A stretch of 64,000 nucleotides of DNA, taken from the IMG/VR virus record IMGVR_UViG_3300045988_147321, one strand, 5' to 3'. This document shows, piece by piece, positions 1 through 64,000 of the stretch (its first letter is position 1; each line of letters starts with the position of its first letter). This stretch comes from a virus. Lineage: Duplodnaviria; Heunggongvirae; Uroviricota; Caudoviricetes. The translations under genes were made by a program, and so were the position numbers. The notes under the pieces are model-generated. The model made no database searches and was not told where the DNA came from. It was given only the letters and a program-made list of their open reading frames with translations.

Positions 1-32
1 CAGTCAACATAAAATCGCGTATAGTCAATGTT

Positions 33-140
33 GATCCCGTTTCAGGCCATGAACGGCGCGGCTTACAGCGATCCGGGATCTTCTTTGGATCTTCCTAGGT
101 TCTCTTTGGGATCTGTTTATTGGATCTATGCTGTGGATAA
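33..140. promoter_or_regulatory. Partial plasmid replication origin (oriR-like): GATC-containing heptamer repeats plus a DnaA box
   Basis: GATC at 70, 77, 88, 110 and 123 inside GGATC heptamers (another at 33); TGTGGATAA DnaA box at 132-140. The window starts inside the origin, so iterons and repA would lie upstream of the window. Confidence 0.45.
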
Positions 141-182
141 GTTGAATAAACCGGCCAACATAGCCGGTTGGAAGGAAGGGTA

Positions 183-575
183 TTATTCTACGCTTTCGAT
201 AAGAAGACCATGTTCATAACATTTAAGCTCATCGCCTTCGTACAGGAATTGGTATCCAATACCACCATTTTCATGGACATTAGGGAATAACTCATAACTC
301 ACTGAAGAGCAAATCACACCAATGCAGCGATCAACGCCTTCTCGTTCTTCAGTGCTGAAAAAATCCTCTTCGGTAAGAACATGAGTACATTGATCATCAG
401 CATAGGTCGGAAATACATGCTCAATGCAATCCGGGTGTTTTAAACCAAGCTGAGCGGCAAGCTCGAAAGCATGACGGTATTGTTCAGATCCTGGCTTGCC
501 AACAGTGATGTGCTCAATTTTGTAGATTGAAGTCGCTTTGTTGATAGTTTGCTTTACTGTTACTTTATCAGACAT
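183..575 (-). CDS. Hypothetical protein, last gene of the leftward operon
   Basis: 130-aa ORF with no recognisable motif; at the P1 upfA position by synteny. Confidence 0.45.
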   Translation of the reverse strand: MSDKVTVKQTINKATSIYKIEHITVGKPGSEQYRHAFELAAQLGLKHPDCIEHVFPTYADDQCTHVLTEEDFFSTEEREGVDRCIGVICSSVSYELFPNVHENGGIGYQFLYEGDELKCYEHGLLIESVE

Positions 576-586
576 AAAAATCCCTT

Positions 587-919
587 TTAGTTACCGCTGA
601 TAGCGCGGTTGTAATCATTAACGTTGCGATTCTTCCTGTTAATCCCCATCAGCATCGTTTCTGTATCGAGGATATACGCTGGCAGATCATCGAAATATTC
701 ACTGCTAAACTCTGGCATTCTGCACATAAATGCACTTTTGGGGGCAGGGTGGTTAACCTTTGTCGGCGTCGGCGTTAAATTCGCTGATCGACTCCCGGAG
801 CAACCGCTGAGTGTCAGCAGGAATGCGCTGGCGAACATTACCCGCCGCAACCAGTTGTTTCTGAACTTCAGCTTTTCGTTCCATTTGCCTGTCAGCATAT
901 TTGGCTTGTTCTGATTCAT
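587..919 (-). CDS. Small lipoprotein (lipobox LSGC), o-spanin-like, overlapping the 3' end of the upstream gene
   Basis: Signal peptide ending in the lipobox L-S-G-C, proline-containing mature part, starts inside gene 753-1175 in another frame. Start ambiguous (919, 898 or 838). At the P1 mlp position by synteny. Confidence 0.45.
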   Translation of the reverse strand: MNQNKPNMLTGKWNEKLKFRNNWLRRVMFASAFLLTLSGCSGSRSANLTPTPTKVNHPAPKSAFMCRMPEFSSEYFDDLPAYILDTETMLMGINRKNRNVNDYNRAISGN

Positions 920-1175
920 TTTTCACTTCCTGGCTGTGAAAATGTTGCTCTGCTTTGTTCATCGTCTCAATGGTCTGGTTAAGATCCATTATTGACTTAT
1001 CACGTTCCTTAACAGCCTGATCAAGACTGCCAATTTTCTCGATGGCTTGCTTTAGCTGATGACGTTCCCATGCAAACCCAGCACCAACAAGTGCGCAAAT
1101 CAGAACAAGAACACCAGTAGCAGCAAGTTTCTCCTTCAAAGACAAAGCTGTTTTTAACGTAGAAAAGAATGACAT
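753..1175 (-). CDS. N-terminally anchored coiled-coil periplasmic protein, i-spanin-like
   Basis: Start MSFFSTLK preceded by AGGAGG; one N-terminal transmembrane segment followed by a charged coiled-coil region; the lipoprotein gene overlaps its 3' end. At the P1 ppfA position by synteny. Confidence 0.45.
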   Translation of the reverse strand: MSFFSTLKTALSLKEKLAATGVLVLICALVGAGFAWERHQLKQAIEKIGSLDQAVKERDKSIMDLNQTIETMNKAEQHFHSQEVKNESEQAKYADRQMERKAEVQKQLVAAGNVRQRIPADTQRLLRESISEFNADADKG

Positions 1176-1214
1176 GTCTTCCTCCTGAAGAAAAATTATC
1201 AATGAAGTCCTTTG

Positions 1215-2003
1215 TTACTGTGCCGCTTTGTTTAATTCATCAAGAACAGAATCAGGAACCAAAGCAGCAACTGCGCTGGCTGTGCTGGCCTTATTTGCTG
1301 ATGCTTCCGCAAGCGCAGTACCGATAGCATGGTTATAAGCAGTTATGGCTACATTGGCGCTTTCATTCGCTCGTTCATACTGCTGTTGTAACGCAGTTGT
1401 GGGCGCTGTTGTCTGGTTGAATACAACCCCAAACTGTTCAGTTGCTACTTTCAGAGATTCAATTTGCTCTTCTGTTAGTGCTGGTGGGGGAGTGGCAGTG
1501 CCGCCGCCTGAACCAGAGCCTGACGAGCTTCCTGAGCCAGTGTTAAGGGTCTGGTTAATCTCCCCCATAGCAGCGACTAAACTTGATGTATTAAGCGCGT
1601 TTACAGCGTCCTCAAGCGATTTAGTAATAGTCACATCACCAATGGCAATAGAGATCGGCAGTTCTGATACTTCTCGCTCATTAGCACGGCAGTAAACATC
1701 CCAACCAATATCGAGTTGAAGCAGCATTGACAGATCTGCATAACCAGCCAACAGGTCCGCGTGCTTAGTTGCCAGTTCTCCAATGTTCGTTAAGCCGGTT
1801 GTGGTTGTTCTGATCGTTGAAACATAGCTGGTAATAGTGTCGGGATAGACAATTGTATCCAGAATTAATCCGGTCAATTCTTCTGCAAGCAGTTTTGCTG
1901 TGTTAGCACTGTTTCGTGCCGATGTTATGGCACCAGGTGTTTTCATCCCACCGGCGGCGGCCAATTTTTTATATGCGGATAACTGGTAGTCTTTTTCCAG
2001 CAT
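1215..2003 (-). CDS. Hypothetical protein with a Gly/Ser-rich linker
   Basis: ORF 1215-2060; internal ATG at 2003 is preceded by AGGAG. SGSGSGGG linker. P1 upfB position. Confidence 0.4.
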   Translation of the reverse strand: MLEKDYQLSAYKKLAAAGGMKTPGAITSARNSANTAKLLAEELTGLILDTIVYPDTITSYVSTIRTTTTGLTNIGELATKHADLLAGYADLSMLLQLDIGWDVYCRANEREVSELPISIAIGDVTITKSLEDAVNALNTSSLVAAMGEINQTLNTGSGSSSGSGSGGGTATPPPALTEEQIESLKVATEQFGVVFNQTTAPTTALQQQYERANESANVAITAYNHAIGTALAEASANKASTASAVAALVPDSVLDELNKAAQ

Positions 2004-2011
2004 GATATCTC

Positions 2012-2296
2012 CTAACTTACCTGAACCAGGCCGTCTCCGGACGCTACGGTAGATCCGCATGAAACAGGGTCACCAACGCATACGATCCCTTTACCATTGA
2101 CGGTAAACCATGCCCTGGTTGATATAGCTTGCCCACCGTGCGTACTGTTTCCATCGGTATGCTGTGCATATTGCTTACCATCAACTAACACTTCGACTCC
2201 GTTGACTTTAAGTAGTGCTTCACTCTCTACAGGAGGCCTGGATGGGAATCCTCCGTGCCCCGAACAAATGCTGTCTTTTGTTGCAATACTTGCCAC
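2012..2296 (-). CDS. PAAR-like small protein (possible spike-tip protein)
   Basis: 94 aa, GTG start; repeated GHGG/HGG, VNG and a GDPVSCGS motif resembling PAAR-repeat proteins. P1 upfC position. Confidence 0.35.
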   Translation of the reverse strand: MASIATKDSICSGHGGFPSRPPVESEALLKVNGVEVLVDGKQYAQHTDGNSTHGGQAISTRAWFTVNGKGIVCVGDPVSCGSTVASGDGLVQVS

Positions 2297-2377
2297 GTTA
2301 TCACCAATTATTTGCTCTGATTTTCGTTATTTTAACTCAGGTTGTTTGTGGTCTACATGGAGTTCAACTATTGCAAA

Positions 2378-2394
2378 ATTGCTCTAATAAATAT
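2378..2394 (+). promoter_or_regulatory. C1-repressor operator-like 17-mer between divergent operons
   Basis: ATTGCTCTAATAAATAT, 16/17 match to the P1 C1 operator consensus ATTGCTCTAATAAATTT. Confidence 0.5.
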
Positions 2395-2465
2395 TGTTTT
2401 TTATGTCGTATTTTCGGTACCATTCAGCCATCGCCCTTCAATGGGCATTTGTTTGGAGTCGTCAG

Positions 2466-2750
2466 ATGCAGATGGAGCTAATAAGCCGCAAAGAGTTCGA
2501 TAGCCGTGTAACCAGCGGTGAACTCGACAACTTGCAGGCTATCAAGGTGAAAGAAGGCTTTTGCCTCATTGGGAATCAGAGCGGAACAAATCGCGTTTTT
2601 ATGCTTCGCCGTACGGATTTGAAGCCATTTGTCTGGAAGAACGAAATTGGTCCCAGCTCATACGCTCAAACGAGGGGGTGCCACAACCTGGCCTTTTTCT
2701 ACAAAGACGAGCTTTCTGTGGTTGATATTCAAGGGTTACAACATGTTTAA
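2466..2750 (+). CDS. uhr: Small protein upstream of hrdC
   Basis: ORF 2394-2750; internal ATG at 2466 has GGAG upstream; stop overlaps the hrdC start. Confidence 0.4.
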
Positions 2751-3648
2751 GCACTGGAAAAACATTACTATTTATAAACTTTCTCGTGAGGCGGATCTGA
2801 CCGACTTAGAAGATAAAAAGAAAATGATCCTTTTCACACCATGCGGTAGTCAGGATATGGCCAAGTTCGGTTTTGTATCTCCATTTGGTGATAATTCCGA
2901 AGTTATCGCTATGCATGGAAATGGTTTTATCCTTGTTGAAGCAAAGCGCGAAACAAAAATTCTTCCCCCGCCGGTTATCCAGCGAGCTATTCAAGAAAAA
3001 ATTGAAAAACTTGAGCAAGAACAAGCGCGTAAACTGAAGAAAACAGAGAAGGACTCCCTGAAAGACGAAGTTCTGCATTCTCTTCTGCCACGGGCTTTTT
3101 CAAAGTTTTCTGTTATCCAGGCGATCTACGACGGTTCAACTAAACGTATCTATATCAATGCCAGCGCGCGGCAGGCAGAGGATATGCTCGCGCTTATGCG
3201 TAAATCTCTGGGTTCTCTTCCTGTCGTTCCCCTAAGTGTTGAAAATCCCATTGAATTAACGCTGACCGACTGGGTACGTGATGGTAGTGCTCCACAGGGA
3301 TTTCAAATGGGGGATGCGGCAGAACTTAAGGCAGTGCTTGAGGATGGCGGTATTGCCCGAGTGAAAAAGCAGGATTTGGGAAGCGATGAAATTTCCACAC
3401 ACCTGGAAGCTGGCAAGCTCGTCACTAAGTTGGCACTCGACTGGCAGAACCGCATTAAATTTACACTGGACCATAACTTCAGCCTTACCAGCGTCAAATT
3501 TGCGGATGAATTGCTTGAGCAGAACTCTGATATTGATAGTGAAGATGTAGCGCAGCGACTGGACGCAGATTTCTTCCTGTTGACCAGTGAAATTTCGTGC
3601 CTGGTTGATGCTCTGGTAAATGCCCTTGGTGGAGAGGCTAAGCAGTGA
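2743..3648 (+). CDS. hrdC: RdgC-like recombination-associated protein
   Basis: Translation from [13 protein letters not shown] aligns along its length with E. coli RdgC ([47 protein letters not shown]). Confidence 0.8.
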
Positions 3649-5909
3649 AAGAGCTGTGCTATGGATCTGTTTGCAGTGGAATTGAAGCCGCGAGTATTGC
3701 CTGGGAACCGTTGGGTATGCGTCCGGCGTGGTTTGCTGAAATCGAGCCTTTTCCATCTGCCGTTCTTGCGCACCGCTGGCCCCATGTCGCCAACCTTGGC
3801 GACATGACAAAACTTGCCAAAAAAGTCCTGGCTGGGGAAATCGAATCCCCTGATGTGCTCGTCGGGGGAACACCTTGTCAGGCATTCAGTATCGCTGGAT
3901 TACGTGGTGGGCTTGATGATGAGCGTGGCGCGCTAACTTTAAAGTATGTGGAGCTTGCAAATGCAATTGACGACAAACGGGCTGAGTCATTTCTCAAACC
4001 GACAGTTATCGTCTGGGAAAATGTCCCAGGAGTCCTGTCATCGGCAGATAACGCCTTCGGATGTTTCCTTGCCGGATTGGCTGGAGAAGATGCGCCATTT
4101 GAACCAGGTGATCGACCTGAATCAGGAAAAAGTAACGCGTTCTGGCGGTGGGATGGCAAAACCGGTTGCCATGCTCCAAAGTGGCCGCAGTGTGGTTGTA
4201 TTTATGGACCGCAGCGAAAGGTGGCCTGGAGAATCCTTGATGCCCAATACTTCGGAGTGGCACAACGACGCCGACGCGTGTTTGTTGTCGCAAGTGCTCG
4301 AACAGACCTCGATCCCGCAACGGTACTTTTTGAGTTCGAAGGCGTGCGCCGGAATATTGCGCCGAGCCGAAAAAAGAAGGAAATCGCTTCCGCCATTATT
4401 GCAAATGGCGCTGCAATCAGTGGCGAAAGCCTAAATCCATGCCTACACGCTGACATGCCACCCGGTATGAAATCGACGAAAGCCGTAAACGCTTTCAGGA
4501 TGGCAGCATTTGGGGAATATATTGACGATGAAACCGCATCGACAGTAAAGGCAAGAGATTTTAAAGATGCCACTGACCTTGCCGTTTTTAGCAGCACAGG
4601 AGCAGGTTTTTGGTCAGAAGGGCATGGTACATTGCGGGCACGTGAGCAAGAAAGCCATGAGCATCTTGTTACATTGGCTTTTCCTGAGCGTATGAGCGGT
4701 ACACAACATGCTGCAACTAAGAATACTTCACCATCTCTAATGGCTAAAAATCCAACAGCTGTTTGCTATGAAGTAAGAAACGCAGAAGTAGCTGTCCGCC
4801 GTCTTACCCCTGTCGAATGTGAAAGGCTGCAAGGTTTTCCTGATGGGCATACGTTGATCCCGACGGAAAAGCGTAAAAAAGTTAATTCAGATGAACTGGC
4901 ATATCTTCGCAATCACTATCCAGATTTAAGCGAAGAAGAGGCCGCGATGCTTGCAGCTGACGGACCGCGTTACAAAGCGATCGGCAATAGTATGGCAATA
5001 CCAGTAATGCGCTGGATTGGCGATCGGATTACTAAGGCCGTATGTCGGCAGAAAGAAGGAAGTGAAACAAAAGAGCGAAAAGTTAAACCAGCGGCAGAAT
5101 TCGAACGGTCCATATTCAAATGGGCTGGTGGAAAATTTGGTGTTCTGGAACAAATCTTTCGCTATTTGCCAGAAGGGAAGCGCCTGATTGAACCTTTCGT
5201 TGGTGGCGGAGCTGTCTTCATGAATGCCGGATACCAGGAAAATCTGCTAAATGATGTGAATGCTGACCTGATTAACTTTTACAAGACTCTGCAACGCGAG
5301 GCGAATTCACTTATCACTCTGGCACATCGTTTCTTCCAGGACTACAACACACAGGAAGGATACCTGGCAGTACGGAATGCGTTTAACAAACAAGTCTATG
5401 ATGATTTACATCGCGCAGCGGCGTTTTTGTTCCTGAACCGACATTGTTTTAACGGATTGACGCGTTACAACCAGGCCGGTGAGTTCAATGTCGGTTATGG
5501 GAAGTATAAAACTCCGTATTTCCCATTACAGGAGATGGAAGCCTTCCTCGGTGCGGAAGGGCGGTCTGAGTTTGTATGCGGTGATTTTGCAGCGGTGATT
5601 GAAGCTGCCGGAGAAGGAGATGTTATCTTTTGCGATCCGCCGTATGAACCGCTTCCAAATACAGAGGGATTCACGAACTATTCCGGTCATGACTTTAAGT
5701 TTGAAGAGCAAAAACGCCTGGTGTCTCTGTTGACGGATGCTCATCGTCGAGGTGCAAAGGTTCTCATTACTAACAGTGGCGCGCCAAACATCAGAGAGCT
5801 TTATCATGACAGTGGCTTCAGAGTGGAACCTCTTTTTGCCAGACGTTCTGTGTCTTGTAAGGGGGACACTCGAGGTGTAGCTCATGACGTTTTGGGCATA
5901 TTGCTCTAA
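3645..5909 (+). CDS. dmt: Fused DNA methyltransferase: N-terminal C5-cytosine (Dcm-like) domain plus C-terminal N6-adenine (Dam-like) domain
   Basis: 754 aa. C5-MTase motifs [23 protein letters not shown]; Dam motifs KWAGGK and DPPY in the C-terminal third. GTG start overlaps the hrdC stop. Confidence 0.8.
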
Positions 5910-5916
5910 TAAATTT
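5900..5916 (+). promoter_or_regulatory. C1 operator, perfect 17/17 match, overlapping the dmt stop codon
   Basis: ATTGCTCTAATAAATTT; followed by an inverted operator-like half (AAATTTATTAGTGTAAT, about 5910-5926). Confidence 0.55.
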
Positions 5917-6581
5917 ATTAGTGTAATATCGCCCCAATGAATCGTGATTTATAGAGCGATTTAGCTGTTAGCCGCGACAGGCGCGGCGGTAAGCATGGCT
6001 GGGCCTAGTCCTCCCAGACAAACCACCGAGTTGCCAGGTTGACCATGCGCCTAAGTGGCAACGCCGAAGTGCGTTACGAGCTTCCAGTTTGCCCATCTTC
6101 GGGTGGGCGTTTTTTCAGGGTTTTCGTCATGGTTAGCGACTTTGCGGCGGTTTAGAAACTGACCATTAAAGTAAATGCAAACGATGATCTGATGATGGTA
6201 GCGGCCTAAGAAACCAGATGCCACGGGGTATGAGTCGTCCCCCGTCAAAAAAATCGACCGCAGAGTGTCCCCGTCTGTGTATTAGGGAACGGGGAGGCAC
6301 AACAGGTAAGGGCGCTGGTGTGATTAACCAGATGAACGAGAAGGGGCCATCTGTTGGTCAGCGTCCTTTCCTGTTGCGTTTTCTTTTCAGCGTAACAGCG
6401 GTGCTTAACAGCACTTTGGGTACAGTTCCACGAATTTACGGGTATATCCCGTCATGCTGAAGGCGCTAATCACGCTGGAAGCCAGGGTTGTGCATCCCCT
6501 GTTACCGAATTGCAGCCAGGGCGCGGTGCGCCGAAAAGCATACGGAGGTGGAAGCCCTCGCCGGAGACGTACCCGGCAAGT

Positions 6582-6657
6582 GATGGTGTAGCTCAGCGGT
6601 TAGAGCGGTTGACTGTTAATCAACGGGTCGATGGTTCAAATCCATCCACCATCGCCA
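6582..6657 (+). tRNA. tRNA-Asn (anticodon GTT)
   Basis: Manual cloverleaf: 7-bp acceptor stem GATGGTG/CACCATC, D-arm GCTCAGCGGTTAGAGC, anticodon loop CTGTTAA, T-arm GATGGTTCAAATCCATC, CCA end. Confidence 0.8.
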
Positions 6658-6659
6658 AT

Positions 6660-6735
6660 GCCGGTTTAGCTCAGTTGGTAGAGCGCCTGCCTTGTAAGCA
6701 GGATGTCAGCGGTTCGAGTCCGTTAATCGGCACCA
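6660..6735 (+). tRNA. tRNA-Thr (anticodon TGT)
   Basis: Manual cloverleaf: acceptor GCCGGTT/AATCGGC (one G-U), anticodon loop CTTGTAA, T-arm GGTTCGAGTCC, CCA end; 2 nt after tRNA-Asn. Confidence 0.8.
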
Positions 6736-6738
6736 GCA

Positions 6739-7540
6739 CAACAGGTAAGGGTATTTTGCGACGTCGGAGATCGCCGAGCTTGGCAGAGGGTTCGAATCCC
6801 TACGAAGTACCCTTACCGTTGTGATGAATGCGCAGGCTGATGCGCGAAAGACATTGCAGCTATTGCGGAAAAGAGCTGTTCGGCGGGGCAATTAAACGCC
6901 CGTGAGAGTCTGAAATAACCGCAAGCCGGAGATCAGCACCGGTCATCACAACACAACAGGTAAGGGCATTCTCCCTTATGGGGCTTGGCTTAAATGCATC
7001 GAGTGCTCTTACCGTTGTGATGAAGTGCAGCTCTTTGAAGCAACCAGAAGATAAGCATCTGGCTTCACAACATAAACCGCAGGAACGACCAATAAACGGT
7101 AGTCCGTATGGAGAACACCCCGTTGAGGAAGAGGCCTGGCCGGAACCGTAACCGGCACTACAACGTTGAGAACACTGGCGTAACGGGGTCATATCCCAAT
7201 CTACGAATAAATGTTGCGTTGCAGCGTGACAACCAGTGTTCTCAACATTGTGGTGAATGCACAGGCTGATGTGCCGCAACTACAGTAGTGCGCGCTTTGC
7301 GGGGCTTGCTACAACCCTGTGTCGGAGTTCAGCACCGACCATCACAGTTTGATTCTCTGGCATGAGCATAACGCTGAAATAAGTCCAGTCTGGTGCGGCC
7401 CGATCACTCGCCGTTAGCTCCACGAAACGGAGCACGTAACAGGTAAGAGCATTCTCCTGTAACGGGTTCATATCCCAATCTACAGGTCCACCAGGAATGC
7501 TCTTTCCGTTGCGGTGAATGCGGCTAAGCGCACGCGGGGA
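6739..7540 (+). repeat. Four degenerate copies of a roughly 100-nt hairpin element in an ORF-poor region downstream of the tRNAs
   Basis: Shared modules: AACAGGTAAG(G/A)GCATTCTCC arm, CCGTTG(T/C)G(A/G)TGAATGC tail, GTAACGGGG(T)TCATATCCCAATCTAC loop; long perfect stems; copy 1 contains a tRNA T-arm-like GAGGGTTCGAATCCCT. Confidence 0.5.
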
Positions 7541-7662
7541 AATGGTTATATCTGTCCATTATTTCTCCTTATTTCCCCGTCCACGGTGGATAACCAGCCA
7601 AAGGACACCGGGAGGCACCCGGCACCGCAACCTTATTTCCCAACCAGTAATGAGGTTAATAA

Positions 7663-8088
7663 ATGCTCGGCATTCTCAAAAAGAAATTCCGCAAAGCGGC
7701 TGGCGGAGTCAAGAAGATGGAAAACCGTGATGCGGTGGAAGCGACTGTCTGGGGCGCATATTCCATTGCATACTCTGACGGCACCTGCGATGCGAAAGAA
7801 ATTGCAGTATTGGAAAAAACCATTGCAGCACTTCCTGCCTTTGCGCCGTTCTCCGGTGAAATTGCCCAGATGAGCGCCAATATTCGCGCTCAATATGAAG
7901 CCTCGCCGCGCCGAGCGAATGCCCAGGCTTTACGTGAACTGGCTGACGTGTCTGGAACTAATGATGCGGTAGATGTTCTGTGCCTATGCATTGATATTGC
8001 TGACCAGGATGGCATTGGGGCAGAAGAGCAGGAGCAATTGAAGAAAATTGCCCAGGCTCTTCAATTGCCACTGGAACAGTATATCTGA
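7663..8088 (+). CDS. tciA: TerB-like (tellurite-resistance family) protein
   Basis: 141 aa, helical, acidic C-terminus; TerB-like by composition; position matches P1 tciA. Confidence 0.5.
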   Translation: MLGILKKKFRKAAGGVKKMENRDAVEATVWGAYSIAYSDGTCDAKEIAVLEKTIAALPAFAPFSGEIAQMSANIRAQYEASPRRANAQALRELADVSGTNDAVDVLCLCIDIADQDGIGAEEQEQLKKIAQALQLPLEQYI

Positions 8089-8252
8089 TGGTTATAAAAG
8101 CACGTCTAATTCTGGCTTTGGTTTTTCTCGTGCTATCTGTGCTGGTGGATTTCACCAGCACAATCCTGTCGGTTTTATCCGACGGGGCGTTGGTAGCAGT
8201 AGCTGTAACATTGGTATGGCCGATATTTAAACCAGCCTCGAAGGATCAGTGA
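8088..8252 (+). CDS. Small membrane protein (54 aa), start overlaps the tciA stop
   Basis: MVIKARLILALVFLVLSVLVDF... read directly; not in the ORF track (under 60 aa). Coordinates may be off by 1 because the printed sequence and ORF track disagree by one base near 8041. P1 tciB position. Confidence 0.4.
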   Translation: MVIKARLILALVFLVLSVLVDFTSTILSVLSDGALVAVAVTLVWPIFKPASKDQ

Positions 8253-8359
8253 TGAGCTTCTGGGATTTTGCAGATAAGTATCCAATTGTTCTCATTATCA
8301 TTGTTGCCATAGTTGTAGGCGGTATTGTTAGCGCCATTGAAGCACTTAGGAAACAGTAA
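8252..8359 (+). CDS. Small membrane peptide (35 aa), start overlaps the upstream stop
   Basis: MSFWDFADKYPIVLIIIVAIVVGGIVSAIEALRKQ; not in the ORF track. P1 tciC position. Confidence 0.4.
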   Translation: MSFWDFADKYPIVLIIIVAIVVGGIVSAIEALRKQ

Positions 8360-8362
8360 TCC

Positions 8363-8438
8363 GGCCCTTTAGCTCAGTGGTTAGAGCTGGCGACTCATAA
8401 TCGCACGGTCACCGGTTCAAGTCCGGTAGGGGCCACCA
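8363..8438 (+). tRNA. tRNA with CAT anticodon, most similar to E. coli tRNA-Ile2 (ileX, lysidine-modified) rather than tRNA-Met
   Basis: Manual fold: acceptor GGCCCTT/AGGGGCC, anticodon loop CTCATAA, T-arm ACCGGTTCAAGTCCGGT, CCA end; near-identical to ileX as I recall it. Confidence 0.75.
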
Positions 8439-8717
8439 TATTTGGTTGTAACACGGCGTCTGGCACATGCGTCGTTAGCGGTCTGGTGACGTTAAAGGGG
8501 TTACCTTTTCCCCTGGCTCAGGCAACAAACCAGGTAGCCGGAATGTGCAAGTCACCGTTGGAGGGATAGCGGATTCAGGGACTCACCATCCTGGCGATTC
8601 GGTGTGACAGCCGGGAAGAGTCCGGCGCATTAATCCTGATTTTCTGGTGATGACTCATATCGTTAGGAGTGATTTGAGTATGCCGATTATATCTGACATT
8701 CAGCACGCCTGGGTGGA

Positions 8718-21916: not shown

Positions 21917-22609
21917 ATGAAAGGCGAAGTGAAAGAGCGCGGCATGATTTTCAACGATGAGATGGTCCGGGCCATCCTCGAAGGAAGGAAGACGCAGACT
22001 CGCCGACCTGTAAAAAATGTCAGGGCCGATAACTGCCTGGTTATCCGTAAACCGACAAAGAAACGCAATGGTGTCTATACCCACGTTATGGATGCACCGG
22101 AACATGGTTTATGCCCGTTCGGTAACGTTGGTGATCGTATATGGGTCCGTGAAGCGTGGGCGATATTAGGCAATGAGGATGGTTGCAGTGTGGACTGGAA
22201 CGACAACCTTTGTCGTGACGATGAGAAGAACGCAGCAAGGATTTATCGGGCCAGTTGTGAGCAAAAGCCTGGTGATTACGGTTTATGGTCGATACCCGAT
22301 GATGCCGACTGGAAACCTCACACTGTGAATGAAAAGTATGAAGGAGGGTGGTGTCCATCAATTCACATGCCGCGATGGGCATCGCGCATTTTGCTGGAAA
22401 TTACCGACGTGCGTGTGGAACGGCTGCGTGATATGAGCGAGGCAGATGCTAAAGCAGAAGGCGCATCTCCGGCGATGTACAAAATTACGCCGCCGGAAGC
22501 TGTTTATCGCGTTGGTTTTGGTGATATCTGGCGCAGTATTTACGGGCAGGATAACTGGCTATCTAACCCGTGGGTATGGGTAATCGAGTTTAAGCGCGTT
22601 CAGGAATAA
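21917..22609 (+). CDS. ASCH/PUA-like domain protein
   Basis: 230 aa; N-terminal FNDEMVRAILEGRKTQTRR pattern typical of ASCH-like phage proteins; strong AAGGGGGA Shine-Dalgarno. Confidence 0.4.
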   Translation: MKGEVKERGMIFNDEMVRAILEGRKTQTRRPVKNVRADNCLVIRKPTKKRNGVYTHVMDAPEHGLCPFGNVGDRIWVREAWAILGNEDGCSVDWNDNLCRDDEKNAARIYRASCEQKPGDYGLWSIPDDADWKPHTVNEKYEGGWCPSIHMPRWASRILLEITDVRVERLRDMSEADAKAEGASPAMYKITPPEAVYRVGFGDIWRSIYGQDNWLSNPWVWVIEFKRVQE

Positions 22610-22612
22610 ACC

Positions 22613-23491
22613 GTGAGTATGCATCAAGTCGTCAGCTTTTCAGGTGGACGAACATCGGCTTATCTCGTTCATCTGATGGAAGCACAGCGAAAAGCTGGCG
22701 CTAGCGTCCATTTCATTTTTATGGATACCGGCTGTGAACATCCTCTGACGTATCGCTTTATTCGTGAGGTTGTGAAGTTCTGGAATGTACCGCTAACGGT
22801 GTTGCAGGTCGATATAAATCCAGAACTTGGGCAGCCAAATGGTTATACGGAATGGGAACCAAAGGATATTCAGACGCGAATGCCGGTGCTTAAACCGTTT
22901 ATGGACATGGTTAAAAAGTACGGTACGCCATACATCGGCGGCGCGTTCTGTACTGACAGGCTAAAACTCACCCCTTTCACGAAATATTGCGATGACCATT
23001 TTGGGCGAGGGAATTACATCACATGGCTGGGTATTCGTGCGGACGAACACCGTAGGCTGAAACCGAAACCGGGCGTCCGGTATCTTGCAGAGCTGTCAGA
23101 TTTTGATAAGTCGGATGTTATCCGGTGGTGGCGAAAACAACCTTTTGATTTGCAAATCCCGGAGCACCTCGGGAACTGTGTTTTTTGCATCAAAAAGTCA
23201 ACGCAAAAGCTGGGGCTTGCATGTAAAGACGAACCTGGTCTGATGCGGGTTTTTAATGAACTGGTTACAGGCAAACACGTCAGAGATGGTCATCGCAGAA
23301 CAGGTAAAGACGTTATGTACCGTGGCCACCTGACGCTTGACGGGATTGCCAGAATGTATGCCGACAGTGACTACAGAAATTTGTATCAGGCGATGGTGCT
23401 GGCCAAGCGGTTTGATACTGGTTCGTGTTCCGAATCATGTGAAATCTGGGGTGACCAATTGGAGTTGAAATTCGAAGAGGTAGTGGAATGA
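22613..23491 (+). CDS. PAPS-reductase-like PP-loop ATP pyrophosphatase family protein
   Basis: 292 aa; VSFSGGRTSAY PP-loop motif. Confidence 0.5.
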   Translation: MSMHQVVSFSGGRTSAYLVHLMEAQRKAGASVHFIFMDTGCEHPLTYRFIREVVKFWNVPLTVLQVDINPELGQPNGYTEWEPKDIQTRMPVLKPFMDMVKKYGTPYIGGAFCTDRLKLTPFTKYCDDHFGRGNYITWLGIRADEHRRLKPKPGVRYLAELSDFDKSDVIRWWRKQPFDLQIPEHLGNCVFCIKKSTQKLGLACKDEPGLMRVFNELVTGKHVRDGHRRTGKDVMYRGHLTLDGIARMYADSDYRNLYQAMVLAKRFDTGSCSESCEIWGDQLELKFEEVVE

Positions 23492-23691
23492 CAATCGTAA
23501 AAACCCATACCGGTACCGTGATCACCAAAGATGGCCCGAAGGTAAAAAAACTGCACCAAACAGAGCGGATGTGGGTCGTCGGCAAAAACGAGTTTTACCA
23601 CAAAGAAACTGGACGCCGCCATTTTGCAGAAAATACGCGCCGCCGACTGCTGTTAGACACCATCAAGCCTATCGAGGTGAAGCATGTTTAA
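23488..23691 (+). CDS. Small hypothetical protein
   Basis: 67-aa ORF overlapping the upstream stop. Confidence 0.3.
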   Translation: MTIVKTHTGTVITKDGPKVKKLHQTERMWVVGKNEFYHKETGRRHFAENTRRRLLLDTIKPIEVKHV

Positions 23692-23923
23692 ACAGAACGA
23701 AAAAGCTATCGCTCAAATTGCTGATTATATCCCGCGTGCGTGCCGGGGTATGCAGTTGCAGGAAGCCAAAGCGCGCCTGGAGAAAAAAATTGCGCTCTAT
23801 ATTGATGACGGCTGTGATGCCGCCGTTCTTAACGCGGCGTTCGCACCAGCTCTTAACTGTCACACTCGGGAGTCTTTTTTTTCATGCATCGCAGCGCAAC
23901 TCCGCCAAGGAGGCAACCAGTGA
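23684..23923 (+). CDS. Small hypothetical protein
   Basis: 79-aa ORF. Confidence 0.3.
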   Translation: MFKQNEKAIAQIADYIPRACRGMQLQEAKARLEKKIALYIDDGCDAAVLNAAFAPALNCHTRESFFSCIAAQLRQGGNQ

Positions 23924-24552
23924 GCAAGATTGACTATCAGGCACTGCGTGAGGCGGCGGAACGTGCAATTCCAGCAATGGAACGCCTGTTAATGTTGCCA
24001 GCTGATGATGATTTGTTAAGTGAACAGGAACTTAAAGATTACGGTGTGGATATTGATGCGCTCAACGCCTTCAAATTTCTGGCCGGACCAGAAACCGTGC
24101 TGGCACTACTGGATGAACGGGAAAGAAACCAGCAATACATCAAACGCCGTGACCAGGAGAACGAGGATATTGCGCTAACGGTAGGGAAGCTGAGAGTTGA
24201 GCTTGAGGAAGCAAAATCAAAACTCAACGAGCAGCGTGAGTATTACGAAGGTGTTATCTCGGATGGAAGTAAGCGCATAGCAGAACTGGAAGCGCGGGAA
24301 ATAAAACCAGCCAAAGGTGAAGTTCTGGTCGTTGTATCTGGTTTTACTGGTTGCGGAAAAAGCGCCATTGCCGGGGAAATAGAAATCGCGATGAAGGCTA
24401 TTGGTGTACCGGTTAAGTGGACTAATGGCGATGCAGAAAAGCGCATGACTGGCGCTGACTGGCTGACTGCGATTGAGATGTACAAACCAACTGTGCGCAT
24501 CGTGGAAGTTAATGTGCCACGCGCCGCTGGCATTCGCATCAAAGGAGAGTGA
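23920..24552 (+). CDS. Coiled-coil protein with a C-terminal P-loop-like GFTGCGKS motif
   Basis: GTG start after GGAGG, GTGA overlap with the upstream gene (ORF track start 23884). Confidence 0.4.
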   Translation: MSKIDYQALREAAERAIPAMERLLMLPADDDLLSEQELKDYGVDIDALNAFKFLAGPETVLALLDERERNQQYIKRRDQENEDIALTVGKLRVELEEAKSKLNEQREYYEGVISDGSKRIAELEAREIKPAKGEVLVVVSGFTGCGKSAIAGEIEIAMKAIGVPVKWTNGDAEKRMTGADWLTAIEMYKPTVRIVEVNVPRAAGIRIKGE

Positions 24553-24553
24553 T

Positions 24554-25069
24554 ATGGCGTTAACACACCGCGAACTCTGTCAGATTGCGTACAAGTTCCT
24601 TAAGCGCAACGGGTTCAAGGTTTGTTTTCATGACCGCTTTATAGCTGTAACCAGTACCGGAGAACAGCCAGATGCTATGGGATTCAGAAATTCAGCATCA
24701 TGCCTGATAGAGGCGAAGTGTTCTCGTGCTGATTTGTTGGCAGATAGAAAAAAGCGTTTCCGTAAAAATCCCTCACTTGGCATGGGCGACTGGCGATTCT
24801 TTATTAGTGAGCCGGGAATTATTTCAGTTGAGGATTTACCTCCCGGCTGGGGATTACTTCACGTTGTTAACGGAAGAGTACGGAAAGTACATGGATGGCC
24901 CAAGGGGAATTGCTGTTGGGGTAACCCTGAAGATAAACCTTTTATTGGGAATAAGCAGGTTGAATGCGATTACATGTTATCTGCATTAAGGCGCATGGAG
25001 TTGAGAGGGCACCTTAATGAAATATATGACGGTGTAATTGTTAATAAGAAAGAAGGAAACGCGGCATGA
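24554..25069 (+). CDS. PD-(D/E)xK-type nuclease-like protein
   Basis: Start MALTHREL after AAAGGAGAG; PDAMGF ... CLIEAKCS motif arrangement. Confidence 0.4.
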   Translation: MALTHRELCQIAYKFLKRNGFKVCFHDRFIAVTSTGEQPDAMGFRNSASCLIEAKCSRADLLADRKKRFRKNPSLGMGDWRFFISEPGIISVEDLPPGWGLLHVVNGRVRKVHGWPKGNCCWGNPEDKPFIGNKQVECDYMLSALRRMELRGHLNEIYDGVIVNKKEGNAA

Positions 25070-26283
25070 TCACTATTACCAAAGAGCGACTACTGACAAT
25101 CAAGCAGTGGCGCGAAACATACGGACCTGGTAGCAACGTTGTACTGCCAGCAGAAGAAGCGGAAGAACTGGCACGAATTGCTCTGGCATCGCTGGAAGCA
25201 AAACCAATAGGTGCATTCCACATTGCAGAACAGCAAGTTGACGGCACAAGTGACTACCTCAAGGATGGAGAATGGCCTATTGATAATGGAATTATTGAGG
25301 TCTACGCCGCTCCCCCCGTTCCAGTAGTACCGGAAGAAAAACCAATGCCTAATCCTCTTAGCATGTACGCGGTTGATGCTGTTGCCGCTATTGCAGAGGT
25401 GAGAGGCTGGAACGCCTGCCGCGCCGCCATGCTTCAGTCCGGAAACTTTCGGGAAAACAAGAATTCGTCAACCAATAATTTTCGGGAAATCGCGGAAACG
25501 TCAACCAACTATCCGGTAATTCCTAGTGAGGTGTTGTCCGCAATCCTGAAGGTTGCCAAGATTCGTGCCGATTTCGATGATTTTGACGGTGACAGGCGAG
25601 GTATCGGTGATTGTCTGGATGAGGCTGAGCAAGAGCTTATCGTTACCATTAACAAATATGCCAGTCAGTTGGCAGCAGAACCGATAGCGACTAATGACGT
25701 TCGAGAGCAAACAGCCGTTCCGCCAGTTCCTGTAATACAGGCTGATGTCGCGCAGGCAATTGAAAAACTCAAACGGAAATTAGTGGAATGCAATCGCTAT
25801 AACTACTGCGCAGATGCAGTTAAGGGCGTTGAGTATGCCTGCCACGCTGCCATGCTTCAGGGTAGCCAACCTGTAAGCCAAACTTACAAGTTTCCAGTTA
25901 ATACACCTTGCCAGGATGCGCCAGCCCATATCTGGCTGCAAACAGCTGGAGTATGGCCAGAAGATGGCGAGTTAAGCGAATTAACATGGTGCAGCCACAA
26001 TCAGCACCATGATGACACGCTATATGTTCGAGCTGACTTGGTAAATGGCAATTCTCCGGTAACTCCGGATGGTTGGATAAGCTGTAGTGAGCGAATGCCG
26101 AATACCAAAACAGCCGTTCTTGTTGCCGTGGAGTTTGACAGGAAAGGTGACTGGCGAATGAAATGGGCTACTTACATCCCGGGGCATCCTGACGCTAATG
26201 ATGGGTGGATAATTCCTGGTGCGTCGTGGAAACCGTCACACTGGATGCCGCTACCAGAACCGCCGCAGGAGGTGAATCAATGA
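25066..26283 (+). CDS. Hypothetical protein with a DUF551-like C-terminal domain
   Basis: 405 aa; C-terminal W/P-rich segment as in many phage proteins. Confidence 0.4.
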   Translation: MITITKERLLTIKQWRETYGPGSNVVLPAEEAEELARIALASLEAKPIGAFHIAEQQVDGTSDYLKDGEWPIDNGIIEVYAAPPVPVVPEEKPMPNPLSMYAVDAVAAIAEVRGWNACRAAMLQSGNFRENKNSSTNNFREIAETSTNYPVIPSEVLSAILKVAKIRADFDDFDGDRRGIGDCLDEAEQELIVTINKYASQLAAEPIATNDVREQTAVPPVPVIQADVAQAIEKLKRKLVECNRYNYCADAVKGVEYACHAAMLQGSQPVSQTYKFPVNTPCQDAPAHIWLQTAGVWPEDGELSELTWCSHNQHHDDTLYVRADLVNGNSPVTPDGWISCSERMPNTKTAVLVAVEFDRKGDWRMKWATYIPGHPDANDGWIIPGASWKPSHWMPLPEPPQEVNQ

Positions 26284-26347
26284 GCTGGCCTGAAGCATTC
26301 ACCACGGTAGGAATTGTGATGGCGGCAGCACTGGGTTTGTATTCAAT

Positions 26348-26599
26348 TTGTCGCTGGTGGTAACGATGGGAAAAATAACTTTTGTAGTCGAATTTGAGGA
26401 TGGTAAAGAGCCACCTGTTAGCGCCAATCTTGATGTTGCTGGTGGCAGGCTTGTTTCGGTTCTATTTGGTGACTACCGAGATGACTTCTTCCAACCAGAA
26501 GAAGTTGATGTAGTGCGAGAGGCATTAAACGAGTTAAGTGTTGATAACGATGATGCTCATGCGGAAATCATCCAAAAAATGGAACTGCTAACTCACTAA
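26348..26599 (+). CDS. Small acidic hypothetical protein
   Basis: 83-aa ORF. Confidence 0.35.
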   Translation: MSLVVTMGKITFVVEFEDGKEPPVSANLDVAGGRLVSVLFGDYRDDFFQPEEVDVVREALNELSVDNDDAHAEIIQKMELLTH

Positions 26600-26647
26600 A
26601 TTATCAATTATGGTGCTATCACCTACGACACCGAGAGAAAATTTATA

Positions 26648-26770
26648 ATGTCAAAAGTAAATGTTTTGATTTTTTCAGCAATTGTTGGCTTTGGTTTTAC
26701 TGCCGGAGTGCAGATTTATATTACGTGGGAAAAAATCATCAACTACGCATGGAGTTGTTTTATTAAGTGA
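26648..26770 (+). CDS. Small hydrophobic peptide (40 aa, single transmembrane segment)
   Basis: MSKVNVLIFSAIVGFGFTAGVQIYITWEKIINYAWSCFIK read directly; AT-rich; not in the ORF track. Confidence 0.3.
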   Translation: MSKVNVLIFSAIVGFGFTAGVQIYITWEKIINYAWSCFIK

Positions 26771-26777
26771 GGTAAGT

Positions 26778-27071
26778 ATGTGGAGAGGTAATAGTCATGG
26801 CAAAAGCCAGATGATACTTACCGAATATAAGCTAGACCACAAAACCAATAAATCACGTTCAGTATATTTGCTCCGGCACAATAGCCGCGTAAGAAATACC
26901 GTGCTGGAACAAAATCTGACAGTTGAAATGGATAATTACGGGGGATTCAAGCCAACAATTTCACTTGATGATTTTCCTCGTGGTTTAAGCGAAAGAGAAG
27001 CAATGCTGAAATTAGCAGAATGGCTACAAAGATTAAGCATTGTTATTGAAGATAACTGGTCTGAACCTTAA
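26778..27071 (+). CDS. Hypothetical protein (97 aa)
   Basis: Start MWRGNSHGK after GAGGT; ORF track lists an extended 26682-27071. Confidence 0.35.
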   Translation: MWRGNSHGKSQMILTEYKLDHKTNKSRSVYLLRHNSRVRNTVLEQNLTVEMDNYGGFKPTISLDDFPRGLSEREAMLKLAEWLQRLSIVIEDNWSEP

Positions 27072-27077
27072 ATTTAT

Positions 27078-27452
27078 ATGATGACACTAAAACATTTTCT
27101 TGACCGCCCATTATGGGCGGCAGCCGCAGGCTATGACTTTAATTATATGGATTGCATGTCTTATACCGCCAATGCATACGACTATTCCTTCAGTCTGCTG
27201 CTTAATTCTTTAAGAATATTGCCGCAAACAGAAGTTGGAGAGATTCATTTATGGCTATTGGGCTTTATCGCGGCTGGAGTTGGTATTGCTGTATGGCCTT
27301 TTATTTTCTGGCTGGTGGCTGTTGTAGTGTGGTTTAAGTGCAAGACGTACCGGAGAAAGTATTTCTTAGGTGATGGAATGACTGATATTGCCAAAATGAA
27401 CATTGAAAAATGGACTAAGGAATGTGAAAAGAAATGGCGCAAAAAGAAATGA
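27078..27452 (+). CDS. Membrane protein with a two-segment hydrophobic core and a basic C-terminus
   Basis: 124 aa; LWLLGFIAAGVGIAVWPFIFWLVAVVVWF. Confidence 0.4.
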   Translation: MMTLKHFLDRPLWAAAAGYDFNYMDCMSYTANAYDYSFSLLLNSLRILPQTEVGEIHLWLLGFIAAGVGIAVWPFIFWLVAVVVWFKCKTYRRKYFLGDGMTDIAKMNIEKWTKECEKKWRKKK

Positions 27453-28084
27453 CCAGAATCACTGAAGAGCGTATATTAGAGATTATTTCCCGTATCGAAA
27501 TGTATGGTCACGGTGCTGGATATACGGCAGATGAAGTATTGGAAATAGCCCAGCAGATGCTGGCCTTGAGACAAAAAGAGCAACATGAAAGTAATACGTG
27601 TAGATTGAATTTTGAGCAGTGGCTGGAACAGCAACGCGCGAAAATCGATGTGGACTGCGGTTGTGTGTCCACTGAAACATTCATGCACTGGCTGCGGGTA
27701 GCTTACGAGGCTGGCAACTATCCGGATATTCCGGATAGTTCGGTGCCAGCGCCAGGAAAGGGCGTCACCGGTGAACGTATCCGCATTAAGCCGCATGTTT
27801 ATCGCGAACTGGTTAACCGTCTCCACGATACAGCGATCAAGTGTGCTGGCACCCAGCAATTACGAGAAAGAATTAGCCGTGTTTTGGGCGACGTTATTAC
27901 ACCAGATCATCATAAACAAGCCGAGAAAAGTGACCTGGAAAGGTGTCACCTTGAGGCGGCATTAAACATTAAGCCGGGGCATACGCTTGGCATTATTGAT
28001 GCACTATTGGTTCATAAGATGGCCAGGGCTTTATTGCCGCTGGTGGCTGAAAAGCATGAGGTGGACCATGCCAACGAAAGCTGA
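27434..28084 (+). CDS. Hypothetical protein
   Basis: 216-aa ORF. Confidence 0.4.
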   Translation: MAQKEMTRITEERILEIISRIEMYGHGAGYTADEVLEIAQQMLALRQKEQHESNTCRLNFEQWLEQQRAKIDVDCGCVSTETFMHWLRVAYEAGNYPDIPDSSVPAPGKGVTGERIRIKPHVYRELVNRLHDTAIKCAGTQQLRERISRVLGDVITPDHHKQAEKSDLERCHLEAALNIKPGHTLGIIDALLVHKMARALLPLVAEKHEVDHANES

Positions 28085-28352
28085 ATTACAGGTGCGCGTA
28101 GATGAGCTTGAAAAAGAGAACGCGAGCCTCAAAAAAATGCTGTCGCGGGCGGAAAGGGAATTATCAGGCAAATTATTGCCTGAAGAACTGCCACCAGCAG
28201 ATATACCTGATCGAGTGTCCTGGTGGATGAAGTATTTCCGTGCACCGTGGGAGGCGTTTTGGTGCTACGACCATCGCAGATGGTGTGATGAACTTGATAG
28301 CAATTTTCCCTACTTTGCGGAAGGGAACACCTGCCCTCAATGCAGGGGATAG
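27987..28352 (+). CDS. Hypothetical protein with a C-terminal Cys pair (start uncertain)
   Basis: Likely starts at the internal MPTKAELQ; coiled-coil then NTCPQCRG. Confidence 0.3.
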   Translation: MALLMHYWFIRWPGLYCRWWLKSMRWTMPTKAELQVRVDELEKENASLKKMLSRAERELSGKLLPEELPPADIPDRVSWWMKYFRAPWEAFWCYDHRRWCDELDSNFPYFAEGNTCPQCRG

Positions 28353-28687
28353 CATTTGACGAAATCGATCACCCTATCCTGAACTTCAGAAAGAAGGTCT
28401 TTTTCACGCGCCAGGACGTCAGGATATTGACGTTCTGGCCTTACCAGATGCCGGAGCTTCCCATTAAGCAGAATGGCCTCAGAAAACACTTTTACGCTGT
28501 GCTTTATCCCCTCTGTTTCACTTTTCAGCGTCAAAATAAAGCGCAATTGCTTATTAGCCTGATTCGGATTCAATACACGAATTTGCAGTTCGTCTATGCT
28601 GTTCCGCAATGGGATTGATGCCACCACACTGGTGCAGTCTCTGATTGTCTGAATTGAACGGCTAACATTGAGAACGTTATTGTGCAT
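28337..28687 (-). CDS. Hypothetical protein on the opposite strand
   Basis: 116-aa ORF between rightward genes. Confidence 0.3.
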   Translation of the reverse strand: MHNNVLNVSRSIQTIRDCTSVVASIPLRNSIDELQIRVLNPNQANKQLRFILTLKSETEGIKHSVKVFSEAILLNGKLRHLVRPERQYPDVLAREKDLLSEVQDRVIDFVKCYPLH

Positions 28688-28719
28688 GTGCCTGATCCAC
28701 TAACTCCTGGAGGTTTCTT

Positions 28720-28971
28720 GTGTCAGATCGAAATATAGCAGCTAAAAGCCAGGAAGAGCGAGACAAGGTGAACGTAGACCTTGCCGCCAGCGGCGTTGCT
28801 TACAAAGAACGGCTGAATATACCTGTGATTGCAGAGCAGGTGGCCCGTGAGCAACCGGAAAACCTGCGCGCCTATTTCATGGAACGGCTACGGCACTACC
28901 GGCAGTTAAGCCTCCAGTTGCCAAAAGGGAGCGATCCGGTGTATCAGAACGAGGATGCACCAAAAAAATAA
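28720..28971 (+). CDS. hot: Homolog of the DNA polymerase III theta subunit (HolE-like)
   Basis: 83 aa; [27 protein letters not shown] resembles HolE; GTG start after CTGGAGG. Confidence 0.65.
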
Positions 28972-29058
28972 CGGCAAGATGGGGGAGAAATGTGATTAGC
29001 CCCCAGCGTGGCGCGCCTACAAACCCCGCTTTCACAAACTATGCCTTTTCAATGTATA

Positions 29059-29074
29059 CTGTATGAATAAACAG
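29059..29074 (+). promoter_or_regulatory. LexA (SOS) box upstream of humD
   Basis: CTGTATGAATAAACAG fits CTGT-N8-ACAG, about 20 bp before the humD start. Confidence 0.6.
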
Positions 29075-29094
29075 TATCATTGAGGTAAAACGCT

Positions 29095-29484
29095 ATGGGC
29101 TTCCCTTCTCCTGCGGCGGATTATGTTGAAAGCCGAATTTCTCTTGATCAGCAGATAATTAGACATCCTTCAGCGACCTACTTCATGCGGGCAGCTGATA
29201 GCCATCACCGTGAGGGAATATTGCAGGGTGCTTTGCTGGTGGTTGATTCCTCGCTTACTCCGGTTGATGGTTCTCTGCTTGTGTGCGCTATGGAGGGTGA
29301 ATATCGCATAAAGAGATACAGGAAGTATCCGCGCCAGCACCTGGAGGACTTAAGCACCGGGAAGAAAGAGGCGTTACCAGTAGATGACGATGGATACACG
29401 GGCAGTAATGCTGTTTTTGGTGTGATCACTCATGTCATCAATGATGCCCGAAGTGGGGAATTTGATGATTGTCCGGTTATTTAA
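29095..29484 (+). CDS. humD: UmuD'-like translesion-synthesis accessory protein
   Basis: 129 aa; S24 peptidase/UmuD C-terminal domain pattern; SOS box upstream. Confidence 0.7.
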   Translation: MGFPSPAADYVESRISLDQQIIRHPSATYFMRAADSHHREGILQGALLVVDSSLTPVDGSLLVCAMEGEYRIKRYRKYPRQHLEDLSTGKKEALPVDDDGYTGSNAVFGVITHVINDARSGEFDDCPVI

Positions 29485-29556
29485 GCTGCAAAGTGCTGGT
29501 GCTTTATGCCTGTGAAGTTTATAATTGTGTACACATAACGAGTACACGAGGTGTTT

Positions 29557-29778
29557 ATGCAATCCATTAACTTCCGTACCGCGCGTGGCAACCTTTCTGA
29601 AGTGCTCAACAATGTTGAAGCCGGGGAAGAGGTTGAAATCACCCGCAGAGGCCGTGAGCCAGCAGTAATTGTCAGCAAGGCTACTTTCGAAGCCTACAAA
29701 AAAGCGGCGCTGGATGCTGAATTTGCATCCCTGTTTGACACCCTGGACTCCACCAACAAGGAACTGGTTAACCGATAA
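29557..29778 (+). CDS. phd: Phd antitoxin
   Basis: 73 aa from [32 protein letters not shown], matching P1 Phd as I recall it; TAATG overlap with doc. Confidence 0.9.
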
Positions 29779-30158
29779 TGAGGCATATATCACCGGAAGA
29801 ACTTATTGCGCTTCATGATGCGAATATAAGCCGCTACGGCGGCCTGCCTGGCATGTCAGATCCGGGCAGGGCAGAGGCCATTATCGGGAGAGTTCAGGCC
29901 AGAGTTGCCTACGAAGAGATCACCGACCTTTTCGAAGTCTCCGCCACCTACCTGGTGGCTACAGCGAGAGGGCATATATTCAATGATGCCAATAAGCGTA
30001 CCGCGCTAAACAGCGCGCTGCTATTTCTACGCCGTAACGGGGTGCAGGTATTTGATTCACCTGAACTGGCAGACCTTACTGTAGGCGCTGCGACTGGCGA
30101 GATATCTGTATCTTCTGTCGCCGACACGTTACGTAGATTGTATGGTTCTGCGGAGTAG
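29778..30158 (+). CDS. doc: Doc toxin (Fic-fold kinase)
   Basis: 126 aa; Fic motif [10 protein letters not shown]. Confidence 0.9.
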
Positions 30159-30342
30159 ATTAATGGCACGCAAATACAACAAATTGTCCCGTGAAGCGTT
30201 AAAGATGCTTCTTGATGGCGTGAGTCGCCGCGAGGTAAAGCAATACCTGGTTGGTAAGCAAATTGGAGCCAGGACTGCTATTGCTGTGTTATGCCGTCAG
30301 GAAATGGTTGTGCTTAAACAGAGAATGCCGGGCAGCAGATAA
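30142..30342 (+). CDS. Small basic protein downstream of doc
   Basis: 66-aa ORF; P1 pdcA position by synteny. Confidence 0.35.
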
Positions 30343-30369
30343 AGCCCAATCAGTGATGAAAGGTGTGAT

Positions 30370-31413
30370 GTGAAAGCCGTAATTACTCCCTTTGTACAAA
30401 AAGAGCTTGGCGTCGCCACATTCAAAGTGGATCAGGAAGTCAGAAAGCTGGTGGAGGCTGGCCGTAAATTTATTATGGAGCCGGTGCCGCGTGAGTTAAT
30501 CGAGCACATGGACGACGGCCTCGTTGTTTCCGAGCAAACTATGGCAACAAATGAGGCGTTGCAGCCGTTTTTTAACAGCGATGAACTGTTTCGCCGTATT
30601 GGTGGAATTGACGCGCTGGTGGCGTGGTTGCGCAGGAAAGAGGGGCAATGCCAGGCCGCAGATCGTAGCTGGTGTGACAACCATATTGTCCACGCAGAAC
30701 GAGACAATAGCGCGGTGTTGTTGTGCTGGCATCACGATAACCATTACCGGATGCGTGGTTTTAATGAGCTGAAAGAAACGCTGCATAATAATCGCGTTAA
30801 CTGGATACTGGATGTCGCCCGTCAGGAAATGGGGCTTTCAGATGGCCATGATTTAAGTATTCAGGAACTGTGCTGGTGGGCTTTCATGCGCAACATGATG
30901 CACCTGATGCCGGAAGAAGTTTGCCGTATATCAATAAATAAGATGAAAGCCGCAACGCAGGATAGCGGACCTCTGAAAGAGGCGGATATTCGCCCGTATG
31001 ACGATCGCGCTACAGCATATGTTCAGATGATGGAAGAACGCGCCGCGCCGATGCGTGCAAAAGTATGCCCTGTGGATGTTGACTCCGACCCTGGCATGGC
31101 GCATTTCAAAATACCAAAACTGCAATCGCTAAAATTACCTGAGTACATGGACTTTGTTGCTTCCCGTCCATGCTGTGGGTGTGGAGCGGCGGGAGCTGGC
31201 GCTCACATTACGCCTTATATCGTTCGTCATAGTCGATTATGCGCGCATGACATTTACGCAATTCCTCTGTGCCAGTCATGCCAGCGTGATATTGAGCGTG
31301 ACCGCGATAATTGGGAGAAGACGCACGGTAGGCTGGCGATGCATCAACGATTGTTCTTTGATTACGCGCTTGGAGTCGGCGCTATCACAAGTCACTCGTC
31401 GAGCGTTAGATAA
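30370..31413 (+). CDS. Hypothetical protein with a C-terminal Cys cluster
   Basis: 347 aa; PCCGCG ... CQSCQ; P1 pdcB position. Confidence 0.4.
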
Positions 31414-31414
31414 A

Positions 31415-31431
31415 ATTGCTCTAATGTATTG
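31415..31431 (+). promoter_or_regulatory. C1 operator-like 17-mer upstream of lpa
   Basis: ATTGCTCTAATGTATTG, 14/17. Confidence 0.4.
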
Positions 31432-31501
31432 CTATTTCTTTAATCGAGGGTATTATATTCCACGTTGATTAGTTGACATGGGCTAATCAGTAGGTGACAG
31501 G

Positions 31502-31954
31502 ATGTTACTTAACTGGCAGGGACGCCACTTCATGGAAATAAATCACTCACGAATAACATCGTACGAGATTGCGGATTACATGATCCGCACTAAATCTCTT
31601 CTATCAGCGAAAGAACTCGCAGCAATTCTTGAAAAGGAATACCCGCATCTGGATGTCGATAAGCGCGATGTTTATCTGCGCTTAAAGGCTATCGCTGTGT
31701 CTAAGTATTCGTCTGTTTTGATTGATGACAGTACACGCCCACGTAGATTTCAGATCCACTCTCTGAATCCTGAATTCTTTCGCCGTAGCCGCGCTCCGCG
31801 CCGGTTTGATGAAAAACTCCAGAACGAACTCTATATGACGCAGGACGAAAAGGAACGCCGGGAGCACCAGCCTTGGGTAATGGCGCGTCAACTTTTCAAT
31901 AAGGTGGCCCGTCAGCACCGTCATTACGGTAATGCCACATCCGCACGTATCTGA
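31502..31954 (+). CDS. lpa: Late promoter activator-like protein
   Basis: 150 aa (or start at 31532, MEINH); position just upstream of pacA as in P1. Confidence 0.5.
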   Translation: MLLNWQGRHFMEINHSRITSYEIADYMIRTKSLLSAKELAAILEKEYPHLDVDKRDVYLRLKAIAVSKYSSVLIDDSTRPRRFQIHSLNPEFFRRSRAPRRFDEKLQNELYMTQDEKERREHQPWVMARQLFNKVARQHRHYGNATSARI

Positions 31955-32039
31955 TTGATTGCTTGCCCGTTCCGGGCCTTTTGACATGTGACTTTCGTTA
32001 CCCTCGCGTCAAAAAGAGTTTTTACGAAAGGAAGCATAA

Positions 32040-33233
32040 GTGACCTGGGACGATCACAAGAAGAATTTTGCTCGCCTGGCGCGAGATGGTGGTTACACCA
32101 TCGCACAGTATGCCGCCGAGTTTAATCTTAACCCTAATACTGCACGTCGTTATCTCCGTGCCTTCAAAGAAGACACCAGGACAGCGGACAGCCGCAAGCC
32201 AAATAAGCCAGTCAGGAAGCCACTAAAAAGCATGATCATTGATCACTCTAATGATCAACATGCAGGTGATCACATTGTGGCTGAAATAGCGGAAAAACAA
32301 AGGGTTAATGCCGTTGTCAGTGCCGCAGTCGAGAATGCGAAGCGCCAAAATAAGCGCATAAATGATCGTTCTGATGATCATGACGTGATCACCCGCGCCC
32401 ACCGGACCTTACGTGATCGCCTGGAACGCGACACCCTGGATGATGATGGTGAACGCTTTGAATTCGAAGCTGGCGATTACCTGATAGATAACGTTGAAGC
32501 GCGGAAGGCTGCGCGCGCTATGTTGCGTCGGTCCGGGGCCGATGTTCTGGAAACCACTCTTCTGGAAAAGTCTCTTTCTCATCTCCTTATGCTGGAGAAT
32601 GCCAGGGATACGTGTATTCGTCTGGTGCAGGAAATGCGCGATCAGCAAAAAGACGATGATGAAGGGACTCCGCCTGAATATCGTATCGCGAGCATGCTAA
32701 ACAGCTGTTCCGCGCAGATAAGCAGCCTGATCAACACCATTTACAGCATCCGGAATAACTATCGAAAAGAAAGCCGGGAGGCGGAAAAGCACGCTTTATC
32801 TATGGGGCAAGCTGGCATTGTTAAGCTGGCATACGAACGAAAGCGTGAAAATAACTGGTCAGTGCTGGAAGCAGCTGAATTCATCGAGGCGCATGGCGGA
32901 AAAGTGCCGCCCCTGATGCTGGAGCAAATCAAAGCCGATCTGCGTGCTCCTAAGACCAATACCGATGATGAGGAAAGGCAAACAGCCGTCGGTGGCCCTT
33001 CTCTTGAAGATCTGGACAAAGTTGCGCGAGAACGGGCCGCCAACCGCCGCGCCGATGCCGCATTGTGGATTGAGCAGCGTAGGGAAGAAATCGCCGATAT
33101 CGTTGATACAGGCGGTTATGGAGATGTTGATACTGAAGGTGTATCAAACGACCCATGGCTGGAACAAGACCTGGACGAAGACGAGGAGGAAGACGAAGAA
33201 GTTACCCGCAAGCTATACGGGGATGATGATTAA
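32040..33233 (+). CDS. pacA: Terminase small subunit with the pac site inside its coding sequence
   Basis: 397 aa; N-terminal HTH-like region, acidic C-terminus; size and position match P1 PacA. Confidence 0.75.
32233..32391 (+). promoter_or_regulatory. pac packaging site: 4 + 3 TGATC(A/G) hexamers carrying Dam GATC sites
   Basis: TGATCA at 32233, 32240, 32252, 32267 and TGATCG/TGATCA at 32363, 32375, 32386. Confidence 0.7.
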
Positions 33234-34717
33234 TGGCCAGAAGTTGCGTAACGGATCCACGTTGGCGCGAGCTGGTGGCGCTATATCGTTATGACTGGAT
33301 TGCTGCCGCTGATGTTTTGTTCGGCAAAACACCTACCTGGCAGCAGGATCTGATTATTGAGTCTGTGCAGGAACAGGGCAGCAAGACATCTGTTTCGTCT
33401 GGTCACGGTACCGGGAAATCAGACATGACTTCTATCATGATCATGTTGTTCATAATCATGTATCCCGGTGCCCGCGCCATTATCGTTGCGAACAAAATTC
33501 AGCAGGTAATGACCGGTATATTCAAGTACATCAAGATAAACTGGGCTACTGCCACCAGCCGTTTTCCATGGCTTGCTGATTATTTTGTTCTGACAGAAAC
33601 CGCTTTCTATGAGGTTACTGGTAAAGGTGTATGGACTGTAGTACCGAAGGGCTTTCGTCTGGGAAGTGAAGAAGCTCTCGCCGGTGAACACGCAGATCAT
33701 CTTCTGTATATTATCGATGAAGCCTCCGGTGTCAGTGATAGAGCTTTCGGTATCATCACCGGTGCTCTTACCGGACAGGATAACCGCATCTTATTACTGT
33801 CACAGCCTACACGCCCAAGCGGCTATTTCTACGATACTCACCATAAACTGGCCAAGCGTCCTGGTAACCCTGATGGCGTTTATACGGCGATCACGCTTAA
33901 CAGTGAGGAATCACCGCTGGTAACGCCAGCATTTATCAAAATGAAGCTGGCGGAGTACGGCGGGCGTGATAACCCTATGTACATGATTAAGGTACGCGGA
34001 CTATTCCCTAAATCACAGGATGGCTTCCTTCTTGGACGTGATGAGGTTGAACGTGCGACGCGGCGGAAAGTCAAGATTGCCAAAGGATGGGGCTGGCTTG
34101 CATGTGTGGACGTTGCTGGTGGTACGGGACGGGATAAGTCCGTTATCAATATCATGATGGTGTCCGGCCAGAGAAATAAACGCCGTGTAATCAACTATCG
34201 AATGCTGGAATACACAGACGTTACAGAAACGCAGCTTGCCGCCAAAATTTTCGCAGAATGTAATCCTGAGCGATTCCCAAATATCACCATAGCGATAGAC
34301 GGCGATGGGCTGGGTAAAGCAACGGCGGATCTGATGTACGAGTATTATGGTATTACCGTACAGCGTATACGCTGGGGTAAAAAGATGCATAGCCGTGAAG
34401 ATAAGAGCCTGTACTTTGATAAACGTGCTTATGCCAACGTTCAAGCCGCAGAGGCCGTAAAATCAGGTCGTATGAGACTGGATAAGGGTAATGAAACTAT
34501 TGAGGAAGCGTCGAAAATCCCTGTAGGGATTAACTCCGCCGGTCAATGGAAGGTGATGAGTAAGGAGGATATGAAGAAAAAACTCAACCTGCACTCACCA
34601 GACCATTGGGATACATATTGTTTCGCTATGCTGGCGGATTATGTTCCCCAGGATGAAGTGCTTAGCGTCGAAGAAGAAGCGCAGGTTGATGAAGCTCTGG
34701 CATGGCTTAATGAATAA
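33233..34717 (+). CDS. pacB: Terminase large subunit
   Basis: 494 aa; Walker A GHGTGKS, Walker [11 protein letters not shown]-terminal nuclease-like domain. Confidence 0.8.
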
Positions 34718-34741
34718 CTCATTGACCATGCCGGATGGAAA

Positions 34742-35593
34742 CTATTGCGCGCTTTCGGGGTTGTCGTTTACTGGCTGCCCCTTCTTAGTTTTACGGCTGC
34801 GCGTAACTGATGCGGCTGATTTGACCTTTTTCTCTTCGCGAGTGATGGCAATTTGTTTTTTTACATTTTCAATATCTGCCAGGCGATATATTTTTGCCTG
34901 CGGCCAGCGGTCGCAGATGATCGGTTCTATAGAGTCATAAAGGCTAAATTTTGCTTTCTCGAATTCACCGTTGATGATAATTCCATCACGGAGAGTTTCA
35001 TCGCAGATAAACACACCACATAGCGGCACATGGTAACTAACTGATTTACCATCATTGTAGTTAGGGCTACTAGAAATGTAATGGACGCGCAGCATTGTTT
35101 CGCTAAAGCCGTGTACGCGCATACGGAATTTTTCATCCTCCGGGTACTGCTTCATTAGCTCTTTTGTTGCTTCCAGGTTCTCTATGTATTTCGCACTGTG
35201 CTCATTGATCCCTGCGCTTTTCTGGATGCGAATGTCCTTATCAATCAGATGAATAATGCGGCCAGCGGTCATGTTGACGCTGTTCACAGCTTCTGTCTGA
35301 TAAGTCGTAACCTTACGCACACCGCGAAGGATGTTAGGCACTGGATATAAAATAGTCTTTGGGATATTGAGGTCTGGGTACTGTTCCAGTTCCCGCGCCA
35401 TTAAAGTCCATTTATCAATTTCAGCCTGAATGCTGTCAGTTTCTTTGAACGGCAGAACGACAACCGGGCGTACAGGACGACCGTCGCTGGCGGCATCAAC
35501 GTGTTGGGCGCGTGCAACAGCTTTTTTTAGAAAGAGATCCCTGAAGCTGACGAACTCCTGGTACAGTTGTTCGCCGTAGACATAATTTATCAT
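34742..35593 (-). CDS. c1: C1 repressor of lytic functions
   Basis: 283 aa starting MINYVYGEQLYQEF, matching P1 C1 as I recall it. Confidence 0.85.
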   Translation of the reverse strand: MINYVYGEQLYQEFVSFRDLFLKKAVARAQHVDAASDGRPVRPVVVLPFKETDSIQAEIDKWTLMARELEQYPDLNIPKTILYPVPNILRGVRKVTTYQTEAVNSVNMTAGRIIHLIDKDIRIQKSAGINEHSAKYIENLEATKELMKQYPEDEKFRMRVHGFSETMLRVHYISSSPNYNDGKSVSYHVPLCGVFICDETLRDGIIINGEFEKAKFSLYDSIEPIICDRWPQAKIYRLADIENVKKQIAITREEKKVKSAASVTRSRKTKKGQPVNDNPESAQ

Positions 35594-35703
35594 TGATCCT
35601 CCTCCAGAATTGACATGGCCAACAACTCACAGCGGATTACACTGGGAGTTGTTGGCCACCATTATAGAAGGATCCAACGAAAATAATAGATTTATTAGTG
35701 CAT

Positions 35704-35913
35704 TTATTGTGAGTCTGGCTGGTTAGTGGCCATGAGATATTCGATTGTGTCAGTGAGATCATCCAGGTCGTCTTGGGTGATGCGGTACTCCTGATTGGAT
35801 ATCTTTGAGTAGTGTTCAGCAATGGCGCGGGCAGCGTCGGTTTCGGCGGGGTCTACAGATAAAGCGTTAGAGCAATGTCTAACGTCGTCGATGGTTGGTG
35901 GAATGAAAGCCAT
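35704..35913 (-). CDS. coi: C1 inactivator
   Basis: 69-aa ORF directly upstream of c1 on the same strand; size and position match P1 Coi. Confidence 0.6.
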   Translation of the reverse strand: MAFIPPTIDDVRHCSNALSVDPAETDAARAIAEHYSKISNQEYRITQDDLDDLTDTIEYLMATNQPDSQ

Positions 35914-36151
35914 AATTATGCCTCACTGTATTGACAACACAGAGCCTGAAGCTCTGACCTACTGTTTCACCCATGATCCATGCTGGGGTAATCTAACAAC
36001 ATTGCGCTGTGTGTAAGATGAGCAATGCATAGCTGTAATGCCGTTGTATAAGGTTTCCCTGTTTGCTCATTTCCTTCTGAGCCGCTCTACAACGCTGAAG
36101 ACACATTAAATAGTGAATCCAAAGTCGTATTACGAAACGGCGGCAAAACTA

Positions 36152-36168
36152 TAATTTATTAGAGCAAT
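36152..36168 (-). promoter_or_regulatory. C1 operator-like 17-mer (inverted)
   Basis: Reverse complement reads ATTGCTCTAATAAATTA, 16/17. Confidence 0.5.
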
Positions 36169-36234
36169 TGTCAAACAACTATGAAAAACAATCCAGTTTT
36201 TGGCTGGTGGAGTGGGATTTTTCTCTCAAAATTT

Positions 36235-36251
36235 ATTGCTCTAATAATTCT
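36235..36251 (+). promoter_or_regulatory. C1 operator-like 17-mer upstream of lox
   Basis: ATTGCTCTAATAATTCT, 15/17. Confidence 0.45.
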
Positions 36252-36294
36252 TGATTTTTATGCGCAGCTGGACGTAAACTCCTCTTCAGACCTA

Positions 36295-36328
36295 ATAACT
36301 TCGTATAGCATATATTATACGAAGTTAT
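36295..36328. other. lox recombination site (loxP-like, spacer variant)
   Basis: ATAACTTCGTATA-GCATATAT-TATACGAAGTTAT: perfect 13-bp inverted arms; spacer differs at one base from the canonical GCATACAT as I recall it. Confidence 0.85.
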
Positions 36329-36517
36329 CTTAAGGGTTATTGAACATGATCAATTTACCTGTAAATCCATACAGTTCAATACCTTATCAGGTCAAATAGT
36401 GATCACTTGATCATTTGATCAAGGTTGCGCTACGTAAAATCTGCGAAATGTTGGCAGTGTTAGTGCTCCAGATTTCGCGTAGCGCACTTAGCACCACCAA
36501 TCAATCAGAGGTGAAAA

Positions 36518-36739
36518 ATGGGATATTCAGCTGCTAAAGTGTCCACTCATCTTGAGCTTGAGAAAAACCGTGGTTACTGGCGGGCAAAAGGGTTTGATCG
36601 TGATAGTTGCCAACTGTCATTATCGCGCGGTGAAGAGAAAATAGAACGCACGCGCGGTCGCTGGCGTTTCTATGACGAGAACCATAAACAGGTAAAGGCA
36701 GAGCCGATCCTGTACACTTTACTTAAAACCATTATCTGA
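36518..36739 (+). CDS. cra: Small protein between lox and cre
   Basis: 73-aa ORF with GAGGTGA Shine-Dalgarno. Confidence 0.5.
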   Translation: MGYSAAKVSTHLELEKNRGYWRAKGFDRDSCQLSLSRGEEKIERTRGRWRFYDENHKQVKAEPILYTLLKTII

Positions 36740-36746
36740 GTGTTAA

Positions 36747-37778
36747 ATGTCCAATTTACTGACCGTACACCAAAATTTGCCTGCATTACCGGTCGATGCA
36801 ACGAGTGATGAGGTTCGCAAGAACCTGATGGACATGTTCAGGGATCGCCAGGCGTTTTCTGAGCATACCTGGAAAATGCTTCTGTCCGTTTGCCGGTCGT
36901 GGGCGGCATGGTGCAAGTTGAATAACCGGAAATGGTTTCCCGCAGAACCTGAAGATGTTCGCGATTATCTTCTATATCTTCAGGCGCGCGGTCTGGCAGT
37001 AAAAACTATCCAGCAACATTTGGGCCAGCTAAACATGCTTCATCGTCGGTCCGGGCTGCCACGACCAAGTGACAGCAATGCTGTTTCACTGGTCATGCGG
37101 CGGATTCGAAAAGAAAACGTTGATGCCGGTGAACGTGCAAAACAGGCATTGGCGTTCGAACGCACTGATTTCGACCAGGTTCGTTCACTCATGGAAAATA
37201 GCGATCGCTGCCAGGATATACGTAATCTGGCATTTCTTGGGATTGCTTATAATACCCTGCTACGTATAGCAGAAATTGCCAGGATCAGGGTTAAAGATAT
37301 CTCACGTACTGACGGTGGGAGAATGTTAATCCATATTGGCAGAACGAAAACGCTGGTTAGCACCGCAGGTGTAGAGAAGGCACTTAGCCTGGGGGTAACT
37401 AAACTGGTCGAGCGATGGATTTCTGTCTCTGGTGTAGCTGATGATCCGAATAACTACCTGTTTTGCCGGGTCAGAAAAAATGGTGTTGCCGCGCCATCTG
37501 CCACCAGCCAGCTATCAACTCGCGCCCTGGAAGGGATTTTTGAAGCAACTCATCGATTGATTTACGGCGCTAAGGATGACTCTGGTCAGAGATACCTGGC
37601 CTGGTCTGGACACAGTGCCCGTGTCGGAGCAGCGCGAGATATGGCCCGCGCTGGAGTTTCAATACCGGAGATCATGCAAGCTGGTGGCTGGACCAATGTA
37701 AATATTGTCATGAACTATATCCGTAACCTGGATAGTGAAACAGGGGCAATGGTGCGCCTGCTGGAAGATGGCAATTAG
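36747..37778 (+). CDS. cre: Cre tyrosine recombinase
   Basis: 343 aa, MSNLLTVHQNLPALPVDATSDEVRKNLMDMF...; essentially the familiar Cre sequence; C-terminus reads LEDGN. Confidence 0.95.
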   Translation: MSNLLTVHQNLPALPVDATSDEVRKNLMDMFRDRQAFSEHTWKMLLSVCRSWAAWCKLNNRKWFPAEPEDVRDYLLYLQARGLAVKTIQQHLGQLNMLHRRSGLPRPSDSNAVSLVMRRIRKENVDAGERAKQALAFERTDFDQVRSLMENSDRCQDIRNLAFLGIAYNTLLRIAEIARIRVKDISRTDGGRMLIHIGRTKTLVSTAGVEKALSLGVTKLVERWISVSGVADDPNNYLFCRVRKNGVAAPSATSQLSTRALEGIFEATHRLIYGAKDDSGQRYLAWSGHSARVGAARDMARAGVSIPEIMQAGGWTNVNIVMNYIRNLDSETGAMVRLLEDGN

Positions 37779-37828
37779 CCATTAACGCGTAAATGATTGC
37801 TCTAATTCTTTGATATTTATGGTGGCAT

Positions 37829-38140
37829 ATGAGAAAGGATTTCAACATCGACGGAAAATATGTAGTGCTGTCTGTAAGCACTAATATTCTGTCGCCATCT
37901 GTCATTGTCACCGTAAAGTTGAGCGATAGGATGCCTGATATCGACTCGATATCTGTTGCGTTCCCCGTTAAAAGCATGCGGAGTGCTGAACATTTTGTGA
38001 TGAATGCAACGGAGGAGGAAGCGCGGCGCGGGCTTACTAGAGTGATGGGGGAATTTGGCGAACTCCTGGGTAAGGTAAACAATGCCCTTTCAATCAGTTC
38101 AGCAAGGTCCAAAGCGTTAACCGCTTCCATGATGAAATAA
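37829..38140 (+). CDS. c8: Small protein downstream of cre
   Basis: 103-aa ORF at the P1 c8 position. Confidence 0.45.
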   Translation: MRKDFNIDGKYVVLSVSTNILSPSVIVTVKLSDRMPDIDSISVAFPVKSMRSAEHFVMNATEEEARRGLTRVMGEFGELLGKVNNALSISSARSKALTASMMK

Positions 38141-38272
38141 AAAAAAGCCTGGCAAGGAGCCAGGCTGCACAAAAGAGCGGGTTTGTATTCCGCATCCAAT
38201 CAATCAAGAAGGAGTATAGCACACAGGTACTGAAGTGAAAAAATGTGATTCGCGAGAAACAAAATATATACC

Positions 38273-38289
38273 ATTGCTCTAATTGATTG
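38273..38289 (+). promoter_or_regulatory. C1 operator-like 17-mer upstream of ref
   Basis: ATTGCTCTAATTGATTG, 13/17, with a second weaker overlapping copy. Confidence 0.35.
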
Positions 38290-38387
38290 CTATAATTTGG
38301 CCGCAGTTTTTGTCAACTACGAAGACGTTGCCATTACTTCACTCCTTGACATCATTGGCGGCCATTAGGCCGCCTTTTTTTTGCCAT

Positions 38388-38948
38388 ATGAAAACAATCG
38401 AACAAAAACTTGAACAGCGCCGCGAGTGGCAGAAGGCAGCCAGAGAACGAGCGATCGCTCGGCAACGGGAAAAGTTGGCTGACCCCGCCTGGCGAGAATC
38501 GCAATATCAGAAAATGCGGGATTCTATCGACCGCCGTATCGCTAAACAGAAAGAGCGCCCACCAGCCAGCAAAACGCGGAAAAGTGCGGTAAAAATAAAA
38601 TCTCGTGGCTTGAAGGGGCGAACACCGACGGAGGAGGAACAGACTATCGCCAATGCTCTTGGCACTCTCCCCTGCATTGCCTGCTACATGCATGGAGTAA
38701 TATCTGAAGAGGTGTCTCTGCACCATATCTCCGGTCGTACCGCGCCGGGTTGTCACAAAAAGCAATTGCCCCTTTGCAGATGGCACCACCAGCATGCAGC
38801 ACCGGCTGAAGTAAGAGAAAAATACCCCTGGCTGGTCCCTGTTCATGCCGATGGCGTGGTAGGAGGCAAGAAAGAATTCACCTTGTTGAACAAGTCAGAG
38901 ATGGAGTTGCTGGCTGACGCCTATGAAATGGCAAACATCATGCACTAA
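38388..38948 (+). CDS. ref: Recombination enhancement function, HNH-type endonuclease
   Basis: 186 aa from MKTIEQKLEQRREWQ; Cys/His HNH-like C-terminal domain. Confidence 0.75.
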   Translation: MKTIEQKLEQRREWQKAARERAIARQREKLADPAWRESQYQKMRDSIDRRIAKQKERPPASKTRKSAVKIKSRGLKGRTPTEEEQTIANALGTLPCIACYMHGVISEEVSLHHISGRTAPGCHKKQLPLCRWHHQHAAPAEVREKYPWLVPVHADGVVGGKKEFTLLNKSEMELLADAYEMANIMH

Positions 38949-39136
38949 TAAATATATTATTTTTAATCTTAAATGATTGACAACTGACAAGTGACTTGAG
39001 TCAGAATCATCACACGCCCGGTACGGATGGATCCCTTTTCAAATATTCCATGGACGGCACAGTCTGAGTACCGGGCGCTACCTTCAGTTGTATTGCTAAG
39101 CCGCCGCTGGTGGCTTTTCTTTTTTGTAGGGGCGCT

Positions 39137-39778
39137 ATGGATAAGAAAATATGCGTTGTTTCGATGAGCGTCGGCAAACCGGCGTCAATGACTGCTGCAT
39201 GGATCAACAACGAGCTGATAATGGCTGAGCGGACCAGCTACCCTGAACGCCGCCGCGACATGGAACTCCAGCTGCTGCGCGAATTGCGAGAAAAAGAGGA
39301 AAAGGGTTTTATCGTGCTGGTGGAAGAGGAAAACAGCTTTATTACTGGTCGAGTTGGCCAGCGTGTAAGGTTGCGCGATCCCTTCATGAACGGCAGGCCG
39401 GTACTGATTGAAGCAATGCAGATTTACAAGGAGCTGGAACGCCAGAAAGCGATCAAGTTACCGCGCAAGGAATCCGGCAAATACATCCTCCACCAAAGCA
39501 TCTTCGATTCCGAACACGATAAAAAAGGCGATGAATTTTTCAACATCAACTGGAGCGAAATAACGACAGAGCATGTTCTGACGTTACTATGTTGCTTTGC
39601 GACGGAATACAACAACGTTGCCAGCGCAGACTACATCAGGGCAATGGCTGGAGAAGTTGAGGCACGCCAGGAACCATCGTTACTAAGCCCTCTGATTAAC
39701 ATAATTCGCGGAACCCAAACGCTGGCACAAAAACAGGTGCCTAAGGGAGTATTAACAGGAAAAGGAAATTATCTATAA
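39137..39778 (+). CDS. mat: Maturation-control protein homolog
   Basis: Start MDKKICVV (ORF track 39110); P1 mat position. Confidence 0.5.
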   Translation: MDKKICVVSMSVGKPASMTAAWINNELIMAERTSYPERRRDMELQLLRELREKEEKGFIVLVEEENSFITGRVGQRVRLRDPFMNGRPVLIEAMQIYKELERQKAIKLPRKESGKYILHQSIFDSEHDKKGDEFFNINWSEITTEHVLTLLCCFATEYNNVASADYIRAMAGEVEARQEPSLLSPLINIIRGTQTLAQKQVPKGVLTGKGNYL

Positions 39779-39834
39779 ACGTCAATGCATTAGGGTATAC
39801 TTCTCCGTAGAACTATAAGTAAATGGAGTAAGTA

Positions 39835-41139
39835 ATGAGCGAGTATATAGAAATTGCCTATGCAGCAGCTACACATAGGCTGTGCTTTCTTACAGGCACT
39901 GGATTTTCAAAGGCTGTTTCTGATGATAAAGCCCCAAGTTGGCAATCTTTATTGGAGCAACTGTGCGGTTTATTGAAGGATGGTGACTCACTCAAAGAGG
40001 AATTATTTCCTGATGGAAAAGCAAAAGACCTTAGCCTTGAAGAGGCTGCTCAGGTTATTGCACTAAAATTTATACTTTCGGGGAAAAATATTTACCAGGA
40101 GATTGAGAAAATCATAGCCTCAATCGAACTTGATCCATCAATTGAATATATTCAAGACTTTTTCAAAGAAAACACATTTAAAGTAATTACGACAAATTAT
40201 GACAAGTTAGCAGAAAAACTGGCTGGAGAGAATCGAACGTGTACAATCACCCCCGGCCTGCCAATTCCAAAATATAATTGTGAGGTTAAAGTCTACCATG
40301 TTCACGGCTCTATAGACTCCCCATCAGATATGGTTGTTACTAGCGAGGATTATTTCAGATTTATAAATGGTAATTCTTACTTTTCAAATAAACTAAGCAC
40401 AGTTCTACATGAAAACACTATTGTTATTCTTGGCTATTCTCTAAGTGACGCGAACCTCAAGGCGATTATAAATGAATATAAGGTATTTTCACGGGACAAC
40501 GTAATGTCCTCCAATATTTTCCTTATTTCCCGAGGAAAACTATTGCAACCTATTAAAGATTACTATTTTTCCTGCTTTGGGATTAGGGTTATAGATAAAA
40601 CAGAGGTGTCTGATTTCTTTAGAAAACTTAACAAGAAAATTCCAGAAGCAAAAAAAATAAAAGACAAATTGAGGCACTCAATCAAATCGGTAATAAAAAA
40701 CGGAAGAGAGTATAAAATAGAGTTCTTGAAGTTAGAGGATTCTTTTTATCATATCATTTCCTCCATTTCATCATCTGGATATAGCTGGAATGATGAAAAG
40801 GTATTAAATGTTTTTTGTGATATAATAGATAAAAAAATAGATCTTACTAAAGAGTCTGGCGCATGGGAGCAGTATGAACACCTGGCAAAATGGCTTATTT
40901 ATTTCGGTAGTTTATTTGAAGTAAAAGGAACCAACTTTGAGAAAAAATACATACATGCGGTTGAACACTCAATGACTTATATGAATAAACCTTACGAAAC
41001 AGGCTACTCATGGCGAGCATATCTAGCCTGGAAAACAAAATGGCCTTCACTGACAGCATCTAACCGCTCTCTTATTAAGAGTAAGATGGAAGAAATCCCG
41101 CTACAACAGATTCACGATATTATATCTAAGTTTATATAG
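39835..41139 (+). CDS. SIR2-domain protein (ThsA/DSR-like NADase fold) with an uncharacterised alpha-helical C-terminal domain
   Basis: 434 aa; GTGFS (21-25), TTNYD (119-123), HVHGS (155-159), ILGYSLSD (198-205) match SIR2_2-type motifs; gene is visibly AT-rich compared with its flanks. Confidence 0.7.
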   Translation: MSEYIEIAYAAATHRLCFLTGTGFSKAVSDDKAPSWQSLLEQLCGLLKDGDSLKEELFPDGKAKDLSLEEAAQVIALKFILSGKNIYQEIEKIIASIELDPSIEYIQDFFKENTFKVITTNYDKLAEKLAGENRTCTITPGLPIPKYNCEVKVYHVHGSIDSPSDMVVTSEDYFRFINGNSYFSNKLSTVLHENTIVILGYSLSDANLKAIINEYKVFSRDNVMSSNIFLISRGKLLQPIKDYYFSCFGIRVIDKTEVSDFFRKLNKKIPEAKKIKDKLRHSIKSVIKNGREYKIEFLKLEDSFYHIISSISSSGYSWNDEKVLNVFCDIIDKKIDLTKESGAWEQYEHLAKWLIYFGSLFEVKGTNFEKKYIHAVEHSMTYMNKPYETGYSWRAYLAWKTKWPSLTASNRSLIKSKMEEIPLQQIHDIISKFI

Positions 41140-41148
41140 TATATTTAT

Positions 41149-41175
41149 CTCCGGCCTAATCTCCCTAGGCCGGAG
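41149..41175. terminator. Bidirectional hairpin terminator
   Basis: CTCCGGCC-taatctcccta-GGCCGGAG between convergent genes. Confidence 0.5.
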
Positions 41176-41180
41176 AGTTC

Positions 41181-41429
41181 TTAATCAGCATTCAGGAGCA
41201 ATGCGTTATCTATGATGATCTGCTCCCATTCCTCGAATGCCCGGTCGCGGACGCCCTGGGGAACGCTGTTAGTTTTGAAATCGACGACCGTCCGCCATTT
41301 TCCGTCCGGACGGTACATGCGCAGAGCTTTACTTCCCCCTTCCCTGCGCACCTCAACGTTATGCTTGTCAGCAAACTCTTGTAATGCTCGTAGCGTCCCA
41401 TGCTTTACTGTGTAGTATCGCTTTTTCAA
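41181..41429 (-). CDS. lxc: Small protein downstream of ulx
   Basis: 82-aa ORF; assigned by synteny. Confidence 0.4.
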   Translation of the reverse strand: MKKRYYTVKHGTLRALQEFADKHNVEVRREGGSKALRMYRPDGKWRTVVDFKTNSVPQGVRDRAFEEWEQIIIDNALLLNAD

Positions 41430-41866
41430 GTTTTCTCTCCAGCCTGTGCCAAGGCTTCAACTTCCAAATCGTAAGACTCAAACTCATAGTCCTGGTCGTC
41501 AACTTCTTCAGGCACTGGCAGTAAATGCCAGGCTGAGTATATCTGACCATTATCAAAACGCTCCTGGCTGTAGAGCGTCGCGGCTATGAGTGTTAGCGCC
41601 GGGCGGTCATAACGGTAAATTTTGCGAACGTCACGGTCAACGAGACGACCGAAATTACCATAACCGCGCTCCAGTAATAATTTTTTAATTTCCGGCCAGT
41701 ATGGACCATAGCTGCGGTACAGGCGGGGATTTTTCAGTAATCGCCCGCGTAGCCCTGACAGGAAGAAATCAACGTATTCGTCTTCTGTCTTTCCTAACAA
41801 CGCTGTACGGAGTACCGCCTCAAGATATGTTTTATTCGGTTTTATTGTATCAGATAGTGTGGCCAT
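41426..41866 (-). CDS. ulx: Protein upstream of lxc, co-operonic with darB
   Basis: 146-aa ORF; assigned by synteny. Confidence 0.4.
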   Translation of the reverse strand: MATLSDTIKPNKTYLEAVLRTALLGKTEDEYVDFFLSGLRGRLLKNPRLYRSYGPYWPEIKKLLLERGYGNFGRLVDRDVRKIYRYDRPALTLIAATLYSQERFDNGQIYSAWHLLPVPEEVDDQDYEFESYDLEVEALAQAGEKT

Positions 41867-41899
41867 ATTATGCGACGCCCGGCGAACCGGGCGCTCCTG

Positions 41900-44800
41900 T
41901 TATGCGTATTGTTGGATGACGGCCAGAACGTCCGCCACGTTGTGTTTTGTCTCGATAATCCACCAGTTACCCGGGAAATCGCTGTTCTTCGCCTTCGCTG
42001 GCAGCCAGCGAGCGCCGAATTTCGCCTTGATTGCGTCTTTCGCACGGAAAAGAACGCCTTTCATGCCTGAGGCTTCCTGAAGCCCAAATACCTCGCCAGC
42101 GGCGAATTTTGGTGCGTACATCATCTTCAGGTCGGCGGTGGATACGCGATAATTCAGACCAAGAGACTGAGCTATGCTGGTGGCATCACCCTGTATTGAT
42201 GATAACTCTTCTTGTTTCTCGTTTCTGGCGGCAATCTCTTCCTCCGTGATGTTGCCAAGGGCTAGGTTTATCCGATCAGCGTCGGCCTGTTTCTCTTCAT
42301 CGGTGCGCCCGGCAAGAACCGTGTTAATTCTCTGCAATATCTCCACATGATTCTTGCGCATGCTGAGCAATTCCGGCGTAACCTCGTTAAGATCCACCAG
42401 CCCAAGGATGGCAAGGTCGGAAAACATTGATACCAGGTTGTAGGTCATGCGATAGCTGAGTTGACCATAGGCTGATGGCAACTTCACCGCATCCATTTGA
42501 TAGGCATCCATAAATTTAGAGCCGTCGTTTACGACATCCGCTATTGCAGGTGTGATTTTCCCTGTGGTGGCGGCCTCCCTGATTGCTGTTACCCACGATT
42601 GAGTCAGCGCGGCGACTGCATGATTCAGATTGGCTTCCCGTTCTGCTGCGATGCGCGCGCTTGCTGCGTCCATTGCCTGCTCGATCTCGGCTTTATTGCT
42701 GTAAATGCCAATGGTGCCAAACTGTGCTGTGGTGATCTCATAATCTGACGCCCGGAACTCATTGGTACCGAAAATGGCATTGGTGACTTCAAGTTCAGAA
42801 TCCCCGTTACGAGTAGCCCCCTGGCTTGTTTTTTCCGGCATTCTGGCGATCGCATCCGCTATTTTCTCCTGAATTGCTTCAGGGGATAGCGTATCTCCGT
42901 ATGACGCGATTACATCGCCATAATTGGAGCCAAACAGTTCAACCAGGAATGTTTCTGCCGAACGGATCTGGCGGTTATTCCCTTCCGACATCATACCAAG
43001 CACCCATTTTGCAATTGACGACTTCAGCGCGCCGTCACGGCGATCCGGGTAAACCGCATGCTTCAGTGGGTCCGTATAGGTACCAACAAAATCGATGCTA
43101 TAGCCTGACTCTGTAGTCTGAACGCCGTATGAGTCAGTGATTTTGATCATGCCGCGCTGCTGGAAACGGTAGAAATCGTCACAGGAAATGATGTCGTTAA
43201 TCCCGGCGATGGAGACGCCACCACTGATTTTCTGCATAACAGCATCTTCATCGGGAGTTACATCAACCTGTTTATCCAGCGTCTTCACATCCCAGTTACC
43301 CGATTTGGTGCCTTTGAAGGTAAAGATGATCTCCACGTCTGCGCGCTGGCTGTCGAAGTCCAGCGACTTAATGCGAACGATATCACCGGCACAATCATAG
43401 TATTGGCCTACACGCCATGAGCGATCGCCGATAACAAGGAACTCATTCGCATGGTTAACCAGATCAGGATCAACATCCAGAATGCCTTTATTTATTGCAT
43501 CCTCCACCAGCGGGCGCAGGCGTTTGATATCCGTCGCGGCCTTCTGAGTACGGTTCAATAATTTCTCATAGCGGGAGATGGCCTGAGAGATATTAGCCTT
43601 GCGCTGAATGGCGCTTTTCAACGACGCGCGATACTGTGCTAACAACATACGGTCTGTGTGATGGACGCTACCCCAGCGGGCTTTCCAGTCTGCGTTATCA
43701 GCTGCTTTGGCCATTACCGCCTGTTTGAATTTAGCTACCTCGGCGGTGGTCTTTTCAAGTTCCGCTTTGCTTCGCTCCAATTCAGCGGTAAGTACCTCCA
43801 CATCCTCACCAGCTGCGTGCTGCGCCTTGATGTAGTTCTGAAGGTCGATAGTAGCCTGTTCTTTCTGGCGAGCGCGTTTCGCAGCTTTCGCCTTATCCAT
43901 TTGAACCTGCATCATTGCCAGACGTTCGCCGTCATCCTTCGCGGTATACATCTGCATTTCGATCATGTCATTGGCGTCGGCGTTCTCCATTTCTGACTTA
44001 TCTGAACGGAGGATATCGGAGATCCAGCCTGCTTTACGCTTCAGCGTCTTCAGTCGGTATTCATCGAAAGACCCCTTGCCGCAGTAGTAGTGAACGCGAA
44101 CGCTTGCACGGTTGGAGCCAACTCGTGCACCGCGACCGTTACGTTGTGCGATGCTGGCTGGTGTCCATGGCAACGTCAGATGATGGATGTCAGTCGTTCC
44201 TCGATGCAGGTTGATACCCACCTCTGCCTTTTTGTTGCAGATGATGATCGGAGTCCGGCCCTCCTGGAAGTCGGCTGCAATCTTTTCCAGACCGCCCAAC
44301 GACATTTCATTTTGCTGCGCGATATAGGCGTCATACAGAGCCATTTGCTCGTTGTATTTCGCTATCTGTGCATCTGTTGGTTCATCCGGTAGCTCTTTCG
44401 GCGGTTTAACCGCTTTCAGTTTCTTACCGGTTTTACCTGCCTCGGCAACCGTCTGAGCATTCAGGATCCCCACCTTTGAAGGTTCAAGGTTTAGAGCATT
44501 GCAGATAATGCGCTTGAGCTTCTGGTGCTGCGTTTTTTCATCGGTGAAGATGATTTGCTTACCTTCCGGGAAAAACTCCTTCAGCGTGGCGATCAGCTTC
44601 GCGTATTTCGGCGTAACGGGGTGAGTTACGGTCTGTTCGTCAATGCCAAACCTGGCCAGGCGCTTATTCACTTCCTGCTCGAACGCTTCCGGAACCTGCA
44701 ACTGAATAAACTCGCCCTTATCTATCAGGGAGTATTGCGATTGCTGCGTGATTGAATCATCACTGTCGTCGTCTTCGCTGGTGGCTTGTTTAGGCAAACT

Positions 44801-47800
44801 GTCCGCCAGCTGCTGCACCGCATCGGCGTACTCCGGCAGGAAACGATAGGTGATCCGGCGATAGTACAGGTCCATGTCAGTACATACGCGGTCCATATCC
44901 CTGATTATTGAGAAGATCGGACGGGCTTTCTCGTGCTCAATCACGCCGTCTTCATTGACCGAGGTCGTTACGCCATTGTTGGCTTTGGCCGCCGCTTCCG
45001 CCTGCTGACGCAATTCTTCATACGCCGCCAGTTGTTCTTCAGTAAGTGGTGCATCCTGCTGGTGTTCGTCCAGCTCCGGGATCTCCACGGTATCCTTAAC
45101 GTCTTCCGCCGTTTTAAGCGTTACCCAGCGATGGAATATACCGCGCAGCGCATCAAGGTTTTCAAAGCCCACCAGCGCCATTTTTTCTTCAACTTCACCG
45201 CTAATTTTCTGTACCGTTTCCAGCCTGGTCTTGCCGAAGAATTTAACGAAGTCATCAGGACCGTAGATCCCCATGTTCTGCCAGTATTCCTTCGGCAGAA
45301 CATGAGAAAGCATGTTGTATGCATCGATCGGGGTGTTAACGACTGGCGTTGCAGTCAGGAGAACCGGCCCGCGCCCGCCATTCTTTTTCATCAGGTACGC
45401 GTTTTTAATTGCCATATCTCGCGCCGATTGCGCCACCGCGCTGGTGGGCAGATAGGCCAGTTGTGACGCTTCGCGACCATTTTTATAGCTATTGCGGTAG
45501 TTGTGACCTTCGTCGGCGATCACACTATCGAAGCCCATATCCTCAAAGTACGGATACTTCTCTGCTTTTTCGGTGCCGGTATCTGAATACTCCGACAATA
45601 CCCGGCGACGCGCGGCCTCTTTGCGGTGGGAGTCGGAGTCCATTGCGCTGGCTACGCGCCCGGCTGCAACGAAGTCATAAAGCATATCCTGTGCATGCTC
45701 ATCTACGGTGTCATCACGTAGCGGAATGCGGGCGTATTGTTCTTTGGTAAACACGACTGCACGGTAATTTGAGTGCGGGATCGCGTTCATCCGCGCCGTG
45801 ATAGTGGCTTCATCTGCCAGCTTAAGAGCATCGCGCATAACTGGAGTGCCATCAGTACCAAGAACAGGTTTACCGTTCTCATTGAGCACCGGCACCTGGC
45901 GAATCTGATCGCCATCCATCAGCACATCAAGACCGACGAACAGGTAGTTACTGAATGCCTCTTCACTCAGGAACTCTTTTGCTTCGTAATACCAGTTTTC
46001 CAGCACTGATTTAGGCACTACATACGCAGTACGGGTGGAGCGACCGTTCTCATAGTTGAACGCCTCAAGCGCCAGCGCGGTCGTCGTTTTACCCAGCCCG
46101 GTGCCGAAGCCCAGGATGCCGCGCCCATCTTCGGACAGTCGTCTCACCTCGCTATTCTGGTAATCAAATGGCTGGCGCTTACCGCTTAATCCCTTCACCC
46201 CAAGCGGATCGCCAGAGTGTTCATACGGGATATTGCTATTGAACACATCGTTGTATTTGGCAACCAGCTCATCGTAGCGATCGTGCGTCTTGATCCACTT
46301 ATTGAACTGGTCCTCAAGCAGTGCCATCTGCTCGCGGTAGCCGTTCGCCGTCGCGCTATCTTTGCCACCGATACGCGCACCATTGAGATACTTTTCCAGC
46401 TGTGCCGGGAACCCGGTCGCGTTTTCACCCGATTTACGGTCCCACTCGTAGCGGATCTCGCCTGTTTCTTTATCCTTGCGCTGGACGACACCGTATCGGT
46501 GCCCGACGAACAGACCATCACCACCGTGATAGGTGTCAGAAACCATTTCGTCGCCTTCCAGCTGCACTGACTGCACATAGCGCAGATCCGGATAGCCGTT
46601 TTCCTGCAAAAATTCCAGAATGACGGAGCGGTCGAACCAACGGCTATTGAGCTTAAAGCGGATATTCTCTGCTGGCGTCTTGATGCGCTTCTCTTCGATC
46701 GCTGCCAGCTGATTAAGGACGTTGTTCTTTACTGGACCGTCGGGGAGTGTGGCAAGGAATTCCTGTTTTGGTGCCACTATCTCGTTAATGTCGCCGCTGG
46801 TGGCGCGGGCGAACGGAACAATCCCGCCATACGGTGAAACCGCAATGCCAGGGGTGCTGGCCAATAAATTAAGCAACTCGTCATCACTGGCTGGCAGTTC
46901 GCCGGTAAACGCAAGGCGGAAATCATCGAGCTGGATTGGATCGCGAGTGAGATCACTGTAGAGATAACGCAGGGTGTCCTGATAGCTGGTGGAGTCATAA
47001 CTGGCGCTGGAATCATGCGTAACCAGTTTTCCTGTCAGCTCGTCAGAAATAGTGCCATCCAGCTTAATTGCACCACGGAAAGCAAACCAGGCGCGCGCAC
47101 CGCTCCCCGATAATTTCGCTATCGGACCGCGACCGGGGTTACCAAAACGGTCAATCTCTGCCTGCAAACGGGATACCAGAGAAAGGCGCTGCTGTTCGAT
47201 TTGTTCAGCACTATGCCCGGCGGCCTTCATGTCCTGATATTCAATTAACATCCGGCCAATCATCGCCCCGCGATACAAGCGTTCACGGTATTTTTCAGGC
47301 TGGCTGTTAATCCAGTCCACCAGCTGCACCATATCGTCGCTGATTGATGTGGTGTACTTATCGCGGACATTTGCCATCTGGGTAAATGTCATACCGAGAC
47401 GGCCTTCTGTTGTAGTCAGGTTTCGCTGAAGAGCCTCCCAGCTGTCCGCGCCATAACTGGCAACATCAATCTTCAGCTCCTTCCCTGCATCAGATTCAAT
47501 CCAGCGACCACCAGCATATTTTTGCCATACGCCATTAATCAGGCGCATTTCCCCTTCATCAACAACATCTGCGGTCGGTGACGGTTCAGCCATATCGAGC
47601 AAAGACCAGTCGATACGACTTTCGAAACGATGAATCAGCTTCGCTTTAAGAGCCTGGTTATCAATCTGCCCGTCGGCACGAACCTCAATACGCCCCTGGA
47701 AGCCCTTTTCCTGGGTACCATGAACAAACCGGCGGCCGTCCTTTTCAAACCACTTGCCAGAAATAAACGTTGGCCAAAGCACATTTGCCGATTCAAGAGT

Positions 47801-48667
47801 GCTTTCATCCACCAGGGGGATTTTCTCAGCCATCTCTGCCGGATGTTTGCGCATCAGCACCACATCTACGACCGTACTGGTCCCGTTTGCGTCAAAAGTA
47901 CCGGTAGGCAAGCGGTGAGCGCCAAGAAATTCAGCTTTACGGGATAGGCGCAGGCGCAACCGCTTCATGTTTGAACCTGAAACAATGGACGGCGGCACAA
48001 TCACACACATGAATCCGCCTGGCTTTATCTTGTCCAGCATGCGGAGCATGAAGTAAGACCCCATGTCCGTTTCTTCTGCGTAAGGCTTATCGATGTTGCG
48101 TGTGTTATCACGACCGCCGAACGGAACGTTACCCACAACATGGTCGAATGAATCGTTAGGCGTGCTTACAGCCAGTTGTTCGAACGGGGAAATCTGTACG
48201 CTGTCTTCCGGATGTAACAGCTGGTTTATACGACCGGAAACACTGCTGATCTCAGTCGCGGTCATCACCGTACCAACCGGTTTTGTCTCATTAAAAACGC
48301 CGGTGCCCGCCGATGGTTCCAGAGTGTTACCTACGTCCGCACCGTAGAGCTTCATGATCTCCCAGACACCTTCAGCGATCGGCTTTGGTGTGTAATATTC
48401 GGAGACGGACCCGCCAATGCCGCCTTCACCAGTGTACCCGGCCAGGATCTGGCGCTGTTCATCTGTCAGTGTCGCGCCGTCCACCAGCGAATTAAGCAAA
48501 TCTATCGCCTTCTGATTCGCCTCCCGGCGCAGTCGGTCATAGCTTTTGCCTTCCACCTTTTCCACGCCGTATTTAATCGGCGCTCGGTGAGATGTTATTG
48601 CCCTAATGTATTTCAATATTTCGCTGACACTTGAACAGCGAAACACACCCATAGATAGCTTGTTCAT
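41900..48667 (-). CDS. darB: Giant antirestriction protein with N6-adenine methyltransferase and DExH helicase domains
   Basis: 2255 aa; MTase motif GNVPFGG, helicase Walker A GFGTGLGKTT and DEGH box; size matches P1 DarB. Confidence 0.85.
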   Translation of the reverse strand: MNKLSMGVFRCSSVSEILKYIRAITSHRAPIKYGVEKVEGKSYDRLRREANQKAIDLLNSLVDGATLTDEQRQILAGYTGEGGIGGSVSEYYTPKPIAEGVWEIMKLYGADVGNTLEPSAGTGVFNETKPVGTVMTATEISSVSGRINQLLHPEDSVQISPFEQLAVSTPNDSFDHVVGNVPFGGRDNTRNIDKPYAEETDMGSYFMLRMLDKIKPGGFMCVIVPPSIVSGSNMKRLRLRLSRKAEFLGAHRLPTGTFDANGTSTVVDVVLMRKHPAEMAEKIPLVDESTLESANVLWPTFISGKWFEKDGRRFVHGTQEKGFQGRIEVRADGQIDNQALKAKLIHRFESRIDWSLLDMAEPSPTADVVDEGEMRLINGVWQKYAGGRWIESDAGKELKIDVASYGADSWEALQRNLTTTEGRLGMTFTQMANVRDKYTTSISDDMVQLVDWINSQPEKYRERLYRGAMIGRMLIEYQDMKAAGHSAEQIEQQRLSLVSRLQAEIDRFGNPGRGPIAKLSGSGARAWFAFRGAIKLDGTISDELTGKLVTHDSSASYDSTSYQDTLRYLYSDLTRDPIQLDDFRLAFTGELPASDDELLNLLASTPGIAVSPYGGIVPFARATSGDINEIVAPKQEFLATLPDGPVKNNVLNQLAAIEEKRIKTPAENIRFKLNSRWFDRSVILEFLQENGYPDLRYVQSVQLEGDEMVSDTYHGGDGLFVGHRYGVVQRKDKETGEIRYEWDRKSGENATGFPAQLEKYLNGARIGGKDSATANGYREQMALLEDQFNKWIKTHDRYDELVAKYNDVFNSNIPYEHSGDPLGVKGLSGKRQPFDYQNSEVRRLSEDGRGILGFGTGLGKTTTALALEAFNYENGRSTRTAYVVPKSVLENWYYEAKEFLSEEAFSNYLFVGLDVLMDGDQIRQVPVLNENGKPVLGTDGTPVMRDALKLADEATITARMNAIPHSNYRAVVFTKEQYARIPLRDDTVDEHAQDMLYDFVAAGRVASAMDSDSHRKEAARRRVLSEYSDTGTEKAEKYPYFEDMGFDSVIADEGHNYRNSYKNGREASQLAYLPTSAVAQSARDMAIKNAYLMKKNGGRGPVLLTATPVVNTPIDAYNMLSHVLPKEYWQNMGIYGPDDFVKFFGKTRLETVQKISGEVEEKMALVGFENLDALRGIFHRWVTLKTAEDVKDTVEIPELDEHQQDAPLTEEQLAAYEELRQQAEAAAKANNGVTTSVNEDGVIEHEKARPIFSIIRDMDRVCTDMDLYYRRITYRFLPEYADAVQQLADSLPKQATSEDDDSDDSITQQSQYSLIDKGEFIQLQVPEAFEQEVNKRLARFGIDEQTVTHPVTPKYAKLIATLKEFFPEGKQIIFTDEKTQHQKLKRIICNALNLEPSKVGILNAQTVAEAGKTGKKLKAVKPPKELPDEPTDAQIAKYNEQMALYDAYIAQQNEMSLGGLEKIAADFQEGRTPIIICNKKAEVGINLHRGTTDIHHLTLPWTPASIAQRNGRGARVGSNRASVRVHYYCGKGSFDEYRLKTLKRKAGWISDILRSDKSEMENADANDMIEMQMYTAKDDGERLAMMQVQMDKAKAAKRARQKEQATIDLQNYIKAQHAAGEDVEVLTAELERSKAELEKTTAEVAKFKQAVMAKAADNADWKARWGSVHHTDRMLLAQYRASLKSAIQRKANISQAISRYEKLLNRTQKAATDIKRLRPLVEDAINKGILDVDPDLVNHANEFLVIGDRSWRVGQYYDCAGDIVRIKSLDFDSQRADVEIIFTFKGTKSGNWDVKTLDKQVDVTPDEDAVMQKISGGVSIAGINDIISCDDFYRFQQRGMIKITDSYGVQTTESGYSIDFVGTYTDPLKHAVYPDRRDGALKSSIAKWVLGMMSEGNNRQIRSAETFLVELFGSNYGDVIASYGDTLSPEAIQEKIADAIARMPEKTSQGATRNGDSELEVTNAIFGTNEFRASDYEITTAQFGTIGIYSNKAEIEQAMDAASARIAAEREANLNHAVAALTQSWVTAIREAATTGKITPAIADVVNDGSKFMDAYQMDAVKLPSAYGQLSYRMTYNLVSMFSDLAILGLVDLNEVTPELLSMRKNHVEILQRINTVLAGRTDEEKQADADRINLALGNITEEEIAARNEKQEELSSIQGDATSIAQSLGLNYRVSTADLKMMYAPKFAAGEVFGLQEASGMKGVLFRAKDAIKAKFGARWLPAKAKNSDFPGNWWIIETKHNVADVLAVIQQYA

Positions 48668-48678
48668 TGGTAATCCTT

Positions 48679-48700
48679 AACAAGTGACTAGTGTTAAATT
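48679..48700 (+). promoter_or_regulatory. Candidate late promoter upstream of prt
   Basis: AACAAGTGACTAG then 3 nt then TAAATT. Confidence 0.3.
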
Positions 48701-48733
48701 CCGTTCAAACACGATGCGAATTATTCTAATTAA

Positions 48734-51464
<2,731 letters not shown>

Positions 51465-51477
51465 CCACCAAAAATAA

Positions 51478-51495
51478 CCCCGGCGGCTGCCGGGG
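51478..51495. terminator. Bidirectional intrinsic terminator
   Basis: CCCCGGC-ggct-GCCGGGG with an A-tract before and TTCTCGTT after. Confidence 0.55.
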
Positions 51496-51508
51496 TTCTC
51501 GTTAACTA

Positions 51509-51763
51509 TTATCGCCTTCGCCTGCGTGCCATATATTTGCGCACCGCGCGGCGTGGACAATCTGAAGCGGTTTCTTTCTGCTGCATCAATCTTGCAGCCA
51601 TGCTCAAAAATGTCAGGCACAGCCGAAGCCCGGCATACAATAGCGGTTCCAGTGGCCACGTCTCATTGAGCACATATACCGCCATGAAAATCGAGTCGAA
51701 AACTATCGCCGCCAGCGATAACTTCATTGTCGAAAGTCGGCGGAGCTGCCGGAGTTTATTCAT
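51509..51763 (-). CDS. Small two-segment membrane protein downstream of lyz (possible holin-like lysis accessory protein)
   Basis: 84 aa; two hydrophobic stretches and a basic tail (ARRRRR); 8-nt overlap with the lyz stop. Confidence 0.35.
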   Translation of the reverse strand: MNKLRQLRRLSTMKLSLAAIVFDSIFMAVYVLNETWPLEPLLYAGLRLCLTFLSMAARLMQQKETASDCPRRAVRKYMARRRRR

Positions 51764-52313
51764 TGACCAGTCCCGTCAGGCAAAGCTGGCGTTCTTTTTC
51801 ACGGCGAATCTTTAAACCTCGCAGGGGCACGCCGTTACTGTTCACGAAATCAGGGAGATGGTTACACATATTCACCCATTCCCCTTTCTGCGCCCACTTG
51901 TGGATGGACGTTTCTACTCGCATGCCTCGCGCTTTGCTGTAGTAGGTCCGTAAGCTATTGCATCCCATATTGAATGCCGCGCTTGTCATTGCACTGAAGG
52001 CATTATCGGGCATGTCTTTGCCCCGGAAGTGCTGATTAATACAGCGTTCAGCGATCAGGATATTCTTTTCCCAATCAGCGGCGATTTGCTGGTCTGTTTT
52101 TCGCACACCCGGCGTTACCCCGTGTGTATTACCGATCCCGTCAGTCCATACCCCTGCCGGGCACATGTATGGATCACGTCGGCAACCTTCAGCGTTACCA
52201 ATCAGCTCAAGCCCCGCCTGGTTGGTTCGCACATTGCCATTACCCATCACGATGGTAATCATCACCGCGATAGCGCAAATTGCACCGCCTCCTGCGGCTG
52301 TTTTTCCCTTCAT
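51756..52313 (-). CDS. lyz: SAR endolysin (T4-lysozyme-like muramidase with an N-terminal signal-anchor-release segment)
   Basis: 185 aa from MKGKTAAGGGAICAIAVMITIV; catalytic region EGCRRDPYMCPAGVWTDGIGNT. Confidence 0.8.
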   Translation of the reverse strand: MKGKTAAGGGAICAIAVMITIVMGNGNVRTNQAGLELIGNAEGCRRDPYMCPAGVWTDGIGNTHGVTPGVRKTDQQIAADWEKNILIAERCINQHFRGKDMPDNAFSAMTSAAFNMGCNSLRTYYSKARGMRVETSIHKWAQKGEWVNMCNHLPDFVNSNGVPLRGLKIRREKERQLCLTGLVNE

Positions 52314-52400
52314 AAAGACCTCATAAGCGAATTTTTTACGCTCCAGGACAAACACTCATTCACAGCCAATACCGACTGACTCGATCCCTTTAGAAGGCAC

Positions 52401-52422
52401 AGGATAATGCAAATCACTTGTT
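52401..52422 (-). promoter_or_regulatory. Candidate late promoter upstream of lyz
   Basis: Minus strand reads AACAAGTGATTTG then 3 nt then TATCCT. Confidence 0.3.
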
Positions 52423-52445
52423 AGCCACGTTTCAAAGATATACAT

Positions 52446-52462
52446 TATTGCTCTAATTAATT
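52446..52462 (+). promoter_or_regulatory. C1 operator-like 17-mer upstream of ssb
   Basis: ATTGCTCTAATTAATTT, 16/17. Confidence 0.5.
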
Positions 52463-52482
52463 TATTTTATTAGGTAAGAAAA

Positions 52483-52971
52483 GTGGCACAACGCGGTGTA
52501 AACAAAGTCATCCTGATTGGTACCCTGGGGCAAGACCCGGAGATCAGGTATATACCAAATGGCGGCGCAGTCGGAAGACTCAGCATCGCAACGAATGAAT
52601 CATGGCGCGATAAGCAAACGGGCCAACAGAAAGAGCAAACAGAATGGCATAAAGTCGTTTTGTTCGGAAAACTTGCTGAAATTGCGAGTGAGTATTTACG
52701 AAAAGGTTCTCAGGTCTACATCGAAGGGAAACTTAAAACCCGTAAGTGGACTGATGACGCCGGTGTAGAACGTTACACGACGGAAATTATCGTCAGCCAG
52801 GGCGGCACCATGCAAATGATCGGCACTCGCCGCGACGATTCACAGTCCTCAAATGGCTGGGGGCAGTCAAACCAACCTCAAAACCACCAGCAATACAGCG
52901 GTGGCGGCAAACCTCAGAGCAGCGCCAATAACGAACCTCCAATGGACTTTGAAGACGATATTCCGTTTTAG
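52483..52971 (+). CDS. ssb: Single-stranded DNA-binding protein
   Basis: 162 aa; OB-fold core, Gly/Gln-rich tail ending DDIPF. Confidence 0.9.
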
Positions 52972-53053
52972 AGTTTATGAGTAAAAAACGACTGAAAGAA
53001 AAGCGGTGGTCCAAACGCCAACAAAAGCACGAACTCGCTAAAAAACGCCAAAG

Positions 53054-53962
53054 TTGGCAATGGCACGCGTTTTTAACGAACAGAACACCACGAGATATTG
53101 CTTTCGCTGGTGGGAAAACATTCCTAACCCACCTGAAGACGCAATACATCATTTTTTAAGCAGAGAAAAGACTATGACAGCACAAAATACTAAAACCATT
53201 CAATACCGCCTACGTAATGGCCAGAGTGTCGAAGTGACCATCAATAATGATGGAGTACCTGGCGAAAAGGTTTCTATCTCTGATCTGGCTATCGAAAAAA
53301 CCATCATGTGCCACCTTGGCTTTACTGAAGAAGTGAGCAAAAAGCATGGTGTAGCAATCTGGAGCGCAATGGATACTGGTATGCGCAAATTCATTACTGC
53401 TCGTACCCCAGGGATGACCATGATGGACCTCATGCAGATTGCGCCGCTGTTTGAATGTGAGCCTTTAGATGTATTCAGCAATCCAGCTATCTGCCAGCAG
53501 TTATATGGTGAGATGAAACTCGCGGTTACCCCCATTGTGCTGCATGAAGGATCGCTTGCTGGCGTGTGGAAAGTAGAGCGTATTTCAAGCTACATGCCTT
53601 TCCATGTCAACGGCGTAATCACTGGTGAAAATCAACCTGTTTCCGTTATAAAGTCAGACCTCAAGCGCGCAATTCTTGAAGCAAGTTGTCGAGTTGTCGG
53701 CCTGGGCAAACAGTCTTATGTTTCCTTCCCGGCTGGCCCTGAAGGCCCGGCAGAAATTCTGATTATGGATGCCGATCTGCTATGGCAAATACAGTTTCTG
53801 ATTGGCAAAAGCATCATCCGCGCTGAAGAACTCGATCAGTACATTACCTGCACGATGACGGATGAAGTCAAAAGTGTGGCTATAGCCAATGCCCGGAACC
53901 TATGTCGTGCTGCATTAACAGAACTGCAAGAAAACACCACGGAAGAGGTGGAAAGTGATTAA
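53054..53962 (+). CDS. Hypothetical protein coupled to the terminase-like paralog
   Basis: 302-aa ORF (possibly from MTAQNTK at about 53173); its stop overlaps the GTG start of the next gene. Confidence 0.4.
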   Translation: MAMARVFNEQNTTRYCFRWWENIPNPPEDAIHHFLSREKTMTAQNTKTIQYRLRNGQSVEVTINNDGVPGEKVSISDLAIEKTIMCHLGFTEEVSKKHGVAIWSAMDTGMRKFITARTPGMTMMDLMQIAPLFECEPLDVFSNPAICQQLYGEMKLAVTPIVLHEGSLAGVWKVERISSYMPFHVNGVITGENQPVSVIKSDLKRAILEASCRVVGLGKQSYVSFPAGPEGPAEILIMDADLLWQIQFLIGKSIIRAEELDQYITCTMTDEVKSVAIANARNLCRAALTELQENTTEEVESD

Positions 53963-55049
53963 TCGTATACAGAATGAATCTGCCTGGTTAGCACTGATAG
54001 AACGGTATAAAGACAATTGGGAACTGGCAGCAAAAGAGTTGCTTGATATTGAGTTAACACCTCATCAAGCAAAAATTATTAACGCGATAAAGAACACCGG
54101 AGCCAAAATCACTGCCACCACACCACATGGTATTGGGGAAACCTCTATTGTGGCAGTGATTAGCATCCTGCAAACAATACTGTATTCGTGTTCCCGTACA
54201 GTGGTTGTTTCTCCTGCGATTAACGATTGTCGAAAAACAATAATTGACTATATGTTCCGTTATTGGGAGCGAGTTACCCAAAAACACCCTTTTCTTGGCA
54301 ATTATTTCAGAATACACCCTGACAAAGGGTTGGTGCATATCAGTGAAACATGGGGATGCGTCTATATAACCTATTGTCTGAATAACGAAGAGTCTCTGGC
54401 TGGTTTTACTGGACCGCACGATCTTTTCATCGTTATTAACTCGGCGGAAATCAGCGATCGCGCTCATGCAGTGATAACTGGCAATTTAACCAATTATGAC
54501 TCGCGCCTGCTGTTGCTGTCGAAACCATCGGAACGCGAGAAAGGGTACTTTTATGATTCGCATCACCGGTTGGCCCATAGTAAAAACAATCCTGCTGGTT
54601 TTTTCACGGCGATAACTCTAAACACAGAGGATTCACCTCTCGTTTCTGAAGCATATCTTGAATTCAAAGCCAAAGAGTTTGGTGGGCGCAATAGCGATGA
54701 ATATCGCCGATTGATCTTGGGGAAATTCCCCGGGATTCGGGAGTTGATGGAAAAGTCATCTGTTCCCCGTAATATGCACTTCACAATGACTGACGGTAGT
54801 AAATGGGTAGTGCCTACGATCGTGATCGCCAAACACCATGCGAAACATCACGCTCAAAAACACAACTCCAGCACATTAGACTGGCTGAAGGCCTATACAA
54901 TACCGTTATTCTCGGCAAACCATAACGCTATAACTGAATGGGCTAAACAAATCCCCTGGCAGGATGTGGCTGAAGAGGCATTTGTCGAAAAACCACCAAG
55001 AGATATGCACGAGCACTGTTGGCTGACATCAGAAAAGAGTTTCTCGTGA
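53955..55049 (+). CDS. Terminase-large-subunit-like paralog with degenerate ATPase motifs and no nuclease domain
   Basis: 364 aa; aligns with the PacB N-terminal domain, but Walker A reads PHGIGETS (Lys to Glu) and Walker B reads VINSAE (Asp-Glu lost). Confidence 0.6.
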   Translation: MINRIQNESAWLALIERYKDNWELAAKELLDIELTPHQAKIINAIKNTGAKITATTPHGIGETSIVAVISILQTILYSCSRTVVVSPAINDCRKTIIDYMFRYWERVTQKHPFLGNYFRIHPDKGLVHISETWGCVYITYCLNNEESLAGFTGPHDLFIVINSAEISDRAHAVITGNLTNYDSRLLLLSKPSEREKGYFYDSHHRLAHSKNNPAGFFTAITLNTEDSPLVSEAYLEFKAKEFGGRNSDEYRRLILGKFPGIRELMEKSSVPRNMHFTMTDGSKWVVPTIVIAKHHAKHHAQKHNSSTLDWLKAYTIPLFSANHNAITEWAKQIPWQDVAEEAFVEKPPRDMHEHCWLTSEKSFS

Positions 55050-55080
55050 GGTAAAAATCCCGCCAATTGGCGGGATTTCT

Positions 55081-55389
55081 TCAATATACGATCTGGTCTA
55101 CATGATCACCAAAATCATCGTCGTCGTCCTCATCGCCACCATCTACTGCTGGCCAATCAACAAACCAGCCAGCGTAAAGATGCAGCGTTCGGAGAACATC
55201 ACTTGCGGGAGCATCAAGGGTGTTAACGAATCCCATATAGCTATTGGGATTTGCCCCAGCTATGGCTTCAGCGATCATGTCCTCGGTAATGTCACCGGAG
55301 ATAATGCTTAAACGCCCGGAAACTTCTTCATTATCATCAAATTCGATAATGGCATCTCCGCCTAATGGCGCTGCGATTTTAATCTGCAT
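55081..55389 (-). CDS. ddrA: Small acidic protein, last gene of the darA operon
   Basis: 102 aa, Asp-rich C-terminus; synteny. Confidence 0.45.
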   Translation of the reverse strand: MQIKIAAPLGGDAIIEFDDNEEVSGRLSIISGDITEDMIAEAIAGANPNSYMGFVNTLDAPASDVLRTLHLYAGWFVDWPAVDGGDEDDDDDFGDHVDQIVY

Positions 55390-58366
55390 TATTTAGCTCC
55401 TTTGCCACACCTAATAACAGTTCCAGCAATCCGTCACCATTCATCAGTGATGCGGCAGCGGCCTCTTTGTCATGATACAACTGAAGAGCCATAGAGAATA
55501 CTTCCGTTGCTGACGTTTTGGAAATAGTCGGTGATTTCTGCCGAATTTTCCCGGTGTTACTTACTGAGGCTGGCGGGTATACCTTCGCCATATAAATATT
55601 ACTCAATCGAGATCTGAAGCACCATTCAGGCTTGCCACGCCCACCGATATTAACGAAAGATGGCTTATCCCCTTCAACATTGGCCTTCAGGAATGACCGG
55701 GCTTTCTCTAACAAACCAGGGTTACTGTACTCAAGATGATGACCCAGCTCGTGCCACAGTGCACTTGCATTTTCATCGTTCAAATTGACAGCAACAACAC
55801 CATTAATATTTGCATATGCCCTTCCCTGGTGGTGAACCACCTTTGATAAGGTCGAAATTTTACCGCCGGTCAGGCGATAAATATCAGCAAGTTCCTTGCG
55901 CAGGTCTATCCCACCATTCTGTCCAGCGCGGGCTTCTTCCACTTCTTCCGTGATAAAAGAGTCGGCCCACTCAAGAGCTTTTTCTTCAGATACGGATGAG
56001 TTGGCGATCGCACTGTTCATGGCAGATAACACTTTCTCGTGGACCGAACCCATACTTTGCTGATTCATTTGCCAGCGTGTCTGCGGGTTATATGAGAATC
56101 GCTTAAGTAGTTGGTCAAGATGCTCAAGTTCTTCTTCGCTGACATACTTTTTAGCCTCACCAATAATGCCGGGGAGAATATTGCCGTTAGGATTAAACGC
56201 TCGCGAAAGGAAGAGTTTCAGCGCCCCCATGCCCTCCGATGCTTCAATATCACCAATAACACGGTTAACAATGGCCGCACTCTTCGGATTAGCATCCGCC
56301 AACGCTCTGGCTACGATTTGCAGGGACGATACGACCTCACGCTGCATATCAGTCCTGATCTCATCAATAAACTCTGGCGTTATGCCGTGCTCTTTAAGGA
56401 TATCCCTGCCTTCCGCCGTTACCCCATCGATATCACCGACATGTTTATTAACCTGACTTTGCAATGCCTTAAATGCCCTCAGAATTCCACGGGCATCATC
56501 AGCTTTACTAACGGCCTTCCTGAATGCTGGCAAGAAGTCAGAGTTAACCTCATTTTGTTGATCGGCCCACTGAATGGAGGCTTCTTTCATCTCGTCCAGA
56601 GTCAGATCACCCAACGCGGTATGGTCTGTGAATATGAGCGACAACCTCTGAACCATTTCTGCCAATGGTGATGCCGAATGCGCCGCGCTAAGGAATGCTT
56701 TCACCCTGGTTGGGCGAATGGAAAACCAGTCAATAGCTGGTGGCATATCTCCGTTTTTTATCGCCTGCGCTATCTCGTCAAAGCCATCGCGCCCAAGGGA
56801 GGATGCGTGATTTAACAAGCCGCGAAGTAACGAATTGCTGATACCGAATAATCGGCACCATTTTTTCACGTCGGCAACAGGCATTCGAACAAAATGCGCA
56901 AGCACTTGTACAAGCTGTTCATCCTGGGGATCTGTACGGGAAAGCAGCCTGATCAGATGAATAATGTCTTTGATGCCGGATGCCCGATGTAATAGCAAAC
57001 TGGTATATGGAGCAACACCATTGTAACTACCGCCGGAAACGGACTCGAAAAGACCGCCGGATATCCCTTGCATGCCTTCGTTTTCCAGTTCCTGAGACAC
57101 CTGGCGAAGGATATCCTGTAACGACACATCACCACCGCCAAACATATCCCCCAGCGCCTGGCCCTGGTGCTGTAACTCATCATTGATACGTTGAGCCATC
57201 AACTTAAAGGCGGAGGCCATACGCTTCGCGCTACGGTTATTCGCGACGATGAACAACGCGAGTGCTTTCACTTCCGGGGCCGTTTCGCTGAACATATCCC
57301 CCTGAGCAATAACATCGGTAATATGCTGGCCTGACTCCTTCGATTGCCTTACCAGGTCTACCGCATCTTTCAATGCCGCCAGCGCCTTTTTATCGAGGCT
57401 ATCCGCTGTCTCAATGCCATCAACAATAGTTGTCACAGCCTGCTTGTGCGCTTCTCCTGATAAAGCCTGCATCTGGACAAAATCATTGGCTGCCGCATTA
57501 AGCGCCGTCAGAACATTACGCATGTCCGGATCAGGTTCTTCTGCAACCATCCTTACCAGGCGCGCATCCTTATATGCCTTGGCAAAGATCGCGTTTTGTA
57601 TACGGTCTACAAGTTGCCGTGTTGGTCGCCCATCTTCAGTTACAAGGCCAGCCGCCTGTGTGGCACCAACTTGCGTCATAAATCCGCGAATAAACGCGTC
57701 ATTACTGCGGCTAAGCAGATCTCCGCTTTCTGACGGGTTAAAAAGCGCCATCATCGCCGGTGTTATGCTGTCGGCATCAACAAAAGCCTTTTCACTGGCT
57801 GCCATTTCCTGAAGATCAGAAATATTTGAGTCCTTGGCAAACTGAACGCGGTCAACCTTGGTTAACCGGCGGCGCACCAGTACCGGAGCCGTCATTGATT
57901 CAACCTTTTCAGGTCGTATGCCGAATTCGGTCGCATGATCAATCAGGTACTCACGATACCGATCCGCATTGCCGTCCTGATAGGCTTTGATGATCCCCAT
58001 GGTCCGTCCATTACCTGACTCAACGGCATTGTCCTCACCAATTATCGGCGCACCATGGCTGGATAAACCGGAATCAGTAAGCTGAGCAGGCCGCAAATCT
58101 TTGGATATCTGGTTAACCTGAAGAAGGCTGGATGCGCGGGTCCGGTCGCGCGGCTGAAGTTCCTGGGGATAGTCAGGATTAATTTTCCCATCCAGAGTAT
58201 TGGATACCAAAAGAGCTGAGGCATCGACGATATCAAACGCTGTTTTTACCTCGTCTCCCTTCGCTGTCACCACATACGAAACCCGCCCATAATCGGGCAG
58301 GTTCTTTAGCAGCTCGATCAGCGTTTCTATGCTGGTGGCCATTACCACCTGATCGCTTAAGCTCAT
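55379..58366 (-). CDS. ddrB: Large darA-operon protein
   Basis: 995-aa ORF; assigned by synteny and size. Confidence 0.5.
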   Translation of the reverse strand: MSLSDQVVMATSIETLIELLKNLPDYGRVSYVVTAKGDEVKTAFDIVDASALLVSNTLDGKINPDYPQELQPRDRTRASSLLQVNQISKDLRPAQLTDSGLSSHGAPIIGEDNAVESGNGRTMGIIKAYQDGNADRYREYLIDHATEFGIRPEKVESMTAPVLVRRRLTKVDRVQFAKDSNISDLQEMAASEKAFVDADSITPAMMALFNPSESGDLLSRSNDAFIRGFMTQVGATQAAGLVTEDGRPTRQLVDRIQNAIFAKAYKDARLVRMVAEEPDPDMRNVLTALNAAANDFVQMQALSGEAHKQAVTTIVDGIETADSLDKKALAALKDAVDLVRQSKESGQHITDVIAQGDMFSETAPEVKALALFIVANNRSAKRMASAFKLMAQRINDELQHQGQALGDMFGGGDVSLQDILRQVSQELENEGMQGISGGLFESVSGGSYNGVAPYTSLLLHRASGIKDIIHLIRLLSRTDPQDEQLVQVLAHFVRMPVADVKKWCRLFGISNSLLRGLLNHASSLGRDGFDEIAQAIKNGDMPPAIDWFSIRPTRVKAFLSAAHSASPLAEMVQRLSLIFTDHTALGDLTLDEMKEASIQWADQQNEVNSDFLPAFRKAVSKADDARGILRAFKALQSQVNKHVGDIDGVTAEGRDILKEHGITPEFIDEIRTDMQREVVSSLQIVARALADANPKSAAIVNRVIGDIEASEGMGALKLFLSRAFNPNGNILPGIIGEAKKYVSEEELEHLDQLLKRFSYNPQTRWQMNQQSMGSVHEKVLSAMNSAIANSSVSEEKALEWADSFITEEVEEARAGQNGGIDLRKELADIYRLTGGKISTLSKVVHHQGRAYANINGVVAVNLNDENASALWHELGHHLEYSNPGLLEKARSFLKANVEGDKPSFVNIGGRGKPEWCFRSRLSNIYMAKVYPPASVSNTGKIRQKSPTISKTSATEVFSMALQLYHDKEAAAASLMNGDGLLELLLGVAKELNNAD

Positions 58367-58378
58367 CCCTGTTACGCC

Positions 58379-58744
58379 TTATGCTGCCTCTTTAATGTTG
58401 GCGGCTATCCATGCCGCAGTGTGCTGTTTAACCTGGTCCAGGTCGATGTATGTGCCAACATATTGACTCAAATCCTGCAAGGTACCGATAAATGCATCGG
58501 TGCTCTGATCGACGAATTTATCAGCCAGGAAATCAGCAACCAGTTTTGGCACACCATCATGTTCCGAAGGTTGTTTTTCCTCGCCACTACCACCGCCGGA
58601 CGCGCCGTACCCCATCTGTTGCATGATCTGGTCAATTTCATCGCTGATATCCAGCAACTCCATGCCACTCGCGGTCGCCGCTTTGGACATCAGAGCATCC
58701 AACTTATCGCTGAGATCCATTAACTCAATAGCTGATAGTGTCAT
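58379..58744 (-). CDS. iddB: Small acidic protein of the darA operon
   Basis: 121-aa ORF; synteny. Confidence 0.4.
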   Translation of the reverse strand: MTLSAIELMDLSDKLDALMSKAATASGMELLDISDEIDQIMQQMGYGASGGGSGEEKQPSEHDGVPKLVADFLADKFVDQSTDAFIGTLQDLSQYVGTYIDLDQVKQHTAAWIAANIKEAA

Positions 58745-60660
58745 GCCGCTACCCCCGCTTTCTGGATTGCTACCAACAGATCAGCCAGGTGGCGAGCTGC
58801 GCCGTTAACCAGCTCTTCGTTTTCCTCAAAACGTCCGGCAGCCTGAAGGGCTGCAATCGCTTCCCGGACATTGCCCCGGGCGTTACGGATCTCCGCCATG
58901 TCAGTGCTTTGTATATCCATCACGTTATTGAGATATTCAATGGCTTTATTAGCCTCTGCATCTGCTTCGCTAACCGTTTCATCAGGCTGTGCCGGGGCCG
59001 GTTCTGGCTGAGTAATCTCACCGACTTCGGCCTGCAATGCATTGATCATGCTCTGCACCATTTTCTCGGTGCCAGCGCCACCCGGAAACGCAATATTGGG
59101 GAAAGTTTTTTGAAACTGAGTTTTCAGCATTACGCGGAACTCGTCTGGTGAGCTGGTGGCCTGCTCCAGAGCTTTTTGTGCATATTTGCCAAATGGACCA
59201 TTAGTAAGTGTCTTCGCCAGGAAGTCGAAAGAATCCTCGCGAGGCAATAACTTCAGGTCGTACTCGCTCATTTGCTGATCAGAAAGCGGGGTATCGTAAG
59301 TAGCAATGCCGTAGCGTGCATATTCATAATACGGGTCACCTTCATCAGGGCGTGGCAGAATTGCTTTGTTACCTTCAGGTATTGCGCCAGGGGCCGCCGG
59401 ACGCATTTGCAGGGCATATCGATATGCACCTATAGAGACTTCTGGTTCAGGCGAAGAGCTACCGGTATCCTCCGCTGGTTCAGGTTCGACGTTTTCCGGT
59501 TTATGTTCTTCTGGTTGGACCAGGTATTCCGATACATTACCCGCTTTATAGGCTTTAAACAGCTTGCCGATCGCATCTGCCATGTCCACACCCTGTATGG
59601 ATTTAGCCTTGATCATGTACACGCTGCCATCCGAATCGGTTAACTGGATATACCCTTCACCGTCCTCAATGAATTGCTTCATTGATGCACCATTACTGAG
59701 CGTCACTTCCCCGTTCATATGCATACGATTTTTGATACTTGCAAGGCGATCCGTCATCGCGCGAGAGTGTCCACCTGTCATCCCCGCAGGAGCAATGGTT
59801 TCGCGCCCACCAGTGCGATTGAGCTGATCAATCTCCGTCTGCAAACGCTCATTCTCTTCATAAAGAGAATCCGCTTCCGATGCAACAGCGTTAATTTTCT
59901 GCTCCAGATCTACCTTCTGCCCTTCTACCGCTGCCACCTGATCCGCGAGGTCGCTCATGGCATCCTCTTTCTGGTCACTGTCAGCCTGTAGTTGGGTTAT
60001 TTCATCAACCAGGGCTTTTTTCTTCTTCTGCGCACGCTGGAATTTTGCCGAGTTTTTCTCTGCAAGGTTGGCAAGTTTCATGGTGACCTGCGCCAGCGTC
60101 ATATCACGTCCACTCATCGGAGCAACGGTGTGAGTAACGTCTTTTTTATTCAGTAAGAACTGGAAAGCAACCAGCGTATCGCTATTGGTGATCCGGTTTT
60201 CCGCTGTCGGGCTATGAAACAGAATGCTGATAGTCTGACCATCACTGAGCGGAATAATGGCTGGCAGGACCGGCAGCCCGTTAACGTTACGTGCCCGGCC
60301 AATTTCAGCGCCGCCGATCGCGCGCGCGCCGCTCTGGGCCACATCCCCCGTTTTATCACTGCCCGCAGAGATTCCGGTACCATTCAGCTTCTGGTTCAAT
60401 GCCCGGACAAATGCCTGCATGGTCCGGTGTAACTGCAAACGAGTAGAACTAATCGCCTCCAGTAAATCCGTAGCACACCAGTGGATCGGCGTGTCATAGA
60501 AGAACGTAGCCTCGATTTCCTCCAGGGTGTTGGATTCCGTCATCAGATAGCGGTCCTCACCGGCCATTAATGCGCGATATTCATCATCAGTCACTGGCGG
60601 GGGAAGCACGTCAAGCCCAGGCTTGATCGTCACCCCTTTATTGATATTGAACTGTTCCAT
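58741..60660 (-). CDS. darA: Internal head / antirestriction protein
   Basis: 639 aa, matching the P1 DarA size and position. Confidence 0.6.
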   Translation of the reverse strand: MEQFNINKGVTIKPGLDVLPPPVTDDEYRALMAGEDRYLMTESNTLEEIEATFFYDTPIHWCATDLLEAISSTRLQLHRTMQAFVRALNQKLNGTGISAGSDKTGDVAQSGARAIGGAEIGRARNVNGLPVLPAIIPLSDGQTISILFHSPTAENRITNSDTLVAFQFLLNKKDVTHTVAPMSGRDMTLAQVTMKLANLAEKNSAKFQRAQKKKKALVDEITQLQADSDQKEDAMSDLADQVAAVEGQKVDLEQKINAVASEADSLYEENERLQTEIDQLNRTGGRETIAPAGMTGGHSRAMTDRLASIKNRMHMNGEVTLSNGASMKQFIEDGEGYIQLTDSDGSVYMIKAKSIQGVDMADAIGKLFKAYKAGNVSEYLVQPEEHKPENVEPEPAEDTGSSSPEPEVSIGAYRYALQMRPAAPGAIPEGNKAILPRPDEGDPYYEYARYGIATYDTPLSDQQMSEYDLKLLPREDSFDFLAKTLTNGPFGKYAQKALEQATSSPDEFRVMLKTQFQKTFPNIAFPGGAGTEKMVQSMINALQAEVGEITQPEPAPAQPDETVSEADAEANKAIEYLNNVMDIQSTDMAEIRNARGNVREAIAALQAAGRFEENEELVNGAARHLADLLVAIQKAGVAA

Positions 60661-60661
60661 G

Positions 60662-61273
60662 TTAATTTCCTGCTTTCAGTTGCTTAAGACGGCGTTTGAG
60701 TTCGCCATTTCGGGCCTTTTCGTTATTGAGTCGGCCTGTCTCCTTATCCAGCTTCGCCCGCAAATCAGTGATCTGCTGTTGATTGAAAGACACCGAGTTC
60801 TGCGCTGATTTATAAGCGGCAACCACCTGAGCATTCCGCTGTTTTGCCTCTTGCAGGCGCTGAAAGTTGGATTTTACTGCCGGTTTCTTGTCTACCGGAT
60901 TGGCAACACGTTTCGCTTTGGCGATCAGTGATTTCTGGAATTTTGCGGAGTTTTTGCGGGCCGCTTGCCCCATGACGGTACCAAGCGTCTTGATATCCGG
61001 CGACTGAGCGTTAGGAATAGCTTTTCCATTCAGCCTCACAGACGATATATCGCCAGTATCGTTTACCTGTATGGCAAGAATTTGTCCGTCGTTAAGAACC
61101 AGCTTTGCGGTTTTAACTTTAACGCCATCTTTCGTTGTTGCGCGGTTGCTGGAGTCAACCTCAATTACCGTAACACCGGTTTTATTGATCGCCGCGATAA
61201 GGGATTTCAGCCCCTTTTCATTAACCTGGTCAAAATCGACCGTTGCATACTTATTTTTCGTCATCTGACACAT
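60662..61273 (-). CDS. hdf: Basic coiled-coil protein upstream of darA
   Basis: 203-aa ORF; synteny. Confidence 0.45.
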   Translation of the reverse strand: MCQMTKNKYATVDFDQVNEKGLKSLIAAINKTGVTVIEVDSSNRATTKDGVKVKTAKLVLNDGQILAIQVNDTGDISSVRLNGKAIPNAQSPDIKTLGTVMGQAARKNSAKFQKSLIAKAKRVANPVDKKPAVKSNFQRLQEAKQRNAQVVAAYKSAQNSVSFNQQQITDLRAKLDKETGRLNNEKARNGELKRRLKQLKAGN

Positions 61274-61694
61274 CCTGTGCGAGATTTATTACGTAACTTC
61301 TGCGGATTTGCTGAGTAACAGGGAAAATCCGATACAACGGGTTAATGAACGAGTCGCCATGCGTAACCATGACGTTGAAATGCCACAGTCGCTCTCCTTT
61401 ACCCATATATTCAGTGGGTATGTACAACCATTCACTGTTTTCGCCCTGTTCAGCCGACGTCAAACAACGTTGTTCGCCTTCAATCACTGTCGTCGGCTTC
61501 TGAACATCGCGGATCCAATATCTGACCGTTGCGCCGCGCAAAAACGGGAATTTAGACCGGTATTTGAACGGCACCCGGATGAAACCCGGTTTAATTTCCA
61601 CATCACCAAGTTCTAAATGCGTGATGTCCTTGCGTTTTAGCAAATAGCGATCGGCTAAGGCTAACGCAAGAACGCATACACCCCAGCCAATCAT
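61251..61694 (-). CDS. lydB: Antiholin-like protein
   Basis: 147-aa ORF immediately after the holin gene; synteny. Confidence 0.45.
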   Translation of the reverse strand: MIGWGVCVLALALADRYLLKRKDITHLELGDVEIKPGFIRVPFKYRSKFPFLRGATVRYWIRDVQKPTTVIEGEQRCLTSAEQGENSEWLYIPTEYMGKGERLWHFNVMVTHGDSFINPLYRIFPVTQQIRRSYVINLAQDVSDDEK

Positions 61695-62020
61695 TTCCCG
61701 CCTCCCTTTTTCACCAAACTTGTAAGAACATTCAGAATGCTATCGATATTCACTCGTTTCATCCCTGAAATCACCTCATGACCGTTATTGCTGGCTATCG
61801 TTACCATTAAGTACGTAATTGATAACTCCCAGCCCTCGTGTTGCCCCAATAGGTACGCCACCGCGCCAGCTGTCACTGCAACAAAGATCTCCGTAACCAA
61901 TCCCAACAAATTGCCAGACTGGCGACCGTCTCGGACATCCATCAGGAACGTGCCTATCCCACCAATTACTGAAAGCAGGAGCGCAATAGCAACTGGAGCT
62001 AATTCCTGTGTGTCAAGCAC
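61691..62020 (-). CDS. lydA: Holin
   Basis: 109 aa with three hydrophobic segments and a charged C-terminus. Confidence 0.55.
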   Translation of the reverse strand: MLDTQELAPVAIALLLSVIGGIGTFLMDVRDGRQSGNLLGLVTEIFVAVTAGAVAYLLGQHEGWELSITYLMVTIASNNGHEVISGMKRVNIDSILNVLTSLVKKGGGK

Positions 62021-62094
62021 AAGTTCCCTCCTACGTTGTCAGGAGGTAATGGTATGCAAAGTAACTTCTCAACCGGTTATGTTGCATAAGAGAC

Positions 62095-62358
62095 TTACCT
62101 ATTCAACCGACTTTTGGAACCTTCAATAATAAGCCTGCTATTGGCGCTGAAAATAAGAACCATGCAGCTCTGAAGGCTTTCATTCATGTCCTTATATTCC
62201 GCGAGATACATGCCAATAAAGCCAGCAAGTACGGCGGAAATACATTCGGCCAGCAATTTCTTGCATGAAGACTCGTAACGGTTTTCACATAGCCCACTCA
62301 AATACGAATACACCCCACCAAGAAGGGATAACATCACGATATGTACATAAAATGTCAT
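62095..62358 (-). CDS. Small two-segment membrane protein (holin-like)
   Basis: 87-aa ORF; possibly P1 lydC. Confidence 0.35.
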   Translation of the reverse strand: MTFYVHIVMLSLLGGVYSYLSGLCENRYESSCKKLLAECISAVLAGFIGMYLAEYKDMNESLQSCMVLIFSANSRLIIEGSKSRLNR

Positions 62359-62485
62359 TTTTTACCTATACAACAGTAAGTTGAACAACATTTGAGAACG
62401 GTATGCACTTTGTGATTTCCACACACACTGGTTTTGTTAATTAAAACCTGTAGCTTGCAATAAATAACGATAGTGGGCAGAAAAT

Positions 62486-62671
62486 ATGCTAATAGGCTAT
62501 GTACGCATATAGACAAATGAACAAAACACAGCTATGCAGTGAAAAGCACTTGAAAGCGCAGGATGTGAGCTAATTTTTGCGAATAAGGCGAGCAGCAAAA
62601 AAGCTGGGCACCCTGGGTTAAAAAAGGTTCTGCGTATGCTTTCCAGAGGTGATACCCTAGTCTCGGACTAG
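62486..62671 (+). pseudogene. Remnant of a serine DNA invertase gene (Cin/Hin/Gin family), disrupted by in-frame stops and truncated
   Basis: Reads MLIGYVRI*TNEQNTAMQ*KALESAGCELIFANKASSKKAGHPGLKKVLRMLSRGDTLV against Cin MQIGYIRVSTNDQNTDLQRNALNCAGCELIFEDK...; TAG replaces the catalytic Ser codon, TGA replaces an Arg codon. Confidence 0.6.
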
Positions 62672-62793
62672 GGACAACATTTCGAGAACAGTTTTCATTA
62701 GCGGTCAGCAGGCGCTAGATACATCGAATTGATGTGCCGCGCGATAAATGTACCTATTCTATCAAGATAAATTACACCGACGCGGCATTAGAA

Positions 62794-63366
62794 TTACAGC
62801 TCAGATTGAGTTTGGCGCTTCTCTACAGGATGATAACGATAAATCGTCGATACACCGATATCGTAAATAATTGCCAACTGTTTCCTGCTGTAGCCATTTT
62901 CGATCAACCTCGCTATTTGCTCATGTTGTTCTTTTGTCAACTTCGGGCGACGTCCGCCAATGCGTCCCTGTTCGCGTGCAGCTGCCAGTCCGGCCAGTGT
63001 TCTCTCAACAATTAATTCACGTTCCATTTCTGCTAAAGCACCCATGACATGAAAAAAGAAACGCCCCATGGGTGTTGATGTGTCAATACTGTCTGTCAGA
63101 CTACGGAAATTAACACCTTTTTCCCGCAACTCCTCTATAAGCGTGATAAGGTGTTTCATACTTCTGCCAAGCCTATCCAGCTTCCAGACAACCAGCGTAT
63201 CTCCTTCTGATAACGTTCTGAGCAGCTTTTTCAAGCCTGGTCTGGCTGACTTTGTTCCGCTTATTTTATCTTCAAAAATCAGTTCACATCCTGCGCAGTT
63301 CAGTGCATTTCTTTGTAAATCTGTGTTTTGGTCATTTGTTGACACACGAATGTAGCCAATTTGCAT
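62794..63366 (-). CDS. cin: Serine DNA invertase
   Basis: 190 aa from MQIGYIRVSTNDQ; catalytic Ser and C-terminal HTH; adjacent to tail-fibre cassettes. Confidence 0.85.
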   Translation of the reverse strand: MQIGYIRVSTNDQNTDLQRNALNCAGCELIFEDKISGTKSARPGLKKLLRTLSEGDTLVVWKLDRLGRSMKHLITLIEELREKGVNFRSLTDSIDTSTPMGRFFFHVMGALAEMERELIVERTLAGLAAAREQGRIGGRRPKLTKEQHEQIARLIENGYSRKQLAIIYDIGVSTIYRYHPVEKRQTQSEL

Positions 63367-63415
63367 GAAAAACAACCTCTTTGTTTAGTTAAAAATACAT
63401 CGTTGGTATAGGTAG

Positions 63416-63441
63416 GGATTAAGACTAAAACGTTGGTTTGG
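63416..63441. other. Candidate invertase crossover (cix-like) site
   Basis: AAGACTAAAACGTTGGTTTGGGGGAA with a core AAACC-N-GGTTT-like dyad (as its reverse complement); lies at the start of the variable cassette. Confidence 0.4.
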
Positions 63442-63899
63442 GGGAAGGCTCAGCATTGCCTGTTGGCGTACCTGTTCCGTGGCCCTCAGCCACTCCGCCA
63501 ACGGGGTGGCTGAAATGTAACGGAGCAGCATTTTCTTCTGAAAAGTACCCAAATCTGGCAAAGGCTTACCCTACTAATAAATTGCCGGATTTACGCGGTG
63601 AATTTATTCGTGGCTGGGATGACGGACGTGGTGTGGATGCCGGGCGACAATTATTATCTTCACAGGGGGATGCAATAAGAAATATTGAGGGGTTCGCAGA
63701 TGGCGGGATTGGCATGTCTTTTGATGCAATCAGAGGGGCTTTTTATGATGCAGGAACACGATCTGCGAGAATGCCGAATAACACAACTGATATAGGCAAA
63801 ACCGATGACCTTGGATTCGACGCCTCTCGTGTCGTGCCAACAGCTAATGAAAACCGTCCTCGTAATATTGCCTTTAATTATATCGTAAGGGCGGCATAA
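63438..63899 (+). CDS. Tail-fibre C-terminal variable cassette (promoterless alternative 3' exon)
   Basis: 153-aa ORF starting right at the crossover site, GEGSALPVGVPVPWP...; Gly-rich receptor-binding-like sequence. Confidence 0.5.
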   Translation: MGEGSALPVGVPVPWPSATPPTGWLKCNGAAFSSEKYPNLAKAYPTNKLPDLRGEFIRGWDDGRGVDAGRQLLSSQGDAIRNIEGFADGGIGMSFDAIRGAFYDAGTRSARMPNNTTDIGKTDDLGFDASRVVPTANENRPRNIAFNYIVRAA

Positions 63900-63921
63900 A
63901 AACGTTGGTTTGGGGGAAGGC
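63896..63921. other. Second cix-like crossover site
   Basis: GGCATAAAAACGTTGGTTTGGGGGAA; near-identical to the site at 63416. Confidence 0.4.
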
Positions 63922-64000
63922 TCTGCACTGCCTGTTGGTGTGCCCGTTCCGTGGCCCTTAGAAACACCACCAACGGGCTGGCTAAAATGCAATGGTGCAG
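63922..64000 (+). CDS. Start of a second tail-fibre variable cassette (runs off the window)
   Basis: Encodes GEGSALPVGVPVPWPLETPPTGWLKCNGA, about 85% identical in DNA to the start of the first cassette. Confidence 0.4.

Follow-up and report, generated by a model that had tools for sequence, protein, structure and literature searches.

Phage P1 carries beside lydC the gene cin, which encodes an intact serine DNA invertase of 186 amino acids with both a Resolvase and an HTH_7 domain, and which is transcribed towards cixL and the C segment, its 3' end overlapping cixL. In p15B of E. coli 15T-, by contrast, inversion is the work of Min, which is reportedly a Pin-like system that was substituted for a Cin-like one, the sites of substitution having been mapped between 1990 and 1992. 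The later of these studies is said to describe Min as a Cin-like system substituted by Pin/e14-like sequences, and p15B is said to have six mix sites and an enhancer of Min's own. The lydC-cin-S region is known as a highly variable hot spot (PMC9603915); one P1-like plasmid carries a reverse-oriented Min-like invertase with 98.5% amino acid identity to p15B Min, and partial or truncated cin genes occur in two other P1-like plasmids (PMC6906374).

The window, that is, the whole 64,000-nt stretch of Caudoviricetes DNA analysed here (IMG/VR record IMGVR_UViG_3300045988_147321), contains a pseudogene, psi-cin, at 62486..62665 on the plus strand, which corresponds to codons 1-59/60 of P1-type cin according to translation, BLASTP, megablast, Pfam, and codon alignment. 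The translation of 62486-62680 on this strand, MLIGYVRI-stop-TNEQNTAMQ-stop-KALESAGCELIFANKASSKKAGHPGLKKVLRMLSRGDTLVSD-stop, is that of a serine DNA invertase N-terminus. An earlier note made from the bare sequence had described an in-frame remnant reading like the first 60 codons of a Cin/Hin-type invertase, and this description is borne out by BLASTP against the neighbouring full-length invertase (37/59 identities, 63%, E=7e-26), by a Pfam match to the Resolvase family (PF00239), and by a megablast match to P1 (E=3e-90). The TAG that the same note had placed at the catalytic serine and the TGA that it had placed at an arginine are both confirmed by the translation and by alignment to intact relatives. 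Codon 9 (62510..62512), which is TCA in P1, P7, D6, and SJ46, specifies the catalytic serine of the YVRVSTNEQ motif (YxRVSTxxQ), a residue that is also serine in Min and PinE; codon 19 (62540..62542) is CGA in cin genes, and an arginine occupies this position in every intact relative compared (Cin, Min, and Pin).

The similarity does end abruptly, as had been noticed, although not near 62671: homology stops at 62662-62665, after the residues GDTLV at codon 59/60, and the last three codons of the relic frame, TCG GAC TAG, are junction sequence. Resolvase is the only Pfam family matched (37.6 bits, E=2.8e-9, above the cut-off of 23.3 bits even when both stops are masked). As only profile positions 2-68 of 145 are matched, the catalytic domain, whose full size in PF00239 is about 135-145 residues, is incomplete. 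The C-terminal DNA-binding domain HTH_7 (PF02796), which is present in both the neighbour and P1 Cin, is absent, and the frame is broken by two in-frame stops. As far as sequence can tell, the relic has none of the features examined that characterize a functional serine DNA invertase of the Din family (Cin, Gin, Hin, Pin, and Min).

Of the named cin, pin, and min genes aligned with the relic, P1 cin (AF234172, nt 31660-32220) is the closest. Over 177 coding nucleotides, the relic shares 157 with P1 cin (88.7%), 153 with P7 cin, and 148 with D6 cin, compared with 118 (66.7%) for the min gene of the window and 117 for e14 pinE, which is thus related to the relic only at the level of the family; at the DNA level, none of the other invertase genes compared comes as near to the relic as cin does. 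When 62360-62800 is compared with phage genomes by megablast, 62397-62662 aligns to P1 nt 31570-31836 at 89.5% identity, an interval that in P1 covers the first 177 nt of cin as well as its ribosome-binding site and predicted promoters, and blastn carries the match left to 62372, so that about 90-115 nt of the cin upstream region is included. The relic also keeps the native place and orientation of cin, diverging from lydC and having the same neighbours (LydC, LydA, LydB, and Hdf) as in P1. Because of this DNA similarity (157/177 with P1 cin against 118/177 with the neighbour) and of its position beside lydC with the cin upstream region, the relic is the true orthologue of cin, standing where cin belongs and facing the same way.

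The intact gene that faces the relic (62794..63366, minus strand) encodes 190 amino acids with both a Resolvase (E=2e-51) and an HTH_7 (E=3e-15) domain. It had been called cin, a name that does not hold: the protein is 81% identical to e14 PinE and 74% identical to P1 Cin, and its exact sequence, present on at least 1000 contigs, belongs to the UniRef100 cluster Q05517_ECOLX. An invertase locus in a chromosomal prophage aligns to 62727-63447 at 87%, the 3' flank included. With its two domains intact, its greater nearness to Pin than to Cin, and its 5' end lying by a crossover site, the neighbour is to be classed as a Min/Pin-type invertase and not as cin, and a role as recombinase is predicted for it. 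The relic had also been placed upstream of cin; since the two genes converge tail-to-tail, it instead lies downstream of the neighbour, at its 3' end. A weak terminator-like site directly follows the min stop codon (62788-62774).

The 5' end of min adjoins a crossover-type repeat, beyond which tail-fibre C-terminal cassettes begin. The first crossover (mix-like) site of this invertible tail-fibre region was delimited at 63417..63446 from repeat and core; the core AAACGTTGGTTTGG occurs in the window at 63428 and 63900, the core of a second copy of the site spanning 63900-63913, and a 102-nt direct repeat occupies 63427-63528 and 63899-64000. In the phages vB_EcoM-813R1 and 673R5, annotation splits the min-type invertase into an overlapping pair, Hin1 and Hin2, and 673R5 additionally has single-base deletions in A-runs of the stub; both the split and these deletions look like homopolymer sequencing errors.

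The lydC-cin intergenic region is kept at 62372..62485 (plus strand), colinear with P1 nt 31545-31659, with a decayed cin promoter and ribosome-binding region, and 62372-62662 forms a single blastn alignment with P1 at 87.3%. The P1 annotation places two predicted promoters, P1cin and P2cin, in this intergenic region. In the window, the -10 hexamer of P1cin has changed from TAAAAT to TAAAAC, losing its final T, one T is missing from the P1cin spacer, and the P2cin hexamers are not conserved. A sigma-70 scan of 62300-63460 found no promoter-like site, and a live promoter or an antisense start at the relic was rejected on this empty scan together with the mutated P1cin hexamer. A known RNA was likewise rejected, Rfam returning no family at E<=1 in 62300-62850. 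The equivalent of the P1 recombinational enhancer (cin nt 19-90; nt 31678-31749 of the P1 record) lies within the relic at 62504..62575 (plus strand) and is identical to P1 at 62 of 72 positions (86%), with mismatches counted from the alignment. The P1 annotation gives the same enhancer interval as 83% identical to p15B X62121 nt 6463..6533, which by geometry falls inside min, so that the equivalent in the relic is no less similar to P1 than the listed min match. A crude pattern scan of the enhancer equivalents for Fis sites was uninformative.

At the breakpoint stands a palindrome, CCCTAGTC-tcg-GACTAGGG (62655..62673), whose left arm CCCTAGTC is the last 8 nt of cin homology and whose right arm GACTAGGG is its exact inverted copy, giving perfect 8-bp arms around a 3-nt loop. 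The palindrome is unique in the window, and the hairpin has a folding energy of -7.1 kcal/mol (z = -2.8; 3 of 200 shuffles fold equally well); in three sister copies, one arm base is changed, from A to G at 62667. It is possible that this palindrome is the scar of a template switch. A function as terminator of min was considered for the hairpin and dismissed because no T-run follows it on either strand, and the weak terminator-like site after the min stop codon lies elsewhere. The junction was also compared by eye with a mix site as a potential quasi-crossover site, and the 12 matches in 30 positions were unconvincing.

The spacer from the relic to the min stop codon (62666..62793) is of foreign origin. 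Its part at 62727-62793 is the 3' flank that accompanies Min-like invertases in chromosomal prophages, as the alignment to the chromosomal locus indicates. The part at 62675-62710 forms an inverted repeat (I1) with the 3' end of a tail-fibre cassette at 63835-63870 and reads LTANENCSRNV on the minus strand; because of this 81% reverse complementarity and this reading, it appears to be a stranded stub of a cassette 3' end, caught between the relic and the min stop codon. A search for the donor of the 64 nt at 62663-62726 found this sequence only in p15B-type elements.

How far the foreign sequence extends is seen in the complete sister plasmid p886Rt_IncY, which is 100% identical to the window over the 1061 nt that hold the relic and the invertase and differs from it at 32 of 4641 compared positions. 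In this plasmid, P1 homology can be followed as far as P1 nt 31836 and starts again at P1 nt 37095, continuing at 96.4% for 4.9 kb through the 5', constant part of S, followed by R, gene 16, and bplA. The P1 interval that is replaced measures 5.3 kb and, besides the C segment, takes in the final two thirds of cin and some of the constant region of S, and the stretch without P1 homology that stands in its place measures 6.2 kb and brings in the reversed invertase and eight crossover cores. These cores (AAACGTTGGTTT[G/A]G, at 12069-16517 of the plasmid), of which five lie on one strand and three on the opposite one, form the borders of short C-terminal tail-fibre cassettes. Left of the relic, the LydC-like holin gene (62095-62358, minus strand; 87 aa) shows patchy similarity to P1 lydC, and the P1 annotation lists a 154-nt piece of lydC as 84% identical to p15B (nt 7483..7638) and the adjacent lydA region as 99% identical (nt 7728..8294). 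As lydC is only patchily P1-like while lydA is close, the mosaic boundary would therefore start to the left of the cin stub. The relic is very probably the left scar of a module replacement, by which the p15B lineage of P1-like phage-plasmids exchanged its Cin module for a tail-fibre inversion module of the Pin/Min type.

The junction is widespread: at least 147 PLSDB plasmids have it, as do 171 of 5426 complete E. coli genomes, and about a third of the P1-like plasmids in PLSDB carry it, many of them with resistance genes. Both stops and the junction are the same in all five other p15B-type copies fetched (813R1, pD72-mcr1, 673R5, L009, and L011), three of them being about 1% different from the window and one matching it exactly. 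Further 1-nt deletions within the relic number one in L009 and two in 673R5. In pD72-mcr1, ISApl1 and mcr-1.1 lie inside the invertible tail-fibre cassette region (12474-15269), and the psi-cin/min region is identical to that of the window. Because the stops and the junction are shared by all five copies and the junction is so widespread, the evidence suggests a single old event whose outcome was passed on throughout a large clade.

Changes specific to the relic were polarised by taking the sequences of P1, P7, D6, SJ46, and pHNCF11W as outgroups. There are 17 such substitutions in 177 coding bases, 12 nonsynonymous and 5 synonymous, the former giving V8I, S9stop (two bases), L17M, R19stop, N20K, E32A, D33N, G37S, E41G, and R42H. 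The Cin proteins of P1, P7, and D6 and the SJ46 relic agree with one another at all ten changed positions, and Min and PinE agree with them at nine. With about 131 nonsynonymous and 40 synonymous sites, omega was estimated from these counts at about 0.7 for the relic, compared with 0.05-0.11 for pairs of intact cin genes and 0.03-0.12 when the SJ46 relic is included, a pattern that shows relaxed constraint on the relic, apparently close to neutral decay.

Module replacement has to be weighed against other ways in which such a stub could have arisen or persisted. The earlier note had left duplication and exchange of an inversion module side by side. A partial inverted duplication of the resident invertase that later decayed would account for the convergent arrangement and for the 63% identity over the first 59 residues, but the DNA is 66.7% identical to the resident gene against 88.7% for P1 cin, synonymous sites are saturated in the comparison with min (pS about 0.71), the non-coding sequence upstream of the stub is that of P1 cin, and the place is syntenic with cin. 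Since the relic is nearer to P1 cin and stands in its place, and since the gap in P1 homology has been mapped (P1 nt 31837-37094 in p886Rt_IncY), exchange is upheld and duplication refuted, the probability left to it being negligible. Hardly any probability attaches, either, to the notion that the stops are sequencing or assembly errors in a live or recently live fragment. Phage records of this type do show apparent frameshifts, as in the split min genes of 813R1 and 673R5, but independent plasmids, whose hosts and countries of origin differ, share exactly the same stops and truncation, and the gene is truncated whatever the stops.

A further explanation leaves the origin of the stub aside and proposes that it has been kept for a function in cis, either as a second Fis-dependent enhancer for Min or as the start of antisense transcription into the 3' end of min. 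The match of 62504-62575 to the P1 enhancer, which is as good as that listed for min, and the fact that the stub hardly varies among more than 130 plasmids speak for such a function. The flanking spacer, however, is equally invariant, so that recent common descent explains the near-invariance, and the relic lineage has gathered substitutions within the enhancer equivalent (10 of 72 nt mismatched to P1) no less often than outside it. The lost T of the -10 hexamer and the lack of a sigma-70-like site or an Rfam match in the regions scanned tell the same way, and Min is said to have its own enhancer already. Chiefly because the invariance of the stub is matched by that of the spacer, retention for a cis function is considered highly unlikely, and module replacement followed by decay, which none of the results contradicts, is retained as the explanation of the locus.

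The homologies, boundaries, stops, substitution pattern, and spread described above are results of the tools used, and from them we infer the following order of events. An ancestor of the p15B lineage would have had the P1 arrangement of lydB-lydA-lydC followed by cin, cixL, the C segment, and the tail-fibre gene S. The block from about codon 60 of cin to a point midway in the constant part of S would then have been replaced by a foreign block that carried a Pin/Min-type invertase in the opposite orientation, together with a multi-cassette invertible tail-fibre region with many crossover sites. At the replacement, the stub would have lost about two thirds of the catalytic domain and the whole DNA-binding domain, and it would subsequently have drifted neutrally, acquiring two stop codons, eight amino-acid replacements, and a damaged promoter. 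The stub is predicted to make no recombinase, and inversion in this element would be carried out by Min; the stub may persist only since its deletion brings no benefit and since any further deletion would hit the control region of lydC.

Stubs of cin are also found outside the p15B lineage. In Salmonella phage SJ46 (KU760857), a 74-codon open reading frame at 1599-1860, J46_0037, is annotated as a DNA invertase, and the invertase that faces it lies at 1955-2536. Like the relic, this is a 5' cin stub beside lydC that faces a full-length pin-like invertase on the other strand. Unlike the relic, its first 61 residues are identical to P1 Cin and hold no premature stops, its cin homology extends to about cin nt 260 and includes a 1-nt deletion, and its incoming invertase is a different one, far more divergent than that of the window. 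Because the breakpoint, the lack of stops, and the incoming invertase all differ, the SJ46 stub represents a separate event, or at least one that was separately remodelled and is younger. In E. fergusonii pHNCF11W-130kb, cin is broken at about nt 250 (about 1590-1850 of the plasmid, with no CDS annotated) and is followed by a DapH/DapD/GlmU-type acetyltransferase gene; its cin sequence, at 90.8%, is the closest cin-type sequence to the relic among the loci fetched and aligned. With three types of stub, those of p15B, SJ46, and pHNCF11W, a 5' cin stub is therefore a recurrent outcome of remodelling. A bolder proposal, in which the enhancer equivalent acts as a Fis-bound second enhancer for Min and the first third of cin serves as a preferred landing zone for template switching, is improbable; its landing-zone part draws on the nearby but differing breakpoints in p15B, SJ46, and pHNCF11W and on the 8-bp palindrome at the junction.

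The relic is a clean molecular fossil, recording that host-range modules, each made up of an invertase and its invertible tail-fibre cassettes, are swapped whole between P1-like phage-plasmids and Pin-type prophages. Its junction is a useful lineage marker for a large clade, and annotators should be warned that the intact gene at this place is of the min/pin type and not cin. No new biological question arises from the relic itself, an ordinary scar that is apparently already known from p15B, where it would have been sequenced decades ago. A full-text literature search for an explicit description of the stub returned general statements only, the p15B papers of 1990-92 lying outside its reach.

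The identification with p15B comes from the GenBank annotation of P1, which records P1 31570-31832 as "89 pct identical (1 gap)" to p15B X62121 nt 7147..7408, and P1 37152-38867 as 96% identical to p15B nt 1..1712. The 262-nt p15B piece corresponds to the cin upstream region and about the first 173 nt of cin, and the enhancer match in min lies about 614 nt further on. The identities and spacings so recorded agree with those of the window and of p886Rt_IncY to within 4 nt, and on this annotation and geometry the relic probably corresponds to the p15B arrangement. Among the known systems, then, the locus stands as follows. P1 cin resembles the relic in its position, in its orientation by lydC, and in its homologous upstream region, but it is intact, whereas the relic ends at codon 59/60 with two nonsense codons. 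With respect to the invertible tail-fibre segment, the polarity of the P1 invertase is opposite to that of the neighbour, whereas that of e14 is the same; pinE of e14 is the nearest named relative compared with the neighbour and differs from it in the C-terminal 60 residues and in the 3' flank. The crossover cores of p886Rt_IncY number eight, as against the six mix sites reported for p15B. Judged through the annotation of P1, the Min region of p15B would have the same layout as the window and p886Rt_IncY, with P1 homology resuming in S, R, and gene 16, and no difference between p15B and the window was detected at this locus.

What the first reader, a model, noticed from the sequence alone, without database searches (positions are those of the whole stretch)
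63376..64000. Tandem tail-fibre C-terminal cassettes, each preceded by a cix-like site
Two near-identical sites containing AAAACGTTGGTTTGGGGGAA (63416 and 63896) each sit immediately before a promoterless ORF beginning GEGSALPVGVPVPWP. Several alternative 3' ends for the tail-fibre gene, switched by Cin, resembles the multiple-inversion arrangement of plasmid p15B more than the simple two-state P1 C segment. The two sites seen here are in the same orientation, which is not what a simple inversion needs, so more sites should lie beyond the window.
Basis: partly seen in the sequence, partly recalled or inferred. Interest (0 to 1): 0.4.

Follow-up and report, generated by a model that had tools for sequence, protein, structure and literature searches.

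The report
p15B-type Min tail-fibre shuffling region
The window ends inside a known kind of phage DNA-shuffling switch (the Min multiple-inversion system first described on plasmid p15B), here with nine interchangeable tail-fibre tips, and the paper describing this very plasmid had already noted it, so it is real but ordinary.

Summary
The 20-mer lies at 63427 and 63899. Each copy is part of a 26-bp invertase crossover site that opens a start-less Collar-domain cassette beginning GLGEGSALPVGVPVPWP.

The window is 100% identical to K. pneumoniae phage-plasmid pMCR_SCKP-LL83 (MF510496). That makes nine sites and nine intact cassettes, with one tail-fibre assembly gene. The last site is fused in frame to the constant part of the P1-type tail-fibre gene.

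Next to the array lie an intact serine invertase (74% identical to P1 Cin) and a truncated second invertase gene.

A sister plasmid, p160070-MCR, carries the same nine cassettes four inversions away. Its exchange points map to a 7-nt interval that includes the TT core. Other relatives show further orders, including the predicted fusion to the window's second cassette.

This is a p15B-type Min system. It has nine sites against the six I recall for p15B, which allows 80,640 possible arrangements. Zhou et al. 2018 already reported the region as 99% identical to p15B min. Novelty is low.

The parts
62486..62663 (+). Truncated second invertase gene. It is a cin-like 5' fragment, comparable to the psi-win gene of p15B. 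It reads MLIGYVRI*, with a stop where the catalytic Ser codon should be.
   Evidence: About 89% identical to the 5' region of P1 cin. The P1 record notes the same homology to p15B nt 7147-7408. The in-frame stop is visible in the sequence.
62504..62575 (+). Copy of the recombinational enhancer inside the pseudogene.
   Evidence: 62 of 72 positions identical to the annotated P1 cin enhancer.
62794..63366 (-). Intact serine DNA invertase gene of Min type, 190 aa, starting MQIGYIRVSTNDQ.
   Evidence: Pfam Resolvase (E 2e-51) plus HTH_7 (E 3e-15). 74% identical to P1 Cin. The exact sequence equals UniRef Q05517_ECOLX 'DNA-invertase' and was seen on at least 1000 contigs.
63277..63348 (-). Enhancer-homologous region inside the 5' end of the invertase gene; presumed to bind Fis.
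   Evidence: 58 of 72 positions identical to the annotated P1 cin enhancer. Fis binding was not tested.
63421..63446 (+). Crossover site 1: AAGACTAAAACG-TT-GGTTTGGGGGAA. This is the outermost site, next to the invertase gene.
   Evidence: The outer half-site stays in place while the cassette behind it changes between plasmids: B in L001, J in L007, F in L009, H in L010.
63435..63899 (+). Cassette B: silent alternative tail-fibre C-terminus, 154 aa, Collar domain. Its stop codon lies inside the next site.
   Evidence: Pfam Collar, E 3e-15. PDB sequence matches to a phage short tail fibre (9cuy, E 2e-31) and to T4 gp37 (E 7e-16) and gp12. Found fused to the constant tail-fibre part in p160070-MCR.
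63893..63918 (+). Crossover site 2: GGCATAAAAACG-TT-GGTTTGGGGGAA.
63907..64000 (+). Start of cassette C. It continues past the window to the equivalent of position 64368 and is followed there by the only tail-fibre assembly gene.
   Evidence: The predicted constant-part::C-tfa fusion exists as one 962-nt match at 99.9% identity in pD72-mcr1 and pLAO54.

Best explanation
The window ends inside a p15B-type Min multiple-inversion region of a P1-like phage-plasmid.

Anatomy. A small serine invertase (window 62794-63366, minus strand) acts on 26-bp sites. Each site has 12-bp half-sites around a TT core.
- There are nine sites. Two lie in the window in one orientation. Seven lie just beyond it in the other orientation.
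- The inner half-site, GGTTTRGGGGAA, encodes G-L-G-E and opens a start-less cassette of 143-168 aa with a Collar domain.
- The outer half-site of the seven internal sites contains the stop codon of the preceding cassette.
- The last site is fused in frame to the constant 5' part of the tail-fibre gene S. That gene is transcribed with R from the conserved P1 late promoter LPs.

Mechanism. Inversion between any two oppositely oriented sites flips the DNA between them. This brings a different cassette behind the constant part and reorders the rest.
- The array consists of seven single-cassette segments and one double segment (D-tfa-C).
- This allows 80,640 arrangements and nine alternative receptor-binding tips.
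- In the deposited sequence cassette J is expressed. The window's two cassettes, B and C, are silent spares.

What is shown: the anatomy, the in-frame fusions, natural isomers, and exchange mapped to the site core.

What is inferred: that this invertase is the catalyst, that it depends on Fis and the enhancer, and that different tips change host range.
For: Source and array:
- The window is 100% identical to MF510496. The continuation was fetched as L001.
- Nine sites and nine intact reading frames were mapped.
- Domains: Collar in the cassettes, Caudo_TAP in tfa, Phage_fiber_2 repeats plus Collar in the fused gene, Resolvase plus HTH_7 in the invertase.

Natural isomers:
- p160070-MCR (L007) has the same length, flanks 99.3-99.5% identical and the same nine cassettes, but B is fused to the constant part and J lies next to the invertase.
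- In both reciprocal junctions the upstream flank changes exactly at the core, while the 90 nt downstream stay cassette-specific. This confines the exchange to TTGGTTT.
- Four other relatives show further orders that obey the same structural rule.
- The predicted constant-part::C-tfa junction exists at 99.9% identity.

Model: all 80,640 states are reachable. The window's arrangement is four inversions from L007. The same model with six sites gives 240, the number I recall being published for p15B.

Cis elements and literature:
- An enhancer homologue lies in the invertase 5' end.
- The LPs late promoter is conserved.
- Near-identical sites (GAGAGATAAACGTT GGTTTGGGGGAA) were shown by PacBio reads to invert in an E. 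coli EC958 prophage (PMC4134206).
- Zhou et al. 2018 report the region as 92% coverage and 99% identity to p15B min (PMC5786510).
Against: - No read-level data exist from this isolate, so ongoing inversion in this particular plasmid is inferred from comparison between plasmids.
- The p15B sequence (X62121) was not available for direct alignment.
- Over longer evolutionary distances the conserved 5' parts of the cassettes are mosaic. Homologous recombination or gene conversion therefore also acts on the array.
- Only one of the nine cassettes has a tail-fibre assembly gene, and in this arrangement that gene points away from the late operon. How or whether the other eight tips fold without it is unexplained.
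Confidence: 0.93

Rival explanations
1. The array is a frozen relic. The cassettes arose by tandem duplication and no longer invert in this plasmid, so the tail fibre is effectively fixed as the constant part fused to J.
For: Three of the five full-length arrays examined carry J at the expressed position: L001, L003 and L004; L007 carries B and L005 carries L. There are no population data for this isolate.
Against: All nine cassettes and all nine sites are intact. The invertase is intact and identical to a protein seen on at least 1000 contigs. A sister plasmid of identical length differs by inversions at the site cores.
Confidence: 0.04
2. The rearrangements come from RecA-type homologous recombination between the roughly 200-bp conserved cassette heads. 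The 26-bp motifs are conserved only because they encode GLGEG and the preceding C-terminus.
For: Cassette heads are 85% or more identical over at least 100 nt. They show mosaic polymorphism patterns between distant plasmids. One relative, pLAO54, has lost most cassettes, as a deletion between direct repeats would produce.
Against: Between L001 and L007 both reciprocal junctions fall within 7 nt at the core. They do not fall anywhere in the following 90 nt, where B and J differ at about ten positions. An adjacent invertase with an enhancer homologue is present. The sites match the published invertase consensus, and near-identical sites invert experimentally.
Confidence: 0.03
3. This is a simple two-state P1-type Cin/C-segment switch, and the second site in the window is incidental.
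For: The backbone is P1-like, and a cin-like fragment lies nearby.
Against: There are nine sites, not two. The cassettes are Collar-domain units of about 150 aa, not Sv/U pairs. The cin homologue is a pseudogene.
Confidence: 0.01

Closest known systems
Min multiple DNA inversion system of plasmid p15B, E. coli 15T- (Sandmeier et al. 1990, 1991, 1992; Iida et al. 1990)
   Same: - P1-related backbone.
- Serine invertase next to a cluster of crossover sites in both orientations.
- Variable 3' cassettes fused to a constant 5' tail-fibre part.
- A truncated second invertase gene beside the active one.
- Region reported as 99% identical over 92% coverage to p15B min (PMC5786510).
- The P1 record's cross-references to p15B place the same flanking elements in the same order.
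   Different: - Nine sites and cassettes in about 4.9 kb, against six sites in about 3.5 kb in p15B. The p15B figures are from my own recollection of the abstracts, because the papers are not in the held library.
- This gives 80,640 possible arrangements against 240.
- The constant part is shorter here: the fused protein is 493 aa, against the 739-762 aa I recall for p15B.
Cin / C-segment of phage P1, and Gin / G-segment of phage Mu
   Same: - Same recombinase family; 74% identical to Cin.
- Same 26-bp site architecture.
- Enhancer inside the 5' end of the invertase gene.
- Same logic of swapping tail-fibre C-termini.
   Different: - P1 and Mu have two sites, one invertible segment and two states.
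- Each of their alternatives has its own chaperone gene (U or U').
- Their variable parts are about 500 aa and are not Collar-domain cassettes.
Invertible Collar-domain tail-fibre alleles of E. coli EC958 prophage Phi2 (PMC4134206)
   Same: - Nearly the same crossover sites (…AAACGTT GGTTTGGGGGAA and …TTACCTT GGTTTAGGAGAA).
- Phage_fibre_2 repeats in the constant part and a Collar domain in the variable part.
- Inversion shown by long reads.
   Different: Two sites and two alleles only, on a chromosomal prophage.
Shufflon of IncI plasmids (R64; Rci recombinase, pilV)
   Same: Works alike: multiple inversions among many sites shuffle alternative C-terminal cassettes behind a constant 5' part.
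   Different: It uses the tyrosine recombinase Rci and asymmetric sfx sites, and its target is a pilus adhesin. It is not related by sequence.

Membership tests
Hin/Gin/Cin/Pin/Min (Din) serine DNA invertase systems | Small serine recombinase with an N-terminal resolvase catalytic domain, including the catalytic Ser, and a C-terminal HTH | tested here: met
   PF00239 E 2e-51 and PF02796 E 3e-15. 74% identical to P1 Cin, with the YIRVSTNDQ motif aligned.
Hin/Gin/Cin/Pin/Min (Din) serine DNA invertase systems | 26-bp crossover sites: two 12-bp half-sites around a 2-bp core | tested here: met
   Nine sites of the form N12-TT-GGTTTRGGGGAA. They agree with the consensus and the EC958 sites tabulated in PMC4134206.
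Hin/Gin/Cin/Pin/Min (Din) serine DNA invertase systems | Recombinational enhancer (Fis-bound) within the 5' part of the invertase gene | tested here: inconclusive
   A homologous 72-bp stretch (58/72 identical to the annotated P1 enhancer) lies at 63277-63348. Fis binding and enhancer activity cannot be tested with these tools.
Hin/Gin/Cin/Pin/Min (Din) serine DNA invertase systems | Exchange at the core dinucleotide, between inverted sites only | tested here: met
   L001 against L007: the reciprocal junctions map to TTGGTTT. All arrays examined have the form (+ cassettes, double segment, - cassettes) that inversion-only exchange predicts.
p15B-type Min multiple-inversion region | More than two crossover sites, in both orientations, forming overlapping invertible segments | tested here: met
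   Two sites in one orientation and seven in the other.
p15B-type Min multiple-inversion region | Sequence identity of the invertase and region to p15B (X62121) | not testable with these tools
   X62121 is not in the available collections. Indirect evidence: the literature gives 99% identity over 92% coverage (PMC5786510), and the invertase equals UniRef Q05517_ECOLX, whose origin I could not verify.
p15B-type Min multiple-inversion region | Truncated second invertase gene (psi-win) beside the active invertase, between it and the lyd genes | tested here: met
   Pseudogene at 62486-62663. The P1 record maps the homologous cin 5' region to p15B nt 7147-7408 and the min enhancer to nt 6463-6533.
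p15B-type Min multiple-inversion region | Six sites and 240 isomers, as in the p15B prototype | tested here: not met
   Nine sites and 80,640 reachable states. This is a difference in copy number, not in kind.
P1 Cin / C-segment | Two cix sites around one segment carrying Sv-U and Sv'-U' | tested here: not met
IncI shufflon | Tyrosine recombinase Rci with sfx sites | tested here: not met
   The recombinase here belongs to the serine family.

The most novel reading that the evidence does not exclude
The nine-cassette array is an expanded Min region. It has about three receptor-binding tips absent from the p15B prototype and 336 times as many possible arrangements. It has a single assembly gene linked to only one cassette, so eight of the nine tips would fold without a co-oriented chaperone. 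It may be the standard tail-fibre locus of the P1-like phage-plasmids that now carry mcr-1 and CTX-M genes, which would give these resistance vectors an unusually wide programmable host range.
Probability: 0.5. Interest if true: 0.3.

Novelty: already known. Interest (0 to 1): 0.15.

Why it matters
The switch sets which bacteria the phage-plasmid particles can adsorb to, and this element carries the colistin-resistance gene mcr-1. Nine interchangeable tips could widen the range of strains and genera it can reach. The mechanism itself has been textbook material since about 1990 and was already noted for this plasmid. The practical lessons are about annotation and assembly. The 'hypothetical protein' and 'phage tail protein' fragments in such records are silent cassettes. 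Assemblies of these plasmids capture one isomer out of many.

Tried and rejected
- Original p15B papers. I tried to read PMC329034, PMC206102 and PMC53420, the P1 genome paper (PMC523184) and Johnson's 2015 review (PMC4384473). None is held. The p15B figures (six sites, 3.5 kb, 240 isomers, 739-762 aa, psi-win) therefore rest on my recollection. They are supported indirectly by the P1 record's cross-references and by the six-site model giving exactly 240. A text search for '240 isomeric' found nothing relevant.
- Is cassette B frozen next to the invertase? It sat there in the first five loci, and a synthetic constant-part::B query gave no single-piece match. I rejected the idea. The first search was biased because its query contained B, and the top hit (p160070-MCR) does carry the fusion when read directly.
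- Could B or C be expressed on their own? I found no ATG and no promoter-like site upstream.
- An apparently missing cassette in L003 turned out to be cassette F behind a site with a 1-nt deletion in its G run.

Full report
**Observation**

The 20-mer AAAACGTTGGTTTGGGGGAA occurs exactly twice in the window, at 63427 and 63899, both on the + strand. Chance would give 0.02 matches.

Each copy is the 3' part of a 26-bp unit:
- AAGACTAAAACG-TT-GGTTTGGGGGAA at 63421-63446
- GGCATAAAAACG-TT-GGTTTGGGGGAA at 63893-63918

Each unit is followed in frame by GLGEGSALPVGVPVPWP. The first reading frame is 154 aa and stops at 63899, so its TAA lies inside the second site. The second frame runs off the window. 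There is no ATG, and no promoter-like match upstream beyond chance.

**Surroundings in the window**

Immediately upstream, on the minus strand, lies an intact 190-aa serine recombinase gene (62794-63366).
- It has Resolvase and HTH_7 domains.
- It is 74% identical to P1 Cin.
- It is identical to UniRef Q05517_ECOLX 'DNA-invertase', a sequence seen on at least 1000 contigs.
- Its 5' end holds a 72-bp stretch that is 58/72 identical to the annotated P1 cin enhancer.

Further upstream, at 62486-62663 on the + strand, lies a cin-like 5' fragment.
- It is about 89% identical to P1 cin.
- A stop codon replaces the catalytic Ser codon.
- It carries a second enhancer copy, 62/72 identical.

Beyond that come lydA/B, darA and ddrA, which are typical of a P1-type backbone.

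**Beyond the window**

The window is 100% identical to K. pneumoniae plasmid pMCR_SCKP-LL83 (MF510496, 97,393 bp). I fetched the continuation as L001. An L001 position equals the window position minus 50399.

The motif occurs eight times there, and a ninth site is fused to the constant part of the tail-fibre gene. Two sites are on the + strand (the two in the window) and seven are on the minus strand. The minus-strand sites start at L001 15100, 15587, 16101, 16540, 17018, 17532 and 17971.

All nine sites open intact reading frames of 143-168 aa. Each frame has three parts:
- a conserved head of about 70 aa (Pfam Collar)
- a hypervariable middle
- a conserved tail, RPRNIAFNYIVRAA

Cassette B matches a phage short tail fibre (9cuy, E 2e-31) and the collar regions of T4 gp37 and gp12.

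The ninth site, TTCTTGATTACC-TT-GGTTTAGGGGAA, joins the constant part to cassette J, giving a 493-aa protein with Phage_fiber_2 repeats (L001 17526-19007, minus strand). This gene follows R and the P1 late promoter LPs, whose sequence is conserved.

The array holds one tail-fibre assembly gene (Caudo_TAP). It follows cassette C and lies tail to tail with cassette D.

Read from the invertase, the order is: >B >C tfa> <D <E <F <G <H <I <J::constant part.

**Evidence that the array shuffles**

Relatives carry the same cassette types in other orders.

The clearest case is p160070-MCR (NZ_MG288678). It is also from K. pneumoniae and also 97,393 bp, and its flanks are 99.3-99.5% identical to ours. 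Read from the constant part towards the invertase, it has constant::B, I and D pointing forward, then tfa, C, H, E, F, G and J in the opposite orientation, with J next to the invertase.
- B and J have swapped ends.
- In both junctions the upstream flank changes exactly at the core.
- The 90 nt downstream stay identical for each cassette, although B and J differ there at about ten positions. This confines the exchange to TTGGTTT.
- Outer half-sites stay in place and inner half-sites travel with their cassette, as exchange at the central dinucleotide predicts.

The predicted constant::C-tfa junction, built in silico, exists as a single 962-nt match at 99.9% identity in pD72-mcr1 and pLAO54.

**Model**

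Treat the array as seven single-cassette segments plus one double segment (D-tfa-C). Allow only inversions between oppositely oriented sites. A breadth-first search then gives:
- 80,640 arrangements, all of them reachable
- four inversions between the window's arrangement and p160070-MCR
- 240 arrangements for the same model with six sites, which is the number I recall being published for p15B

Every array examined has the form this model predicts: forward cassettes, then the double segment, then reversed cassettes.

**Comparison with what is known**

This is the Min multiple-inversion system of the P1-related plasmid p15B. The literature describes Min as a serine invertase that produces multiple inversions and so variable tail-fibre types (PMC6109161).

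The paper on this very plasmid states that its 5-kb putative invertible segment has 92% coverage and 99% identity to p15B min (PMC5786510). The P1 GenBank record cross-references place the min enhancer, the cin-like fragment and lydA in p15B in the same order as here.

Near-identical sites in an E. coli EC958 prophage were shown to invert by long reads (PMC4134206).

The differences from the prototype are quantitative:
- nine sites against six
- about 4.9 kb against about 3.5 kb
- a shorter constant part

It is not a P1 C-segment, which has two sites and Sv/U pairs. It is not a shufflon in the strict sense, because the recombinase is of the serine rather than the tyrosine family.

**Rival explanations**

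- Homologous recombination between the conserved cassette heads would scatter junctions across the heads. The observed junctions lie at the core. However, the mosaic heads in more distant plasmids show that gene conversion also acts on the array.
- A frozen relic is unlikely, because all parts are intact and the sister plasmid is a different isomer.
- A two-state Cin switch is excluded by the number of sites.

**Limits**

- There are no read-level data from this isolate.
- X62121 could not be aligned directly.
- Fis and enhancer function, and the host-range effect of each tip, are inferred from the family.
- It is unexplained how eight tips manage with a single assembly gene that points away from the late operon in this arrangement.

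**Verdict**

The feature is a known system that had already been reported for this plasmid. Interest is low.

Noticed in passing
window 62486-62663 (+): A truncated cin-like invertase pseudogene has a stop codon exactly where the catalytic Ser codon should be. It keeps a well-conserved copy of the enhancer (62/72 identical to P1). The locus therefore carries two enhancer-like elements about 700 bp apart.
   Followed up: partly
L008 8558-11353 (pD72-mcr1); L010 11349-13742 (S. Typhi ph681355): Resistance modules sit inside the Min array in relatives: ISApl1-mcr-1 directly after tfa in pD72-mcr1, and ISEcp1-blaCTX-M-15 between cassettes in a Salmonella Typhi plasmid. The array seems to tolerate or attract insertions. 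Such an insertion would be carried along by any inversion that spans it.
   Followed up: no
L001 13969-14580 (equivalent to window 64368-64979, outside the window): There is only one tail-fibre assembly gene for nine cassettes. It is always linked to cassette C. In the deposited arrangement it points away from the late tail-fibre operon.
   Followed up: no
L003 4803-5316 (p64EVA-6): Cassette F is present, but its site reads GGTTTAGGG-AAGG, with one G missing. This would frameshift the cassette and alter the inner half-site. It could be a homopolymer sequencing error or a genuinely disabled cassette.
   Followed up: partly
L004, L005 and L010 cassette heads (first ~90 nt after each site): Between more distant plasmids, the conserved 5' part of a given cassette type carries polymorphism patterns that belong to other cassettes. 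This points to gene conversion or homologous exchange among cassette heads in addition to site-specific inversion.
   Followed up: partly
L009 7287-9407 (pLAO54): This relative has a reduced array of only three cassettes (constant::C-tfa, D, F) next to the same invertase. The loss probably came from a deletion between directly repeated units.
   Followed up: no
L001 17526-19007, compared with L003 8834-11215, L005 13478-15205 and L009 5651-7762: The length of the fused tail-fibre gene varies widely among close relatives: 493, 793, 575 and 703 aa. The cassettes differ by only about 25 aa, so most of the variation must lie in the constant part, probably in the number of Phage_fiber_2 repeats; I did not count the repeats in the relatives.
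   Followed up: no
L010 14437-15574: In the S. Typhi plasmid the cassette lying tail to tail with tfa is type I rather than D. The composition of the double segment is therefore not fixed across lineages.
   Followed up: no
window about 53223-54335 (-) (L001 2824-3936): A porin gene annotated ompD sits in the phage-plasmid backbone between ssb and hxr.
   Followed up: no
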